This document shows positions 1 through 46,108 of a DNA stretch of 46,108 bases, piece by piece. The first letter of the stretch is position 1, and each line of letters begins with the position of its first letter. This DNA comes from a virus. Location of the stretch: the IMG/VR virus record IMGVR_UViG_3300032374_000005, positions 1-46,108 of that record, one strand, 5' to 3'. The notes below the pieces were generated by a model. The model saw nothing but the letters and a program-made list of their open reading frames with translations, was not told the DNA's origin and ran no database searches. The translations under genes were made by a program, and so were the position numbers.

Positions 1-127
1 AGTCCGGATCGCCCGCCAGGAGAGCGCATGGCAGGATGCGCGGCGTGGGGGCGAGATAGTCGCCGCAGCCGGTGACAGGCACGCCGCCCGTGCGGGTGAG
101 ATTGATCTCGTAGAAGCGCCCCGAGAG
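1..127. repeat. Left copy of exact 127-bp terminal overlap (identical to 45982..46108)
   Basis: Bases 1-127 (agtccggatcgcccgccagg...gaagcgccccgagag) recur base for base at 45982-46108. The overlap lies inside an ORF and preserves its frame. Confidence 0.95.
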
Positions 128-2713
128 GACATAGAAGTCGACGCTGCCGAGCTCCAGCTCGCAGGTGATCCACTGCGCCAGGTCGCCGGTAGCGAAGCTC
201 ACGGTGTAAGCGCCGTCGACGGCGGTATCCCAGACGAGCGTGCCTCCGAAAAAGATGCGTCCGTCCAGGCGGATACTGCCGCTGCCCTTCACCTTGGCCG
301 TGAGGGTCAGGCGATCGCCCTTGCGCGCGCCAAGCCCGCTGAGCAGGCTGACAGCGGCATTCGACCACTCCCGGTACGCCCCGTCCGCATCGCTGGTGCC
401 AGTGGTGAGATTGGTGGAATAGCGCGAGAGCTGCTTGATCGTGCGCCCGTTGACCATCGGCGCCATCACCGGCGCGCTGAAGGTGCCGCCGCCGCCGTAG
501 AGCCGATGCGCGAAGCCTGCGACGGGCAGCGTCTTCTCGATGCCGCAATCCCGCAGCGTGACCGGGGTGGTGCTGGCGCCGAAGCCCGCGCTCGCCTGTG
601 CCGCGCGCAGCTCCTGCCAGGTGTCGCGGCCCGGAGCGGCCACGCCCATGCAGGCGCACATCGCGGCCTGCCCGACGCGCTGGCCGGCGATGGTCGGGTG
701 AATATAGTCGCCGACATAGCCGGCGCTGCTGCCGGTGCCGCTCGTCAGGGTGTAATAGCGGCTGGCGTAGAGATCGAGATCGTCCAGCCGGGTCAGCGCG
801 TCCCAGTCGCAGACGTGGACGTGACGGTAGGCGCGCTGGGCGGCGAAGAATCGGCCCTTGATCCCAGCGAAATTGGCGTAGCCGCCGTTCGGGTCCGCCG
901 GGACCGCATAGTGCCCCGCCATCTCGGCCTGGATCAGCAGTGGCACATTGCGCGCGTGCGTGGTGGCGATCAGGCGATTGAAGGCGGCGTCATAGGTCGC
1001 CGGGGTGAGATTGCCGGCGTCATTCACCGAACCGGAGTAAATGATGAAGTCTACGTCCGGACGATTGAAGACGGCGTCCACGCCATTGTCCCCGACGACC
1101 GGAATGCCTGCGACCTGGGCACCGCCGGCGAGGCGGCCGGTCCGATGCTGCTGGAGCGCGCTGCCGCCGAAAGTGCCGTCGATCACCTCGATCCCGCGCA
1201 GGCCACGCGAGACGAAAAGGTGCTCCGGATAGGCGTAGCCCGACGCCGGCGGCACGAAGGTGACCTTGTGGACACCGAGCGGCAAGTCGATGACCAGCGT
1301 CTTGCCGTAGGCTTGCGGCCCAGCGCAATCGACCGGGTAGTCGACGCCGTCGATCCGGAGGACGAAGCTGCCACCGTCCGTCTCGGTGGAATAGAGCAGC
1401 TCGAATCGCGACCCGTAAAAGGTCTGGGTGAAGGTGGCCGAGGTGCTGTCGCCACGCAGTCGATGGTAGGCAATGCCGCCAAAAGGCTGCTTCTTCCAGC
1501 CGCTGAAAGCGGTCTCGTAGGAGCCGCCCAGCGACGCCAGGAAGATGTGCTGGAACTGCGCGTCGCCGTAGACCTCCTTGAGCCGCTGGACGAGCAGCTG
1601 ATTTGGAGAGCCGGAGAAGGTCGAGATGGACGTGCCGTCCATCATGATCCGGATCGGCCGCTCGCGCGCTTCGGTCAGGACTTTCTGGCCGAAGGCGAAG
1701 GGGCGCAGCAGGCGCTCCCCGTCACGCCACAGCGCGCGGAAGGTCGCGATCTTGGCTTTCACCGTGTACAGCGCCTGCGCGCCACCCATGGTCTCGTCTG
1801 CCGCGACCAGCACGACACCATCGACTTGCGTGGCGAGCCCGGCGGTCAGATCGGCGCGAGTGACGTAGACCCCGGCGAGATTGGCCTTGTCCTCGACCTG
1901 ATCGGACAGCGCCTGGGCGGACGTGGCGGATACTGCTGAGCGGAGGGCTGCAGCCTCGGATTGAGCGCGCGCCGTCTCCGACCCGGTGCGGGCCGCCTGC
2001 GCCGCCGGCACCGCCGCCAGGATCGTCGCCCCGGCATCCACCACGCCCTTGGCTTCGTCCCCCTGCGCCTTGGCATAATCTCCCTGAGCGCGAGTATAGC
2101 CTTCCGCCACCCCCGCCGCGCCGATCGCATCATCCACCTCCGCGATCTTCCCGGCCGCCAGCTGATTGAGGTCGCTAAGCGCGGCGTCTACCGGGTCGGT
2201 GACATTCGCCGCCTTCCATGCGGCATAGGTCTGCTTTTCGGCTTCCCAGGGGGTGAGGCCGGGAGGGCCGAAGTTATCGACGATGACCGTGGGGCTCGCC
2301 TCGTCCACCCGCGCCATCACGTCGCGGACCTGACCAGAGCCCTGCACGAAGGGCCCGCCGCGCGCGATGATCGCCTTGCCCTTCAGGCCGCCGGGCGATC
2401 GGCCGCCCTCGACCAGAGGATAGGTCTGGTAGCGGACATAGGAGCGCCCGGACAGGTCCTCGGTCAGCAGTCCGGGCAGGAGAAAGGCGGACGCAAGCAC
2501 GGGAGCGTCCTGATCGGGCACCCGGCATTCGATGACCTCGCCGACGATCTCCTCGTCGATCATCTGGTCGCGTCCGTCGAGGAAGCGCATGCGCCAATCC
2601 CTGCCGGTCGGATCGACGTAGCTGCCATCCTTGCGCCGGATCGGCACAATGAGCCGGATGGTCTCGCCGCCGTCCAGTCGGAGCGTGTAATCGCGCGCGA
2701 TGATCGGAGTCAC
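1..2713 (-). CDS. Large tail fibre / depolymerase-like protein with SGNH (GDSL) hydrolase domain, 5' part (codons 1-904 of ~1115). Continues in frame at 45981->45347 across the circular junction.
   Basis: Own minus-strand translation. GTG at 2713 overlaps the stop of the upstream gene (GTGA). The frame is open to base 1 (VTPIIARDYTLRLDGGETIR...). SGNH blocks: IMMDGTSIS (~1620-1650), YSGSVNDAG, GDYIHP. Absent from the ORF track because it has no stop before the left edge. In frame with ORF 45347..46063 through the overlap. Confidence 0.8.
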   Translation of the reverse strand, partial: MTPIIARDYTLRLDGGETIRLIVPIRRKDGSYVDPTGRDWRMRFLDGRDQMIDEEIVGEVIECRVPDQDAPVLASAFLLPGLLTEDLSGRSYVRYQTYPLVEGGRSPGGLKGKAIIARGGPFVQGSGQVRDVMARVDEASPTVIVDNFGPPGLTPWEAEKQTYAAWKAANVTDPVDAALSDLNQLAAGKIAEVDDAIGAAGVAEGYTRAQGDYAKAQGDEAKGVVDAGATILAAVPAAQAARTGSETARAQSEAAALRSAVSATSAQALSDQVEDKANLAGVYVTRADLTAGLATQVDGVVLVAADETMGGAQALYTVKAKIATFRALWRDGERLLRPFAFGQKVLTEARERPIRIMMDGTSISTFSGSPNQLLVQRLKEVYGDAQFQHIFLASLGGSYETAFSGWKKQPFGGIAYHRLRGDSTSATFTQTFYGSRFELLYSTETDGGSFVLRIDGVDYPVDCAGPQAYGKTLVIDLPLGVHKVTFVPPASGYAYPEHLFVSRGLRGIEVIDGTFGGSALQQHRTGRLAGGAQVAGIPVVGDNGVDAVFNRPDVDFIIYSGSVNDAGNLTPATYDAAFNRLIATTHARNVPLLIQAEMAGHYAVPADPNGGYANFAGIKGRFFAAQRAYRHVHVCDWDALTRLDDLDLYASRYYTLTSGTGSSAGYVGDYIHPTIAGQRVGQAAMCACMGVAAPGRDTWQELRAAQASAGFGASTTPVTLRDCGIEKTLPVAGFAHRLYGGGGTFSAPVMAPMVNGRTIKQLSRYSTNLTTGTSDADGAYREWSNAAVSLLSGLGARKGDRLTLTAKVKGSGSIRLDGRIFFGGTLVWDTAVDGAYTVSFATGDLAQWITCELELGSVDFYVLSGRFYEINLTRTGGVPVTGCGDYLAPTPRILPCALLAGDPD

Positions 2714-3222
2714 TTCGCTTCATCCCCCACACGGGCGACGGACGCCCACCATTCCTGCCAACCTTCCGCCTTGGTCACCGCTTCGGCGCAGGCTCGGGCG
2801 TCATCCAACTCGGTCGCGTCACCGGCTCGGTCAGCACCGCTGGCGGCCGTGGCAGCGACGGGCATACCCGGCTTGTCGCCACCGCCGGGATTTGCTGTGG
2901 ACGCGGCGCTCCGCAGGCTGGCAGCGTAACGGTCAGCGTCAGCACGGGCAGCAGCGAGGCGCTTCGTGAGGTCATCCTGTCTCTCCTGAGCGATGGCGGC
3001 GTACCGCTGTTCGGTGTCGCGGGCGTGGGCGAGGTCGTCTGCGCGGGCCTTCTCCGCAGCGGTGCGGTAGCCGGCGACGGTCTGGGCATGCGCCTGCTTC
3101 TCGGCTTCCCATCCGGCACGGGCGGCATCGCGCTGGCGTGTCAGGCTGAGGATGCCGACCGCCAGCAGCAGCGCGGCGGCAAAGCCGATGGCGGCGAGAT
3201 AGGGGCGGAAGGCGGCGGTCAT
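2710..3222 (-). CDS. i-spanin (Rz-like)
   Basis: 170 aa. N-terminal TM helix (LAAIGFAAALLLAVGILSL), then an Ala/Arg/Glu-rich helical region. ATGA overlap with the endolysin stop. Carries an embedded lipoprotein ORF. Confidence 0.75.
   Translation of the reverse strand: MTAAFRPYLAAIGFAAALLLAVGILSLTRQRDAARAGWEAEKQAHAQTVAGYRTAAEKARADDLAHARDTEQRYAAIAQERQDDLTKRLAAARADADRYAASLRSAASTANPGGGDKPGMPVAATAASGADRAGDATELDDARACAEAVTKAEGWQEWWASVARVGDEAK
2775..2975 (-). CDS. o-spanin (Rz1-like), embedded in the i-spanin gene in another frame
   Basis: 66-aa ORF from ATG 2975: MTSRSASLLPVLTLTVTLPAC/GAPRPQQIP... Signal peptide plus lipobox-like LPAC, Pro-rich mature part. It is the C-terminal part of track ORF 2775..3128. 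Confidence 0.65.
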   Translation of the reverse strand: MTSRSASLLPVLTLTVTLPACGAPRPQQIPAVATSRVCPSLPRPPAVLTEPVTRPSWMTPEPAPKR

Positions 3223-3836
3223 CCGATCACCAGCAGGCGAGCGCGGGCGGTCAGCACCATGCGATCGGGCAGGCCATTGGGCTGCCGAGTGCTGTACGGA
3301 TTGCCGAGGTTGATCGCGCGAGACAGCGCGGTCACGTCGTCCTTGTCCGCCCAGCGACTGAGCGCATTGGCGCGCCAGTAATCGCAGGCGGTCGCCACGG
3401 CGATGTCAGGCAGCTCAGCGAGCGCCGGGTCCGTCACCAGGTCGATGCCAAGCCGCTCGCCGACCCGCTGGTAGTTGAAGCGCCCCGTGATCTGGAGCAG
3501 CCCGCGGCCCAGGAAGCGCTTGCCGTCTCCGAGCTGCGTGTTCCCCAGGTCCTTGCGCCCCTCGTACCGCAGCTGCGTCGGGGTGGGCCCCCATACCTCC
3601 CGGAGATAGCGGAAGCCGCCGCTTTCGTGGCCCGTCTGCCCGACGAAGTGGGCGAGCCGCAGCGGCGTGTCGATCAAGCCGGGGAAGTAGCGCGCGGCAC
3701 CGCGGCCCAGGTCGATGAAGCGAGCGTCCGGCTCCTTGCGCACCACGCGCGCGAAAAGCGTGCCGTAGGTGATCGGGCCGGCAATGCCGTCGTCGCGCAC
3801 ACCAAGGCGCCGCTGCATGGCGGGGATGTCGATCAT
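3219..3836 (-). CDS. Endolysin, GH19 (chitinase-like lysozyme) with N-terminal peptidoglycan-binding domain
   Basis: 205 aa. LGVRDDGIAGPITYGTLF resembles a PG_binding_1 motif. GH19-type GQTGHESGGFRYLRE ... GRGLLQITGRFNY. Confidence 0.88.
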   Translation of the reverse strand: MIDIPAMQRRLGVRDDGIAGPITYGTLFARVVRKEPDARFIDLGRGAARYFPGLIDTPLRLAHFVGQTGHESGGFRYLREVWGPTPTQLRYEGRKDLGNTQLGDGKRFLGRGLLQITGRFNYQRVGERLGIDLVTDPALAELPDIAVATACDYWRANALSRWADKDDVTALSRAINLGNPYSTRQPNGLPDRMVLTARARLLVIG

Positions 3837-4225
3837 GGGCGGGGGTCCTTCTCGTCAGGCTTGGGCGGGAAAGCTTCGCGCAAGACTTGCTGGACTTCGG
3901 GCGGGGGCGTCGGGGGCGAGCCTCCACCCAGCTTGCCGAACACCACGTCGAGCCCGGCCTGCGTCTTGGACTGGACCGTCGCCAAGATCAGCGCGCCTGC
4001 GGTGCCGAACAGCAGGCCGGTGCCGAGCGCTTCCCAAAGGTCGCAATGTCGGGTCGCAATCCACACGGCGGTGCACAGCAGCACCACGCCCATGATGATC
4101 AGGTCAGCGATCTTGTCGCGCGGGCCCTTCTCTGTGCGGGTGACGAACACACGCGCCATCATCGCGGCGAACAGGCCAACAATCATTGACCCGGCGGGGA
4201 AGTGGTAGCCGAGCACATCCCACAT
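3833..4225 (-). CDS. Holin-like membrane protein
   Basis: 130 aa from ATG 4225 (track ORF 3833..4600 trimmed). Hydrophobic helices MIVGLFAAMMARVFV, LIIMGVVLLCTAVWI, LLFGTAGALILATV, then a charged Pro-rich tail. ATGA overlap with the endolysin start. Confidence 0.65.
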   Translation of the reverse strand: MWDVLGYHFPAGSMIVGLFAAMMARVFVTRTEKGPRDKIADLIIMGVVLLCTAVWIATRHCDLWEALGTGLLFGTAGALILATVQSKTQAGLDVVFGKLGGGSPPTPPPEVQQVLREAFPPKPDEKDPRP

Positions 4226-4275
4226 GACGGGGACGCTCGCGGCGGTGCCGCTGGCTGCGGCGGCGAGGGTGCGGC

Positions 4276-4806
4276 TCACCGGAAGGCAACGGCGGCAATC
4301 GCCATTCCGAAAGCGAGGCCGATCATGGTGACCGGCTTGCGCAACGCGGGCCAGCGCGACCACATATCGATCGGGATGGGCCGCTTTTTCAGCTGCGTCT
4401 CGATACCCGGCCGCGCCAGCACCGCCATGGCGAAATAGGCGAAGATGCAGAAAATCGAGATGGGGTCGATCCACCGCTTCGCCTGGATCACTGCGGCGAT
4501 TGTCGCGGTGTCGCCCGACGACCAGGCCCATAGGTGCGTCGCCTCCACACCACCGCGCAAGGCAAAGGCCGCACCAGCAAAGGCCAGCATCGTCCGCCAC
4601 AAGGTGAGCGGGTTAAGCGGATGCTCGCACAGGCGGTCGCGCCAGATCAGGCGGAGTTGGAGGCCCAGCATCAGCAAGCCGATCCCGACCGCGGCCGTCA
4701 TCAAGAACAGGTTCCACGCATAAAGCGCGCTGTTGTTGTCGAAGCTGGCGGGGGCAATCGAGGTGAGCGTCGCCTGGACGGCGCGCTCTGCGGGGCTGAT
4801 GACCAT
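4276..4806 (-). CDS. Polytopic membrane protein (possible second holin/antiholin or lysis regulator)
   Basis: 176 aa with 4-5 hydrophobic segments. Lies between the collagen-like fibre gene and the holin-like gene. GGGGAG about 6 nt upstream of the ATG. Confidence 0.6.
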   Translation of the reverse strand: MVISPAERAVQATLTSIAPASFDNNSALYAWNLFLMTAAVGIGLLMLGLQLRLIWRDRLCEHPLNPLTLWRTMLAFAGAAFALRGGVEATHLWAWSSGDTATIAAVIQAKRWIDPISIFCIFAYFAMAVLARPGIETQLKKRPIPIDMWSRWPALRKPVTMIGLAFGMAIAAVAFR

Positions 4807-4894
4807 GGTCAGCTCCCCGGCAGCGCGAGACGCGCGGTATCGAGCCGGTCGCCCGGATGTTGTCGTGCCATTGCTGCCTCCGGATGAAGAGCGG

Positions 4895-5695
4895 CTACCC
4901 GACCGCTTGGTCGAAAGCAGACGTGATGGTGACGGTGCCGCTGGTGACGCGCACCGCGAAGAACCAGCCGGCCGGCAGCGCGATCATGGCGGACTGGCCG
5001 GCGATGGTGGCGAGGGCGAGCCCGACAGAGAGGCCCCCCGTGTTGCTGTTCGCGTACTTGGCGATGGCCGTTCCGGTGGGGGCGCCAGAGGCGGGCGCCA
5101 CCGATGCGGCAGTGGGGCCGACCAGCACGTCCGCCGCGTGCGTCTGCCCGCCGGTAAGGGTCAGATTCGCGGTGGAGGTCAGGTTGATCGTGACCATGGC
5201 GGGCTTGGTCTTGTCGGTCGCCTGATAGGCGGTGCCGGGGGTCAACGTGCGCGCGATAGGGGCGGCGAAGGCGTTGACGCCGGCGGGGCCTTGCGGACCA
5301 GTCGCCCCTGCCGCGCCCTGAGGCCCAGCAGGACCAGCAGCGCCAGTTGCTCCGGTTGCACCGGCGGGGCCCGTCGCGCCTTGCAGGCCCGTGGCGCCCG
5401 TTGTGCCCGTGTCGCCCTTGGCGCCTGGCGCTCCAGCATCGCCTTTCGGGCCTTGAGGCCCTGCTGGTCCCGCATCGCCCTTCTCGCCTTTCAGCGTCGG
5501 GTCCTTGGACGGGTCCGTGACGATCTCGAACTCTAGGCCGCTGGTGTCCCGCGTCAGTCGCCCGCGCGTCAGCATTGCCACCATCGCACCCGCGCCGGTC
5601 GGCTCGACTGCATCAAAACGCGCCCGCATCCGGCCATTCTTCAGGTCGAAAAACGTCAGGTAGAGCCGCCGATAGCTGGAAAGCATGCCCGTCAT
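4895..5695 (-). CDS. Collagen-like repeat tail fibre protein
   Basis: Real start is ATG 5695 (ATGA overlap with the stop of 5692..7638), not the 711-aa track ORF. 266 aa. 23 consecutive G-X-Y triplets ([19 protein letters not shown]...GPQGPAG, ~5279-5488), then a beta-rich C-terminal domain. Confidence 0.85.
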
Positions 5696-7638
5696 GGGAT
5701 CGCGGTCCCCTTTCCACCGCCCCATCCCGGAGGCGGCGTTTCGTCGGTCGGCTCGGCGCCGTCGTCTAGCGTCGCCTGCCGGTCGATGTAGATATACCGG
5801 GACGACGCCATGAAGGTCGTAATCCCGCCGTCCGAGACGGGGAGGTACTGGCCGGTCGCGCGCTCGTAGAAGACATTGAACCACAGCCCGCTGCCGAGAC
5901 CGGTCAGCGTTCCGGCCGGCAGCGATACCGCCGTGCTGTCGTCCAACGTGCCGGTCATGGCGGCAATGGTGATGCTGCTTTCGTTGCTGGTCAGCGCATA
6001 ACGAGGCGTGCGCTCCAGGAAGCGGTACACGGCGCGCGAGGGCAGGTAATAGGGGTCCGTCACCGGCGCCTGCTGTTCGGCGACCGCGCCGTCCGAGAAA
6101 AGCGTGGGGGCGGCGTACACGTCCGCGGTCATCTCCCGCAGGGTCAGCGCAATCCGCCACTCCCTCCCCAGAGCGAAGCGCTCGACCCGGAAGGTGACAC
6201 TCTGGCCGCCGAAGCGCCGCGCGGAGGTCCAGACGCCCCAATCGCCTTCCTCGATCTCGGCGAAGCGAGGCCCCAGCACCACCGAAGCGGTCTTTTGGAG
6301 CCGCCCCTGTCGCCGGATGATCTCCGCGATACGCTGCGCCTGGGTGCCGCTGGTGACCAGCCGGAGCGATGGCGTGGCCTCCCGTGGCCCCTTGTCGGCG
6401 AGCACGTCGGCATTGACCCGCCGTACCGGGGCGCCGTGGTCCGCCCATTTCTGGGTCGGCTCGACGTACCGGGCGGCGACCGTGTTCACCCACTCCTTGT
6501 CCGCTTCTCCGCGGAATGGGGAATAGGCCACCTTGGTCCCCGTGACGATATCCGCGTCCGTGAAGAAAAAGGTCGGCGCTTTGGCCTGTCCCGGCTCGAC
6601 CGCGACGGTGCCTTCCGGCTGGATCACGATCCCGCCCATGGCCGCGGCGAAGAGATCGGCGACCGATCCGAAAGTTTCGTCCGCCGCGATCACGCCGCCC
6701 ACCCGATAGCGGCGCTCTGTCTGCCCGTTCAGCGCGGGGACGATCTCGTCGCACAGGTTTGCGGCGGCGAAGATCCGCTCCGGGGGCGCCTCGATCACGG
6801 AAAGGCCGCGGCCGATAAGAAGCTGCGTTGGATCGGTGACGCGATTGCAGGCGTAGATGCCGCGGTCGAAATTGTAGCGTAGAATCTCGGCGTTCTCCGT
6901 CCACTCCCAGGTGGAAGGATTGTCCCACCGGTGGGAGCCGGAACCCCCCGGCACGGTAGAATCCTTTCGGGGATCGTATGCCCGCAAGCCTTTGACGACG
7001 AACAGGAACTGCGGGCGCCCTGAGGTCCAAACCGGCGTCTTACTGTTCGGATCATCGGCCTTGTAGGCGACGACGACGTGGGCCACGCCGCGAAGGCGAT
7101 CGTTCGCGCTCCATCCGCCATAGGTGGTCATCACCGCGGGCGGCGACTGATTTTCGCTGCCGTTGCGCCAGTAGATCTCCAGCTGCCCGTTGTAACCCGA
7201 CACAGGCCCGTCGCCGGTGTACGCGACGTACTTGTCGTTCACATAAAATCCGACCAGCGCGTCACAGAGGTGATCGACAATATCGAGGTCCAACACTTCC
7301 CAGTCGGTGCCGTATTGGCCGCCGTAGTTGAAGGCATCCAGCAGGGTGCCAGCCGACGCAAACGTGCCGATCCCCACCTTCCGCGGCCCCTCTCCTAGCT
7401 GGACGCTCGTCTCTGCCGCCTGGCGCTGCTGATTGGTGCCTGCCTGCTGCCCGGCGAGGAGGAGCGAGTTGACCAGGGAGGCTGCTGCGATGACGGCGCC
7501 CACAGCGGCGAGGGTTGCCGTGGTGGCGCCACCGATGCCGGCGGCTACTGCCAGGCTCGTGCCGCCCGTGACCGGGATTGCCGCAATCGCGACGACCACG
7601 GAGGCGACGGCCAAGATTTTGCCGACCGTCTTGGACAT
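5692..7638 (-). CDS. Tail-tip / host-specificity protein (lambda J or GTA g15 position)
   Basis: 648 aa. Gly/Ala-rich hydrophobic N-terminus, then a large beta-rich body. Last large gene of the tail-tip module. Function assigned by position and general resemblance only. Confidence 0.7.
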
Positions 7639-7644
7639 GCAGGA

Positions 7645-7672
7645 TTGTCCTCCACAGATCGGCGCTTAAGAT
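7645..7672 (+). promoter_or_regulatory. Candidate sigma70-type promoter for the plus-strand lipoprotein moron
   Basis: TTGTCC (7645-7650), 16-nt spacer, TAAGAT (7667-7672), about 30 nt upstream of ATG 7703. Pattern match only. Confidence 0.3.
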
Positions 7673-7702
7673 GCGCGCCTCGACTCAGAAGGGGGATGCC
7701 GA

Positions 7703-8041
7703 ATGATCTGGCGTGATGTAGCCGCGTTGAGCGCGGCGGTTATTGTCGCGGGCTGCGCGTCTACAAAGGAGGTGCTGGCCGACGCGCCGACCGAAGTGTT
7801 CAAGTCCACAAAGTCTGCGGACGAGGTGTCGTTCTGCCTCGCAGATCGCAACAACACGCCGCCACTACCACGCGATGACGGCGGCCGCGTCATCCTGATC
7901 AAGAACGGCTATGGCGCCGTGTCGCTCGCCTTCACTGTGTACCCGGATGGATCAGGGAGCCGGATCGAGTACCGACGAAAGTTCGGCACTGTTGGCGCCG
8001 CTTGGAAGCGGTGCATCGGGCTGAAAGAGGACAAGGACTAG
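7703..8041 (+). CDS. Lipoprotein (moron, opposite strand to the tail operon). Superinfection-exclusion candidate.
   Basis: 112 aa. MIWRDVAALSAAVIVAGC/AST gives a signal peptide plus lipobox (VAGC). GGGGGA upstream of the ATG. Third-codon G+C visibly lower than in neighbouring genes. Confidence 0.75.
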   Translation: MIWRDVAALSAAVIVAGCASTKEVLADAPTEVFKSTKSADEVSFCLADRNNTPPLPRDDGGRVILIKNGYGAVSLAFTVYPDGSGSRIEYRRKFGTVGAAWKRCIGLKEDKD

Positions 8042-8048
8042 GTCGGCA

Positions 8049-8315
8049 TTATGGCTCCAGCAGCGGGTCGCCTAGCCGAGCGTTGAGGCAGCTTGCTCGA
8101 GATAGCCCATGCCAGACGCGATAGCGGCCCTCGTCCTGGTCTTTCAGGTATGCGTCAGCAACGGCCGTGCTTCGCTCGCACCGCTCCGCGGCCGTCATTC
8201 CAGTACGCTCGGCAATACGATATTCACGCTCAGCGCGCTCCCCTGCCGATTGAGCGCACCCCACCAGAAGCACCGCCGCGACCATCGCCCACCGCATCGA
8301 TTCGCTCCCGGTCAT
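8049..8315 (-). CDS. Small lipoprotein
   Basis: 88 aa (or from internal M7). MRWAMVAAVLLVGC/AQS gives a signal peptide plus lipobox (LVGC). Convergent with 7703..8041. Confidence 0.65.
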   Translation of the reverse strand: MTGSESMRWAMVAAVLLVGCAQSAGERAEREYRIAERTGMTAAERCERSTAVADAYLKDQDEGRYRVWHGLSRASCLNARLGDPLLEP

Positions 8316-8350
8316 CGAGCGCCCCGACTAGCAGTGGCTATCGCAACCGC

Positions 8351-8737
8351 CTAATCCGCCGCCCAGGCGTGCGTCATAGCCGAGCGCGGCTCCCTTTTGG
8401 CGCCCCGCTCACCCGGCCCGACCAGCGTCGCACCCTCCACAATCATCAGCCGCAGCCCGAGCGCCTCGTCCGGCACGCCCGCCACGTCGCCACGCTGGGC
8501 CTGTGCCGGCGGGATCGAACGCAGGCGGGCAGACACCGCCGCTTCCATTCCGCCCAGCCGTTCCAGCACGCGCGCGGCACCGGCGGCAGTGCCCCACCGA
8601 AGCCCGGCGAGCGGTCGCTTGCCCGCCTGCGCCTCCACCACCGCAGCGGCGAAGCGCGCGCAGTCATTGGCCTTCCAGTCGAAGGGCATTGCCGCACGCT
8701 CGGCGATTGCCGCCACCATGGCTTCGTGGTCGCGCAT
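8351..8737 (-). CDS. Tail-associated NlpC/P60-like protein (lambda K / GTA g14 position)
   Basis: 128 aa from ATG 8737 (TGATG overlap with the upstream stop; track ORF 8351..8833 trimmed). FDWKANDCARFAAAVVEA resembles a catalytic-Cys region. Confidence 0.6.
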   Translation of the reverse strand: MRDHEAMVAAIAERAAMPFDWKANDCARFAAAVVEAQAGKRPLAGLRWGTAAGAARVLERLGGMEAAVSARLRSIPPAQAQRGDVAGVPDEALGLRLMIVEGATLVGPGERGAKREPRSAMTHAWAAD

Positions 8738-9375
8738 CAGGCCCTCGAAATCCTGAGGTCGCCGAAATTGACGCCGCGCAGCCCCGCGCCCGGCAGCGCG
8801 TTGGTAGCGGTATTCGGGCGAACGCCGCCCCAATAGAGCGTGATCGAGCCCGCGAAGCTCACCTTGCGCATGCCGCCGTCTGCCGGATCAATCAGCCGCT
8901 GGTCGGCATCCGTCCGCATCCTGCCGCCCCGGCGCCCGAGCCCGCGCGCGGCACCCTCGACGGAAACGTTGATCGCCGCCTCGCCGCCGATCGTCTCGTC
9001 GGATGCGACCTGGTCCACCCGGCCCCGGTCGAACACATGCGCGTCGAGCAACTGCGTGCCGGAGGAGTCGAAGATCAGCCGACGCAGCGCTACGGGCGCG
9101 TCGCGGATTTCGTCCTCATCAAAGTCGTCAAGCACGTCCGGATCGATGCCGGACAGCGTGAGGTTGATGCCCGCCGCCGCCGACCCGACCGCCGCGCCGC
9201 TGATCTGCGCCAGCGCGCGATTGCCAATGCCGAGATACGAGCCATCCTCCAGAGGTAGCGTGCCCTCGCCGCTCCACAGGCAGACAGGCGTCTCCGCGCC
9301 GATGTAGCAGGCGCCCGCCACAATGGCGTCGCCGCGCTCGATCGCGGCCATGGCGGCATCGGTGAAGGTCTTCAT
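8737..9375 (-). CDS. Tail-tip/hub protein (GTA g13-like, position-based)
   Basis: 212 aa. ATGA overlap with the upstream gene. Coding-like composition. Function assigned from gene order. Confidence 0.6.
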   Translation of the reverse strand: MKTFTDAAMAAIERGDAIVAGACYIGAETPVCLWSGEGTLPLEDGSYLGIGNRALAQISGAAVGSAAAGINLTLSGIDPDVLDDFDEDEIRDAPVALRRLIFDSSGTQLLDAHVFDRGRVDQVASDETIGGEAAINVSVEGAARGLGRRGGRMRTDADQRLIDPADGGMRKVSFAGSITLYWGGVRPNTATNALPGAGLRGVNFGDLRISRA

Positions 9376-10052
9376 CGCAGATCCTGAATAGCTGTCACCT
9401 TGCCCGAGGTGATCGCCAGCCGCCGGTCGATAGGACCAAGGTCCACCTCCCCCGGCACCAGGCGCATGTGGATCGCAGGGCGGGTCAGGTTCGACGTAGC
9501 CGTGGAGGGCACCAGCAGCGTCGGTACCGGAGGCTCTACGGTGACGGTGATCGCCCCTCCGGCCGTTGCAATGCCGGGCACTACCACCCGCGCTACCGTG
9601 CGGCGTCGGGCAGTCGATCCGCCCCAGGTGAAGCCGATGTAATCCCCCAGGGACAGGGCAAGAGACACCGGAACGCCGGTCAGCGTCAGCAGCGCGTCGC
9701 CTTCGGCGTCGATGGTCTGCGACCAGCCGGACGGATTGCCGTTGGAGAACGACGTGCCGTCCGCCCGCACCATGCTGCTAAAGCCGCCTAGGTGCGCCAG
9801 CGGATACGGACGCCCGAGATCGCGCGCCAGGAAGGTGCGTCCCGGACCTCGCATCCGCGCCACAAAGGCCCGCCATTCATCGGAGCGCGCTGGCCCGATC
9901 TTGCCGATCTGCCATGTCGCGCCCCACAGCGGATTGCCGGCAGCGACCGCGCCGATCCGTCCGCCCGCTTCGGGAGAGAGGAAGTCGACGCGCTGCGGCT
10001 CGAATTGCTGGAGAGAGGCCCCGGTCGTCGGCATCTCGATAGGAAACGTCAT
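9372..10052 (-). CDS. Distal tail protein (position-based)
   Basis: 226 aa. Starts by ATGA overlap with the tape measure stop. Confidence 0.6.
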   Translation of the reverse strand: MTFPIEMPTTGASLQQFEPQRVDFLSPEAGGRIGAVAAGNPLWGATWQIGKIGPARSDEWRAFVARMRGPGRTFLARDLGRPYPLAHLGGFSSMVRADGTSFSNGNPSGWSQTIDAEGDALLTLTGVPVSLALSLGDYIGFTWGGSTARRRTVARVVVPGIATAGGAITVTVEPPVPTLLVPSTATSNLTRPAIHMRLVPGEVDLGPIDRRLAITSGKVTAIQDLR

Positions 10053-13000
10053 CCGATCAACCGCCGCTCAAGACCGTCGTTGACCACGGCGACGATCTGC
10101 CCAGGAAGCTCTTGCCTGAGCTGCATGACCGCTTGCTCCACCCTCGAAAGCCCAGCCGCATCCGCGCCAGTCGCATCGATATTGATCGGGATGTTGATCG
10201 CTGGCATCCGGTCGTTCGCCGCCATCATCCGCCGCGTCTCGCCGGCCGAATAGACCTTGGCGCCGCGAGGCATCTCGACCACTTCCGGCCCATGCTCGCC
10301 CACCAGGGATTGCCCGCCAGTGGCCCATTCCGTGCCGACCGCATAGGCCTGTCCAGAACTCGCGCCGCCCGCGATTGCGCCAATACCTTGCGTCGGATCG
10401 ACAAAGGAGCCGCCAGGATTGTACCAGCTGTCGGCCGAGCCGGCCGCGAGATAGCTGCCGCCGCCACCGAAAAGACCCGCGATGCCTCCCAGGGTTTGAT
10501 TAGCCTGCCCGAACAACGCGTTCTTGAGCGGGTTGATCAGTGCAAGGCGGACGAACTCCTGCTGGATTTCGCCCAGCACGCCCATGACCCGATCGCCCCA
10601 GGTCTCCGCACTCGACGGGTCGAACAGCCGGTCGATGGCACTGCCGCCGATTTGGCTGATCTCGTCCCATGCCGCCGAGTAGCGCCGCGCGCGCTCGGTA
10701 AGCTCCGCCAGCCGCTCGGCATTGGACAGGATCGCCTCGCCATCTGCGCTGGTGGCATCGACGCCCTCGCGCTTGAGCCGCAGCAGCAGATCCAGCTTGG
10801 TGATCTCCGCTTGGCGGAGATTGTCGTTCGCCCCGACCAGCTGCAATTCCCGCTCCGCCATGGCGAGGCTGTCCGCCTGGTCGGCGAAGGTGGAGCGAAC
10901 GAACTCGTCGCGGCGCTGGTTGGCGTCGCGCCGCTTCTGGTCTGCGTCCTTCTCCGCAGCATCATTGGCCTCATATTCGCCGCGACGCCCCTCCACCTCG
11001 GGCAGGCTGAAAGCCTCGGCGCGGGCCTTGATGTACTCGACCCAAGCGCCGGCACGCATGCCCTCGGCATTCTCCGGGTTCAGCTTGGCGATGCTGGCCA
11101 ACGTTTCCGCGTAACGCCCAGCCGCCGCAGCCGCGGGATCAAAGCGCTGCGTCAAATCCGTCAGTTCGCGCGCGCGCTCCTCAGCGACCTTCGCCGCGCC
11201 TGCGAAGTTCTGGAGGTCGATCTTGGCGCCTTCGAAAGCAACATGCCAATGGTCGCTGTGGCCCTTGTCGCCGGGACCGAACAGCTGCTCGACGCCCTGC
11301 CCGTTCCGGCGGATCGAAAGGCCCCAGCCCTCGACCATGTCGCGGACCTGATCCTTGGTGAGCGATCCCATGCCGCCGGCCGGCACGAAGTCGATAGCGC
11401 GACCGGCATAGTGATCCGATCCAGCTACGTGCTTGCCGCCGGTGGTCGACGTGATCCGGACGCCGGGTAGGCTCTCGCGGAGTAGCTTGGAGACATTCGC
11501 GACGGATGCCGCCTCGCGGTCGCGCAACTGCGTAGTCTTGCGGATTTCCGCTTGGCGGTCCTGTTCGGCCTTGATGTCGGCGTCGCGGCGCTCGGTGATT
11601 CGGCGCAGTTCTTCCCGGTACTGGTCGTTTGAGATACCGGACAGCGTGCGGCGGGCGAAGCTTCCGTCCGCCTGCATCTCGTTCCAGGTGCCAGTCTGCC
11701 CCGCGCCGATCGCCTGCTGTGCCTTCAATCGCCCAAGCTCTTGCGTGTACCGAAGGGTGGCAGCCGCCTTGCGGTCCATCGACGCTTCTACGGAGGTGTC
11801 GAGAAGCGGCTGTTGAGCGCGCCGCACAGATTGCTCGCCGCGCGCGATTTCGGTGTCGAGCGAAACAAGGTCCGCCTTGAGCTTCGCCACATTCTCGCGG
11901 CTGCGCGTCAGGGCGGCCTCTGCGGCGACGGCGCCAAAGGACTTCGGGTCATTGGCGAAGGCGGCAAGTCGGCGCTGGTAATCCGCCACCTGCGCTTCGG
12001 CCCGGCGGATGTTTTCAACCAACCCGCCGCGGCTGTCGCGCGACTCGCTCAACTCGCGCTGCGCGTTGAAGAGCGTCTGCTGTTGCTGCTGCCGCTGGGT
12101 ACGAGCCGAACGCTCCAGCTCGTCATTCAGGGCGCGCTGGGCATCGATTTGCCCTCGCACCGTACGAGTCAGCGCCTCTTTGGCCCGGCGGTTCAGCTCG
12201 GTCGCCTCTGCGTCCTTGACCAACTTCGCCGTAGCGCTTTCCAGCGTCTCCTTCTCTTCGGTGAGCTTGCTGATCAGGAAGCCCAGGCCGATCACACTCG
12301 CGGTGATGGCAAGGCCCCAGCCCGACTGCATGAAGGCACCGAACTTGCCGGCCGCACCACTCAACCCGGTGAGGGCAGCGGCTGCCTGCGTACCCTGCTG
12401 CGTCACGGCGGTGATGATCGGGGTGCCGGACTGGATCTGCACCAAGAAGTCCTGCGCCTGATAGGACAGGTTCTGCATGGCGCCGGCATGCGCGCCAGCG
12501 GACACCCCACCCCGGCGCTGGGCAGTCGCCACCGCTTCCAGCGCCGCCTCCTCATGACGCAGCTTGGCGACATACTGGTCCAGCGACAGCGCGCCTTGGC
12601 TCACCAGGTCCCGTGCCTCCGCCATCTCGCGATTGAAGCGGTCCTGCGCCGCATAGGCGGGATCGATCGCCGACATGAGCGCGCGGGTGCGGGCCTCCAG
12701 GCGCTCCTGTGCGCCGATCAGCTCCTCGAACGCTACCGCCGAGCGCTGCGCCGATCCCTCGAATGCGAAGTGCTGCGACCCGGCGCCGATCAAGCCGGAC
12801 TGCGGGACGCGCGGAGGCTCGGCATTGGCGCGCGCTTGGGCCGCCGTCGCGCGATCACGTGCCGCCGCCGCCCGCTCTTCCGCTGCGGCGTATTGATCGA
12901 TGGAGATACGCCCGGCGTCGTACAGCGCCTGTGCTTCGCGGATTGATGCATTGTAGCGCTCTTGCGCCGCCACGCCGGGCTCGATCACCCCGATCAGCGC

Positions 13001-13333
13001 GCGGGTGCGGGCTTCCCACCGCTCCTCTTCGGCAATCAGCGCGGCAAACGCGGCCGCACTCGACCGCGCCGAGCCCTCCCACTGCCCGAACCCGGTGCCC
13101 GCGTTCGCGTCCACGCGCATCTGCACCGCGGACTGCGGCATGATGGCGCTGATTTTGGCCGCCGCATTCGCTTGGCGCTGGATTGCGGCGGTCGCGTCCT
13201 CACTGGCCCGCTCATAGGCCCGCGCCAACCGCTTCGCCGACGCATCCCCGCTCTCCGCGATGGTGTCGAGCGTGCGGGTGATCTCGGGGCCGCCTTCGAC
13301 TCCGAGCCGAATGGAGGTGCGTGCGTCCGCCAT
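10049..13333 (-). CDS. Tape measure protein with internal LAS/M15-type metallopeptidase domain
   Basis: 1094 aa, Ala/Glu/Arg-rich helical. Hydrophobic stretch at ~aa 300-355. Motifs GSDHYAGRAIDF ... GHSDHWHVAF (H-x6-D ... H-x-H) at ~11228-11491. Lies downstream of the G/GT chaperones. Confidence 0.9.
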   Translation of the reverse strand: MADARTSIRLGVEGGPEITRTLDTIAESGDASAKRLARAYERASEDATAAIQRQANAAAKISAIMPQSAVQMRVDANAGTGFGQWEGSARSSAAAFAALIAEEERWEARTRALIGVIEPGVAAQERYNASIREAQALYDAGRISIDQYAAAEERAAAARDRATAAQARANAEPPRVPQSGLIGAGSQHFAFEGSAQRSAVAFEELIGAQERLEARTRALMSAIDPAYAAQDRFNREMAEARDLVSQGALSLDQYVAKLRHEEAALEAVATAQRRGGVSAGAHAGAMQNLSYQAQDFLVQIQSGTPIITAVTQQGTQAAAALTGLSGAAGKFGAFMQSGWGLAITASVIGLGFLISKLTEEKETLESATAKLVKDAEATELNRRAKEALTRTVRGQIDAQRALNDELERSARTQRQQQQQTLFNAQRELSESRDSRGGLVENIRRAEAQVADYQRRLAAFANDPKSFGAVAAEAALTRSRENVAKLKADLVSLDTEIARGEQSVRRAQQPLLDTSVEASMDRKAAATLRYTQELGRLKAQQAIGAGQTGTWNEMQADGSFARRTLSGISNDQYREELRRITERRDADIKAEQDRQAEIRKTTQLRDREAASVANVSKLLRESLPGVRITSTTGGKHVAGSDHYAGRAIDFVPAGGMGSLTKDQVRDMVEGWGLSIRRNGQGVEQLFGPGDKGHSDHWHVAFEGAKIDLQNFAGAAKVAEERARELTDLTQRFDPAAAAAGRYAETLASIAKLNPENAEGMRAGAWVEYIKARAEAFSLPEVEGRRGEYEANDAAEKDADQKRRDANQRRDEFVRSTFADQADSLAMAERELQLVGANDNLRQAEITKLDLLLRLKREGVDATSADGEAILSNAERLAELTERARRYSAAWDEISQIGGSAIDRLFDPSSAETWGDRVMGVLGEIQQEFVRLALINPLKNALFGQANQTLGGIAGLFGGGGSYLAAGSADSWYNPGGSFVDPTQGIGAIAGGASSGQAYAVGTEWATGGQSLVGEHGPEVVEMPRGAKVYSAGETRRMMAANDRMPAINIPINIDATGADAAGLSRVEQAVMQLRQELPGQIVAVVNDGLERRLIG

Positions 13334-13336
13334 GCG

Positions 13337-13678
13337 CTACTCCCCTCCGCTCAGTGCCTGGATGCCGCTCAGGATCGCCGCCTCTACATCGGGCAGCAAA
13401 TCCGCCAGAATGCCCGGGTCAGCCCCGAGCGCCACGCCCACGGTCATGCATGCGCCGAAGTCCAGGCCGATCGGATGACCGGACGGTCCGAGCCTCAGCT
13501 GGCGCCCGCAATCGGCGAGCGCTTCGAAGGCTTGCTCGACCGCTTGGTCTTGGATTTCGTGCTCGCGGTAGGGGCACTTTCCGCACCGCCGCTCTTGCCC
13601 GCAGGCCGATCGGCAGTAATTGGCGCCGGCGTCGCCTTCCCTCCAGTGCCATTCGGCGAGCCGGCGAGCGCGTTTTTT
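13337..13678 (-). CDS. T-like -1 frame extension of the tail assembly chaperone (G-T fusion product)
   Basis: The -1 frame after the slippery A_AAA_AAC reads KKRARRLAEWHW...QAVEQAFEALADCGRQLRLGPSGHPIGLDFG...ALSGGE. It ends at 13337, 4 nt before the tape measure ATG. This is the C-terminal part of track ORF 13337..14002. Confidence 0.65.
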   Translation of the reverse strand, partial: KKRARRLAEWHWREGDAGANYCRSACGQERRCGKCPYREHEIQDQAVEQAFEALADCGRQLRLGPSGHPIGLDFGACMTVGVALGADPGILADLLPDVEAAILSGIQALSGGE

Positions 13679-14037
13679 TCCCGCTCCCTCGTGGCAAAGG
13701 GCATGACATAGGCCGCGTCGAAAGCGTCGAAGAACACCGGGTCGGACAGCACGCGGGCCAGATTTTCCGAGGTGAAGGGAAGCGGTTCGGTGGTGCCGTC
13801 CTCCGCCACCCGCACCACGTCCTGCCAGTCGCGCGCGCCGGCGGTGATCAGGGCATAGGACAGCTCGTCGCCGAGGTCCTCCATCTCGACCGCGTCGTCC
13901 TCCGGCCGCTCCAGTGCGCGGAGGGCGGCGCGGCGCGCGCGGCGCATCATCTGCCGGTCGATCGGCACGAACAGCACCTTGGCGGTGCCGATGGTGAGCC
14001 ACGCCGGTTCCGCGGCGGCTTGCGGTGCGACCAGCAT
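13495..14037 (-). CDS. Tail assembly chaperone (lambda G-like)
   Basis: 180 aa from ATG 14037 (TGATG overlap with the tail tube stop; track ORF 13495..14223 trimmed). Acidic. Lies between the major tail gene and the tape measure. Confidence 0.75.
   Translation of the reverse strand: MLVAPQAAAEPAWLTIGTAKVLFVPIDRQMMRRARRAALRALERPEDDAVEMEDLGDELSYALITAGARDWQDVVRVAEDGTTEPLPFTSENLARVLSDPVFFDAFDAAYVMPFATREREKNALAGSPNGTGGKATPAPITADRPAGKSGGAESAPTASTKSKTKRSSKPSKRSPIAGAS
13672..13678 (-). promoter_or_regulatory. Programmed -1 ribosomal frameshift slippery heptamer A_AAA_AAC
   Basis: Minus strand reads GGG AAA AAA AC (T7 run at 13673-13679 on the plus strand). Zero-frame codons are GAA AAA AAC. The -1 frame is open to 13337. 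Confidence 0.65.
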
Positions 14038-14987
14038 CAGTTGGTGAAGGTCGCGGAAGGGCTGACCAGAATCGCGCGCATCATCCGGCCGGTCCCGTTC
14101 ACTGAGGAGGCCTGCCAGGAGAAGTCCTGCATGATACCGCCGGGGCCGGAGATCTGCAGCTTGGGCCGGGGCAGGAACACGCGGGTGAAGATGATGCGCA
14201 GGCTGTAGAGCCCGACCTGCCACTTGTGCTCGACCGAAACCGGGGTGCCGGCGATGGCTTTGGCCATCAAAGCGGCATCGGCGACGCGGACGCGCATCGT
14301 GCCAGACGCGGCCGGCATACCCTCGTCAGCAGCCTCGATCTCGCTGCTGGGCTGGATCGTCTCGATCTTGTCCAAATTGTTCGTGTAGGTGAAGTCCGCC
14401 GACGCGACTGCGCCGATGGTCGCGCCGTCCATCAGGATCGAGCCGGAGGCTTGGGAGAAGCGCGTCGGATCATCGACATTACCCGCCGCGGGGATCGTGG
14501 TGGTGGCAGAGGGAGTCGTCTCGCCCTTCGCGATGCAGCCGATGGTGGCGTTCAGGAGGCCGGACGGCTGCTGCGACATGCGCAGCGTATTGGCCTTGAC
14601 TCCGTAATTGACCGAGAAGAGCGGCACGCGCGGGTGCCCGATCGGAATGGAGGCGGAGGGCAGGTCCGCCGCGCCACTCTCGAAAAGATGGGTGTAGGGC
14701 GCAGCCGAGCCGGTGGTCGTCGGCGGGCCGAACAGCAGCATCAGCCACTTGCCGAAGGACTTCGGCTCGACCGGCACCACCACGTCGCCGTCATTGACGA
14801 TCACGTCGTAGGTGGGGTCGAACGGCGATCGACCGCCGCCGAGCAGGTCGCTTTCGATCAGCGTCTGTGTCGCGCCGAGCGCGGAGCTGACAAACGGCAG
14901 GGTCGCATAGCCCGTCGCGGGCGGCGTGCCATAGGTCGTCTCGCGACGGAATTGCATGGTCGCGTCGGAACCGCGTGCGCGGGGCAT
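14037..14987 (-). CDS. Major tail (tube) protein
   Basis: 316 aa. Strong RBS AAGGAGAAAG upstream. Position is immediately before the chaperone pair. Confidence 0.7.
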   Translation of the reverse strand: MPRARGSDATMQFRRETTYGTPPATGYATLPFVSSALGATQTLIESDLLGGGRSPFDPTYDVIVNDGDVVVPVEPKSFGKWLMLLFGPPTTTGSAAPYTHLFESGAADLPSASIPIGHPRVPLFSVNYGVKANTLRMSQQPSGLLNATIGCIAKGETTPSATTTIPAAGNVDDPTRFSQASGSILMDGATIGAVASADFTYTNNLDKIETIQPSSEIEAADEGMPAASGTMRVRVADAALMAKAIAGTPVSVEHKWQVGLYSLRIIFTRVFLPRPKLQISGPGGIMQDFSWQASSVNGTGRMMRAILVSPSATFTN

Positions 14988-15014
14988 CGGCTTTCTCCTT
15001 GGTGAAGTGTAGTG

Positions 15015-15470
15015 TCAGGCGAGCGGGGATCGTGTGCCGTAGGAGGCCACGAGCATGAGGTCGGCAGCACTAGCGGGGCGTCCGGACGGCCGATCCCGCT
15101 CCAGGGCCAGCAGGTCATCGGTGGTCGGCGCGGTGATCTCGACCCAGCAGCACAGGCCGCCTAGGGAGAGATCGGACTCCACCGCGTCGCCGATCGCGAC
15201 CAGCATATCGTCAAGCGCTTCCTCGCTGGTGCGAGCGCCGGACCTGTATGCGGCGACCTCCAGCGGAATGCGGTGCTCGTACCAGTACATCCGCGGGCTC
15301 AGGTCTACCTGCGGCTCGCCCGGATCACCGCTGCGCACGATGACGCGGCCGGCGTCGGGGATGACGGTCGGCGCCTCGCTCCGGCCTTCCAGGCCGATCA
15401 CCGTGGCGCCAGGCAGCGCGATGCGGATCAGGTCCTTCACCGCTTGCAGGACTTCAAGGCGTCGGCTCAC
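15015..15470 (-). CDS. Tail terminator / tail completion protein (position-based)
   Basis: 151 aa. ATGA overlap with the upstream gene. Lies directly upstream of the tube gene. Confidence 0.6.
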   Translation of the reverse strand: MSRRLEVLQAVKDLIRIALPGATVIGLEGRSEAPTVIPDAGRVIVRSGDPGEPQVDLSPRMYWYEHRIPLEVAAYRSGARTSEEALDDMLVAIGDAVESDLSLGGLCCWVEITAPTTDDLLALERDRPSGRPASAADLMLVASYGTRSPLA

Positions 15471-16156
15471 AGCAGGTCGAGCCGCCGGATGAATGCGGCA
15501 TCGAAGCGGCGCGACCAGCGCTGCGCCACGCCGTCGAGGTCGAACAGCTTGGGCAGCGTGACGGAAGGCACCAGCGTGAACATCAAGACTTCCTCCGTCT
15601 CTCTGCCGCGCGCAAGGCGTCCTTTGGTGGCGGGCCGGAAGCCGGCCTTGGTCCGCGCTTGCCCTCGCCCACCCGATCGCCGGTTGCCGCGCACGACATT
15701 GGCGAAGGCCAGCACGCTGCCGCGCCGTCCGCGCCGGTAGTGCAGGTCCTGGTCAAAGGCGGTCTCTACCTCTTCGGGCGTCATCGGCAGTCTCTTGCCG
15801 CGACCACCTGAATAGCGTCCGCGGCCCAGCGGCACGCTTTCGGTGGGAATCCACAGGAAGCGCTTGCCGGCGAGGGGTCGGATCGTGGCCCCGCGGGCAA
15901 AAGCGTCCGCGATCCTGGGGGCATTGGACCAGATATAGCCGGTCGGCGTCATGCTCTGGCGGCTCTCGGGATACACCCGGTCGCGCCATGTATTCGCCAG
16001 CCGCTGCCCGAGTCCTGCGCCCGTCGTCTGCACCCGAAGCTCCGCCAGCGCCGCCGGTGTCGTCTCCCGCATGGCCTCCGTAGCAGCTCGGGCGATCTTG
16101 CCCTCGATCCCGTCGACCAGCCTGCGGAAGTCGGGGACGGCGACCTCGACCTTCAC
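15467..16156 (-). CDS. Head-tail connector protein (HK97 gp10-like region, tentative)
   Basis: 229 aa from GTG 16156 (GTGA overlap with the stop at 16153; track ORF 15467..16246 trimmed): VKVEVAVPDFRRLVDGIEGKIARAATEAMRE... Confidence 0.55.
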   Translation of the reverse strand: MKVEVAVPDFRRLVDGIEGKIARAATEAMRETTPAALAELRVQTTGAGLGQRLANTWRDRVYPESRQSMTPTGYIWSNAPRIADAFARGATIRPLAGKRFLWIPTESVPLGRGRYSGGRGKRLPMTPEEVETAFDQDLHYRRGRRGSVLAFANVVRGNRRSGGRGQARTKAGFRPATKGRLARGRETEEVLMFTLVPSVTLPKLFDLDGVAQRWSRRFDAAFIRRLDLL

Positions 16157-16440
16157 GGGCCGGCGGTCACCACTGTCTGCCCCTCGAAATCGTCGGGCAC
16201 GCCGTCGCCATCCGCGTCGGGATGGCTCCCGGCCTCGCCAATCCAAGGCTCGTCCAGCGCGCCGGTCTCGCCCGAGCCATTGCTGGAGCTGCCGTTCGGC
16301 GTGGTCGGCTCCCCGGCGAGCACCCCTGCCGCTTTCAGGCGGACCGCGACCTGGTCGGTGACCTTGAGCGGATTCTGATAAGCGTAGCGGACCCCGCCGG
16401 CGACGATGACAGAACCGATGATCCGGACATCCTTCGCCAT
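16153..16440 (-). CDS. Small virion-module protein, paralog 4 (shared N-domain plus DADGDGVPD motif)
   Basis: 95 aa: MAKDVRIIGSVIVAGGVRYAYQNPLKVTDQVAVRLKAAGVL... EPWIGEAGSHPDADGDGVPDDFEGQTV. Confidence 0.75.
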   Translation of the reverse strand: MAKDVRIIGSVIVAGGVRYAYQNPLKVTDQVAVRLKAAGVLAGEPTTPNGSSSNGSGETGALDEPWIGEAGSHPDADGDGVPDDFEGQTVVTAGP

Positions 16441-16444
16441 CGGA

Positions 16445-16735
16445 TCACCCCACCTGCGGAGCGGAGGCGTCAGCGGTCACGGTCTCACCGTCATATCCGT
16501 CCGGCACACCATTGCCGTCTACGTCGACCGTCTCGCCCGGCTCGTCCAGCCATGGCTCTGCGAGGGTGGTCATCTCCCCGGTGCTCTCGCCGGCATCGAC
16601 CGGCTCACCAGCCAGCACCCCAGCGCGGAAGAGCCGATCCGCCACCGCATCGGTGACGCGCAGGGGGTTCTCGAAGGCGTAGTGGATCGCGCCGGCGATC
16701 GGCACCGAGCCAAGGATCATGACGAACTTTGCCAT
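16445..16735 (-). CDS. Small virion-module protein, paralog 3 (shared N-domain plus DVDGNGVPD motif)
   Basis: 96 aa from ATG 16735 (GGGGGA RBS; track ORF starts at 16750): MAKFVMILGSVPIAGAIHYAFENPLRVTDAVADRLFRAGVL... EPWLDEPGETVDVDGNGVPDGYDGETV. Confidence 0.75.
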   Translation of the reverse strand: MAKFVMILGSVPIAGAIHYAFENPLRVTDAVADRLFRAGVLAGEPVDAGESTGEMTTLAEPWLDEPGETVDVDGNGVPDGYDGETVTADASAPQVG

Positions 16736-16746
16736 ACCTATCCCCC

Positions 16747-17076
16747 TCAATCGTCCGGCTCTGCGCCGACCAGCCAGCGCGTGCTCTCCACATCGCCGAT
16801 CCCGTCGCCGACCAGCCGCAGGACTTCGCCCCCGACGATCTCCCCCGCGATGACCTCGCCGCCGATGGAGAGGGTCTCGCCATCCCGCGGGCGTGCGAGG
16901 TCGCCCGGCATTTCATAGACGTACGTGGCCTGGACGGTCTCACCAACAAGGGCATCCCGGCTGAGCGGAATGACGCGGATCGACACGGCCGGGCCGCGGT
17001 CAGGCAGATAGGCTGCGGCAATGGAGCCGGGCGCTGCGAAAAGCGCCGCCGCAGCCGCCCTGAACGGGTCGGTCAC
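16747..17076 (-). CDS. Head-tail adaptor/joining protein (position-based)
   Basis: 109 aa. ATGA overlap with the upstream gene. Confidence 0.6.
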   Translation of the reverse strand: MTDPFRAAAAALFAAPGSIAAAYLPDRGPAVSIRVIPLSRDALVGETVQATYVYEMPGDLARPRDGETLSIGGEVIAGEIVGGEVLRLVGDGIGDVESTRWLVGAEPDD

Positions 17077-17300
17077 TCGCCCTTGTCGTCCGACGCGGGC
17101 GGGACATCGGCCGTTGCCGGCTCGGGGGCAGGCTTGCGCTTGGACGGCTTCTTGGACGGCACCGGGACTGGGTCCTCAAGGAGCGCGCCGGCGTTCTTGA
17201 GCCGCTCGGCTTCCTTGTCGGACACCTCGATCGGGTTTTCGTGCTGGTAGCGGAGGTTGCCCGCTACCAGCTGAGAGCCGATGATGTTGACGCGGTGCAT
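17073..17300 (-). CDS. Small virion-module protein, paralog 2
   Basis: 75 aa from ATG 17300 (TAATG overlap; C-terminal part of track ORF 17073..17762): MHRVNIIGSQLVAGNLRYQHENPIEVSDKEAERLKNAGAL..., followed by a Lys/Pro-rich tail. Confidence 0.7.
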   Translation of the reverse strand: MHRVNIIGSQLVAGNLRYQHENPIEVSDKEAERLKNAGALLEDPVPVPSKKPSKRKPAPEPATADVPPASDDKGE

Positions 17301-17632
17301 TACACGACCTGGCCGGTCAGAATGACCCGTCCCACGGTGTCGGCGCTCACCTGTGCCTGAACAGCTACGCCGATCAGCGTGTTGTTGGTCGCCGTGGTGG
17401 TCGCGCGCTTGTTCGTGTTGTCCCAGTACACCTTCGCGCCGATAGCCCAAGCCTCGCCAGTGGCCTTGGCGATTTCCGTATCGGCCGTCCGCACGAACAC
17501 GCCGCGGGCGCCACTGGCGTATTTGGCCTTGGCTACGCCGAACAGCGAGCCGATCAGGGCTCCGCCGCCACTTTCGACCGCGTAGGGCGCCGGAGCGGTA
17601 AACTCCGTACCATCCTGCTTGTAACCCTTCAT
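17300..17632 (-). CDS. DUF2190-like head decoration protein
   Basis: 110 aa. GSLFGVAKAKYASGARGVFVRT...AIGAKVYWDNT...LIGVAV...VGRVILTG matches the general DUF2190 pattern as I recall it. Confidence 0.7.
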   Translation of the reverse strand: MKGYKQDGTEFTAPAPYAVESGGGALIGSLFGVAKAKYASGARGVFVRTADTEIAKATGEAWAIGAKVYWDNTNKRATTTATNNTLIGVAVQAQVSADTVGRVILTGQVV

Positions 17633-17637
17633 GGCAT

Positions 17638-17844
17638 TTACTCCGGCTTGCCGGCGGGCTTGCCCGCACGCGCGTTGCTCTTGGCGGGGTCGCTATCGAG
17701 ACCCGCGAACTCGTCCGAAACATCCTCGTGACCGGCCTCAAGAAGCTTTTCGGCCTCCTCATTGCTCACGATCTGGACGCCCTCATGGGGCTGGCGCATG
17801 GCCCCGCCGACATACGCCGGTGCGATCAGCTTGATATGCTTCAT
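17638..17844 (-). CDS. Small virion-module protein, paralog 1
   Basis: 68 aa: MKHIKLIAPAYVGGAMRQPHEGVQIVSNEEAEKLLEAGHE... Same N-domain pattern as 17073..17300, 16445..16735 and 16153..16440. Confidence 0.7.
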   Translation of the reverse strand: MKHIKLIAPAYVGGAMRQPHEGVQIVSNEEAEKLLEAGHEDVSDEFAGLDSDPAKSNARAGKPAGKPE

Positions 17845-17854
17845 GGCTGCTTTC

Positions 17855-17881
17855 CTAAGAATGCGAAGCGGCCGAAGCCGC
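17855..17881 (-). terminator. Candidate intrinsic terminator/attenuator after the capsid gene
   Basis: Minus strand reads GCGGC-UUCG-GCCGC (17881-17868), then UUCGCAUUCUU. Lies in the 59-nt gap after the capsid stop. Confidence 0.45.
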
Positions 17882-17903
17882 CTCGACTAGGATTGAGTGA
17901 GGC

Positions 17904-19946
17904 TTATGCGCCCGGCTGCTTGTAGGCCGAACGCCAGTTGATCGCCCCGACATCGAACCAATGGCGGACCCGCCACTCGATGCCGTCCACGCTCCAGCCG
18001 TCGCGGCTGTCCACGCGGGGTTCGGTCTGCCCGTTGTAGAAGCTGACCATGATGGCCGGATTGCGCGCCGGGTCGGCAAAGGCATAGTAGGCGGTGCCGG
18101 TGAGTTCCGGCGTGCCGACGATGCGCTCGAACATCTTGCCGACCACGTTGGGCCGCTGGAGCTTGTTCGTCGCGTCGGGGTCGTACGGGCTGTCGTTGAG
18201 GACGCGCGCTCCGTCTTCCAGCTCAGTCGGCAGCAACAGCACGGACGGGCGGATCGCCAGAAACCGGTTGTTGCTGATATCCTTCTGGCGGGCCATCGCG
18301 ACGCGGATCGCGCTCCAGGCATTCACCGACCCCGCCGCGCCCGTGCCAGCCAAATTACCGTGAGCCGCAGAGAAGAAGGCGTTGCCGTCGCTAGTGTTCG
18401 GGTTGGCGGCAAGCAGCGCGAAGACGGCCTTCTCGACGGTGTACTTTGCCCCTTCACCGATGTCAGTGGCCAAGCTGGTGAAAGCGCCGAGGTCGTCGTT
18501 GATGATCGCCTCAATCGAAAGATTGAAGAGATTGGCGTACTTTTCGAGCTGCATCACCTCGCGGGCGCCATCCGGAAGCGGCTTGTACTTGATCTGCTCG
18601 GCTTCCTGATAAGCGTCGAGCGTGCCGACCGAGCCCTTCTGGTAGATGTAATTGGGCTTGAAGTCGCCCAGCGAGCCGGTCGCGCAGAAGGTTGGCCAGA
18701 CGACTTCGGCCACGTTGTACGCAGCCTGGACGGTGCGATGGGCCAGGTCTTCCAGCAAGACCGGAAAGTCGCTGGTGGTCTGGGTAATAGCCGAGCGGGC
18801 AGTAAGCGCCTGCGGTACGAACACCTCGCTCGCCATGGCCTTCGGCTTGATGCCAACGCGGTCCAGCGCATCGCGAGCGAGGTCGGCATTCTTCGCGCTG
18901 GCGAACTCGCCGGGATCAAGGTCGGCCTTCTCGCCTCGCGTCGCAGCGTCGCGCTCGAAAAGGGCGCGCAGGCCGGCGCGCTGGATGATCGAGTTGCGTG
19001 CGCCGATCATCCACTTGTCGCGGGCATCCTGGGTCACGCGCGCCGGGCTGGTGTGGCCGACATTGGCCGCGTCGCCCTGCTCGGCGAGCTTGTCGAGGAT
19101 CTTCTCGCGCGCCGCCGCCAGTTCGGTGCCATCGGCGATCAGGCCGTCGATGAACTCGCCGTCCAGCCGGTGCTTGGAGCCGAGCGCGCGAATACCGGAG
19201 ACGCGCTGGCGCTCGGCGGTGACCGCCTTGTCGGCGCGTGCCTGAACGTCAGCTTCGGTGATGGTGTCGGCGGACTGGTTGCCGGCCGCCGGCGGCGTGA
19301 CCACTTCGGTCATGCTGTTCTCCTGTCGAGATTGGGGAGCGGCCGGTGCCGTCCGCGGGGTGCGCGCCATCGCCACAGCGGTGATGAGCGGGCTATCGGG
19401 CGCCTTGCGGAACCCGAATGGCTTCACGTTCGACGCGGACACCGTCTGCGCGGCGTCGATCGAGGTGGCGAAATTCTGTTCGAGCGCTTCCGCGGCAGTC
19501 AGCCAGGTCTCGGCGTCAAGCATAGGGATAAGATCTTCGGCGGTAAGGCCGGTGCGGGTCGCATAGATGCCGACCAGCTGGTCGCGAATGCGATCAAGCT
19601 TGTCCGCCGCGCGCCGCAGCTCGTTCGCATCGCCGCAAGCGCAATCCCACGGATTGTGGATCATCATCAGGGCATTGTCCGCCATGAGGACTTCGTCGCC
19701 GGCCATCGCCAGCACCGACGCCATAGACGCGGCGAGCCCGTCGATGTGGCAGGTAACCTTGCGGCCCTTCTTCTTCTCGCGGACCACCGCGTTGAAGATT
19801 GCCAGCCCCTCCATGACGTAGCCGCCAGGCGAGTTGATGCGCAGGTCCAGGTCGTCGTCGCCCTCGGAGATCAACGGGACGAGCGTGTTGGCGTCGAGAC
19901 CGTCCCAGCTGTCGCCGACGATCCCGTAGATCAGGATTTCAGTCAT
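17904..19946 (-). CDS. Prohead protease (ClpP/S14-like) - scaffold-like linker - major capsid protein fusion
   Basis: 680 aa. N-terminal region: LRINSPGGYVMEGLAIFNAV, IDGLAASMASVLAMAGD, MMIHNPW. Helical linker at ~aa 200-300. The C-terminal ~380 aa are capsid-like. No separate capsid gene exists between the portal and decoration genes. Confidence 0.85.
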   Translation of the reverse strand: MTEILIYGIVGDSWDGLDANTLVPLISEGDDDLDLRINSPGGYVMEGLAIFNAVVREKKKGRKVTCHIDGLAASMASVLAMAGDEVLMADNALMMIHNPWDCACGDANELRRAADKLDRIRDQLVGIYATRTGLTAEDLIPMLDAETWLTAAEALEQNFATSIDAAQTVSASNVKPFGFRKAPDSPLITAVAMARTPRTAPAAPQSRQENSMTEVVTPPAAGNQSADTITEADVQARADKAVTAERQRVSGIRALGSKHRLDGEFIDGLIADGTELAAAREKILDKLAEQGDAANVGHTSPARVTQDARDKWMIGARNSIIQRAGLRALFERDAATRGEKADLDPGEFASAKNADLARDALDRVGIKPKAMASEVFVPQALTARSAITQTTSDFPVLLEDLAHRTVQAAYNVAEVVWPTFCATGSLGDFKPNYIYQKGSVGTLDAYQEAEQIKYKPLPDGAREVMQLEKYANLFNLSIEAIINDDLGAFTSLATDIGEGAKYTVEKAVFALLAANPNTSDGNAFFSAAHGNLAGTGAAGSVNAWSAIRVAMARQKDISNNRFLAIRPSVLLLPTELEDGARVLNDSPYDPDATNKLQRPNVVGKMFERIVGTPELTGTAYYAFADPARNPAIMVSFYNGQTEPRVDSRDGWSVDGIEWRVRHWFDVGAINWRSAYKQPGA

Positions 19947-21491
19947 TCAGCCCTCCTGGGGCGGTGCCGAAACGGAGGCCGCATCGGCAGGATTGCCCAC
20001 GGCCGTGACGCGGCGCGGGTCGCAGTCAAAAATCAGGCCCAGCTCATCGAGCTTGGCGAAGTCCGCCTTGGCTTCCGCAAGGAAGGTGTCGGGATCCTCG
20101 CCGCGCTCCCGCGCCCACTGCGAGACCGTCTTACCGCCGGCTCGGATTGCGTCGCGTGAGGCCTTCACCTCTTCGGCCGGATTGATCATCTCGCGACCCG
20201 GCGGGGTCCAGCGCACGGTGACACCAGCCACATCCTCGCCAACCGCTTCCAGCGCTTCGATCAGCCAGCGCCCGACCGAACCGCAGAACTGCGGAATGAA
20301 CATCGACCATTGCCACGCAGCGAGTGACCGCTGATATTCGAGCCAGCCCATCCGTCCCGACGAGAAGTTGACGTTCGACAGGTCGCCGGTGAGCGCCTCA
20401 TATGGGACGCCGAGCCCTGCCGAGATCGCGCGTAGCGAGACCTTGGTGTAGTCCGCATACCCTTCCACGCCCGGCGGGCTGGAGAAGGTTACTTCCTCGC
20501 CGGGGCGGGTGTATTGGAAGGTACCCGGCTCGATGTAGTCGAGCGGCTGCCGATCCTCGCCGAGGTGCACCGCCTCGCTGCCGTCCTCGCCTTCCGTCTG
20601 GATGCCGGGGATCACGCCGCCGGGATCGTCGCTCTGGACCACGCCGACATAGGCCGATGCCAGCTTCTGGCGCGTCAGCTGCGCGTCTTCGAAGTCGGCG
20701 AAATCCTTCATTCGCAGCACGATCGGCGCCAGCCAGGTCGCGCCGTGCTCCATCTCCGGCCGGTCAGCGCGAAAGACGTGCGCCACGTCCGCGGCCGGGA
20801 TCAGCGTCGAGCCGAGCGATGCGGTGCGCGCCGCGCCGGGGTGCCCGGCGTACAGCCAGTAGCCTTCGCGCCGGCCGATCGGGTCGAACTGGATGCCGTT
20901 GATGACGAACCCGCCCTGCACCCCCGGCGCGCTCGCCAGCGGGCCATGCTTGGACGGATCGATGTAGTCCGGCTCCAGCACTTGAAGCTGGAACGGCAGC
21001 GGCAGGCGGTCGGAGGCCCGGCGCCAGCGCCGCCGCATGATGACCGCGCCGCTCTCGACGATCGTCCGAGCCGCCTGGAGCTGAAGCCCGTAGAGGTCGT
21101 GCCGCCCGCCGGCATCGCAGGACGCGGTGTCGAGGTGCGCGCGGGCCTTTCGGTTCAGCGCGTCATCAATCACGCCGTTTCGATAGACCTGGAAGGTAAT
21201 GCCGGTGCCGACGAGGTTGTTGGCGATGGTGGACACGCCGCGCGCGGCGAACGGGTTGTTGCGCACCAAGTCGCGGGCGATCCCGCGCAGTGCCGCCGCG
21301 ACCGCCGGGGTAAGCTCGCTGTTCGCGTCCCGCTGCGTCCGGCGCCAGCCTGCTGCGCGCCGGCCTTGGGTTGCGCCATCGTACTCGGCGCGCGGGCCAC
21401 CACGCCGAATGCGCTGCTGCTTGGGTGCCGCGGCGGGAGCCGAAGGGGGTGAAGGCTCCCGTCGCGACCAGGAGAAGGTGAACAGCGCCAC
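19947..21491 (-). CDS. Portal protein (lambda gpB family)
   Basis: 514 aa. Lies between gpW and the protease-capsid gene. General resemblance to lambda-type portals. Confidence 0.85.
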   Translation of the reverse strand: MALFTFSWSRREPSPPSAPAAAPKQQRIRRGGPRAEYDGATQGRRAAGWRRTQRDANSELTPAVAAALRGIARDLVRNNPFAARGVSTIANNLVGTGITFQVYRNGVIDDALNRKARAHLDTASCDAGGRHDLYGLQLQAARTIVESGAVIMRRRWRRASDRLPLPFQLQVLEPDYIDPSKHGPLASAPGVQGGFVINGIQFDPIGRREGYWLYAGHPGAARTASLGSTLIPAADVAHVFRADRPEMEHGATWLAPIVLRMKDFADFEDAQLTRQKLASAYVGVVQSDDPGGVIPGIQTEGEDGSEAVHLGEDRQPLDYIEPGTFQYTRPGEEVTFSSPPGVEGYADYTKVSLRAISAGLGVPYEALTGDLSNVNFSSGRMGWLEYQRSLAAWQWSMFIPQFCGSVGRWLIEALEAVGEDVAGVTVRWTPPGREMINPAEEVKASRDAIRAGGKTVSQWARERGEDPDTFLAEAKADFAKLDELGLIFDCDPRRVTAVGNPADAASVSAPPQEG

Positions 21492-21492
21492 G

Positions 21493-21717
21493 CTATAGGC
21501 CGCTGCGGTAATAGGGGACGCGCCGGCGGACGATGCCGCTGGTCGCGCGCTGCTGCATCTTCAGCTGAGCGTCGACCACCGCAATCGCCTTCTCCACCGC
21601 ATCCACGGTCTGGAACTTGACTCGCCGGCCGTCTGCGAACTCGATCTCCTGTGCGCCAAGAGCGACCGTCTTGAGCGCGGCGTAGAGATCATCGAGGTCG
21701 GACTGCTGATATGCCAT
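21493..21717 (-). CDS. Head-tail joining protein gpW-like
   Basis: 74 aa: MAYQQSDLDDLYAALKTVALGAQEIEFADGRRVKFQTVDAVEKAIAVVDAQL... Lambda W-like size, sequence pattern and position. Confidence 0.8.
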   Translation of the reverse strand: MAYQQSDLDDLYAALKTVALGAQEIEFADGRRVKFQTVDAVEKAIAVVDAQLKMQQRATSGIVRRRVPYYRSGL

Positions 21718-21887
21718 CAGCGGCCTCGCGCCGCGGCGATGATCGCTCGCAAGCCGCCAGCCGTAATCGGCACTATGGAGTCATCGGGCAGCGTAAGAAT
21801 CGCCTTTGCGATCAAGCTGTCGATCGCGCCCTCGCGCGGCGCAGCCTTCACCGTCCTGCGGAGGCGAGCGAGCATGGCATCCGTCAT
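21717..21887 (-). CDS. Small hypothetical protein between terminase and gpW
   Basis: 56 aa from ATG 21887 (GGAGG 5 nt upstream; 3 nt after the TerL stop): MTDAMLARLRRTVKAAPREGAIDSLIAKAILTLPDDSIVPITAGGLRAIIAAARGR. Stop overlaps the gpW ATG. C-terminal part of track ORF 21717..22145. Confidence 0.6.
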   Translation of the reverse strand: MTDAMLARLRRTVKAAPREGAIDSLIAKAILTLPDDSIVPITAGGLRAIIAAARGR

Positions 21888-21889
21888 TG

Positions 21890-23875
21890 CTACCTCCCTC
21901 GACTCGTGAACGGATTGGCGCGACGCGGTCGGGCGGCGGGCGAGGATTTCGATGCCGCTGCCACCACAACGCTTTGCGGTGCGGCTTCTGGCACCGGTGG
22001 TGGCTTCGGCTTGGCTGCGACGACCGTGCCGAGGAGCTTGCCCCACTGGCGGGGTGACCATTGATCGACGCCCAGCCCGATCGCGACCGCCCGGGCGTAG
22101 ACGGCATTGTCGAGCGCTTCGTTGCGCGGGCGGGTCTGCTCCCACTCGGCGCGTGACCGCCCATTCCGCTGGTTCCGCTCCACCAGCTGCTCAGAGACCA
22201 GCTGCTTGATCCATTCGTCCGTGGTGCCGTCCGGCAGGAAGACGTACCCCTCCGGGTATTCCTCGCCGTCGACGGGCCGCTCCAGAGACAGCGCGCCGTA
22301 GAGTTCCAGCTTCAACATCGACGTGCCGACCGTCCAGAGCCGCACGCCGCGCTTCATCTTGCGGCCGTTGATCGTCACGTCCTGCCAGGTCGGGCCCGCG
22401 ATTGCCTGTCCTATGCCGACCGCCGGACGACCCTTGATCGCCATCGCAAAGCCCGGATGCCGCCGGGCCCAGGCGTAGACGTTCATGGTATTCGTGCCGT
22501 CACCGGAGTCGATCGCGACCCGTGCAAGCCGAAGCAGGCGCCCGTCCTCTGTGCGCCACGTCCGCCCGACCTGCTCGTCCAGCTTTTTCCACGTAGCCTG
22601 ATCGGCGATCGCGCCGTCGACCTCGATATGCTCGACCAGCGCGCGCTGGCGCTTCGGGCCGAACGCCCAGATATCCAACTCCAACCGCCCACCGCCGCCG
22701 CGCTGCACGTCCACCGAACCGATCAGCAGCCCAGCCCAAGCCGGGGGCGTCCCGATCGCCATGCCCGTCTCCCGGCGATCATAAAGCCGCTGCCACTCCG
22801 GCGCCTCACCGCGTTCCGCCCAGGCCTCGCCGAGCACCTGGTTCACGAAAGTGCGGAGGAGATTGGGGTCTTTGCGGACCTCCAGGAACTCGCGCGCGAT
22901 CTCCAGCCATGCCGCGCCGGGGTGTTGACTATACGCCGCCCAGATGTGGAAGGACCGATGCCGCGGAAAGGCGCCGGGATTGTGCGCCCGCCACTCTCCG
23001 GCCTCGTCCATCGCTGGCTTGTGATCTTCCTCGATGTCGCAGCCTTCGCTGCACCTGTACCATGCCCGCGTCGGATTGTGCCGCGGCTCCCATCGGATGC
23101 CCGCCCCGGTGCCGTCGCCGAACACCAGCGTCTGCATCGTCCCGCAGTGCGGGCACGGCACGTAGCGGAACTCCTGACTGCCCTGCTCGAACAACAAGTC
23201 GATCCGGGAAAAGCCCTTGACCTTGGGTGTCGAGCCCGCCGCAGAGAATCGCCGCGGCGAAGTCAGATTGCGCTTGAACGCCAGCCGGGCGGGGTCGCCC
23301 TCCTCTTTCGACGCCCAGGGGTAACCGTCGCACTCTTCCAGGAACACGTCGTCGGCGGTGACGCGCCGGAACTCCTTGGGGCTGTTCGCGCCCTTGATCT
23401 GGATCCAGCCGCCCTTGTAGCGCTTTGCCCGGATCTGGTTGTCGGCGTGCCGCGGCTTGAAGGTCGCCACGGACCGAACCACCGGCCATTGCAGGACCGG
23501 ATCGAGATCGTCCCGGCTGAACTTCTCGGCGTCATCAATCGTCGGCTGGTAGATCAGTGTTCGCGCCGGGTCGTACTTGATCCGCCAAGCCACGAAGCAC
23601 TGGAGGATGGTCGAGTAGCCGATGCGGCTGCTCTTGCGCACCGAAAGCTGCGCCACCTCCGGATCGGTGAAGGCGTCGGCTATGTCCGCCTGGAACGGAA
23701 ACGGCCGGATACGCGCACCGTCGTCGGAACGAGCGTGCTCTGCCATGAACCGCGACAGGGGCGGACGCTCGCGCGGCTTGCACGCCGCCAGCCATGCCCT
23801 TGCCAGCGCAACGCCGTGCGGGCCGGACGCGCGGTAGGGTTCAGCCTCTCCCCTCATCATCGGGCTCGCCTTCAT
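21890..23875 (-). CDS. terL: Terminase large subunit (lambda gpA family)
   Basis: 661 aa. FPFQADIADAFTDPEVAQLSVRKSSRIGYSTIL... is typical of gpA-type terminases. The start may be an internal M 5-6 codons in. Confidence 0.92.
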   Translation of the reverse strand: MKASPMMRGEAEPYRASGPHGVALARAWLAACKPRERPPLSRFMAEHARSDDGARIRPFPFQADIADAFTDPEVAQLSVRKSSRIGYSTILQCFVAWRIKYDPARTLIYQPTIDDAEKFSRDDLDPVLQWPVVRSVATFKPRHADNQIRAKRYKGGWIQIKGANSPKEFRRVTADDVFLEECDGYPWASKEEGDPARLAFKRNLTSPRRFSAAGSTPKVKGFSRIDLLFEQGSQEFRYVPCPHCGTMQTLVFGDGTGAGIRWEPRHNPTRAWYRCSEGCDIEEDHKPAMDEAGEWRAHNPGAFPRHRSFHIWAAYSQHPGAAWLEIAREFLEVRKDPNLLRTFVNQVLGEAWAERGEAPEWQRLYDRRETGMAIGTPPAWAGLLIGSVDVQRGGGGRLELDIWAFGPKRQRALVEHIEVDGAIADQATWKKLDEQVGRTWRTEDGRLLRLARVAIDSGDGTNTMNVYAWARRHPGFAMAIKGRPAVGIGQAIAGPTWQDVTINGRKMKRGVRLWTVGTSMLKLELYGALSLERPVDGEEYPEGYVFLPDGTTDEWIKQLVSEQLVERNQRNGRSRAEWEQTRPRNEALDNAVYARAVAIGLGVDQWSPRQWGKLLGTVVAAKPKPPPVPEAAPQSVVVAAASKSSPAARPRRANPFTSRGR

Positions 23876-24338
23876 CCAGGCCTCCGCCCCGCGCCTCCTC
23901 GACCCGCGCCATGCTCAAGTCCGTCAGGATGCTGTTCACCTCGGCGTCGATCCGCGCGCGCAGCTTGGGATCGCTCTGCGCCACCCGAGCACCGACCTGC
24001 TGGAGCTGCGCCACGATCATGACGATCACGCCCGCGCCCGCCGCCTGCATGTCCGGCAGCGACGCCAGCTCGCCGCGGCGTTCGGCGTTGTCCATCGCCT
24101 TCGCGTCCGCCTGCTCCTTGGCGAGGCGCGCTTGCTGCTGCTCCTTGTCGAGCGCCTCGGGGTCCGCGTCTTCGTCCAGCCCGTACTTGAGCCGGGCCCA
24201 GGCTTCGAGGTTCTCCATCAGCGTTGCACCGCCCGCTGGCATGTCGCCCTTGGAGCGCAGCTCGCCGATCCAGCGGGTCGACCAGCCGAAGATTGCCGCG
24301 AGCTGCGGGCGGGTCGGCTCGTCGATGCTGATTTCCAT
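23841..24338 (-). CDS. terS: Terminase small subunit (lambda Nu1-like)
   Basis: 165 aa. TRPQLAAIFGWSTRWIGELRSKGDMPAGG aligns by eye with the Nu1 N-terminal wHTH. ARLAKEQADAKAMDNAERRGEL resembles Nu1 RLTRAQADAQELKNARDSAEV. Confidence 0.85.
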   Translation of the reverse strand: MEISIDEPTRPQLAAIFGWSTRWIGELRSKGDMPAGGATLMENLEAWARLKYGLDEDADPEALDKEQQQARLAKEQADAKAMDNAERRGELASLPDMQAAGAGVIVMIVAQLQQVGARVAQSDPKLRARIDAEVNSILTDLSMARVEEARGGGLDEGEPDDEGRG

Positions 24339-24390
24339 AGCGCTTCCCTGCCTTCTTCACCGGAAAGCGGCAGAAAACCGCGGGATTTCA

Positions 24391-24498
24391 GGCCAGAGAG
24401 GAAGAACCATAGGCATTTTCGCGCCTAGAAATCTTCTGGGCCTCTGTCCCCCTCATTATGCAGCGGGCCAGGAAGAACCTAACGGGGGGGTCTACCCC
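24391..24498. other. Candidate cos region (cosB-like repeats plus cosN-like quasi-palindrome)
   Basis: GGCCA(n0-3)GGAAGAACC occurs twice (GGAAGAACC at 24400-24408 and 24471-24479). GGGGTCTACCCC at 24487-24498. The 153-bp gap lies directly upstream of the Nu1-like gene, as in lambda. Confidence 0.3.
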
Positions 24499-24749
24499 GC
24501 CAGCGCCACGGCCTTTCCATCGACCCGAAAGGTGACAGTCAGAGTGCCGGCGCCATGGAATACCTGCTCAAGCACGCAGCGCGTCTGGCCAGGCAGCGGC
24601 TCCCCGTTGGCATCACACAGCATCATGGCCTTACCGCCGCGTGCGTCGGGTACGTCAACCATCCGAACGGTCAGCACCGGCCCGCGCTGCTCCAGGCGGA
24701 CAAATTTGGCGCCGTAAGGGTTGGCCGCTTCTGTTTCTTCTTGTGCCAT
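24492..24749 (-). CDS. Hypothetical protein
   Basis: 85 aa from ATG 24749 (MAQEETEAANPYGAKFVRLEQRGPVLTVRMVD...). The track ORF starts at 24794. Confidence 0.6.
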   Translation of the reverse strand: MAQEETEAANPYGAKFVRLEQRGPVLTVRMVDVPDARGGKAMMLCDANGEPLPGQTRCVLEQVFHGAGTLTVTFRVDGKAVALAG

Positions 24750-24916
24750 ATCCCACCCGCCAGACAAGTCAGAGCCGATCGCTGTGGACAGCATGCCATG
24801 AGGTGCGCGCGTCGGGGTGGCTGCTGGCGGCGCACATATGCGAAAGGCCCGGAGTTACCCCCGAGCCTCGACGCACACCGTGCATGATGCCTGCCTGCCA
24901 GAAATGTAATGGCCCG

Positions 24917-25543
24917 TCAAGCCACCGCCTCCAATCCCTCGATCGCAGCCGCCAGCCAGCCATAGTCACCCTCGGTTGCGCGCTTCCCATGCCGATGCGC
25001 CCACACGATCTGGTCGAGCCACAGCGGCCCCTGGTCGGGGTTGATGTCGATCACCAGCATCTCGAATGCGCGCGCAATGGTTCGACCGCGGGCACGCACC
25101 AAGGCGAGCGCGTCGTTCAGGGCGTCCTCACGGATCCGCTCCTTGGCTGGGTCCATCGGTGTGCAGGACTGCTGCGGCTGGAAGCGGGCCAGGCTGTCCG
25201 GCGTCGGGAAGCCGTACACCCGCCAGTACTGAGCCGCGATCTTGCGGCCAGCGAGCAGCATCTGCTGCGCCTTGCCGCCCGATCCGAGCAGACCCGCCGT
25301 GTAGGCACGGCCCAACGCGTCGCAGGTGTCCGTCTCCTGCTTGCCCCGGCGCGCCGTGCGGTCGTTGTCCGCCTCGCCGACGTCATTGGCCGGCAGGCGA
25401 TAGAGCTCGCGGCGGCGCACCACCCCAGGCGATGGTAGGATGGACGCGGGCGTGCGATCCCGCTTCCTCCCCGATGCTGACCGCGCCCCCAGCGGCTGAC
25501 CACGGCTGAGCCTTCCCTTCTTTCGTCCCATCACCCCCTCCAT
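24917..25543 (-). CDS. Hypothetical protein (sits at the position of a late-gene regulator, speculative)
   Basis: 208 aa. Basic N-terminus. High third-position G+C. Lies between the replication and packaging genes. Confidence 0.7.
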   Translation of the reverse strand: MEGVMGRKKGRLSRGQPLGARSASGRKRDRTPASILPSPGVVRRRELYRLPANDVGEADNDRTARRGKQETDTCDALGRAYTAGLLGSGGKAQQMLLAGRKIAAQYWRVYGFPTPDSLARFQPQQSCTPMDPAKERIREDALNDALALVRARGRTIARAFEMLVIDINPDQGPLWLDQIVWAHRHGKRATEGDYGWLAAAIEGLEAVA

Positions 25544-25570
25544 CCATGCATGCGAAGATAGCCAGCGGCA

Positions 25571-25744
25571 TCAGGCCCGGCGGAATGACGCAATGTCGAA
25601 GTCCCATCCCCGGTGCTCCCATACGAGCTGGTCGATGCGGTAGGGCTGGCGAGCGGGACGGCCATTGGCGAATGTGACTCCGACCAGGGTGTCGGCAGGC
25701 CAGCGGCTAGGCGGGGAGCCGGGGTTGTCGTGGGATCTGCCCAC
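25571..25744 (-). CDS. Small hypothetical protein (GTG start), preferred over track ORF 25531..25749
   Basis: 57 aa: VGRSHDNPGSPPSRWPADTLVGVTFANGRPARQPYRIDQLVWEHRGWDFDIASFRRA. By hand count, G/C at third positions is 45/57, against 47/72 for the overlapping listed ORF. GGAGGAGG lies about 9 nt upstream. Confidence 0.5.
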   Translation of the reverse strand: MGRSHDNPGSPPSRWPADTLVGVTFANGRPARQPYRIDQLVWEHRGWDFDIASFRRA

Positions 25745-25745
25745 G

Positions 25746-27182
25746 TCATGCGGCCTCCTCCACGAACCTGGAGACGCGATGATCGAACGAAACGGTGACG
25801 CTGCCCTTCTTGCCGGGCAGCCCCATGCGGACCTTGGTCACTCGCAATTCAGCGCGGTTCTCGTCGGGCCGCGCGCGGTGATAAGTCAGGCCATAGTCCG
25901 CTTTATTGGCCCAATTAGCCGACCCGCTGATGTCGTACAGACCGGGGACGCGAGACTTGCCCTCGCCCGGCTTTGTCGGGTGCGCGACGATCCAGAAGGC
26001 GACTTGGTACTCTTTGGCGAAGCGCTTGATCGCTCTAAGGGCGCGGCTGATGTAGTCCGTCTCGGTCTCGTCGCGGCGACGCTTGTGCTCCAGCTCGTTC
26101 CACGGATCGAGCAACACCAGCCGGACACCATCGCGGATCACTGCTGTTCGGCAGAGGTCTAGGAAGAAGTCCAGATCCATTTCATCGTCTTCATCGACCA
26201 GCTGGGTAATGATCCGGACGTTCTCGGTGATAATTTCGTCTACCCGCCGCATGTCCTTGGTCTGTGCATCGTGGAGCGAGCATTGGGCTACCGAAGCACG
26301 CAGGTGGTCGCGCAGGATTGGCTTCACATCCGTCTCGAATGAGGCGATGCAGATCGGCACGTTGTGGCGCACGAGATGCCCGGCGATCGCGTTCATCACC
26401 GTCGACTTGCCCATGTTGGCGTAGCCGGTGAACACGGTGAGCGTACCAGGCACGATCGCCATCATCTCGTCGAGAGGAGCAATGCCGGTGCTGAACGCCT
26501 GCACCTCCCCCTTCTCCGGGAAGTCCGCCAGCGTGTAGAGCCCCTTGATCGGGTACGGCTTGGCCTCGTCGAGCATCTGGGCAAGTGCCGTGTGGTCGTG
26601 CAGCCGCGCCACATCGCCAGCGTCCTTGCACCCTTCCGGGTAGGTGACGAACAGGCACCGCTCAGGGCCGAATAGCCGGCAAAGGTCCGCCGCGAGCGCC
26701 CGGCCCGCTTCGTCATTGTCGACGCACAGGATGACCTGCCGCACCTTGGACAGCAGCGGCTCGCATCGCCAGAACCACTGATACCGCTTCCCCTCGGTCA
26801 GTGCCTCGTCGTCAGACGAGGTGCGCGGCGCGCCGTTGGGCACAGAGACCACCCGGCGCTTGCCGGCCGTGAGGATCGTGAGCGCGTCCCACTCCCCCTC
26901 CGTCACGATCAGCGGCTGGCTGGCGAGTGACTCGTCCAACAGCGCGTCGTGGTTCCACAGGGTCAGCGGCGCGTCGTCGTCCATCTGGTAGGCGTGCGCT
27001 TCCGACGTGACCCGGTACTTGTGGTTCACCACCCGGGCCTGCTCGAAATACGGGACCGCCAGCCAATTGCGGTTGCCCCGCTGCACGGTGAAAAGCCCGA
27101 ATTTTTCGGCCAGCGTCGGGTCGATGCCCCGGGCGTCCAGCCAATCGGCGTGAGGCTTCTTCAGATCCACGGCTTCCGTCAC
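25746..27182 (-). CDS. Primase-helicase (Toprim plus DnaB/gp4-like RecA-fold helicase), lacking its Zn ribbon in this frame
   Basis: 478 aa from GTG 27182. Toprim: LIVTEGEWDALT ... ILCVDNDEAGRALA. Walker A: GYANMGKST. Walker B-like: LVLLDPWNELE. Confidence 0.88.
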   Translation of the reverse strand: MTEAVDLKKPHADWLDARGIDPTLAEKFGLFTVQRGNRNWLAVPYFEQARVVNHKYRVTSEAHAYQMDDDAPLTLWNHDALLDESLASQPLIVTEGEWDALTILTAGKRRVVSVPNGAPRTSSDDEALTEGKRYQWFWRCEPLLSKVRQVILCVDNDEAGRALAADLCRLFGPERCLFVTYPEGCKDAGDVARLHDHTALAQMLDEAKPYPIKGLYTLADFPEKGEVQAFSTGIAPLDEMMAIVPGTLTVFTGYANMGKSTVMNAIAGHLVRHNVPICIASFETDVKPILRDHLRASVAQCSLHDAQTKDMRRVDEIITENVRIITQLVDEDDEMDLDFFLDLCRTAVIRDGVRLVLLDPWNELEHKRRRDETETDYISRALRAIKRFAKEYQVAFWIVAHPTKPGEGKSRVPGLYDISGSANWANKADYGLTYHRARPDENRAELRVTKVRMGLPGKKGSVTVSFDHRVSRFVEEAA

Positions 27183-27183
27183 T

Positions 27184-27363
27184 CCATTGGCAATGGTGGC
27201 AAAATGCGGCCCAGCCCTCGGCGTCGATCAGGACGGCAAGGCACCGCTCGGTCTTCTTCTTCCGCTGGTGCGAGCATTGCGGGCAGGTGGCTCGGTGCTC
27301 GCCTTGCCCGTGCGACCGCAGCGAGATGCGCGCGGCGGCGAGTTGCTCGCTGATCCTCAGCAT
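27184..27363 (-). CDS. Primase zinc-ribbon segment, in a different frame from the Toprim-helicase body (frameshifted, programmed +1, or indel)
   Basis: First 60 codons of track ORF 26812..27363: MLRISEQ...ATCPQCSHQRKKKTERCLAVLIDAEGWAAFCHHCQW (CxxC...CxxC). After this point the frame turns into Arg/Gly/Pro-rich junk that overlaps the helicase ORF. Confidence 0.6.
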
Positions 27364-27974
27364 AGCGGGCCATCCGCGACTTCCCGGGCCATCAAGCGAA
27401 ACCTGCCCTGAATGAACTCGACCGGATCAACCGCCCTGGCGACCTGAGCGGCGGCGATGGCAGAGGCGGTTGCCTCCCGTCCGTGATCACGAACCCACTT
27501 GCCGATCAGCGAGCCCTTCGACTTCCCCAGGTAGGATTTCGATGCGTCCCAAAACGCCTTGTCTGGATCGTCGATCGCGCCGTTATCTTTAGATAACGGA
27601 ACGTCTGTATCTGTATCTGTATCTGGTGCCGTTCCGGACTGCGTTTCAGCCTGTTTCTTGGAACGCTCCCTGAAACGTTTCACTCTGCCTGTTGAAACGT
27701 CGGACTTGTATTGCCGCGCGCCCCATCCGTGAGGAATGAAACGGTCGCCGTCCTTGTCGAGCAGCCCGGACGCCACTAGCCGCGCGACGACCGCGGCACC
27801 CTTCTTCGGGTCGAGCCGAAGAGCGAAAGCGATGTCCTCAACGGGCGGCAGCGAGCCATCATGGCGGGAGGCGAGACACAGGATATTGATCCACGCCTTG
27901 AAATCGTCGCCGGCTAGGCGCTGCACCTTGGGGTCGTCCAGCAGCTCGTTGTAGAGGCGGAACCATGGGGTCAC
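27357..27974 (-). CDS. Replisome organiser / replication initiator (lambda O-position, DUF1376-like N-terminus)
   Basis: 205 aa. MTPWFRLYNELLDDPKVQRLAGDDFKAWINILCLAS... has a winged-helix-like N-domain, then a low-complexity linker (TDTDTD) and a C-domain. Lies upstream of the primase-helicase. Confidence 0.7.
   Translation of the reverse strand: MTPWFRLYNELLDDPKVQRLAGDDFKAWINILCLASRHDGSLPPVEDIAFALRLDPKKGAAVVARLVASGLLDKDGDRFIPHGWGARQYKSDVSTGRVKRFRERSKKQAETQSGTAPDTDTDTDVPLSKDNGAIDDPDKAFWDASKSYLGKSKGSLIGKWVRDHGREATASAIAAAQVARAVDPVEFIQGRFRLMAREVADGPLC
27582..27700. other. Candidate replication origin inside the organiser gene
   Basis: Locally AT-richer stretch. Palindrome GTTATCTTTAGATAAC (27582-27597). 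GGAACG/CGTTCC flank (TCTGTA)x3 (27604-27625). 12-nt palindrome TGAAACGTTTCA (27671-27682). Further GAAACG/CGTTTC copies. Confidence 0.4.
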
Positions 27975-28423
27975 AGAGCACCTCGCATGTCGATGTCGTC
28001 GTCGGCGATCGTCTCCATGACGATCACCAGCCGCGGGTTTTCCGCGTACCGCTTGCGCACCGTGAGATCGGTCACCAGCGCGTCGTCGCGGAATAGAATG
28101 GCGTTGCAGCCATCCAGCGCCGCCTTGGCGTAATTGTCTGCGTCGGGGCGCGTCCCAGGAACGATCCGTCCCTCGATCGCCGCCAGGCGCTTGGCCTTCG
28201 ACATAGATGCGGGGATCTGCACGTAGGCGGTGACCGACAGCGCCACGGGCTCGTTCATGGGCATCCGATCGCCCATCGCCATGGCCGCGGCGATCCGCAC
28301 GGCATCCTCATACCGCTGCGTCTTCTCGGGCGTGTACATGCGCGCATGACCGCCGCGAACAGACACGCGAGCCCGCCCTTTTGCGACGGGCTTGCCCGGC
28401 ACCGAGAAGGTGATGAAGCTCAC
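27971..28423 (-). CDS. rusA: RusA-family Holliday junction resolvase
   Basis: GKPVAKGRARV ... RPDADNYAKAALDGCNAILFRDDALV matches the RusA pattern. Start is probably GTG 28423 (GTGA overlap); the track gives ATG 28438. Confidence 0.85.
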   Translation of the reverse strand: MSFITFSVPGKPVAKGRARVSVRGGHARMYTPEKTQRYEDAVRIAAAMAMGDRMPMNEPVALSVTAYVQIPASMSKAKRLAAIEGRIVPGTRPDADNYAKAALDGCNAILFRDDALVTDLTVRKRYAENPRLVIVMETIADDDIDMRGAL

Positions 28424-29130
28424 GCGGCCTGCCTCCACCCCAGCCGCTCCGCACGCGCGATGATCTCGCCAGCGGTCAGCACCGTCGACCCGCGCCGGTA
28501 GTGCGAGCCGGCCGGGTCGTACTTGCCCGCGGCATCACAGCGGATCACCGGACCCAGCCGGCGCAGATAGTCGGCCGCCTGCCCCGCGACGGACAGATCG
28601 CGCATGAGCGGCACCGGGGCGGGCTTGTGAAACGGCAGTAGCTTGGCGGTCGTGACCGACTTGCTTCCCTTCGGCCTGCCGGTCCCGAAAGGCTGCTTGC
28701 GGAGTGCCAGCTCGCTCGCCCAGCGGCGAACGGTCGCCTTCCCGGCAGCGTAGTGCGCGCACAGGTCCGCGACCGTCATCTGCCCGTGCTTGTCAGCGAA
28801 GTCCGCCGGCCGGGCCTTGGCGTGCGTGCCGGCCTGCATTGGCGCCCGACCCACTGCAGCGCACCACTGCCCCAGGACGTGATGGCCGACGCCGTACCGC
28901 GCCCGCAGCTGGTCCCGCGTCTCCCGCGTCGCATGCTCGGCGAAGTCGGCAGGCACCGGACGTACACGGCCGATCCGAAACGTGCCGAGGCCGTGTCTCG
29001 CGACCCACTTGGTGATGGCGCTTTCTCCGACGCCAACCGCCGTAGCGATCTCGCGACGGCTGCGGCCCGCGGCGATATCCGCGCGAATGCGATCAAGCAG
29101 CTCGGGGGTGTGGCGTGCGGGAGCGCTCAT
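28420..29130 (-). CDS. DNA-binding protein with N-terminal HTH
   Basis: 236 aa from ATG 29130 (MSAPARHTPELLDRIRADIAAGRSRREIATAVGVGESAITKWV...). Track ORF 28420..29169 trimmed. ATGA overlap with the upstream small gene. Confidence 0.7.
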   Translation of the reverse strand: MSAPARHTPELLDRIRADIAAGRSRREIATAVGVGESAITKWVARHGLGTFRIGRVRPVPADFAEHATRETRDQLRARYGVGHHVLGQWCAAVGRAPMQAGTHAKARPADFADKHGQMTVADLCAHYAAGKATVRRWASELALRKQPFGTGRPKGSKSVTTAKLLPFHKPAPVPLMRDLSVAGQAADYLRRLGPVIRCDAAGKYDPAGSHYRRGSTVLTAGEIIARAERLGWRQAA

Positions 29131-29294
29131 GCCGCCTGCCTCCCGAGATCGCGGCGGATGCACGACCAAGCGTTGGCCACCTGGTGGCGGCTGATACCCA
29201 TCTGCAACGCGGCCTCAGTAAAGCTGGGGCAGCCGTTCGCCATCAGCTCGGCGAGGTCAGCTTTCCGCTGCTGGTTGATGCGCTGGGCCGTCAT
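29127..29294 (-). CDS. Small HTH protein (below the 60-aa track threshold)
   Basis: 55 aa, own translation: MTAQRINQQRKADLAELMANGCPSFTEAALQMGISRHQVANAWSCIRRDLGRQAA. ATGA overlaps at both ends. Confidence 0.65.
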   Translation of the reverse strand: MTAQRINQQRKADLAELMANGCPSFTEAALQMGISRHQVANAWSCIRRDLGRQAA

Positions 29295-29755
29295 GCCGCC
29301 CCTCCCGCGCTCGAAAGCGGCAGCACCGTAGCGATGATCAGGTCCGCAGCTTCCCGACAGGCCGGCGCTTCGGTGTGGTCGATCCGGCCGTCCGCCGCGG
29401 CGGTAGCGATGGTGGACAGGTGCTGCATTGCAGTTGCGGCGACCAGCATCGGCTGCATCGCGTCGCCGTCATCCAGCGGGCGGGCTGCATACTGGATCGT
29501 CGCCAGCAAGGCGCTTACCGCCTCCTCACCCAAGGCGTAGGCGATGCAGAGCGCATCTTCGCACGCGACCCGACGCTGCTTGCTCGCATCGCGCGACACG
29601 ATGGCGTCAATGGTGTGGACGTTGACCCGGCTTTCCGTCGCCAGGGACAGGCGGGTGAAGTCGCGATTGTCGTATGCGCGCTTGATGTGGCGGCGCAACA
29701 CGTTGCGGATACGTTCGTCCGACGTGATTGCGCCATTTTGGACAGATTGATCCAT
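29291..29755 (-). CDS. Hypothetical regulator-like protein (HTH-like N-terminal half)
   Basis: 154 aa. FTRLSLATESRVNVHTIDAIVSRD is HTH-like. Function unknown. Confidence 0.7.
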   Translation of the reverse strand: MDQSVQNGAITSDERIRNVLRRHIKRAYDNRDFTRLSLATESRVNVHTIDAIVSRDASKQRRVACEDALCIAYALGEEAVSALLATIQYAARPLDDGDAMQPMLVAATAMQHLSTIATAAADGRIDHTEAPACREAADLIIATVLPLSSAGGAA

Positions 29756-29757
29756 GT

Positions 29758-29937
29758 CTATCTGGCACCTGTGCTGGTGTGAGAAACGATCCCGCCCTCC
29801 CCCTCTCGACCTTCATCCACCGCCTGCTGGCGGCGATCGCCCGCGCGGATGAAGGCGCCGGCGAGGATGCTGGCGGGGATGGACACCAGGAACCACGCGA
29901 GGGCCGCGGCGATGGCGAGGGCTTGGGCGGGGGTCAT
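29758..29937 (-). CDS. Small single-pass membrane protein (below track threshold)
   Basis: 59 aa, own translation: MTPAQALAIAAALAWFLVSIPASILAGAFIRAGDRRQQAVDEGREGEGGIVSHTSTGAR. ATGA overlap with the methyltransferase stop. Confidence 0.6.
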   Translation of the reverse strand: MTPAQALAIAAALAWFLVSIPASILAGAFIRAGDRRQQAVDEGREGEGGIVSHTSTGAR

Positions 29938-31193
29938 GCTGCGCGGTCCAGTGCGGAGGCGACAAAGTGATCCACCGCAGCGATCCGCTCACCGATCCAG
30001 CGCATCACCGGCACGGCCATGCTGTTCCCGAGCGCCTTGTAGCGCGGGCCGTCAGCCATCGGCTTCCCCCGGTGCGGGACCAGCGTGTAGTCGTCAGGAA
30101 ATCCTTGAAGGCGCTCGCACTCGCGCGGAGTCAGGCGGCGGACGGTGCTGCCGTACTGGACAGACGCATGTCCTCCGCCATTCGTGTGGCTGTCCTTGTG
30201 ACCCATGCTCCGCAGCGTCGACATGATCTCGCCAATGCCGAAGCCGTTTTGACCAGAGGCCTTGCAATCAAAAGCGAGGGGCTGGCAGACGGCACCAACA
30301 CCAAGCCCCCCGCGGCCGCCGTTTGGTGTCAGGATTGCATTGGCTGTGCCGTCGTTGCGCCATTCCAGGTTGGGTACGCCGTCCCGTCCACGCTCCATGA
30401 GAACGAACGTCTCACTCTCGAAGTCCTGACGGCCATGCGGGTCACCATGCGAGTTCAGCGCGGCGGCCACGTCAATCGGTCCGCGAGTGTCGTTCCCGCC
30501 GAAAGCCTGTGCTACGAGGTGCCCCGCTTGGGCCTGGTTATCGTCCGCGCCGCACGTACCAACGCCAGCCGAAGTGAGCGCGGCAACTGCCTTGAGCGCG
30601 CCCGCGCGCGGCGCAGGATGCCCCGACAGGCTGTGGCGCTCAGAAAGTACCGCTGCGGCACCTCTCCAATTTCCAGCACATCCGACAACGAACACGCGGC
30701 GGCGGCGCTGTGGAACTCCGAAGAACTGAGCGTCCAGAACTCGGTAGGCGAACCCATACCCGAGTTCCCCCAGCCCCCCGAGGATGGCTCCAAACGCCCG
30801 CCCTCCGTCGATCGACAGGACGCCGGGGACGTTCTCCCACACCACCCAGCGGGGCCGTGCGCGATCAGCAAGGCGGAGAAACTCAAGCGAGAGGTTGCCA
30901 CGGTCTCCATCCAGTCCCGCTCGGAGGCCGGCGACGGAGAAGTCTTGGCAGGGGGTACCTCCGACAAGAAGGTCAATTGGGCCATATTCGTCGCCCTTGA
31001 TCGTGGTGAAGTCGCCGTGCAGCGGCACATCGGGATAGTGGTGGGCGAGCACGGCGCGCGGCGCGGCTTCGATCTCGCTGTAGGCTGCGGCCTGCCAGCC
31101 GAGCGACTTCCACGCGACGGTGGACGCGCTGATCCCGGCGCATACGTCGAGGTAGCGCATAGCCGCGCCAATCCTCTCCACCCGCCCCGTCAC
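29934..31193 (-). CDS. DNA (cytosine-5)-methyltransferase, orphan
   Basis: 419 aa. Motifs: DVCAGIS (I), GGTPCQDFSVAG (IV), VVWENVPG (VI), QRRRRVFVVG (VIII), TPRECERLQGFPDDYT and GNSMAVPV (IX-X). No nuclease gene recognised next to it. Confidence 0.93.
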   Translation of the reverse strand: MTGRVERIGAAMRYLDVCAGISASTVAWKSLGWQAAAYSEIEAAPRAVLAHHYPDVPLHGDFTTIKGDEYGPIDLLVGGTPCQDFSVAGLRAGLDGDRGNLSLEFLRLADRARPRWVVWENVPGVLSIDGGRAFGAILGGLGELGYGFAYRVLDAQFFGVPQRRRRVFVVGCAGNWRGAAAVLSERHSLSGHPAPRAGALKAVAALTSAGVGTCGADDNQAQAGHLVAQAFGGNDTRGPIDVAAALNSHGDPHGRQDFESETFVLMERGRDGVPNLEWRNDGTANAILTPNGGRGGLGVGAVCQPLAFDCKASGQNGFGIGEIMSTLRSMGHKDSHTNGGGHASVQYGSTVRRLTPRECERLQGFPDDYTLVPHRGKPMADGPRYKALGNSMAVPVMRWIGERIAAVDHFVASALDRAA

Positions 31194-31651
31194 GCAGCGA
31201 TCTCCCGCGTGTCGGAGGTGGGGAGCGCAATCAGCGCCTCGACCCAGAAGAAGCCATCGTCACCCGGCCCGGCAATGCCGTGGTCGCTCGGGTGCGGGTC
31301 GAGCACCGCCCCATCTTCATCAACCACGACGATGTGGTTCCAGTCGCCGCGGGGGGACTTGCCCGCCAGCGTCGCCGGGCCGCGCACCCAGTCGCCCATG
31401 ACTTCCAGCGCGCGCTCAGTGGTCGGCACATCCAGCGCAAAGGAGACAAGCCCTAACCCGCGCGATGCGAGCCAATTCGTCATCGCCTTGCGCCAGTCGG
31501 CGCCGCACTCATTGGGATCGCAGAAGTGAGGCACTTCCCGCGGCTCCAACCCGGTCAGCATGGCGATGCACGTCCGCTGGCAATCACCGTAGATGCCTTC
31601 CTCCGGCTTGTGCCCGTTCAGCTGGCGGCGATGCTTCACCAGCCCGCTCAT
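31190..31651 (-). CDS. Hypothetical protein with papain-like Cys...His signature (tentative)
   Basis: 153 aa from ATG 31651 (ATGA overlap; track ORF starts at 31687). YGDCQRTCIAMLTG ... DWNHIVVVDEDG resembles C39-like peptidase cores. Fold assignment is unverified. Confidence 0.6.
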   Translation of the reverse strand: MSGLVKHRRQLNGHKPEEGIYGDCQRTCIAMLTGLEPREVPHFCDPNECGADWRKAMTNWLASRGLGLVSFALDVPTTERALEVMGDWVRGPATLAGKSPRGDWNHIVVVDEDGAVLDPHPSDHGIAGPGDDGFFWVEALIALPTSDTREIAA

Positions 31652-31881
31652 GCTGCGATCCCCGGTGCTTGGGTGGTGGGGCGCCACGGCTCGATCTGCT
31701 CCAACAACGCGATTTGCGCCTCAGTCAGCCCAGCGATGCTGGGGTGCCTCCATCCCGTGCTGCGAAAGATGTGGATTGCGAGAGAGCGGCGCGGCTCGCG
31801 GCCGTTCACGATCTCGTTGGCGTAGGAGCGGCTGATGCCTGCCTTGTCCGCCAACTCGGTGTATCCGGGGGCTGTCGTCAT
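31648..31881 (-). CDS. Cro-like HTH regulator, first gene of the leftward arm
   Basis: 77 aa from ATG 31881 (the track start at 31887 is a TTG): MTTAPGYTELADKAGISRSYANEIVNGREP... The operator palindrome abuts the start. Confidence 0.75.
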   Translation of the reverse strand: MTTAPGYTELADKAGISRSYANEIVNGREPRRSLAIHIFRSTGWRHPSIAGLTEAQIALLEQIEPWRPTTQAPGIAA

Positions 31882-31888
31882 TCCCAAA

Positions 31889-31907
31889 CATTCGCAGATT
31901 GCGAATG
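31889..31907. promoter_or_regulatory. Operator, perfect inverted repeat CATTCGCA-GAT-TGCGAATG
   Basis: 8-3-8 perfect palindrome in the divergent intergenic region, 8 nt from the leftward gene ATG. Confidence 0.7.
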
Positions 31908-31958
31908 TGATAGCAAGGCCGGATTTTCGCAGAACCGGGAACGACCTTGATCTGGATC

Positions 31959-31975
31959 ATTCGCATACTGCGGAC
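31959..31975. promoter_or_regulatory. Operator variant ATTCGCA-TAC-TGCGGAC
   Basis: Same half-site with one mismatch. Ends 1 nt before ATG 31976. An extra TTCGCA half-site lies at 31926-31931. Confidence 0.55.
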
Positions 31976-32311
31976 ATGGATGATGCAGACGACAAGAACG
32001 GCGGCCCGAACCACCTTCGCGCTTGGATGCTCTACCGCAAGGTGAAGGGTGCCGACCTCGCCAAGGCCCTCGGCGGCGCTGTCACGCCCGGCATGGTCAG
32101 CGACCTTGCCAACAGCAAGCGCGCTTTGTCTGCGAAGTGGCTGCGGCGGATCGCTCCCCACCTGAGTACGACGCCGGGGATGCTGCTTGATCACGATCCG
32201 CACGAGCTACCCGCCGATATCATCGACATTTGGGGCAGCGCCAGCGACGGACAGCGCCGCCAGCTGGTCGATGTGGCGCGCGCCCTGGTCCGCACCGGCA
32301 CCGAAGGATAA
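31976..32311 (+). CDS. HTH (XRE-like) regulator, repressor candidate
   Basis: 111 aa from ATG 31976 (track ORF 31835..32311 trimmed): MDDADDKNGGPNHLRAWMLYRKVKGADLAKALGGAVTPGMVSDLANSKRALSAKWL... Confidence 0.7.
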   Translation: MDDADDKNGGPNHLRAWMLYRKVKGADLAKALGGAVTPGMVSDLANSKRALSAKWLRRIAPHLSTTPGMLLDHDPHELPADIIDIWGSASDGQRRQLVDVARALVRTGTEG

Positions 32312-32382
32312 CCGCTTTCCTACAACCTGACGACTGTGCAATCCTCAGGCCGCGGACGATTCACGTGTCTGCCTGATCGGTC

Positions 32383-32401
32383 TATTCGCAAATCGCGAAT
32401 A
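32383..32401. promoter_or_regulatory. Operator TATTCGC-AAATC-GCGAATA
   Basis: Perfect 7-5-7 inverted repeat with the same ATTCGC core, upstream of the rightward early operon. Confidence 0.6.
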
Positions 32402-32418
32402 TTCTTGTTGACCTGACA

Positions 32419-32433
32419 TTCGCAATCTGCGAA
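32419..32433. promoter_or_regulatory. Operator TTCGCA-ATC-TGCGAA next to a TTGACC -35-like hexamer
   Basis: Perfect 6-3-6 inverted repeat. TTGACC at 32408-32413. About 50 nt upstream of ATG 32484. Confidence 0.6.
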
Positions 32434-32483
32434 CACCGTCCCCAACACCGCCGCTACCCCAGCGCGCGGCATGGAGGACGAAG

Positions 32484-33176
32484 ATGGCAAGCCTGCCCGA
32501 GACGGTCGAGCGGATAGAAATCCGCAATCGCTGGACCAATCGCGTCCAGATCACAGCAGAAATCACCTGCGCACCAGACGCGACGATCGGCGTCAAACTA
32601 GGGCTGGCGATCCGTTGGGCGCGACGCAACGATGCCGACCTGCGCGGTGCCGACCTGCGCGATGCCGACCTGCGCGATGCCGACCTGAGCGGTGCCGTCC
32701 TGCGCGGTGCCGACCTGCGCGATGCCGACCTGAGCGGTGCCGACCTGCGCGATGCCGACCTGAGCGGTGCCGACCTGAGCGGTGCCGTCCTGCGCGGTGC
32801 CGACCTGCGCGGTGCCGACCTGAGCGGTGCCGACCTGAGCGGTGCCGACCTGCGCGATGCCGACCTGAGCGGTGCCCCCGTCATCAAGGACATTCACCAG
32901 CGCGTCTATGCAGCCGCCTCGCAGCCGAGCGCTTTGGACATGGGCGATTGGCACATCTGCGATACGACTCACTGCCGGGCCGGCTGGGTGGTGCACCTTG
33001 CTGGGGATGCTGGATACGAGCTTGAGCAGCGTATCGGCACCTCCGCTGCCGCTTCGCTGATCTACCTTGCCAGCGATCCGACCATCGCACGCTTTCCCGA
33101 CTTCTACTGCGGCAATGAGGAGGCCCTCGCCGACATGAAGGCGATGGCCGAAGCTGAAAAGGCGAAGGCAGCATGA
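32484..33176 (+). CDS. Pentapeptide-repeat protein with Cys/His-containing C-terminal domain
   Basis: 230 aa. About 16 consecutive A(D/V)L(R/S)(G/D) pentapeptides ([25 protein letters not shown]...), then [22 protein letters not shown]... Confidence 0.9.
32631..32875 (+). repeat. 15-nt tandem repeat array (coding, pentapeptide units)
   Basis: Units g(a/g)tgccg(a/t)cctg(c/a)gc repeated about 16 times with only about 3 variable positions. In frame within 32484..33176. Confidence 0.9.
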
Positions 33177-33484
33177 CCGCCTCCAGCATGAGGGCCGGCG
33201 TCACCGCCGACCCGGATATCCTCGCCCAGTTCGCCGCCGAATGGCCGCACGACAGCTGGAGCATCGGACGCTATCGCAGCGGCACCCGCTGGCACGCACA
33301 GGTGCACGGGCACGGCGTCTGCCGGTTCGGCTCCGGCAACACGCCGCGCGAGGCGTTCGACGCAGCCGTTGCCGGCTTCCGCGCTGAGTACCCCGACGAG
33401 CTAACGGCCAAGCGCAAGCAGCTGGAGAAGGCCCGCGCCGATGCCGAGCGGCTGGAGCGCGAACTGGCGGAGGTGGCGGCATGA
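33173..33484 (+). CDS. Hypothetical early protein
   Basis: 103 aa. ATGA overlap with the upstream stop. C-terminal coiled-coil-like [22 protein letters not shown]. Confidence 0.7.
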
Positions 33485-33771
33485 CCTCCCCCCGCTACGC
33501 CGCCGCGCTCGACACCGGGCGCCGCGCCTTTGACCCGATCGCGATGATCGAGGGCGAGGTCATCGCCAGCGTGCTGCGCCTGCCCGCCGTAAGCCAGGCA
33601 CGCGTGCTGCGCGCCATCGCGGATCGGCACAGCGACCTCGCCGCCTCTGTCGAGCTGCACGATGTCACCGACCGGTTCGAGGAGGATCTGCGCGAAGCCG
33701 ATGCCGAGGCGAACGGCTGGTGGCCTGAGGTCGTGCTGGGCTCTGCGCGGGCGGGAGGTGCCCGTGGCTGA
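33481..33771 (+). CDS. Hypothetical early protein
   Basis: 96 aa. ATGA overlap. Confidence 0.65.
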   Translation: MTSPRYAAALDTGRRAFDPIAMIEGEVIASVLRLPAVSQARVLRAIADRHSDLAASVELHDVTDRFEEDLREADAEANGWWPEVVLGSARAGGARG

Positions 33772-34069
33772 CGCGAAGCACACCGCTGGCCCGTGGAGCG
33801 TGAAGGTTCACGGCCAGATGCCGAACGGCGTCATGATGTTCTGGCTCAAGGACGCGCAAGTCAGCTTGGGCACCGCCAACCGTGCGGACGCGCATCTATG
33901 TTCCGCCGCTCCTGAAATGCTGGCGGCTTTGCAAGAGTGCGCGGCCGATCTGGAGGCAGAGCTCAAGGACCGATGGGGCGATGATCCCCGTGTCGCGCAC
34001 AAGCTTGAGCGGGATATGGCGCCAGTGCGCGCCGCCCGCGCCGCCATCACCAAAGCGACGGAGGCCTGA
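33764..34069 (+). CDS. Hypothetical early protein
   Basis: 101 aa from GTG 33764 (GGGAGG RBS at 33753-33758): VADAKHTAGPWSVKVHGQMPNGVMMFWLKDAQ... Track ORF 33662..34069 trimmed. Confidence 0.6.
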   Translation: MADAKHTAGPWSVKVHGQMPNGVMMFWLKDAQVSLGTANRADAHLCSAAPEMLAALQECAADLEAELKDRWGDDPRVAHKLERDMAPVRAARAAITKATEA

Positions 34070-34070
34070 C

Positions 34071-34226
34071 ATGGCCCGCATCCGCTACCGCACCACCGCT
34101 GCTGCCCGCCGCGAAGCCGCCCGGCTCGACGCGCAGGCAGAGCGCATTCCCGACCTGACCCAGATCACCAACCGCGTCCGCATGCCGGACCCGGCGGTGT
34201 GGGGCGAGCATGGAGGCGAGCTGTGA
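34071..34226 (+). CDS. Small hypothetical protein (51 aa)
   Basis: ATG 34071, 1 nt after the upstream stop: MARIRYRTTAAARREAARLDAQAERIPDLTQITNRVRMPDPAVWGEHGGEL. High third-position G+C. Confidence 0.55.
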   Translation: MARIRYRTTAAARREAARLDAQAERIPDLTQITNRVRMPDPAVWGEHGGEL

Positions 34227-34438
34227 GCCCCCTCGTCCCCATCGCCATCTTCACCGCCGGCCTGGCCCTCGCGCTGTTCGCGATCGTGGCGACCGTCTGT
34301 CGCTATCAGGCCCGCATCATCGACGCGCTCCAGGGCGGTCATCGGCAAGAGGATTTTGGCGCCCGCGTGTGGAGCCGCCCGAGCCACACGCTGCCGCGCG
34401 CCACCAGCAACACCGGACCCAAGAGGCTCCCGCGATGA
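34223..34438 (+). CDS. Small membrane protein
   Basis: 71 aa from GTG 34223 (GTGA overlap): VSPLVPIAIFTAGLALALFAIVATVC... One TM helix. Confidence 0.55.
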   Translation: MSPLVPIAIFTAGLALALFAIVATVCRYQARIIDALQGGHRQEDFGARVWSRPSHTLPRATSNTGPKRLPR

Positions 34439-34599
34439 TCCTCCCCTTCCCCACCCCCGCAGCCACGGTCGCGATCCCCCCGCGCGACGCGTCCCCCAAG
34501 CGCCCGGCCGACGTGGCACGGCCGGCGCCAACCCCTCGCGATGGGCAGCGTAGCTGGGCTGCGGTGGAGCGGTATCTGACGCCGGAGTGGATGCTGTGA
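34435..34599 (+). CDS. Small Pro-rich hypothetical protein (54 aa)
   Basis: ATGA overlap: MILPFPTPAATVAIPPRDASPKRPADVARPAPTPRDGQRSWAAVERYLTPEWML. Confidence 0.5.
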   Translation: MILPFPTPAATVAIPPRDASPKRPADVARPAPTPRDGQRSWAAVERYLTPEWML

Positions 34600-35096
34600 G
34601 GCGCGGAACGTCTCGCGCTAATATGGCGCGTAAGCCGCTGTCGGAACGCTTCGCAGCCAAAGTCACGCTCGCCGGGCCAGACGATTGTTGGCTGTGGACG
34701 GGAGCGGTGGACCCCAAAGGTTACGGCCGAATTGGCCGTGGCGGCAAGGCGGATGGCGTCGCCCTAGCTACGCACGTCGCGCTGGAATTAGCCGGCCGTC
34801 CTAGGCCGGGAAACCTGCACGCCCTTCACTCCTGCGACAACCCGACGTGCGTGAACCCGTCTCATCTTCGATGGGGCAGTAATGACGAGAACGTCGCTGA
34901 CATGGTCAGCCGTCATCGACAGTCGTGCAGGGCTTTGCGGGGTTCCGATAATCCAAAAGCTAAACTGAGCGAGGACGCCGTTCGCGAAATCAGGTCCTCA
35001 TCTCTGTCCGGCAAGGCCTTGGCGGCGGCTTACGGGATATCGGCAGCGGTCGTCAGCAAAGTGCGCCGGCGCGAAACTTGGAGGCATGTAGCATGA
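34596..35096 (+). CDS. HNH homing-type endonuclease
   Basis: DDCWLWTGAVDPKGYGRI ... ATHVALELAG ... HALHSCDNPTCVNPSHLRWGSNDEN, then a C-terminal HTH-like region. Start is either GTG 34596 (GTGA overlap) or ATG 34623. G+C visibly lower than in the neighbouring genes. Confidence 0.85.
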   Translation: MRRGTSRANMARKPLSERFAAKVTLAGPDDCWLWTGAVDPKGYGRIGRGGKADGVALATHVALELAGRPRPGNLHALHSCDNPTCVNPSHLRWGSNDENVADMVSRHRQSCRALRGSDNPKAKLSEDAVREIRSSSLSGKALAAAYGISAAVVSKVRRRETWRHVA

Positions 35097-36034
35097 CGAT
35101 CATTGCGGCCGCTGGCGCATACCCGGACATTCCGAATGAAGTGTATCACGGGCAAGAAATCTGCCCCGGTCCGTCTATCTCAAGTTCTGGTCTCAAGAAG
35201 CTGGTCGGCCACCTCGGCCTCCAGTCGAAGGGCTGCACCCCGCGCCACTATTGGGAGGGCTCGCCGCTCAACCCGTCGCGCAAGCCGCAGGAACAGACGG
35301 ACGCGCTGCGGCTCGGCTCGGCCTTCCATGACGCGCTGCTGCTGCCGGAGCGGTGGGCCGATCCTGACGCCTACCACTTTTTGCCTGAGGGCTTCGACCG
35401 GCGGCAGAGCAAGGTGCAGGCGGAGGCCATCGCCATGGCGGACGCTGCTGCCGCGGCCGGCTGCTGCCTGATCACCGCGCGGGAGCGTGTGGAGATCGAA
35501 GCACAGGTCGCCGCAATGCGCGCCAATCCGCTGGTCGACGCGGTGCTGTCCCACGGCGTGGCTGAGGTGACGCTGGCGTGGCAGGATGCCGAGACCGGCG
35601 TGTGGCTGCGCGCCCGACCCGACTGGCTGCTCGACAACCGGCGGTACGGGATCAACGTCAAGACCGCCTCCGACGCCTCGCACGGCGGCTTCCAGTCGGA
35701 CGTGACCAAGTACCGCTACTACCAGTCCGCCGCGCTCGAGCTGGACGGGATCGAGGCCGTGTTCGGCACCCGCCCGGGCAATTACCTCCACCCGGTCATC
35801 GAGAAGCCCGGCAAGGGCTGGCAGCCCGGAGACTATCTGCCCGTCGCCCTGTGGGAGCTGCCCGCCGAGGACATCGAGTACGGTCGCGCGCTCAACCGTC
35901 GCGCGATCCGGCTCTTTGCCGACTGCCTGAGTGCCGACCGCTGGCCGGGCTACGCAGATGCGCCCGCGCTGTGCGGCGTCAGCGGCTGGGCTCGCAAGCA
36001 GATCGACGACCTCATCGAGAAGGAAGCCGCATGA
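35093..36034 (+). CDS. PD-(D/E)XK exonuclease (RecE C-terminal / DUF3799-like)
   Basis: 313 aa from ATG 35093 (ATGA overlap). EVYHG...SISSSGLKKL...LRLGSAFHDALL...RARPDWLL...GINVKT...YYQSAA. Confidence 0.75.
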   Translation: MTIIAAAGAYPDIPNEVYHGQEICPGPSISSSGLKKLVGHLGLQSKGCTPRHYWEGSPLNPSRKPQEQTDALRLGSAFHDALLLPERWADPDAYHFLPEGFDRRQSKVQAEAIAMADAAAAAGCCLITARERVEIEAQVAAMRANPLVDAVLSHGVAEVTLAWQDAETGVWLRARPDWLLDNRRYGINVKTASDASHGGFQSDVTKYRYYQSAALELDGIEAVFGTRPGNYLHPVIEKPGKGWQPGDYLPVALWELPAEDIEYGRALNRRAIRLFADCLSADRWPGYADAPALCGVSGWARKQIDDLIEKEAA

Positions 36035-36240
36035 AACAGCCACCATTCTACCTTGTATGGGCCGAAGGGCGCGGCGCGCCATTCGTAAAGCACGAGACAC
36101 AGGGCAAGGCGGAAGCCGAGGCAGAGCGCCTCGCCCACCTAAACCCCGGCGACAACTTCTTCGTGCTCCAGCCGGTGATGCGTCTCCGCAAAACGAGCGT
36201 CGAGCGCGAGCACTTCGACACCGACATGATTCCTTTTTGA
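36031..36240 (+). CDS. Hypothetical protein between exonuclease and RecT
   Basis: 69 aa, ATGA overlap: MKQPPFYLVWAEGRGAPFVKHETQGKAEAEAERLAHLNPGDNFFVLQPVMRL... Confidence 0.65.
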   Translation: MKQPPFYLVWAEGRGAPFVKHETQGKAEAEAERLAHLNPGDNFFVLQPVMRLRKTSVEREHFDTDMIPF

Positions 36241-36251
36241 GGACCTGACCC

Positions 36252-37247
36252 ATGGCCACGCAGCTCGCACCCGTAGATGATCAGCCCCGCCGCCTCGCCC
36301 CGCAAGCTGAAGTCCGTGACGACCTCGCCAAGATGGCGGACCAGCTCAAGATGGCGCTGCCGTCGCATATCTCAATCGAGAAGTTCCAGCGCGTCACCAT
36401 GACCGCGATCCAGACCGATCCCGATTTGCTCAAGGCAGATCGACGCTCTCTCTACGGCGCGATTACCCGCGCGGCTCAAGATGGGCTGCTGCCCGACAAG
36501 CGCGAAGGCGCGCTGGTGATCTTCACCAACAAGATCAAAGGTAAGGATGGCGAGCGGGACCAATACATCAAGGCCGTCCAGTGGATGCCGATGGTCGCTG
36601 GCATCCTCAAGAAGGTGCGCCAGTCCGGCGAGATCAGCGGGATTTCAGCGCACGTCGTCTACGAGGGCGATGACTTCGTGCACCGGCTGGGCGACGAGGA
36701 AAGCATCGAACACGCTCCGCCCCCGTTGGGCGCCGCGCGTGGGAAGCCGGTCGGGGCCTATGCTGTCGCCACCCTGCGGGACGGATTCAAGATCCGCGAG
36801 GTAATGGACATCGCGCAGATCGAGCGGGTGCGCGCCGTCAGCAAGACCGGGCAGTACGGGCCTTGGAAGGACTGGTGGGACGAGATGGCCCGCAAGACCG
36901 TCATCCGCCGCCTGTCGAAGCGCCTGCCTATGTCGACCGACATTGAGGCGGTGATCAACGACCCGTCGACCGATGCGGCGTTCGCGGAGGGTTCGGCGGC
37001 GGTTATGTCCGCGCCCCAGCCCCTCACCGCCGCGACCCTGCTCGGCCACGACCCTGACCCGATTGACCCCAACGCCCTCACCGGCGAGACCACCACCCTC
37101 GCTTCCGCGCTGGACGAGATCGACGCGGCCGAGCTGCTGGTCGACCTGGACGCGCGCGTCGCCGCCCTGCTGCCGTTGCTGTCCGACGAGGATGGCCAGG
37201 CGCTGCGTGACCGGGCCGATGAGCGCCGGCGGGAGATGGCAGCATGA
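36252..37247 (+). CDS. recT: RecT-family single-strand annealing protein
   Basis: 331 aa. LPSHISIEKFQRVTMTAIQTDPDLLKADRRSLYGAITRAAQDGLLPDKREGALV... is a typical RecT pattern. Confidence 0.88.
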   Translation: MATQLAPVDDQPRRLAPQAEVRDDLAKMADQLKMALPSHISIEKFQRVTMTAIQTDPDLLKADRRSLYGAITRAAQDGLLPDKREGALVIFTNKIKGKDGERDQYIKAVQWMPMVAGILKKVRQSGEISGISAHVVYEGDDFVHRLGDEESIEHAPPPLGAARGKPVGAYAVATLRDGFKIREVMDIAQIERVRAVSKTGQYGPWKDWWDEMARKTVIRRLSKRLPMSTDIEAVINDPSTDAAFAEGSAAVMSAPQPLTAATLLGHDPDPIDPNALTGETTTLASALDEIDAAELLVDLDARVAALLPLLSDEDGQALRDRADERRREMAA

Positions 37248-37642
37248 CAGACCCGGCAATGAAGCAGGCGCGGGAGCTGGCGGCGCGGAAGGCGGAGGAG
37301 CGAGGGGAGCGTCCGCTGGCTGGCCGCTATCGGAGTGGCGATGTGGACCGCAACGTCGCCCTCCTCGCCTTCGCCGACTACCTTCGCACTCCTCCTGCCC
37401 GCCAGGTGACGGAGGAGGAGTGGGCGGAGAAGCTAGACGCCATTTGCTTTAGCGATACTCACACGTCCTTTGACGAAGACGTGATCGCGACACTTCGCCA
37501 CTTCGGCTTCATCGCCCCTCCGCCCCGCGACCCGCGCATTCAATCCCTGATCGACACCCTCCCCGAGGCGCTGCGTACCGACGAGGTGGTGCAGGTGGTG
37601 GATGCTGTGGCGGGGCTGGGGAAGGAGGCGGGGCATGGATGA
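37244..37642 (+). CDS. Hypothetical protein
   Basis: 132 aa. ATGA overlap. Confidence 0.65.
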   Translation: MTDPAMKQARELAARKAEERGERPLAGRYRSGDVDRNVALLAFADYLRTPPARQVTEEEWAEKLDAICFSDTHTSFDEDVIATLRHFGFIAPPPRDPRIQSLIDTLPEALRTDEVVQVVDAVAGLGKEAGHG

Positions 37643-38279
37643 GGGCCAAGCGATCACCGCCATGCGCGAGAGCACAATCGGGCGCATCGTCGGCCCTACC
37701 ATCATGCTCGGGTCTGGCACTTACTTCGACTTCGAGAACCCGGAAGCTTCCCAGATCACCATCGAAGACGTGGCATATGGCCTCGCCTTCGCGTGCAGAT
37801 TTGCCGGGCAGGCTGTGTCACGGGCGACTGGACAGCGAGCCTTCTACAGCGTGGCGCAGCATTGCGTGCTAATGAGCTACGCCATAGCCGACGATCCCGC
37901 TTTCGAGCCGGGAGACGATTATGACGCGCTGATGCACGAGCTGGGCGAGCCGACATGCGGGGACATGACTGGTCCGCTCAAGTCGCTGTGCCCTGACTAC
38001 AAGCGGGTGGAGAAGCGGTGCGAGGCTGCCGGATTGGCACGTTTCAATGTCCGCATGCGTGATCCCGTCCTTATCAAGCGATGGGACTTGCGCATGCTCG
38101 CGACGGAGAAGCGCGACCTGATGCCCGGTGCGGATCGGCATGAATGGGCTTGGGTGAAGGGCGCAGAGCCGCTGCCTCAGAGGATATCTCCTTGGGGTCC
38201 GTACGAGGCCGCAGAAATATTCCTGTCTCGCTATCGCACCCTCGTCACCCCATCAAAGGACCATCCCCATGTCGGCTGA
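37635..38279 (+). CDS. HD-superfamily-like phosphohydrolase (tentative)
   Basis: 214 aa from ATG 37635 (track ORF starts at 37602). VAQHCVLMSY ... LMHELGEPTCGDMTGP gives an H...HE...GD pattern (HE instead of HD). Confidence 0.55.
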   Translation: MDEGQAITAMRESTIGRIVGPTIMLGSGTYFDFENPEASQITIEDVAYGLAFACRFAGQAVSRATGQRAFYSVAQHCVLMSYAIADDPAFEPGDDYDALMHELGEPTCGDMTGPLKSLCPDYKRVEKRCEAAGLARFNVRMRDPVLIKRWDLRMLATEKRDLMPGADRHEWAWVKGAEPLPQRISPWGPYEAAEIFLSRYRTLVTPSKDHPHVG

Positions 38280-38436
38280 CCAGGACCGGGTGCGAGAGAT
38301 CGCGCGAGTGATCGATCCAGACGCCTTCAAATGCTGGAAAACCGGAGGTTTCGTACACCCCGAGCGGGTCCGCGCAGAAGCGATTGCCAAGGCTGAAAAG
38401 ATAAGCGCCCTCCTCCAGCAGGACCCCGCCGCGTGA
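38269..38436 (+). CDS. Small hypothetical protein (55 aa)
   Basis: Own translation: MSADQDRVREIARVIDPDAFKCWKTGGFVHPERVRAEAIAKAEKISALLQQDPAA. Overlaps both neighbouring genes. Confidence 0.5.
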   Translation: MSADQDRVREIARVIDPDAFKCWKTGGFVHPERVRAEAIAKAEKISALLQQDPAA

Positions 38437-39026
38437 CCCGCCGTGAGGACCTGGCGGGGCTGGTGGCGCGCGAAGCCGACAGCATCCACGAGCAGCTGCG
38501 CGCAGCGGTTGAGGTCCAGGAGACTTCCCACCTCTGGGTCAAGGGCGACACCCCGCCCTTCACGCCTAGGCTGCTGCCCACTGCATACGGTGACGGCAGA
38601 GCACTGTTCACCATCGCGACGATCAACCAGCGCCCGCGCTACTGGATCATTCGCGGGTGCAGCACATGGGGCTGCGATCTGGACCGGGAAGGCGCGCCGG
38701 GACCCGACTTCGCCGAGCTGACGGACGACCTGATGACTGCGCTGGAAGATGCCTTTGGGCGCGGCCGTTGTGGATACTCGGGCAACAGCCTGTTGTGGCC
38801 GCGCGCGGAGCGACTCGAGGGCTGCCAATGCGAGGAGTGTGACGACGATTATGTCGCGTGTTGGCCGGAGGTCGACGACGAGGGTGGATGTTCGTGGTCT
38901 CGCACCGACTGGCCGGAAGAATTTGCAACTGTCCCCAACCCGCTGAGCTGGCAGGGTAATTTGCTGGCGGAAGAGAAGCCCGCCATCCGCGCACACCTGA
39001 CCAAGGAGACATCAGATGAACGGTGA
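38433..39026 (+). CDS. Cys-rich hypothetical protein
   Basis: 197 aa, GTG start with GTGA overlap. Cys clusters: GCSTWGC, GRC, GCQCEEC, ACW, GGCSW. Confidence 0.65.
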   Translation: MTRREDLAGLVAREADSIHEQLRAAVEVQETSHLWVKGDTPPFTPRLLPTAYGDGRALFTIATINQRPRYWIIRGCSTWGCDLDREGAPGPDFAELTDDLMTALEDAFGRGRCGYSGNSLLWPRAERLEGCQCEECDDDYVACWPEVDDEGGCSWSRTDWPEEFATVPNPLSWQGNLLAEEKPAIRAHLTKETSDER

Positions 39027-39507
39027 GACTGTGCCTGTGGTGCAGAGCGATCGGGAAGCGGCTGCGCGGCTATTTATCGCCATGGGCGGCACGCACACTG
39101 GGGCTGATATGATCCTCTCTGCGGAGGCGGACGGCGCCCCTGCTGTCCAGGCTATCGCTGCTGCCCGCCTCGCCACAGAGACTCCCCTCCGCACAGCCCT
39201 TCTCGACTGCGGCACCCGGCTCAAGGCGGCGGAGGAGGAGCTTGCGCGGCTGGCGTGTGGGGATGTTGAGGAGCGGGAAGAGGCCGCGTTGCGTGCCGCT
39301 CTTGACCGCATCGGCTGGCCTGAAATCCGGGCTTTCCAGGCCGAACTGGCGCGCGGGCAGGATATCTATGAAGACGCTGGTGGTTTCATGCTTCGCGCGA
39401 TCAAGGCGCTTTTCGGCGTCAAACGTGCAGATTTGGTCGTGACCCATCGCCAGGCAGCGGAAGCGCTCGTCGCCGCCCTCTCTCAATCTCAGGGGGATCG
39501 GGGATGA
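39016..39507 (+). CDS. Hypothetical protein
   Basis: 163 aa. Confidence 0.65.
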   Translation: MNGETVPVVQSDREAAARLFIAMGGTHTGADMILSAEADGAPAVQAIAAARLATETPLRTALLDCGTRLKAAEEELARLACGDVEEREEAALRAALDRIGWPEIRAFQAELARGQDIYEDAGGFMLRAIKALFGVKRADLVVTHRQAAEALVAALSQSQGDRG

Positions 39508-39665
39508 GCGACCGACGTATGGCGGTGATCAATCTCCGCGCTGTCGCCGCTCTAGCTGAGAAGCTGGCCAGCGATCTTGAGTGTGGCCGCCTGTGGGAGC
39601 GCGAGTTCTCGGCAGGCATGGCGCAGATTGAAAAGGCGGTGCGCGACGTGCCGAGCATCCCATGA
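39504..39665 (+). CDS. Small hypothetical protein (53 aa)
   Basis: ATGA overlaps at both ends: MSDRRMAVINLRAVAALAEKLASDLECGRLWEREFSAGMAQIEKAVRDVPSIP. Confidence 0.55.
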   Translation: MSDRRMAVINLRAVAALAEKLASDLECGRLWEREFSAGMAQIEKAVRDVPSIP

Positions 39666-40105
39666 CCCCACCCCATCCTGACGACGCCGCGCTGGTGGAG
39701 GCGGCAAACGCGGTCCGGGACTACTTTACCGGGCGCACCGGGTTTGCGGTGCTGGACGAGGATGGGCACGTGTCCGCGTGCTACGGCGGGCACTGGATCA
39801 CCTTGGACCCGACCGAAATTGCCTCCGCGGCCCTCGCTGCCCTCCGCCAGCACGAGGCCGACAAGCTGAAAGCTGCGCAAAAGGTCAACTACGAGCTTCA
39901 GCGCGGCATGTGCGAGATCGTGGATGACAACAAGGCCCTCCGCGGCAAGCTGGAGAAGGCGCGGGAGGCGTACACTGGCTACGTAGACGCCTTCTATGAG
40001 CTAGCGATGATGCTGAACGTCGGCGCTCGCAATAGCACGCCGGAGCATGTCTGGCGGACAGAAATACTTCCCAAGCTACAAGCCCTTATCGGAGCCAAGC
40101 CATGA
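39662..40105 (+). CDS. Hypothetical protein
   Basis: 147 aa. C-terminal coiled-coil-like segment. Confidence 0.65.
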   Translation: MTPPHPDDAALVEAANAVRDYFTGRTGFAVLDEDGHVSACYGGHWITLDPTEIASAALAALRQHEADKLKAAQKVNYELQRGMCEIVDDNKALRGKLEKAREAYTGYVDAFYELAMMLNVGARNSTPEHVWRTEILPKLQALIGAKP

Positions 40106-40689
40106 CGAGAGAACAGGAAGCGCGGGAGGCGCTGGCGCAGGCGTATGCAGCCGAGACCAGCCGCCCTATCCGCACTGTGTACTGGCGCGAATGGCCGGTG
40201 ACCAAGTGGCAAGAAGGCGACCGGTACGCCTTGGCTGCCATGCTCGCCTTCGCCGACCGCACCGCCGCATCCGTGCGGGCCGAGGCGCTTGAGGAGGCGG
40301 CGGGGGTGGCGGAAGCACATGCTGCGCCCGGTGGCGTTCCACAGATCGATTACGACCGGGCTGTTCACGACATCGCCGCCGCGATCCACTCCCTCTCCGC
40401 CAGCGACGCCCCTGCGCGCGGGGGAGGGTGGAAACCGATCAAGACGGCGCCGAAGGATGGGACGCGCGTGCTGCTGTGGCTTGGAGCACCATGGTCCTGT
40501 ATCGAGACGGCCGCGTGGTATGTACCGTGGGCCAACTGGCAGACGGGTCGCTATTTCGCGCATAGCGAAAGTGACGAATGCGCTGGCATTGGCTCCAGCG
40601 TTCCCACCCACTGGCAGCCCCTCCCCGCCGCCCCCGACCAGGCCACGGAGATCGTCGCGGCGAGCGATGGGGAGGGCGATCGTGGATAA
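40102..40689 (+). CDS. DUF551-like domain protein
   Basis: 195 aa. C-terminal GGGWKPIKTAPKDGTRVLLWLG ... PTHWQPLPAAP is a typical DUF551 pattern as I recall it. Confidence 0.7.
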   Translation: MTREQEAREALAQAYAAETSRPIRTVYWREWPVTKWQEGDRYALAAMLAFADRTAASVRAEALEEAAGVAEAHAAPGGVPQIDYDRAVHDIAAAIHSLSASDAPARGGGWKPIKTAPKDGTRVLLWLGAPWSCIETAAWYVPWANWQTGRYFAHSESDECAGIGSSVPTHWQPLPAAPDQATEIVAASDGEGDRG

Positions 40690-40990
40690 GCCGCATCGCG
40701 TGCAGCTATCGCGCCGCAAGGGCTGGCGCATGCCCGAGAATACGGTGAAGGTGGATCGCTCGACACGCTGGGGCAATCCATTCGTGATCGGTGGTGGGCC
40801 AATGGAACGCCACGCCCTAGACCATGAGGGCGCGGTCGGCTTCTTTCGTGACATGCTGCGTGATCCGGAAATGCGGGAAGCTGCCGGCTATCCGGCTGAC
40901 CTATCGCCCCTGCGCGGCAAAAATCTCGCTTGCTGGTGCGCTGGCCCGCACTGCCATGCTGACGTGCTGCTGGAGATCGCCAATGCCTGA
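40667..40990 (+). CDS. DUF4326-like protein
   Basis: STRWGNPFVIGG ... LRGKNLACWCAGPHCHADVLLEIAN. Start is ATG 40667 or GTG 40682. Track ORF 40289..40990 trimmed. Confidence 0.7.
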   Translation: MGRAIVDKPHRVQLSRRKGWRMPENTVKVDRSTRWGNPFVIGGGPMERHALDHEGAVGFFRDMLRDPEMREAAGYPADLSPLRGKNLACWCAGPHCHADVLLEIANA

Positions 40991-41177
40991 CACCTCCACC
41001 CGCGCCGCCGCCCTGCGGGCTGAGATCGAACCGCTGCTGGCGGGGGCGACGAAGGGGCCTTGGGAGCCATGCAGCCGCCGATCCTGTCACCGACACCGAG
41101 ACTGCATGTACACTCCTTGCCGATCGCCATTCGCAGAGCAAGCCGCGCGGATCGCAGAGCTGGAGGGGAAGGCATGA
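40983..41177 (+). CDS. Short Ead/Ea22-like paralog (internally replaced copy of 41520..41864)
   Basis: 64 aa: MPDTSTRAAALRAEIEPLLAGATKGPWEPCSRRSCHRHRDCMYTPCRSPFAEQAARIAELEGKA. Shares both ends with 41520..41864. Confidence 0.5.
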   Translation: MPDTSTRAAALRAEIEPLLAGATKGPWEPCSRRSCHRHRDCMYTPCRSPFAEQAARIAELEGKA

Positions 41178-41392
41178 AGCCCATGTTTACCGGCAAGGCG
41201 ACCGTCTTGCAGCCGCGGGGCACCGACGACGAAGCCAGCGCGCTGCTAGACGAGCTGTCGAAGCTTCAGACCTGGCTGACGCTCCAGATGTGTCAGGGAA
41301 CGCCGGACGCTATGGCTGCCGTCGATCTGGTCCAGCGTACGCGCATCCTGATCATCGAGCGGTGCAAGAAGCCCAGCAAGGTGCAGCCATGA
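41174..41392 (+). CDS. Hypothetical protein
   Basis: 72 aa, ATGA overlap: MKPMFTGKATVLQPRGTDDEASALLDELSKLQTWLTLQMCQ... Confidence 0.6.
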   Translation: MKPMFTGKATVLQPRGTDDEASALLDELSKLQTWLTLQMCQGTPDAMAAVDLVQRTRILIIERCKKPSKVQP

Positions 41393-41523
41393 CCCCGTAT
41401 CCGAAGCCGTGCCCTTTTTCGGTAGGCGCCGAATATCACCCGAACGGCACCCCCGCCAATATGCAGGCCATCCTATTTAATCAGGGCAAGCGGCAGGTCT
41501 GCGCTCGGCGGTGCATGGCATGA
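41389..41523 (+). CDS. Small Cys-containing hypothetical protein (44 aa)
   Basis: ATGA overlaps at both ends: MTPYPKPCPFSVGAEYHPNGTPANMQAILFNQGKRQVCARRCMA. Confidence 0.45.
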   Translation: MTPYPKPCPFSVGAEYHPNGTPANMQAILFNQGKRQVCARRCMA

Positions 41524-41864
41524 CCGACCTCCCCACCCGCGCCGCCGCCCTGCGCGCTGAGATCGAACCGCTGCTGGCGGGGGCGACGCCGCTACCGTGG
41601 AAGGGCGGCGTCCTGGTTCATGATAAGGACGGCATTGGCCGTCAGATTGTTGAACGGATCGCCAGCGAGCGCGGCCAAGCCGTTGGCGCGATCATGTCGG
41701 ATGATCATCGCCTTATCGCTTTGCTGGCCACTACCGACGCCACGGTCCCCGAGGACAAGGCAAATGCCGCGCTCACCTGCGCCGCCGTCAACCTCTTCCC
41801 CGAGGCCCTGTCCATCATCGCAGAGCAAGCCGCGCGGATCGCGGAGCTGGAGGAAGGGAAGTGA
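41520..41864 (+). CDS. Ead/Ea22-like protein
   Basis: 114 aa from ATG 41520: MTDLPTRAAALRAEIEPLLAGATPLPWKGGVLVHDKDG...AEQAARIAELEEGK. Confidence 0.65.
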   Translation: MTDLPTRAAALRAEIEPLLAGATPLPWKGGVLVHDKDGIGRQIVERIASERGQAVGAIMSDDHRLIALLATTDATVPEDKANAALTCAAVNLFPEALSIIAEQAARIAELEEGK

Positions 41865-42166
41865 GCGAAATCGCGCGCGTGCTGATCGCCACTGCCGCCG
41901 GAATAACGGCAACATACGGCGCACCATATAACCTGCCGGCGTGCATTCTGATCCTGTGGCTCCTGCAGGACCGGGCGAAGTGGATGGCCTCGTTCGAGCG
42001 GCAGGTAGGCAAAACGGTCGTCGCCGCCACAAGAGATTTGACGAAAAATCGAAAGTTCGTTGGCGCGGCTGTCCACTCGTTCGCCAAATCAAAGATGAAC
42101 ACGCCCCAGGGCACCTTCTTCGTAACGGTTGAAGAGCAGCATAATCCTCAGGTGATCGACCTATGA
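41861..42166 (+). CDS. Hypothetical membrane-associated protein
   Basis: 101 aa, GTG start with GTGA overlap. Hydrophobic N-terminal half. G+C visibly lower. Confidence 0.55.
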   Translation: MSEIARVLIATAAGITATYGAPYNLPACILILWLLQDRAKWMASFERQVGKTVVAATRDLTKNRKFVGAAVHSFAKSKMNTPQGTFFVTVEEQHNPQVIDL

Positions 42167-42303
42167 CCCGCACCTACTGCCCCGCCGGCTACTACAAGCT
42201 CCCCACCGGCTGCGAACGCCGGCTTCCCGATGGCCGCACCATCCAGGCCCACGGCGAAGGCGCTCGGGAGGCGCTTGAGAAGGTGGAGGGGCGGGATGGG
42301 TAG
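42163..42303 (+). CDS. Small hypothetical protein (46 aa)
   Basis: ATGA overlap: MTRTYCPAGYYKLPTGCERRLPDGRTIQAHGEGAREALEKVEGRDG. Confidence 0.5.
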   Translation: MTRTYCPAGYYKLPTGCERRLPDGRTIQAHGEGAREALEKVEGRDG

Positions 42304-42538
42304 CGTAGCGCCCGACTGGCCCCGCATGATGAAGCGCGCCACGGCTGCTGCCTATTGCGACCTGTCCGCCGTCGAGTTCGAGCGGGAGGTCAGTGCCGGC
42401 CGCCTGCCGCAGCCGGTGCGCCTCGGAAATAGCGAGCACTGGAGCCGGGTCGCAATCGACGACATGCTTGAGCAGCTGTCCGGTGACGGCGCGCACGACT
42501 GGAGAAAGGGATCGCCGCTTTATGGCGCAGCCGCCTAA
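42296..42538 (+). CDS. xis: Excisionase / AlpA-like DNA-binding protein
   Basis: MMKRATAAAYCDLSAVEFEREVSAGRLPQPVRLGNSEHWSRVAIDDML is a typical small MerR/AlpA-type HTH. Lies directly upstream of int. Confidence 0.75.
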   Translation: MGSVAPDWPRMMKRATAAAYCDLSAVEFEREVSAGRLPQPVRLGNSEHWSRVAIDDMLEQLSGDGAHDWRKGSPLYGAAA

Positions 42539-43565
42539 GCGCTTCCCCTACATCAAGACCGTGCGAGCGCGGGGGCGCACGTACGAGTATTTCGACACCG
42601 GCACGATGCTGGCGGGGAAGAAGGTCTACAACCGCCTGCCGCCGCGGTCGGACAAGTCGTGGGGTCAGGTGTACGCCGGCATGGTCGCGGCCCGCCACGC
42701 GCGCCAGACAATCGTCTCGGTGCCGACTGTGGCCGAGATCAGTCGTGTCTATCAAGCAAGCGACCGTTTCAGGAAGCGCTCGGAATCGACGCAGGTGACC
42801 TACCTGATCTACCTGCGCCAGATCGAGACCCACCTCGGCATGGCGCCCGTCAGCGCGGTCGAGAAGCGCGACATCAAGGCGCTTATGGCGACCATGAAGG
42901 ATCGGCCGGGCGCGGCGAACATGACGCTGCTGGTTCTCCGCAATCTCTTCAAGTTGGCGATCGCGGAAGATCACATCGCCACCGATCCTTCCAAGGGCAT
43001 CGAGGAGCTGGAGGGCGAGGAAGCCGAGCACGAGCCCTGGCCCCTGCCCCTGCTTGAGGAAGCGCTGCAGGACCCCGAAGTGCGGCTGCCGGTCGCGCTG
43101 CTCTACTACACAGCCCAGCGGATCGGCGACGTGTGCAAGATGCGCTGGTCCGATATCCGCGACGGCTACCTGTTCGTGAAGCAGCAGAAGACCCGCAAGG
43201 AGCTTGATCTTCGGATCCACAGCGAGCTGGCGGCGATCTTGGCGCAGACGCCGCGCGAAGCCATGACGATCCTGTACGGCCCCAACCTCCGTCCGCGCCG
43301 CGCCGGCACCTTGCGCGACCACCTGCAGGCATGGGCGCGGAAGCGTGGCCAGCATGTCGTACCGCACGGGCTGCGGAAGAACGCCGTCATCGCGCTGCTG
43401 CAGATGGGCTGCAGCCTGGCCGAAACCTCGTCGATGTCGGGTCAGTCGCTTCGGATCGTGGAGCACTATGCCAAGCGCCGGAACAACCGGAAGCTGTCCA
43501 GTGCCGCCGTCCTGCGCTGGCAGGGAACAGATGGTGGCAATGGAAAACAGGAGAAAATCGGGTGA
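42522..43565 (+). CDS. int: Tyrosine integrase
   Basis: 347 aa from ATG 42522 (track ORF 42393..43565 trimmed). LLYYTAQRIGDVCKMRWSDI (Arg), HGLRKNAV (H-x-x-R), SLRIVEHYAK (Tyr). Confidence 0.9.
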   Translation: MAQPPKRFPYIKTVRARGRTYEYFDTGTMLAGKKVYNRLPPRSDKSWGQVYAGMVAARHARQTIVSVPTVAEISRVYQASDRFRKRSESTQVTYLIYLRQIETHLGMAPVSAVEKRDIKALMATMKDRPGAANMTLLVLRNLFKLAIAEDHIATDPSKGIEELEGEEAEHEPWPLPLLEEALQDPEVRLPVALLYYTAQRIGDVCKMRWSDIRDGYLFVKQQKTRKELDLRIHSELAAILAQTPREAMTILYGPNLRPRRAGTLRDHLQAWARKRGQHVVPHGLRKNAVIALLQMGCSLAETSSMSGQSLRIVEHYAKRRNNRKLSSAAVLRWQGTDGGNGKQEKIG

Positions 43566-43771
43566 GCGAATCAGCAGAAATCCTGGGGTCCCGCCTAAGA
43601 CGCCGTTATGCGGAAGCCGCAGTTTTCCGCGGCTGTTCGACTGGCGTTCTGGGAAATCAGGCCTCGCATTTGCGCGGGATACGGCGTCAAGCGGAAAACA
43701 CAATCGCCCCTCCCCTACTCCCGCGTGAACGGGGGTGGGTGGCGTGAGCGGGGAGGCGAGAGGAGGAAAGC

Positions 43772-44020
43772 ATGGATCCGAATAAGCGTGGCAATCCGCC
43801 TTTCGAGGCAAGCAGCTATGCGGCCGGCTTAGAGCGCCGGGTCAAGCGGCATGATCGTTGGCGAGCCCGCGCGGTTGAGGCGGCGCGCTGGCTTCTCGAC
43901 GGGACGCCGCACCAGCAGGACTTTGCCCGGCAGTGGTGGCGCGACCAGCTCGACCAGCCCGATGTTGTTCTATCCGCCCCTTGCCCCCTCACCCCACCTG
44001 ATCCACCCTCCCCCGCATGA
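43772..44020 (+). CDS. Hypothetical protein downstream of int
   Basis: 82 aa. Strong RBS AGGAGGAAAGC before the ATG. Trp/Arg-rich helical N-terminal part and a Pro-rich tail. Confidence 0.6.
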   Translation: MDPNKRGNPPFEASSYAAGLERRVKRHDRWRARAVEAARWLLDGTPHQQDFARQWWRDQLDQPDVVLSAPCPLTPPDPPSPA

Positions 44021-44034
44021 CGAATCAGGGGAGC

Positions 44035-44045
44035 GGCATGAGCCT
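44035..44045 (+). repeat. Direct repeat GGCATGAGCCT, copy 1
   Basis: Identical 11-mer at 44620-44630. This copy is preceded by AGGGGAG (44027-44033) and opens only a 25-codon ORF. Confidence 0.8.
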
Positions 44046-44619
44046 GATCGAGCGTGCTGCACGGGGATCGCGCCCCGGTGTACGTAGCCGAGCGGATCGG
44101 GGCTCTGGCGCGTAGCGATATCGCTACGCGAGGGCGGCGCGCAGTCCCTGCAGATCCGCAGGGACGCAATGGTTGGGATTCCCAACCTTTAAGGTGAGCA
44201 GTTCTCACGTTCATGGGTCTATCGGATTCCCGATGGACCCCACCTGCATAATCCGCTTCACAGGTTCCACCCGGGGCTACAGCGCCGAAGCGTGTTGAGA
44301 CTTACCCCGTTGGTCAGCGTGTCCTTCCACGCCGCCGCCTCTATCTGGTCGAGGTCGCGGCCACCCTAGCTTGCAAGGGCATCGGGCACCCACCTCGAAC
44401 TAGCCCAACCGGCAGGCCAGCACCGTCTTTCCGGCTGTCAGTCGCGCCTTATCCGGAGTTCCACCGGCTCGGTATTCGCGGTGCCTAGACACCTACTCCG
44501 CTCTTCTCGGGTCAACGCAGCCCCTCCCCTCTACCCCCTCCCGATTCGACACGCCAGCGATAATCGTGTAGCGGGCGCTGGTAGCGCTGGACGAGGTGAG
44601 TCGCGGGCGGTAGGGTGCG
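44046..44619. other. ORF-free, hairpin-dense block (candidate inserted element, structured RNA and/or attP)
   Basis: No credible ORF on either strand. 22-bp perfect palindrome at 44109-44130. Hairpins at 44144-44165, 44171-44187, 44194-44208 and 44215-44240. Repeated ATCCG...GTTCCACC units. C-rich tract at 44520-44543. Confidence 0.5.
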
Positions 44620-44630
44620 GGCATGAGCCT
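44620..44630 (+). repeat. Direct repeat GGCATGAGCCT, copy 2 (contains the ATG of 44623..44955)
   Basis: Identical to 44035-44045. Confidence 0.8.
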
Positions 44631-44955
44631 CGTTTTCACCATAGAGCCACGAGGCGGGTGGAAAGCTGGCGACCGCGCCTACTGTGTTCGCGGGTCGCGG
44701 CGGACCTCGCCTACCCTTGAGGCTGGTAAGGTCTACGTCGTCGCGGAAGTCCTGCCGCTTGAGAACATGGTGGGCGATGGACTTGTCATCGAAGGCGTCC
44801 AGCTGCCAGACGGCCATAGAGGCACTTACAGTAGTCGTTTCGTTCGCCTACCGTCTGATGGCACAGCTGGGGCCGCAGTCGAGAGAATGGTCAAGCGGTC
44901 GTGGTGCGAGGCCTATATGATCAACACCGGGCAGGCCGATCAGCTGCCCGCCTAG
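44623..44955 (+). CDS. Hypothetical protein (moron-like)
   Basis: 110 aa: MSLVFTIEPRGGWKAGDRAYCVRGSRRTSPTLEAGKVYVVAEVLPLENMVGDGLVIEGVQL... Preferred over the antisense ORF 44512..44817. Confidence 0.6.
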   Translation: MSLVFTIEPRGGWKAGDRAYCVRGSRRTSPTLEAGKVYVVAEVLPLENMVGDGLVIEGVQLPDGHRGTYSSRFVRLPSDGTAGAAVERMVKRSWCEAYMINTGQADQLPA

Positions 44956-45015
44956 CCCCTTTCCTACACCCCGCCGTTCTGCATACGTTCCCGCTCCACC
45001 ACAGGAGCGATTCGC

Positions 45016-45291
45016 ATGCGCCAGGTAGACGAGCCCGAGCTTATCCAGATGATCCAGCGCGCAATGCAGGGCTGGACCCCCGCGTTATTCAAGCGGATGC
45101 AGCACCACGACCCTGACGAGCGCCTCAAAGGCAGGCTGCTCGCCGCCACGCTGATTGCGGATCGCATGAAGCGGCTGGAAATCCTCTCCTCCGCACCTGA
45201 GGGGCCGCCGGTGAACTATGCGGCGCTCTCGGGCACGTCGGGGATGCCAGCGCAGGATGAGGATGGGTATGCGCGGAAGCTGACGGGGTGA
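45016..45291 (+). CDS. Hypothetical protein (moron-like)
   Basis: 91 aa. AGGAG RBS. Convergent with the fibre gene end. Confidence 0.65.
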   Translation: MRQVDEPELIQMIQRAMQGWTPALFKRMQHHDPDERLKGRLLAATLIADRMKRLEILSSAPEGPPVNYAALSGTSGMPAQDEDGYARKLTG

Positions 45292-45346
45292 TCAGATGCC
45301 GGTGAGCGCCGGCGCGCGGTGGTAGCAGGTGAAGGGCGCGGCGGGC

Positions 45347-46108
45347 CTAGATCATCGCCTGCTCGCCGCGCACCAGCGTCGGGCGCAGATAGCCGCCCGG
45401 CACGTCGCTGCCCCCGACCACCTGGACATAGAGGGTCGGGTTCGTCCGCCCGATCGCCGCGATCATGCCGGCCGTGTTCAGGCGCAGAGCGATTACCTCG
45501 CCGTAGTGAAAGGTGCCGCGGCCGGGATATGCCGTGGCCTGGGCAGCCTGGAAGCTGCCATCCGGCTTGAGGTACATGCTCGCGTTGTTCGAGCCGTTGA
45601 AGAAGGACGCACGGGCAGACCAGCCGAGCCGCCCCACGACCGGGATGGCCAGGCTCATCACCGGCTCGCCAGTCAGGTCGACCGTGACGCCCCAGCGAAG
45701 CGGATCGGCCGTGGAGTCCTCGCTTATGCCGCCGGTGAAAAGGTCGGTGCTGGTCGTGATCGTGCCGCTCGAAAAGCCGACCTGCTGGAAGGCGGCGCCG
45801 GTGCGGTCGGTGCAGCGATACAAGCCCACGTCCCGCATCGCCGCCGCTTCGGCCTCCAAGGCCGTCGCGCCAGCCGCGATCGCTGCATTGTAGAGCGCAT
45901 GATCGAAGCGACGCGCAGGGCCGACCAGCACGCCCCGGGTGAAGGCATTGGCATATTCCTGCCCTTCGCGCAGCGTCGCATAGTCCGGATCGCCCGCCAG
46001 GAGAGCGCATGGCAGGATGCGCGGCGTGGGGGCGAGATAGTCGCCGCAGCCGGTGACAGGCACGCCGCCCGTGCGGGTGAGATTGATCTCGTAGAAGCGC
46101 CCCGAGAG
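45347..46108 (-). CDS. 3' part of the SGNH-domain fibre gene (same gene as 1..2713). 45982..46108 duplicates 1..127.
   Basis: Track ORF 45347..46063 begins at an internal GTG. The frame is open to the right edge and continuous with the minus-strand frame at 1..2713. Beta-rich C-terminal domain, stop TAG at 45347. Confidence 0.8.
   Translation of the reverse strand, partial: LSGRFYEINLTRTGGVPVTGCGDYLAPTPRILPCALLAGDPDYATLREGQEYANAFTRGVLVGPARRFDHALYNAAIAAGATALEAEAAAMRDVGLYRCTDRTGAAFQQVGFSSGTITTSTDLFTGGISEDSTADPLRWGVTVDLTGEPVMSLAIPVVGRLGWSARASFFNGSNNASMYLKPDGSFQAAQATAYPGRGTFHYGEVIALRLNTAGMIAAIGRTNPTLYVQVVGGSDVPGGYLRPTLVRGEQAMI
45982..46108. repeat. Right copy of exact 127-bp terminal overlap
   Basis: Identical to 1..127. 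Confidence 0.95.

Follow-up and report, generated by a model that had tools for sequence, protein, structure and literature searches.

This prophage carries a gene for a pentapeptide repeat protein (PRP) as the first gene after its second operator pair, which raises the question of what such a protein does at this site, and whether the repeats or the rest of the protein carry its function. PRPs are common in phage genomes, where they are usually labelled 'Qnr-like' or 'hypothetical'. The gene is a prophage gene and was analysed within a 46,108-nt stretch of viral DNA (positions 1 to 46,108 of IMG/VR record IMGVR_UViG_3300032374_000005), which is called the window below.

Gene and protein architecture

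The open reading frame starts with ATG at 32484 and ends with TGA at 33176 on the plus strand, encoding 230 amino acids, and a GGAGGA sequence at 32473-32478 lies 5 nt 5' of the ATG. The gene is intact and its product has three parts. An N-terminal cap (aa 1-50, nt 32484-32633), which forms a β-hairpin (residues 7-29) and a helix (residues 35-48) in the AF2 model, is followed by an array of 16 units of 15 nt (aa 51-130, nt 32634-32873) and by a C-terminal domain with an invariant His/Cys motif (aa 131-230, nt 32874-33173), which AF2 models as all-helical. The cap is kept in relatives, for example P0003 and P0049. The protein matched Pfam PF00805 (E = 4.4e-32, 109.7 bits vs. a cut-off of 20.2) and phrog_31265 (E = 1.4e-67, aa 43-230 against profile positions 61-252 of 264). 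Downstream, a 103-aa ORF on the same strand (33173-33484) had no family match in Pfam or PHROG. Its ATG shares bases with the preceding stop codon (ATGA), which indicates that the two genes are co-transcribed and translationally coupled.

The AF2 model of the whole protein had a pLDDT of 88.3, with values of 80-89 in the array and a strand at every fifth residue. When the helix was compared with the PDB by Foldseek, only pentapeptide repeat proteins were matched, including MfpA, QnrB1, AlbG and NleL, and the rmsd to Np275, alr5209 and MfpA was 0.4-0.9. The array is predicted to form a right-handed quadrilateral pentapeptide β-helix of about 4 coils. The initial annotation had described a pentapeptide protein of about 16 units, predicted to fold as a β-helix and ending in a Cys/His-containing part. 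The PF00805 match and the 16 in-register units agree with this description, as do the AF2 model and the exclusively PRP matches in Foldseek, and the Cys/His motif was located at aa 156-168 (nt 32949-32987).

Nucleotide uniformity of the repeat array

Tandem Repeats Finder reported a period of 15 nt with 16.3 copies at 32633-32876 (90% matches, score 390), as well as a higher-order period of 45 nt (93%). The protein units, A(D/V)L(R/S)(G/D), stand 16 in register, with a degenerate 17th (APVIK) after them. At the nucleotide level the 16 units come in just four versions, GCCGACCTGAGCGGT (seven copies), GCCGACCTGCGCGAT (five), GCCGACCTGCGCGGT (two) and GCCGTCCTGCGCGGT (two), in the order abbcdbcbccdaccbc. 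They vary in columns 5, 10 and 14 of the 15-nt unit and nowhere else. All of these differences are non-synonymous and none is synonymous, which bears out the earlier description of the units as nearly identical at the nucleotide level. With the codon usage of 12 confident window genes, the probability that the codon uniformity of the array arose by chance is about 10^-22.5. Glycine is encoded by GGT in 11 of 11 cases in the array, as compared to 11% in the same 12 genes. A two-unit pattern matched 15 times, always within the array, with 0.00 matches expected from shuffles. We also considered whether the GGT codon avoids GGCGCC at unit junctions. The window contains 54 GGCGCC sites vs. 57.7 expected, so restriction-site avoidance was rejected.

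The Ala and Leu residues at unit positions 1 and 3 are constant in the window array. According to a published review, residues 1 and 3 of pentapeptide units face inward, and all variation in the window array therefore lies on exposed positions. The net charge of the array is -10 over 80 residues.

Variation limited to a few non-synonymous nucleotide positions would also fit programmed diversification of the kind carried out by diversity-generating retroelements (DGR-like). Nowhere else in the 46 kb is there a further copy of the repeat that could act as template, the bases that vary (A/T, C/A and G/A) are not adenine-specific, and a scan of about 25 main window ORFs with family libraries found no reverse transcriptase. 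With the template copy missing and the variation not specific to adenine, this mechanism is practically ruled out.

Immunity region and genome position

The 17-bp palindrome ATTCGCAnnnTGCGAAT has exactly four matches in the 46 kb vs. 0.15 expected. On the left of the region is a Cro-like HTH gene (31648-31887, minus strand, 77-79 aa; Pfam HTH_3, E = 4.4e-5, 23.9 bits vs. a cut-off of 23). Two OR-like sites follow: the operator palindrome ATTCGCAGATTGCGAAT at 31890-31906 and an operator-like palindrome at 31959-31975, which has 2 mismatches and adjoins the ATG of the next gene. This gene, in the position of cI, encodes an HTH regulator (31976-32311, plus strand, 111 aa from ATG 31976 in an ORF that is open from 31835). 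It matched the transcriptional regulator family phrog_7241 (E = 1e-6) and gave weak matches to Pfam HTH_31 and HTH_3 (E = 0.05). Beyond the regulator are two OL-like palindromes, at 32384-32400 and 32418-32434, so that operator pairs stand on both sides of it. The first OL-like site lies just 5' of a -35-like hexamer, TTGACC at 32408-32413, and the second overlaps the spacer and the -10 of the putative promoter at this hexamer. A strict sigma-70 consensus scan found no promoter, and TTGACC is the sole candidate before the gene. Rfam had no match in the window.

The leftward arm contains the Cro-like gene and then replication, terminase, portal, capsid and tail genes. The rightward arm contains the 230-aa gene, small ORFs, an HNH endonuclease, a RecE-like exonuclease and RecT, with the integrase last. 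This layout is that of a lambda-type immunity region whose rightward arm is the pL-like recombination/integrase arm. Because the 230-aa gene is the first behind the second operator pair, it is promoter-proximal in the pL-equivalent early operon, and its position and the operators suggest that it is expressed early and controlled by the repressor. The initial annotation had placed the gene promoter-proximally under operators, and the palindromes at 32384-32400 and 32418-32434 are indeed directly upstream. It had also called it the first rightward early gene. This is correct for the operator-controlled unit to which the gene belongs, but on the plus strand the regulator gene precedes the 230-aa gene.

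At two other loci (L172 and L174) the gene again occupies this arm and follows an S24 CI repressor, and in Ralstonia phage RpY1 it is the first gene divergent from cI. The relative in Bakoly is gene 1, and that in RsoP1IDN (Autographiviridae) is gene 4, before the primase. Across 55 loci, 12 of the 110 candidate ORFs on the upstream side coded for an HTH protein of the Cro/CI type, the commonest neighbor there. Synteny with viral loci was almost absent, and the gene thus behaves as a mobile cassette. Looking up the exact sequence of the 230-aa protein gave no hit, and except in the repeat, no cultured phage resembled the 4 kb around the gene.

A role in lysogeny or exclusion would also agree with a site next to the immunity region. 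The protein could be an antirepressor or a superinfection exclusion protein tied to this region, as the gene is directly 3' of the cI-position regulator, with a similar situation in L172, L174 and RpY1, and as HTH regulators are the commonest upstream neighbors. We consider this very unlikely, since Autographiviridae of a strictly lytic type also have the gene in their early region and since the upstream operator pair implies that it is repressed in the lysogen.

The C-terminal domain and its family

The His/Cys motif begins with W-H and contains the invariant residues H157, C159, H163 and C164, followed by R-A-G-W. Its H, C, R, G and W columns are invariant in relatives. Modeled alone by AF2, the domain reached a pLDDT of 93 and a pTM of 0.86, with five helices in about 95-100 aa. 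Foldseek found no fold match in the PDB (best E = 3.5) and, in BFVD, only one 74-residue entry (54% identity, E = 4e-3), which is taken to be a family member. The best hit of a PDB profile search had an E value of 0.06 and was spurious, and Pfam, NCBIfam and PADLOC contained nothing for this domain. A literature search found no study of the domain family and no characterized homologue of the 230-aa protein.

Members of the gene family occur widely in phages. A word index contained 260 homologues of the C-terminal domain, including stand-alone forms of 76-125 aa and forms with 2-6 units, and 1,947 clusters at 50% identity matched it at E ≤ 1e-3. Among the best 147 of these clusters, the domain was preceded by pentapeptides in 66, stood alone in 35 and carried other N-terminal parts in 46, of which most were Cys-rich arrays and the others included LRR and DUF4116. 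A search of genome contigs with the full-length protein returned mainly generic pentapeptide proteins. The C-terminal domain, not the repeats, is the conserved and family-defining element. The scaffolds before it are interchangeable, as pentapeptide, (Cys-x-x)n, LRR-like and DUF4116 parts are all found and the domain also occurs alone. As the stand-alone domains show, at least one function does not require the array.

Evolution of the array across phages

Between phages the array contains 2 to 43 units, and the 74 distinct viral arrays that we compared have 8-43; counts obtained from metagenomes assembled from short reads may be in error. The same-codon fraction was 1.0 in most of the 74 arrays vs. 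0.54 in a diverged control. Codon choice in the array is uniform within a phage and different between phages, and a 9-nt Cys-rich array showed the same uniformity. The net charge was negative in 85% of the 74 arrays and positive in 14%, so that not every array has an acidic surface.

In a comparison of 3,486 nt between Ralstonia phages BHDT_So9 and DLDT_So2, one 45-nt indel in the array was the only difference, and their genome lengths are 45 apart. It has been published that Salmonella phages L and ST64T, which are >99.9% identical, differ by a 15-bp pentapeptide indel in the PRP gene of the early left operon. Recent turnover with variation in length, which the initial annotation had proposed from the window array, is seen across the family in the range of 8-43 units and in the Ralstonia indel. 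We infer that the arrays are coding minisatellites which turn over by slippage or unequal recombination.

The array might be a tolerated, slippage-prone linker of neutral length, with all function in the C-terminal domain. The stand-alone domains in 35 of the best 147 clusters and the wide range of copy number are in favor of this explanation. The window array also contains exact internal repeats of up to 46 nt, which make slippage unavoidable. However, the reading frame is kept in hundreds of phages with up to 43 units, the inward Ala and Leu are invariant while exposed positions alone vary, and the N-terminal cap is conserved. At least four unrelated repeat scaffolds are joined to the same domain, which argues that the presence of a scaffold is selected for. 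A neutral linker is therefore quite unlikely in our judgment.

The same 15-nt unit with the rare GGT codon is common to phages whose flanking sequences are saturated at synonymous sites, and the histories of the N-terminal cap and the C-terminal domain are uncoupled. These two observations suggest that the arrays may also be hotspots of recombination between phages.

Comparison with known systems

The closest counterparts are the phrog_31265 proteins of Ralstonia phages (RSK1, RsoP1IDN gp4, RpY1 RpY1_018, BHDT_So9 and Bakoly gene 1), which have the same cap, array and HCRAGW domain. They are annotated as 'putative pentapeptide repeat proteins', are located in early regions and share 63-67% identity with the window protein in the C-terminal domain. 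They differ in that their hosts are Betaproteobacteria and the phage types are different, including lytic Autographiviridae. The number of units in their arrays is between 13 and about 45, and homogenization is less complete in some of them.

Orf-232 of Salmonella phages ST64T and L resembles the window protein in its homogenized ADLRG units and in its place in the early left (pL) operon; in ST64T the gene lies between ral and gene 17, and the operon also contains anti-RecBCD genes. The N- and C-terminal parts of Orf-232 are unrelated to those of the window protein, and a shared origin of the C-terminal part was rejected by an hhalign probability of 0.15%. In NleL and SopA (pentapeptide-like β-helix plus HECT-like) and in IpaH and SlrP (LRR plus NEL), a solenoid recognition module likewise stands before a Cys-containing module. 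This is an analogy only, as Foldseek showed no resemblance in fold between HECT or NEL and the C-terminal domain, which has only about 95 aa. The DNA-mimic anti-defense proteins T7 Ocr, T7 gp5.9, lambda Gam and ArdA are acidic, elongated proteins of early operons, the lambda one being encoded beside recombination genes, but no sequence similarity to them was found, nor any fold similarity by Foldseek against the PDB.

Qnr and MfpA have about 8-10 coils with a dimerizing C-terminal helix at the end and no further domain. The window protein shares with Qnr, MfpA, AlbG and McbG the predicted right-handed quadrilateral β-helix and probably the acidic surface. Unlike Qnr and MfpA, it has 16-17 units in about 4 coils, lacks the Qnr loops, contains an extra His/Cys domain of 100 aa, is built of nucleotide-homogenized repeats and is encoded by a phage early gene. 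Its NCBIfam scores were 52.3 vs. a cut-off of 360 for MfpA, 35.7 vs. 240 for Qnr and 46.5 vs. 460 for QnrB. Membership in these families was rejected because the scores are so far under the cut-offs.

These comparisons bear on the explanation that the protein is a DNA mimic in the style of Qnr and MfpA, titrating gyrase, a restriction enzyme or RecBCD/AddAB, and that the C-terminal domain only dimerizes the rod. The Foldseek match to MfpA (rmsd 0.4-0.5 over 60 columns) and the net negative array agree with mimicry. So does an early operon beside RecE/RecT, where lambda has Gam and P22-like phages have Ral and Abc. A review also states that PRPs of this type dimerize via C-terminal helices. The distance from the family cut-offs and the size of about 4 coils per monomer speak against it, as do the net positive arrays and the relatives in which there are 2 units, no units, or an LRR or Cys-rich array in their place. 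A dimerization helix would call for neither an invariant His/Cys motif nor C-terminal domains that stand alone. In a published test, overexpressing McbG and QnrB caused no inhibition of BREX. We regard this explanation as unlikely. The initial annotation had found DNA mimicry plausible. Mimicry may be one mode of action of the window protein but is not what the members of the family share, and a Qnr/MfpA-type core mechanism was not upheld, given the low NCBIfam scores, the few coils and the relatives with 2 or zero units.

Proposed function

The reading that we prefer, with a probability of roughly 0.5, is that the 230-aa protein is an accessory early host-interference protein in which a constant His/Cys module is combined with a quickly re-tuned solenoid surface. 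The protein would be made early in infection as an anti-defense or takeover factor. Its constant domain, which is probably metal-binding, would provide a conserved activity or docking function. The mostly acidic solenoid may act as a decoy or offer a surface for binding, and can change quickly in length and face. The gene family gives the impression of having been shaped by an arms race with the host.

A broader proposal is that these proteins form a new class of phage early proteins, in which a constant His/Cys module of new fold would be the effector or docking part and would be retargeted by swappable solenoids (pentapeptide, Cys-x-x and LRR), with the arrays as possible recombination hotspots. 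We put this forward tentatively and hold it to be doubtful at present.

Implications for phage pentapeptide repeat proteins

The label 'Qnr-like' can imply, without evidence, gyrase mimicry or a role in antibiotic resistance. In this family, the conserved unit is an uncharacterized His/Cys domain found in at least 1,900 protein clusters, and the repeats are a fast-evolving and replaceable accessory. Such arrays break or distort short-read assemblies of phage genomes, and between some otherwise identical isolates the array is the entire difference. If the arrays are hotspots of recombination, they would represent a shared and rapidly reshuffled pool of binding surfaces against host defense proteins.

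The pentapeptide gene and its repeat units

The ORF at 32484-33176 (+) is intact. GGAGGA is located 5 nt 5' of its ATG, and its TGA and the start codon of the following ORF share the sequence ATGA. The 230-residue product consists of a cap (residues 1-50), a pentapeptide array (51-130), and a C-terminal domain (131-230). Tandem Repeats Finder detected 16.3 copies of a 15-nt repeat between 32633 and 32876 (90% matches), plus a 45-nt higher-order period; in codon register, 32634-32873 contains 16 units followed by a degenerate 17th. The units exist in four nucleotide versions only. Columns 5, 10, and 14 are the sole variable columns, every change alters an amino acid (D/V, R/S, and G/D, respectively), and no synonymous difference was found among the 16 units. 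GGT accounts for 11/11 Gly codons in the array versus 11% in 12 confident genes of the window, and the codon uniformity of the array has P ~10^-22.5 against the codon usage of these genes. The longest exact internal repeats are 46 nt. Thus, the near identity of the 15-nt units noticed in the initial annotation is far beyond chance.

Predicted structure

The protein matches PF00805 (Pfam, E 4e-32) and was modelled by AlphaFold2 with 59 homologues at a mean pLDDT of 88. The model contains a β-hairpin and a helix in the cap (residues 7-48), a strand at each fifth residue of the array (56-127), and five helices in the C-terminal domain (137-229). Foldseek matches in the PDB were pentapeptide proteins only, including Np275, alr5209, synthetic solenoids, MfpA, QnrB1, and AlbG, with rmsd of 0.4-0.9 Å over 60-77 columns. 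The earlier prediction of a pentapeptide β-helix is therefore borne out by the model and these matches. Because a coil is made of four units, the predicted helix has about 4 coils. According to review text, residues 1 and 3 of a pentapeptide face the helix interior. These are invariant Ala and Leu in the array, whose variation is thus confined to the exposed face. The net charge of the array is -10.

The C-terminal domain is the conserved module

With residues 131-230 alone as query, 260 proteins were found. Among the relatives whose sequences were inspected, most have 155-172 residues with the same cap and just 2-6 pentapeptides; others (76-125 residues) contain nothing but the domain, and Cys-rich repeats are present in some. 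Columns M153, W156, C159, H163, C164, R165, A166, G167, W168, L172, G177, I193, Y194, and S197 are invariant, and H157, T161, and T162 nearly so; the Cys of 'FYC' is not conserved. A profile of the domain searched against 1.84 billion cluster representatives gave 1,947 clusters at E<=1e-3, of which 1,370 also pass E<=1e-10. In the best 147 of the 1,947 clusters, the domain nearly always occupies the C-terminus or a position close to it, and it is preceded by three or more pentapeptides in 66, stands alone in 35, and follows other N-terminal parts in 46. The latter are mostly (Cys-x-x)n arrays after a conserved 'NGNRCSxEYFGS' head, with a few LRR-like or DUF4116 repeats. It is the C-terminal domain, not the pentapeptide array, that is conserved and defines the family, and the scaffolds in front of it are interchangeable.

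A sister architecture, found in L174:5001-5801 (a prophage locus of chromosome CP046444.1), in the relatives P0133, P0185, and P0245, and in others, has a 'DxNGNRCSxEYFGSxEAAxxAL' head, Cys-x-x triplets, and the same C-terminal domain. The triplets, up to about 30, have a 9-nt period and are codon-uniform; neither head nor Cys array matched a Pfam family.

No Pfam family covers the C-terminal domain in any of the best 147 clusters, and NCBIfam, PADLOC, and a PDB profile search gave no match. Modelled alone, the domain reached a pLDDT of 93 and a pTM of 0.86, with no fold match in the PDB (best E 3.5). BFVD yielded a single match, an entry of 74 residues that is 54% identical (E 4e-3) and that we take to be a family member. 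The domain is therefore a confidently predicted fold without a match in the libraries searched. It is probably metal-binding, because four possible ligands fall within eight residues and the pLDDT of the model dips over that loop.

These results bear on DNA mimicry in the sense of Qnr and MfpA, which the initial annotation had called plausible. We consider this role unlikely, since the protein misses the Qnr/MfpA family cut-offs by a wide margin, its helix is short, the array is absent or replaced in relatives, and 14% of arrays are net positive.

Turnover and sharing of the array

At least 456 relatives in IMG/VR have the full architecture. In the 78 of these loci that were analysed, arrays contain 8-43 units (median 20). 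The same-codon fraction per amino acid is 1.0 in most arrays, against 0.54 in a diverged control array. The codons chosen differ by phage (Ala GCC/GCT/GCG/GCA; Leu CTG/CTC/TTG/CTT; Gly GGT/GGC/GGG), each being uniform inside its phage. At the sequence level, codons uniform within and different between phages are the signature of concerted evolution. The 9-nt Cys-rich array of a prophage in a complete chromosome uses TGC in 33/34 Cys codons and has single-base AGC/CGC alternation, as in the pentapeptide pattern.

Ralstonia phages BHDT_So9 and DLDT_So2 (41,296 and 41,341 nt) agree at every position across the 3,486 nt surrounding the gene, save for one 45-nt indel of three units within the array. 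Similarly, Salmonella phages L and ST64T, which are >99.9% identical, differ in two places, one of them being the loss of a pentapeptide from orf232 of the early left operon through a 15-bp deletion (10.1101/2020.10.05.325894). The repeats had been proposed to reflect recent expansion or gene conversion, and an invariant repeat number with diverged homologous repeats is clearly not what the relatives show. Two other accounts of the array, namely that it is a neutral linker or that it is diversified by a DGR, are in our judgement even less probable than DNA mimicry.

In about 45 of 80 loci (L081-L160), the unit consensus equals that of the window (32634-32873) at all five third-codon positions, and in many of these 40-88% of units are exact 15-nt copies of its unit types. 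The shared unit is GCC-GAC-CTG-CGC-GGT with single-base variants, including GGT, a codon rare in the genes of the window itself; outside the array, identical residues of the flanking cap and C-terminal domain have the same codon just 30-55% of the time. There are two main unit lineages, GCC...GGT in 40 arrays and GCG...GGC in 16. Across pairs, cap identity shows no correlation with C-terminal domain identity (Spearman -0.08 and 0.05), whereas correlation is seen between the halves of each module (0.72 and 0.46). These patterns are consistent with exchange between phages by recombination within the arrays, a signal to be read with the caveat that assembly from short reads can fuse different phages at identical repeats. 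Indeed, three Bakolyvirus records, the 'complete' linear records of Ralstonia phages Adzire, Elie, and Simangalove (L166, L167, and L169), start or finish within the array, with just the C-terminal 85 residues annotated; the array probably broke or misplaced their assembly ends.

Operators and position of the gene

The palindrome ATTCGCAnnnTGCGAAT occurs at exactly four sites in the window versus 0.15 expected, as one pair at 31890 and 31959 and another at 32384 and 32418. Between the pairs lies an HTH regulator gene (31976-32311; phrog_7241, weak Pfam HTH), and a 77-residue HTH_3 ORF is divergent (31648-31887, -). Leftward after the latter are genes for a C5 methyltransferase, replication initiator, primase/helicase, terminase, portal, protease-capsid, tape measure, and tail fibre. 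Rightward after the second pair are the pentapeptide gene, small ORFs, HNH endonuclease, RecE-like exonuclease, RecT, dNMP phosphatase, and integrase (42393-43565). The layout is that of lambda, with cI between OR and OL and the pentapeptide gene promoter-proximal in the pL-equivalent arm. Its description as the first rightward early gene under the operators was essentially right, but the regulator gene is located upstream of it in the same orientation.

Several other features of the window were observed. The starts of the regulator (31975-31996) and pentapeptide (32470-32491) genes are 77% alike over 22 nt (CATGGATGATGCAGACGACAAG and CATGGAGGACGAAGATGGCAAG), which suggests duplication of an operator and leader module. 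The palindrome at 32384-32400 is followed by TTCTTGTT; by score this is a terminator-like hairpin (32383-32401), which could also end the regulator transcript. A 680-residue ORF (17904-19946, -) matches head maturation protease and major head protein families (phrog_133 and phrog_4523) and appears to be a protease-capsid fusion. At the start of the lytic operon, the Cro-like gene is directly followed by genes for the C5 cytosine DNA methyltransferase, which could serve self-protection, and for a 165-residue phrog_5845 protein (29934-31687, -). The HNH endonuclease ORF and the start of the RecE-like exonuclease gene overlap by 19 nt (34587-36034, +), with RecT next at 36252; within this recombination module, nothing was recognised as a nuclease inhibitor of the Gam or Abc type. 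The 477-residue ORF at the left end (506-1939, +) had no PHROG match.

Two other prophages (L172 and L174) have the gene in the same arm, with S24-type CI repressors upstream. Among the genes divergent from cI it comes first in Ralstonia phage RpY1; it is gene 1 in Bakoly and gene 4, ahead of primase, in an Autographiviridae phage. The commonest upstream neighbour is a Cro/CI-type HTH gene (HTH_3 match in 12/110 candidate upstream ORFs from 55 loci), beyond which no neighbour conservation was found. For a gene so placed, a role related to lysogeny is, like the linker and DGR accounts, given less weight than DNA mimicry. Salmonella phage ST64T has an unrelated pentapeptide gene between ral and gene 17 in its pL operon, which also contains kil, erf, and anti-RecBCD genes.

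Proposed role

The pentapeptide fold and slippage-prone repeats are already known, and database entries for family members, which are grouped as phrog_31265, read 'putative pentapeptide repeat protein' or 'hypothetical protein'. We found no description in the literature of the orphan His/Cys domain as a defining module, of its fusion to several unrelated repeat scaffolds, of family-wide concerted evolution with variation at exposed residues only, or of conservation of the 15-nt unit between phages.

The protein has three parts, and its homogenised arrays vary in copy number and, within the unit, at exposed residues only; the gene is operator-proximal in an early-type operon. We suggest that the protein would be made early and interfere with a host function, in anti-defence or takeover. 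The His/Cys domain may be the constant functional or docking module, and the solenoid may provide a binding or decoy surface that can be quickly re-tuned. Taken together, we give this reading a probability of about one half.
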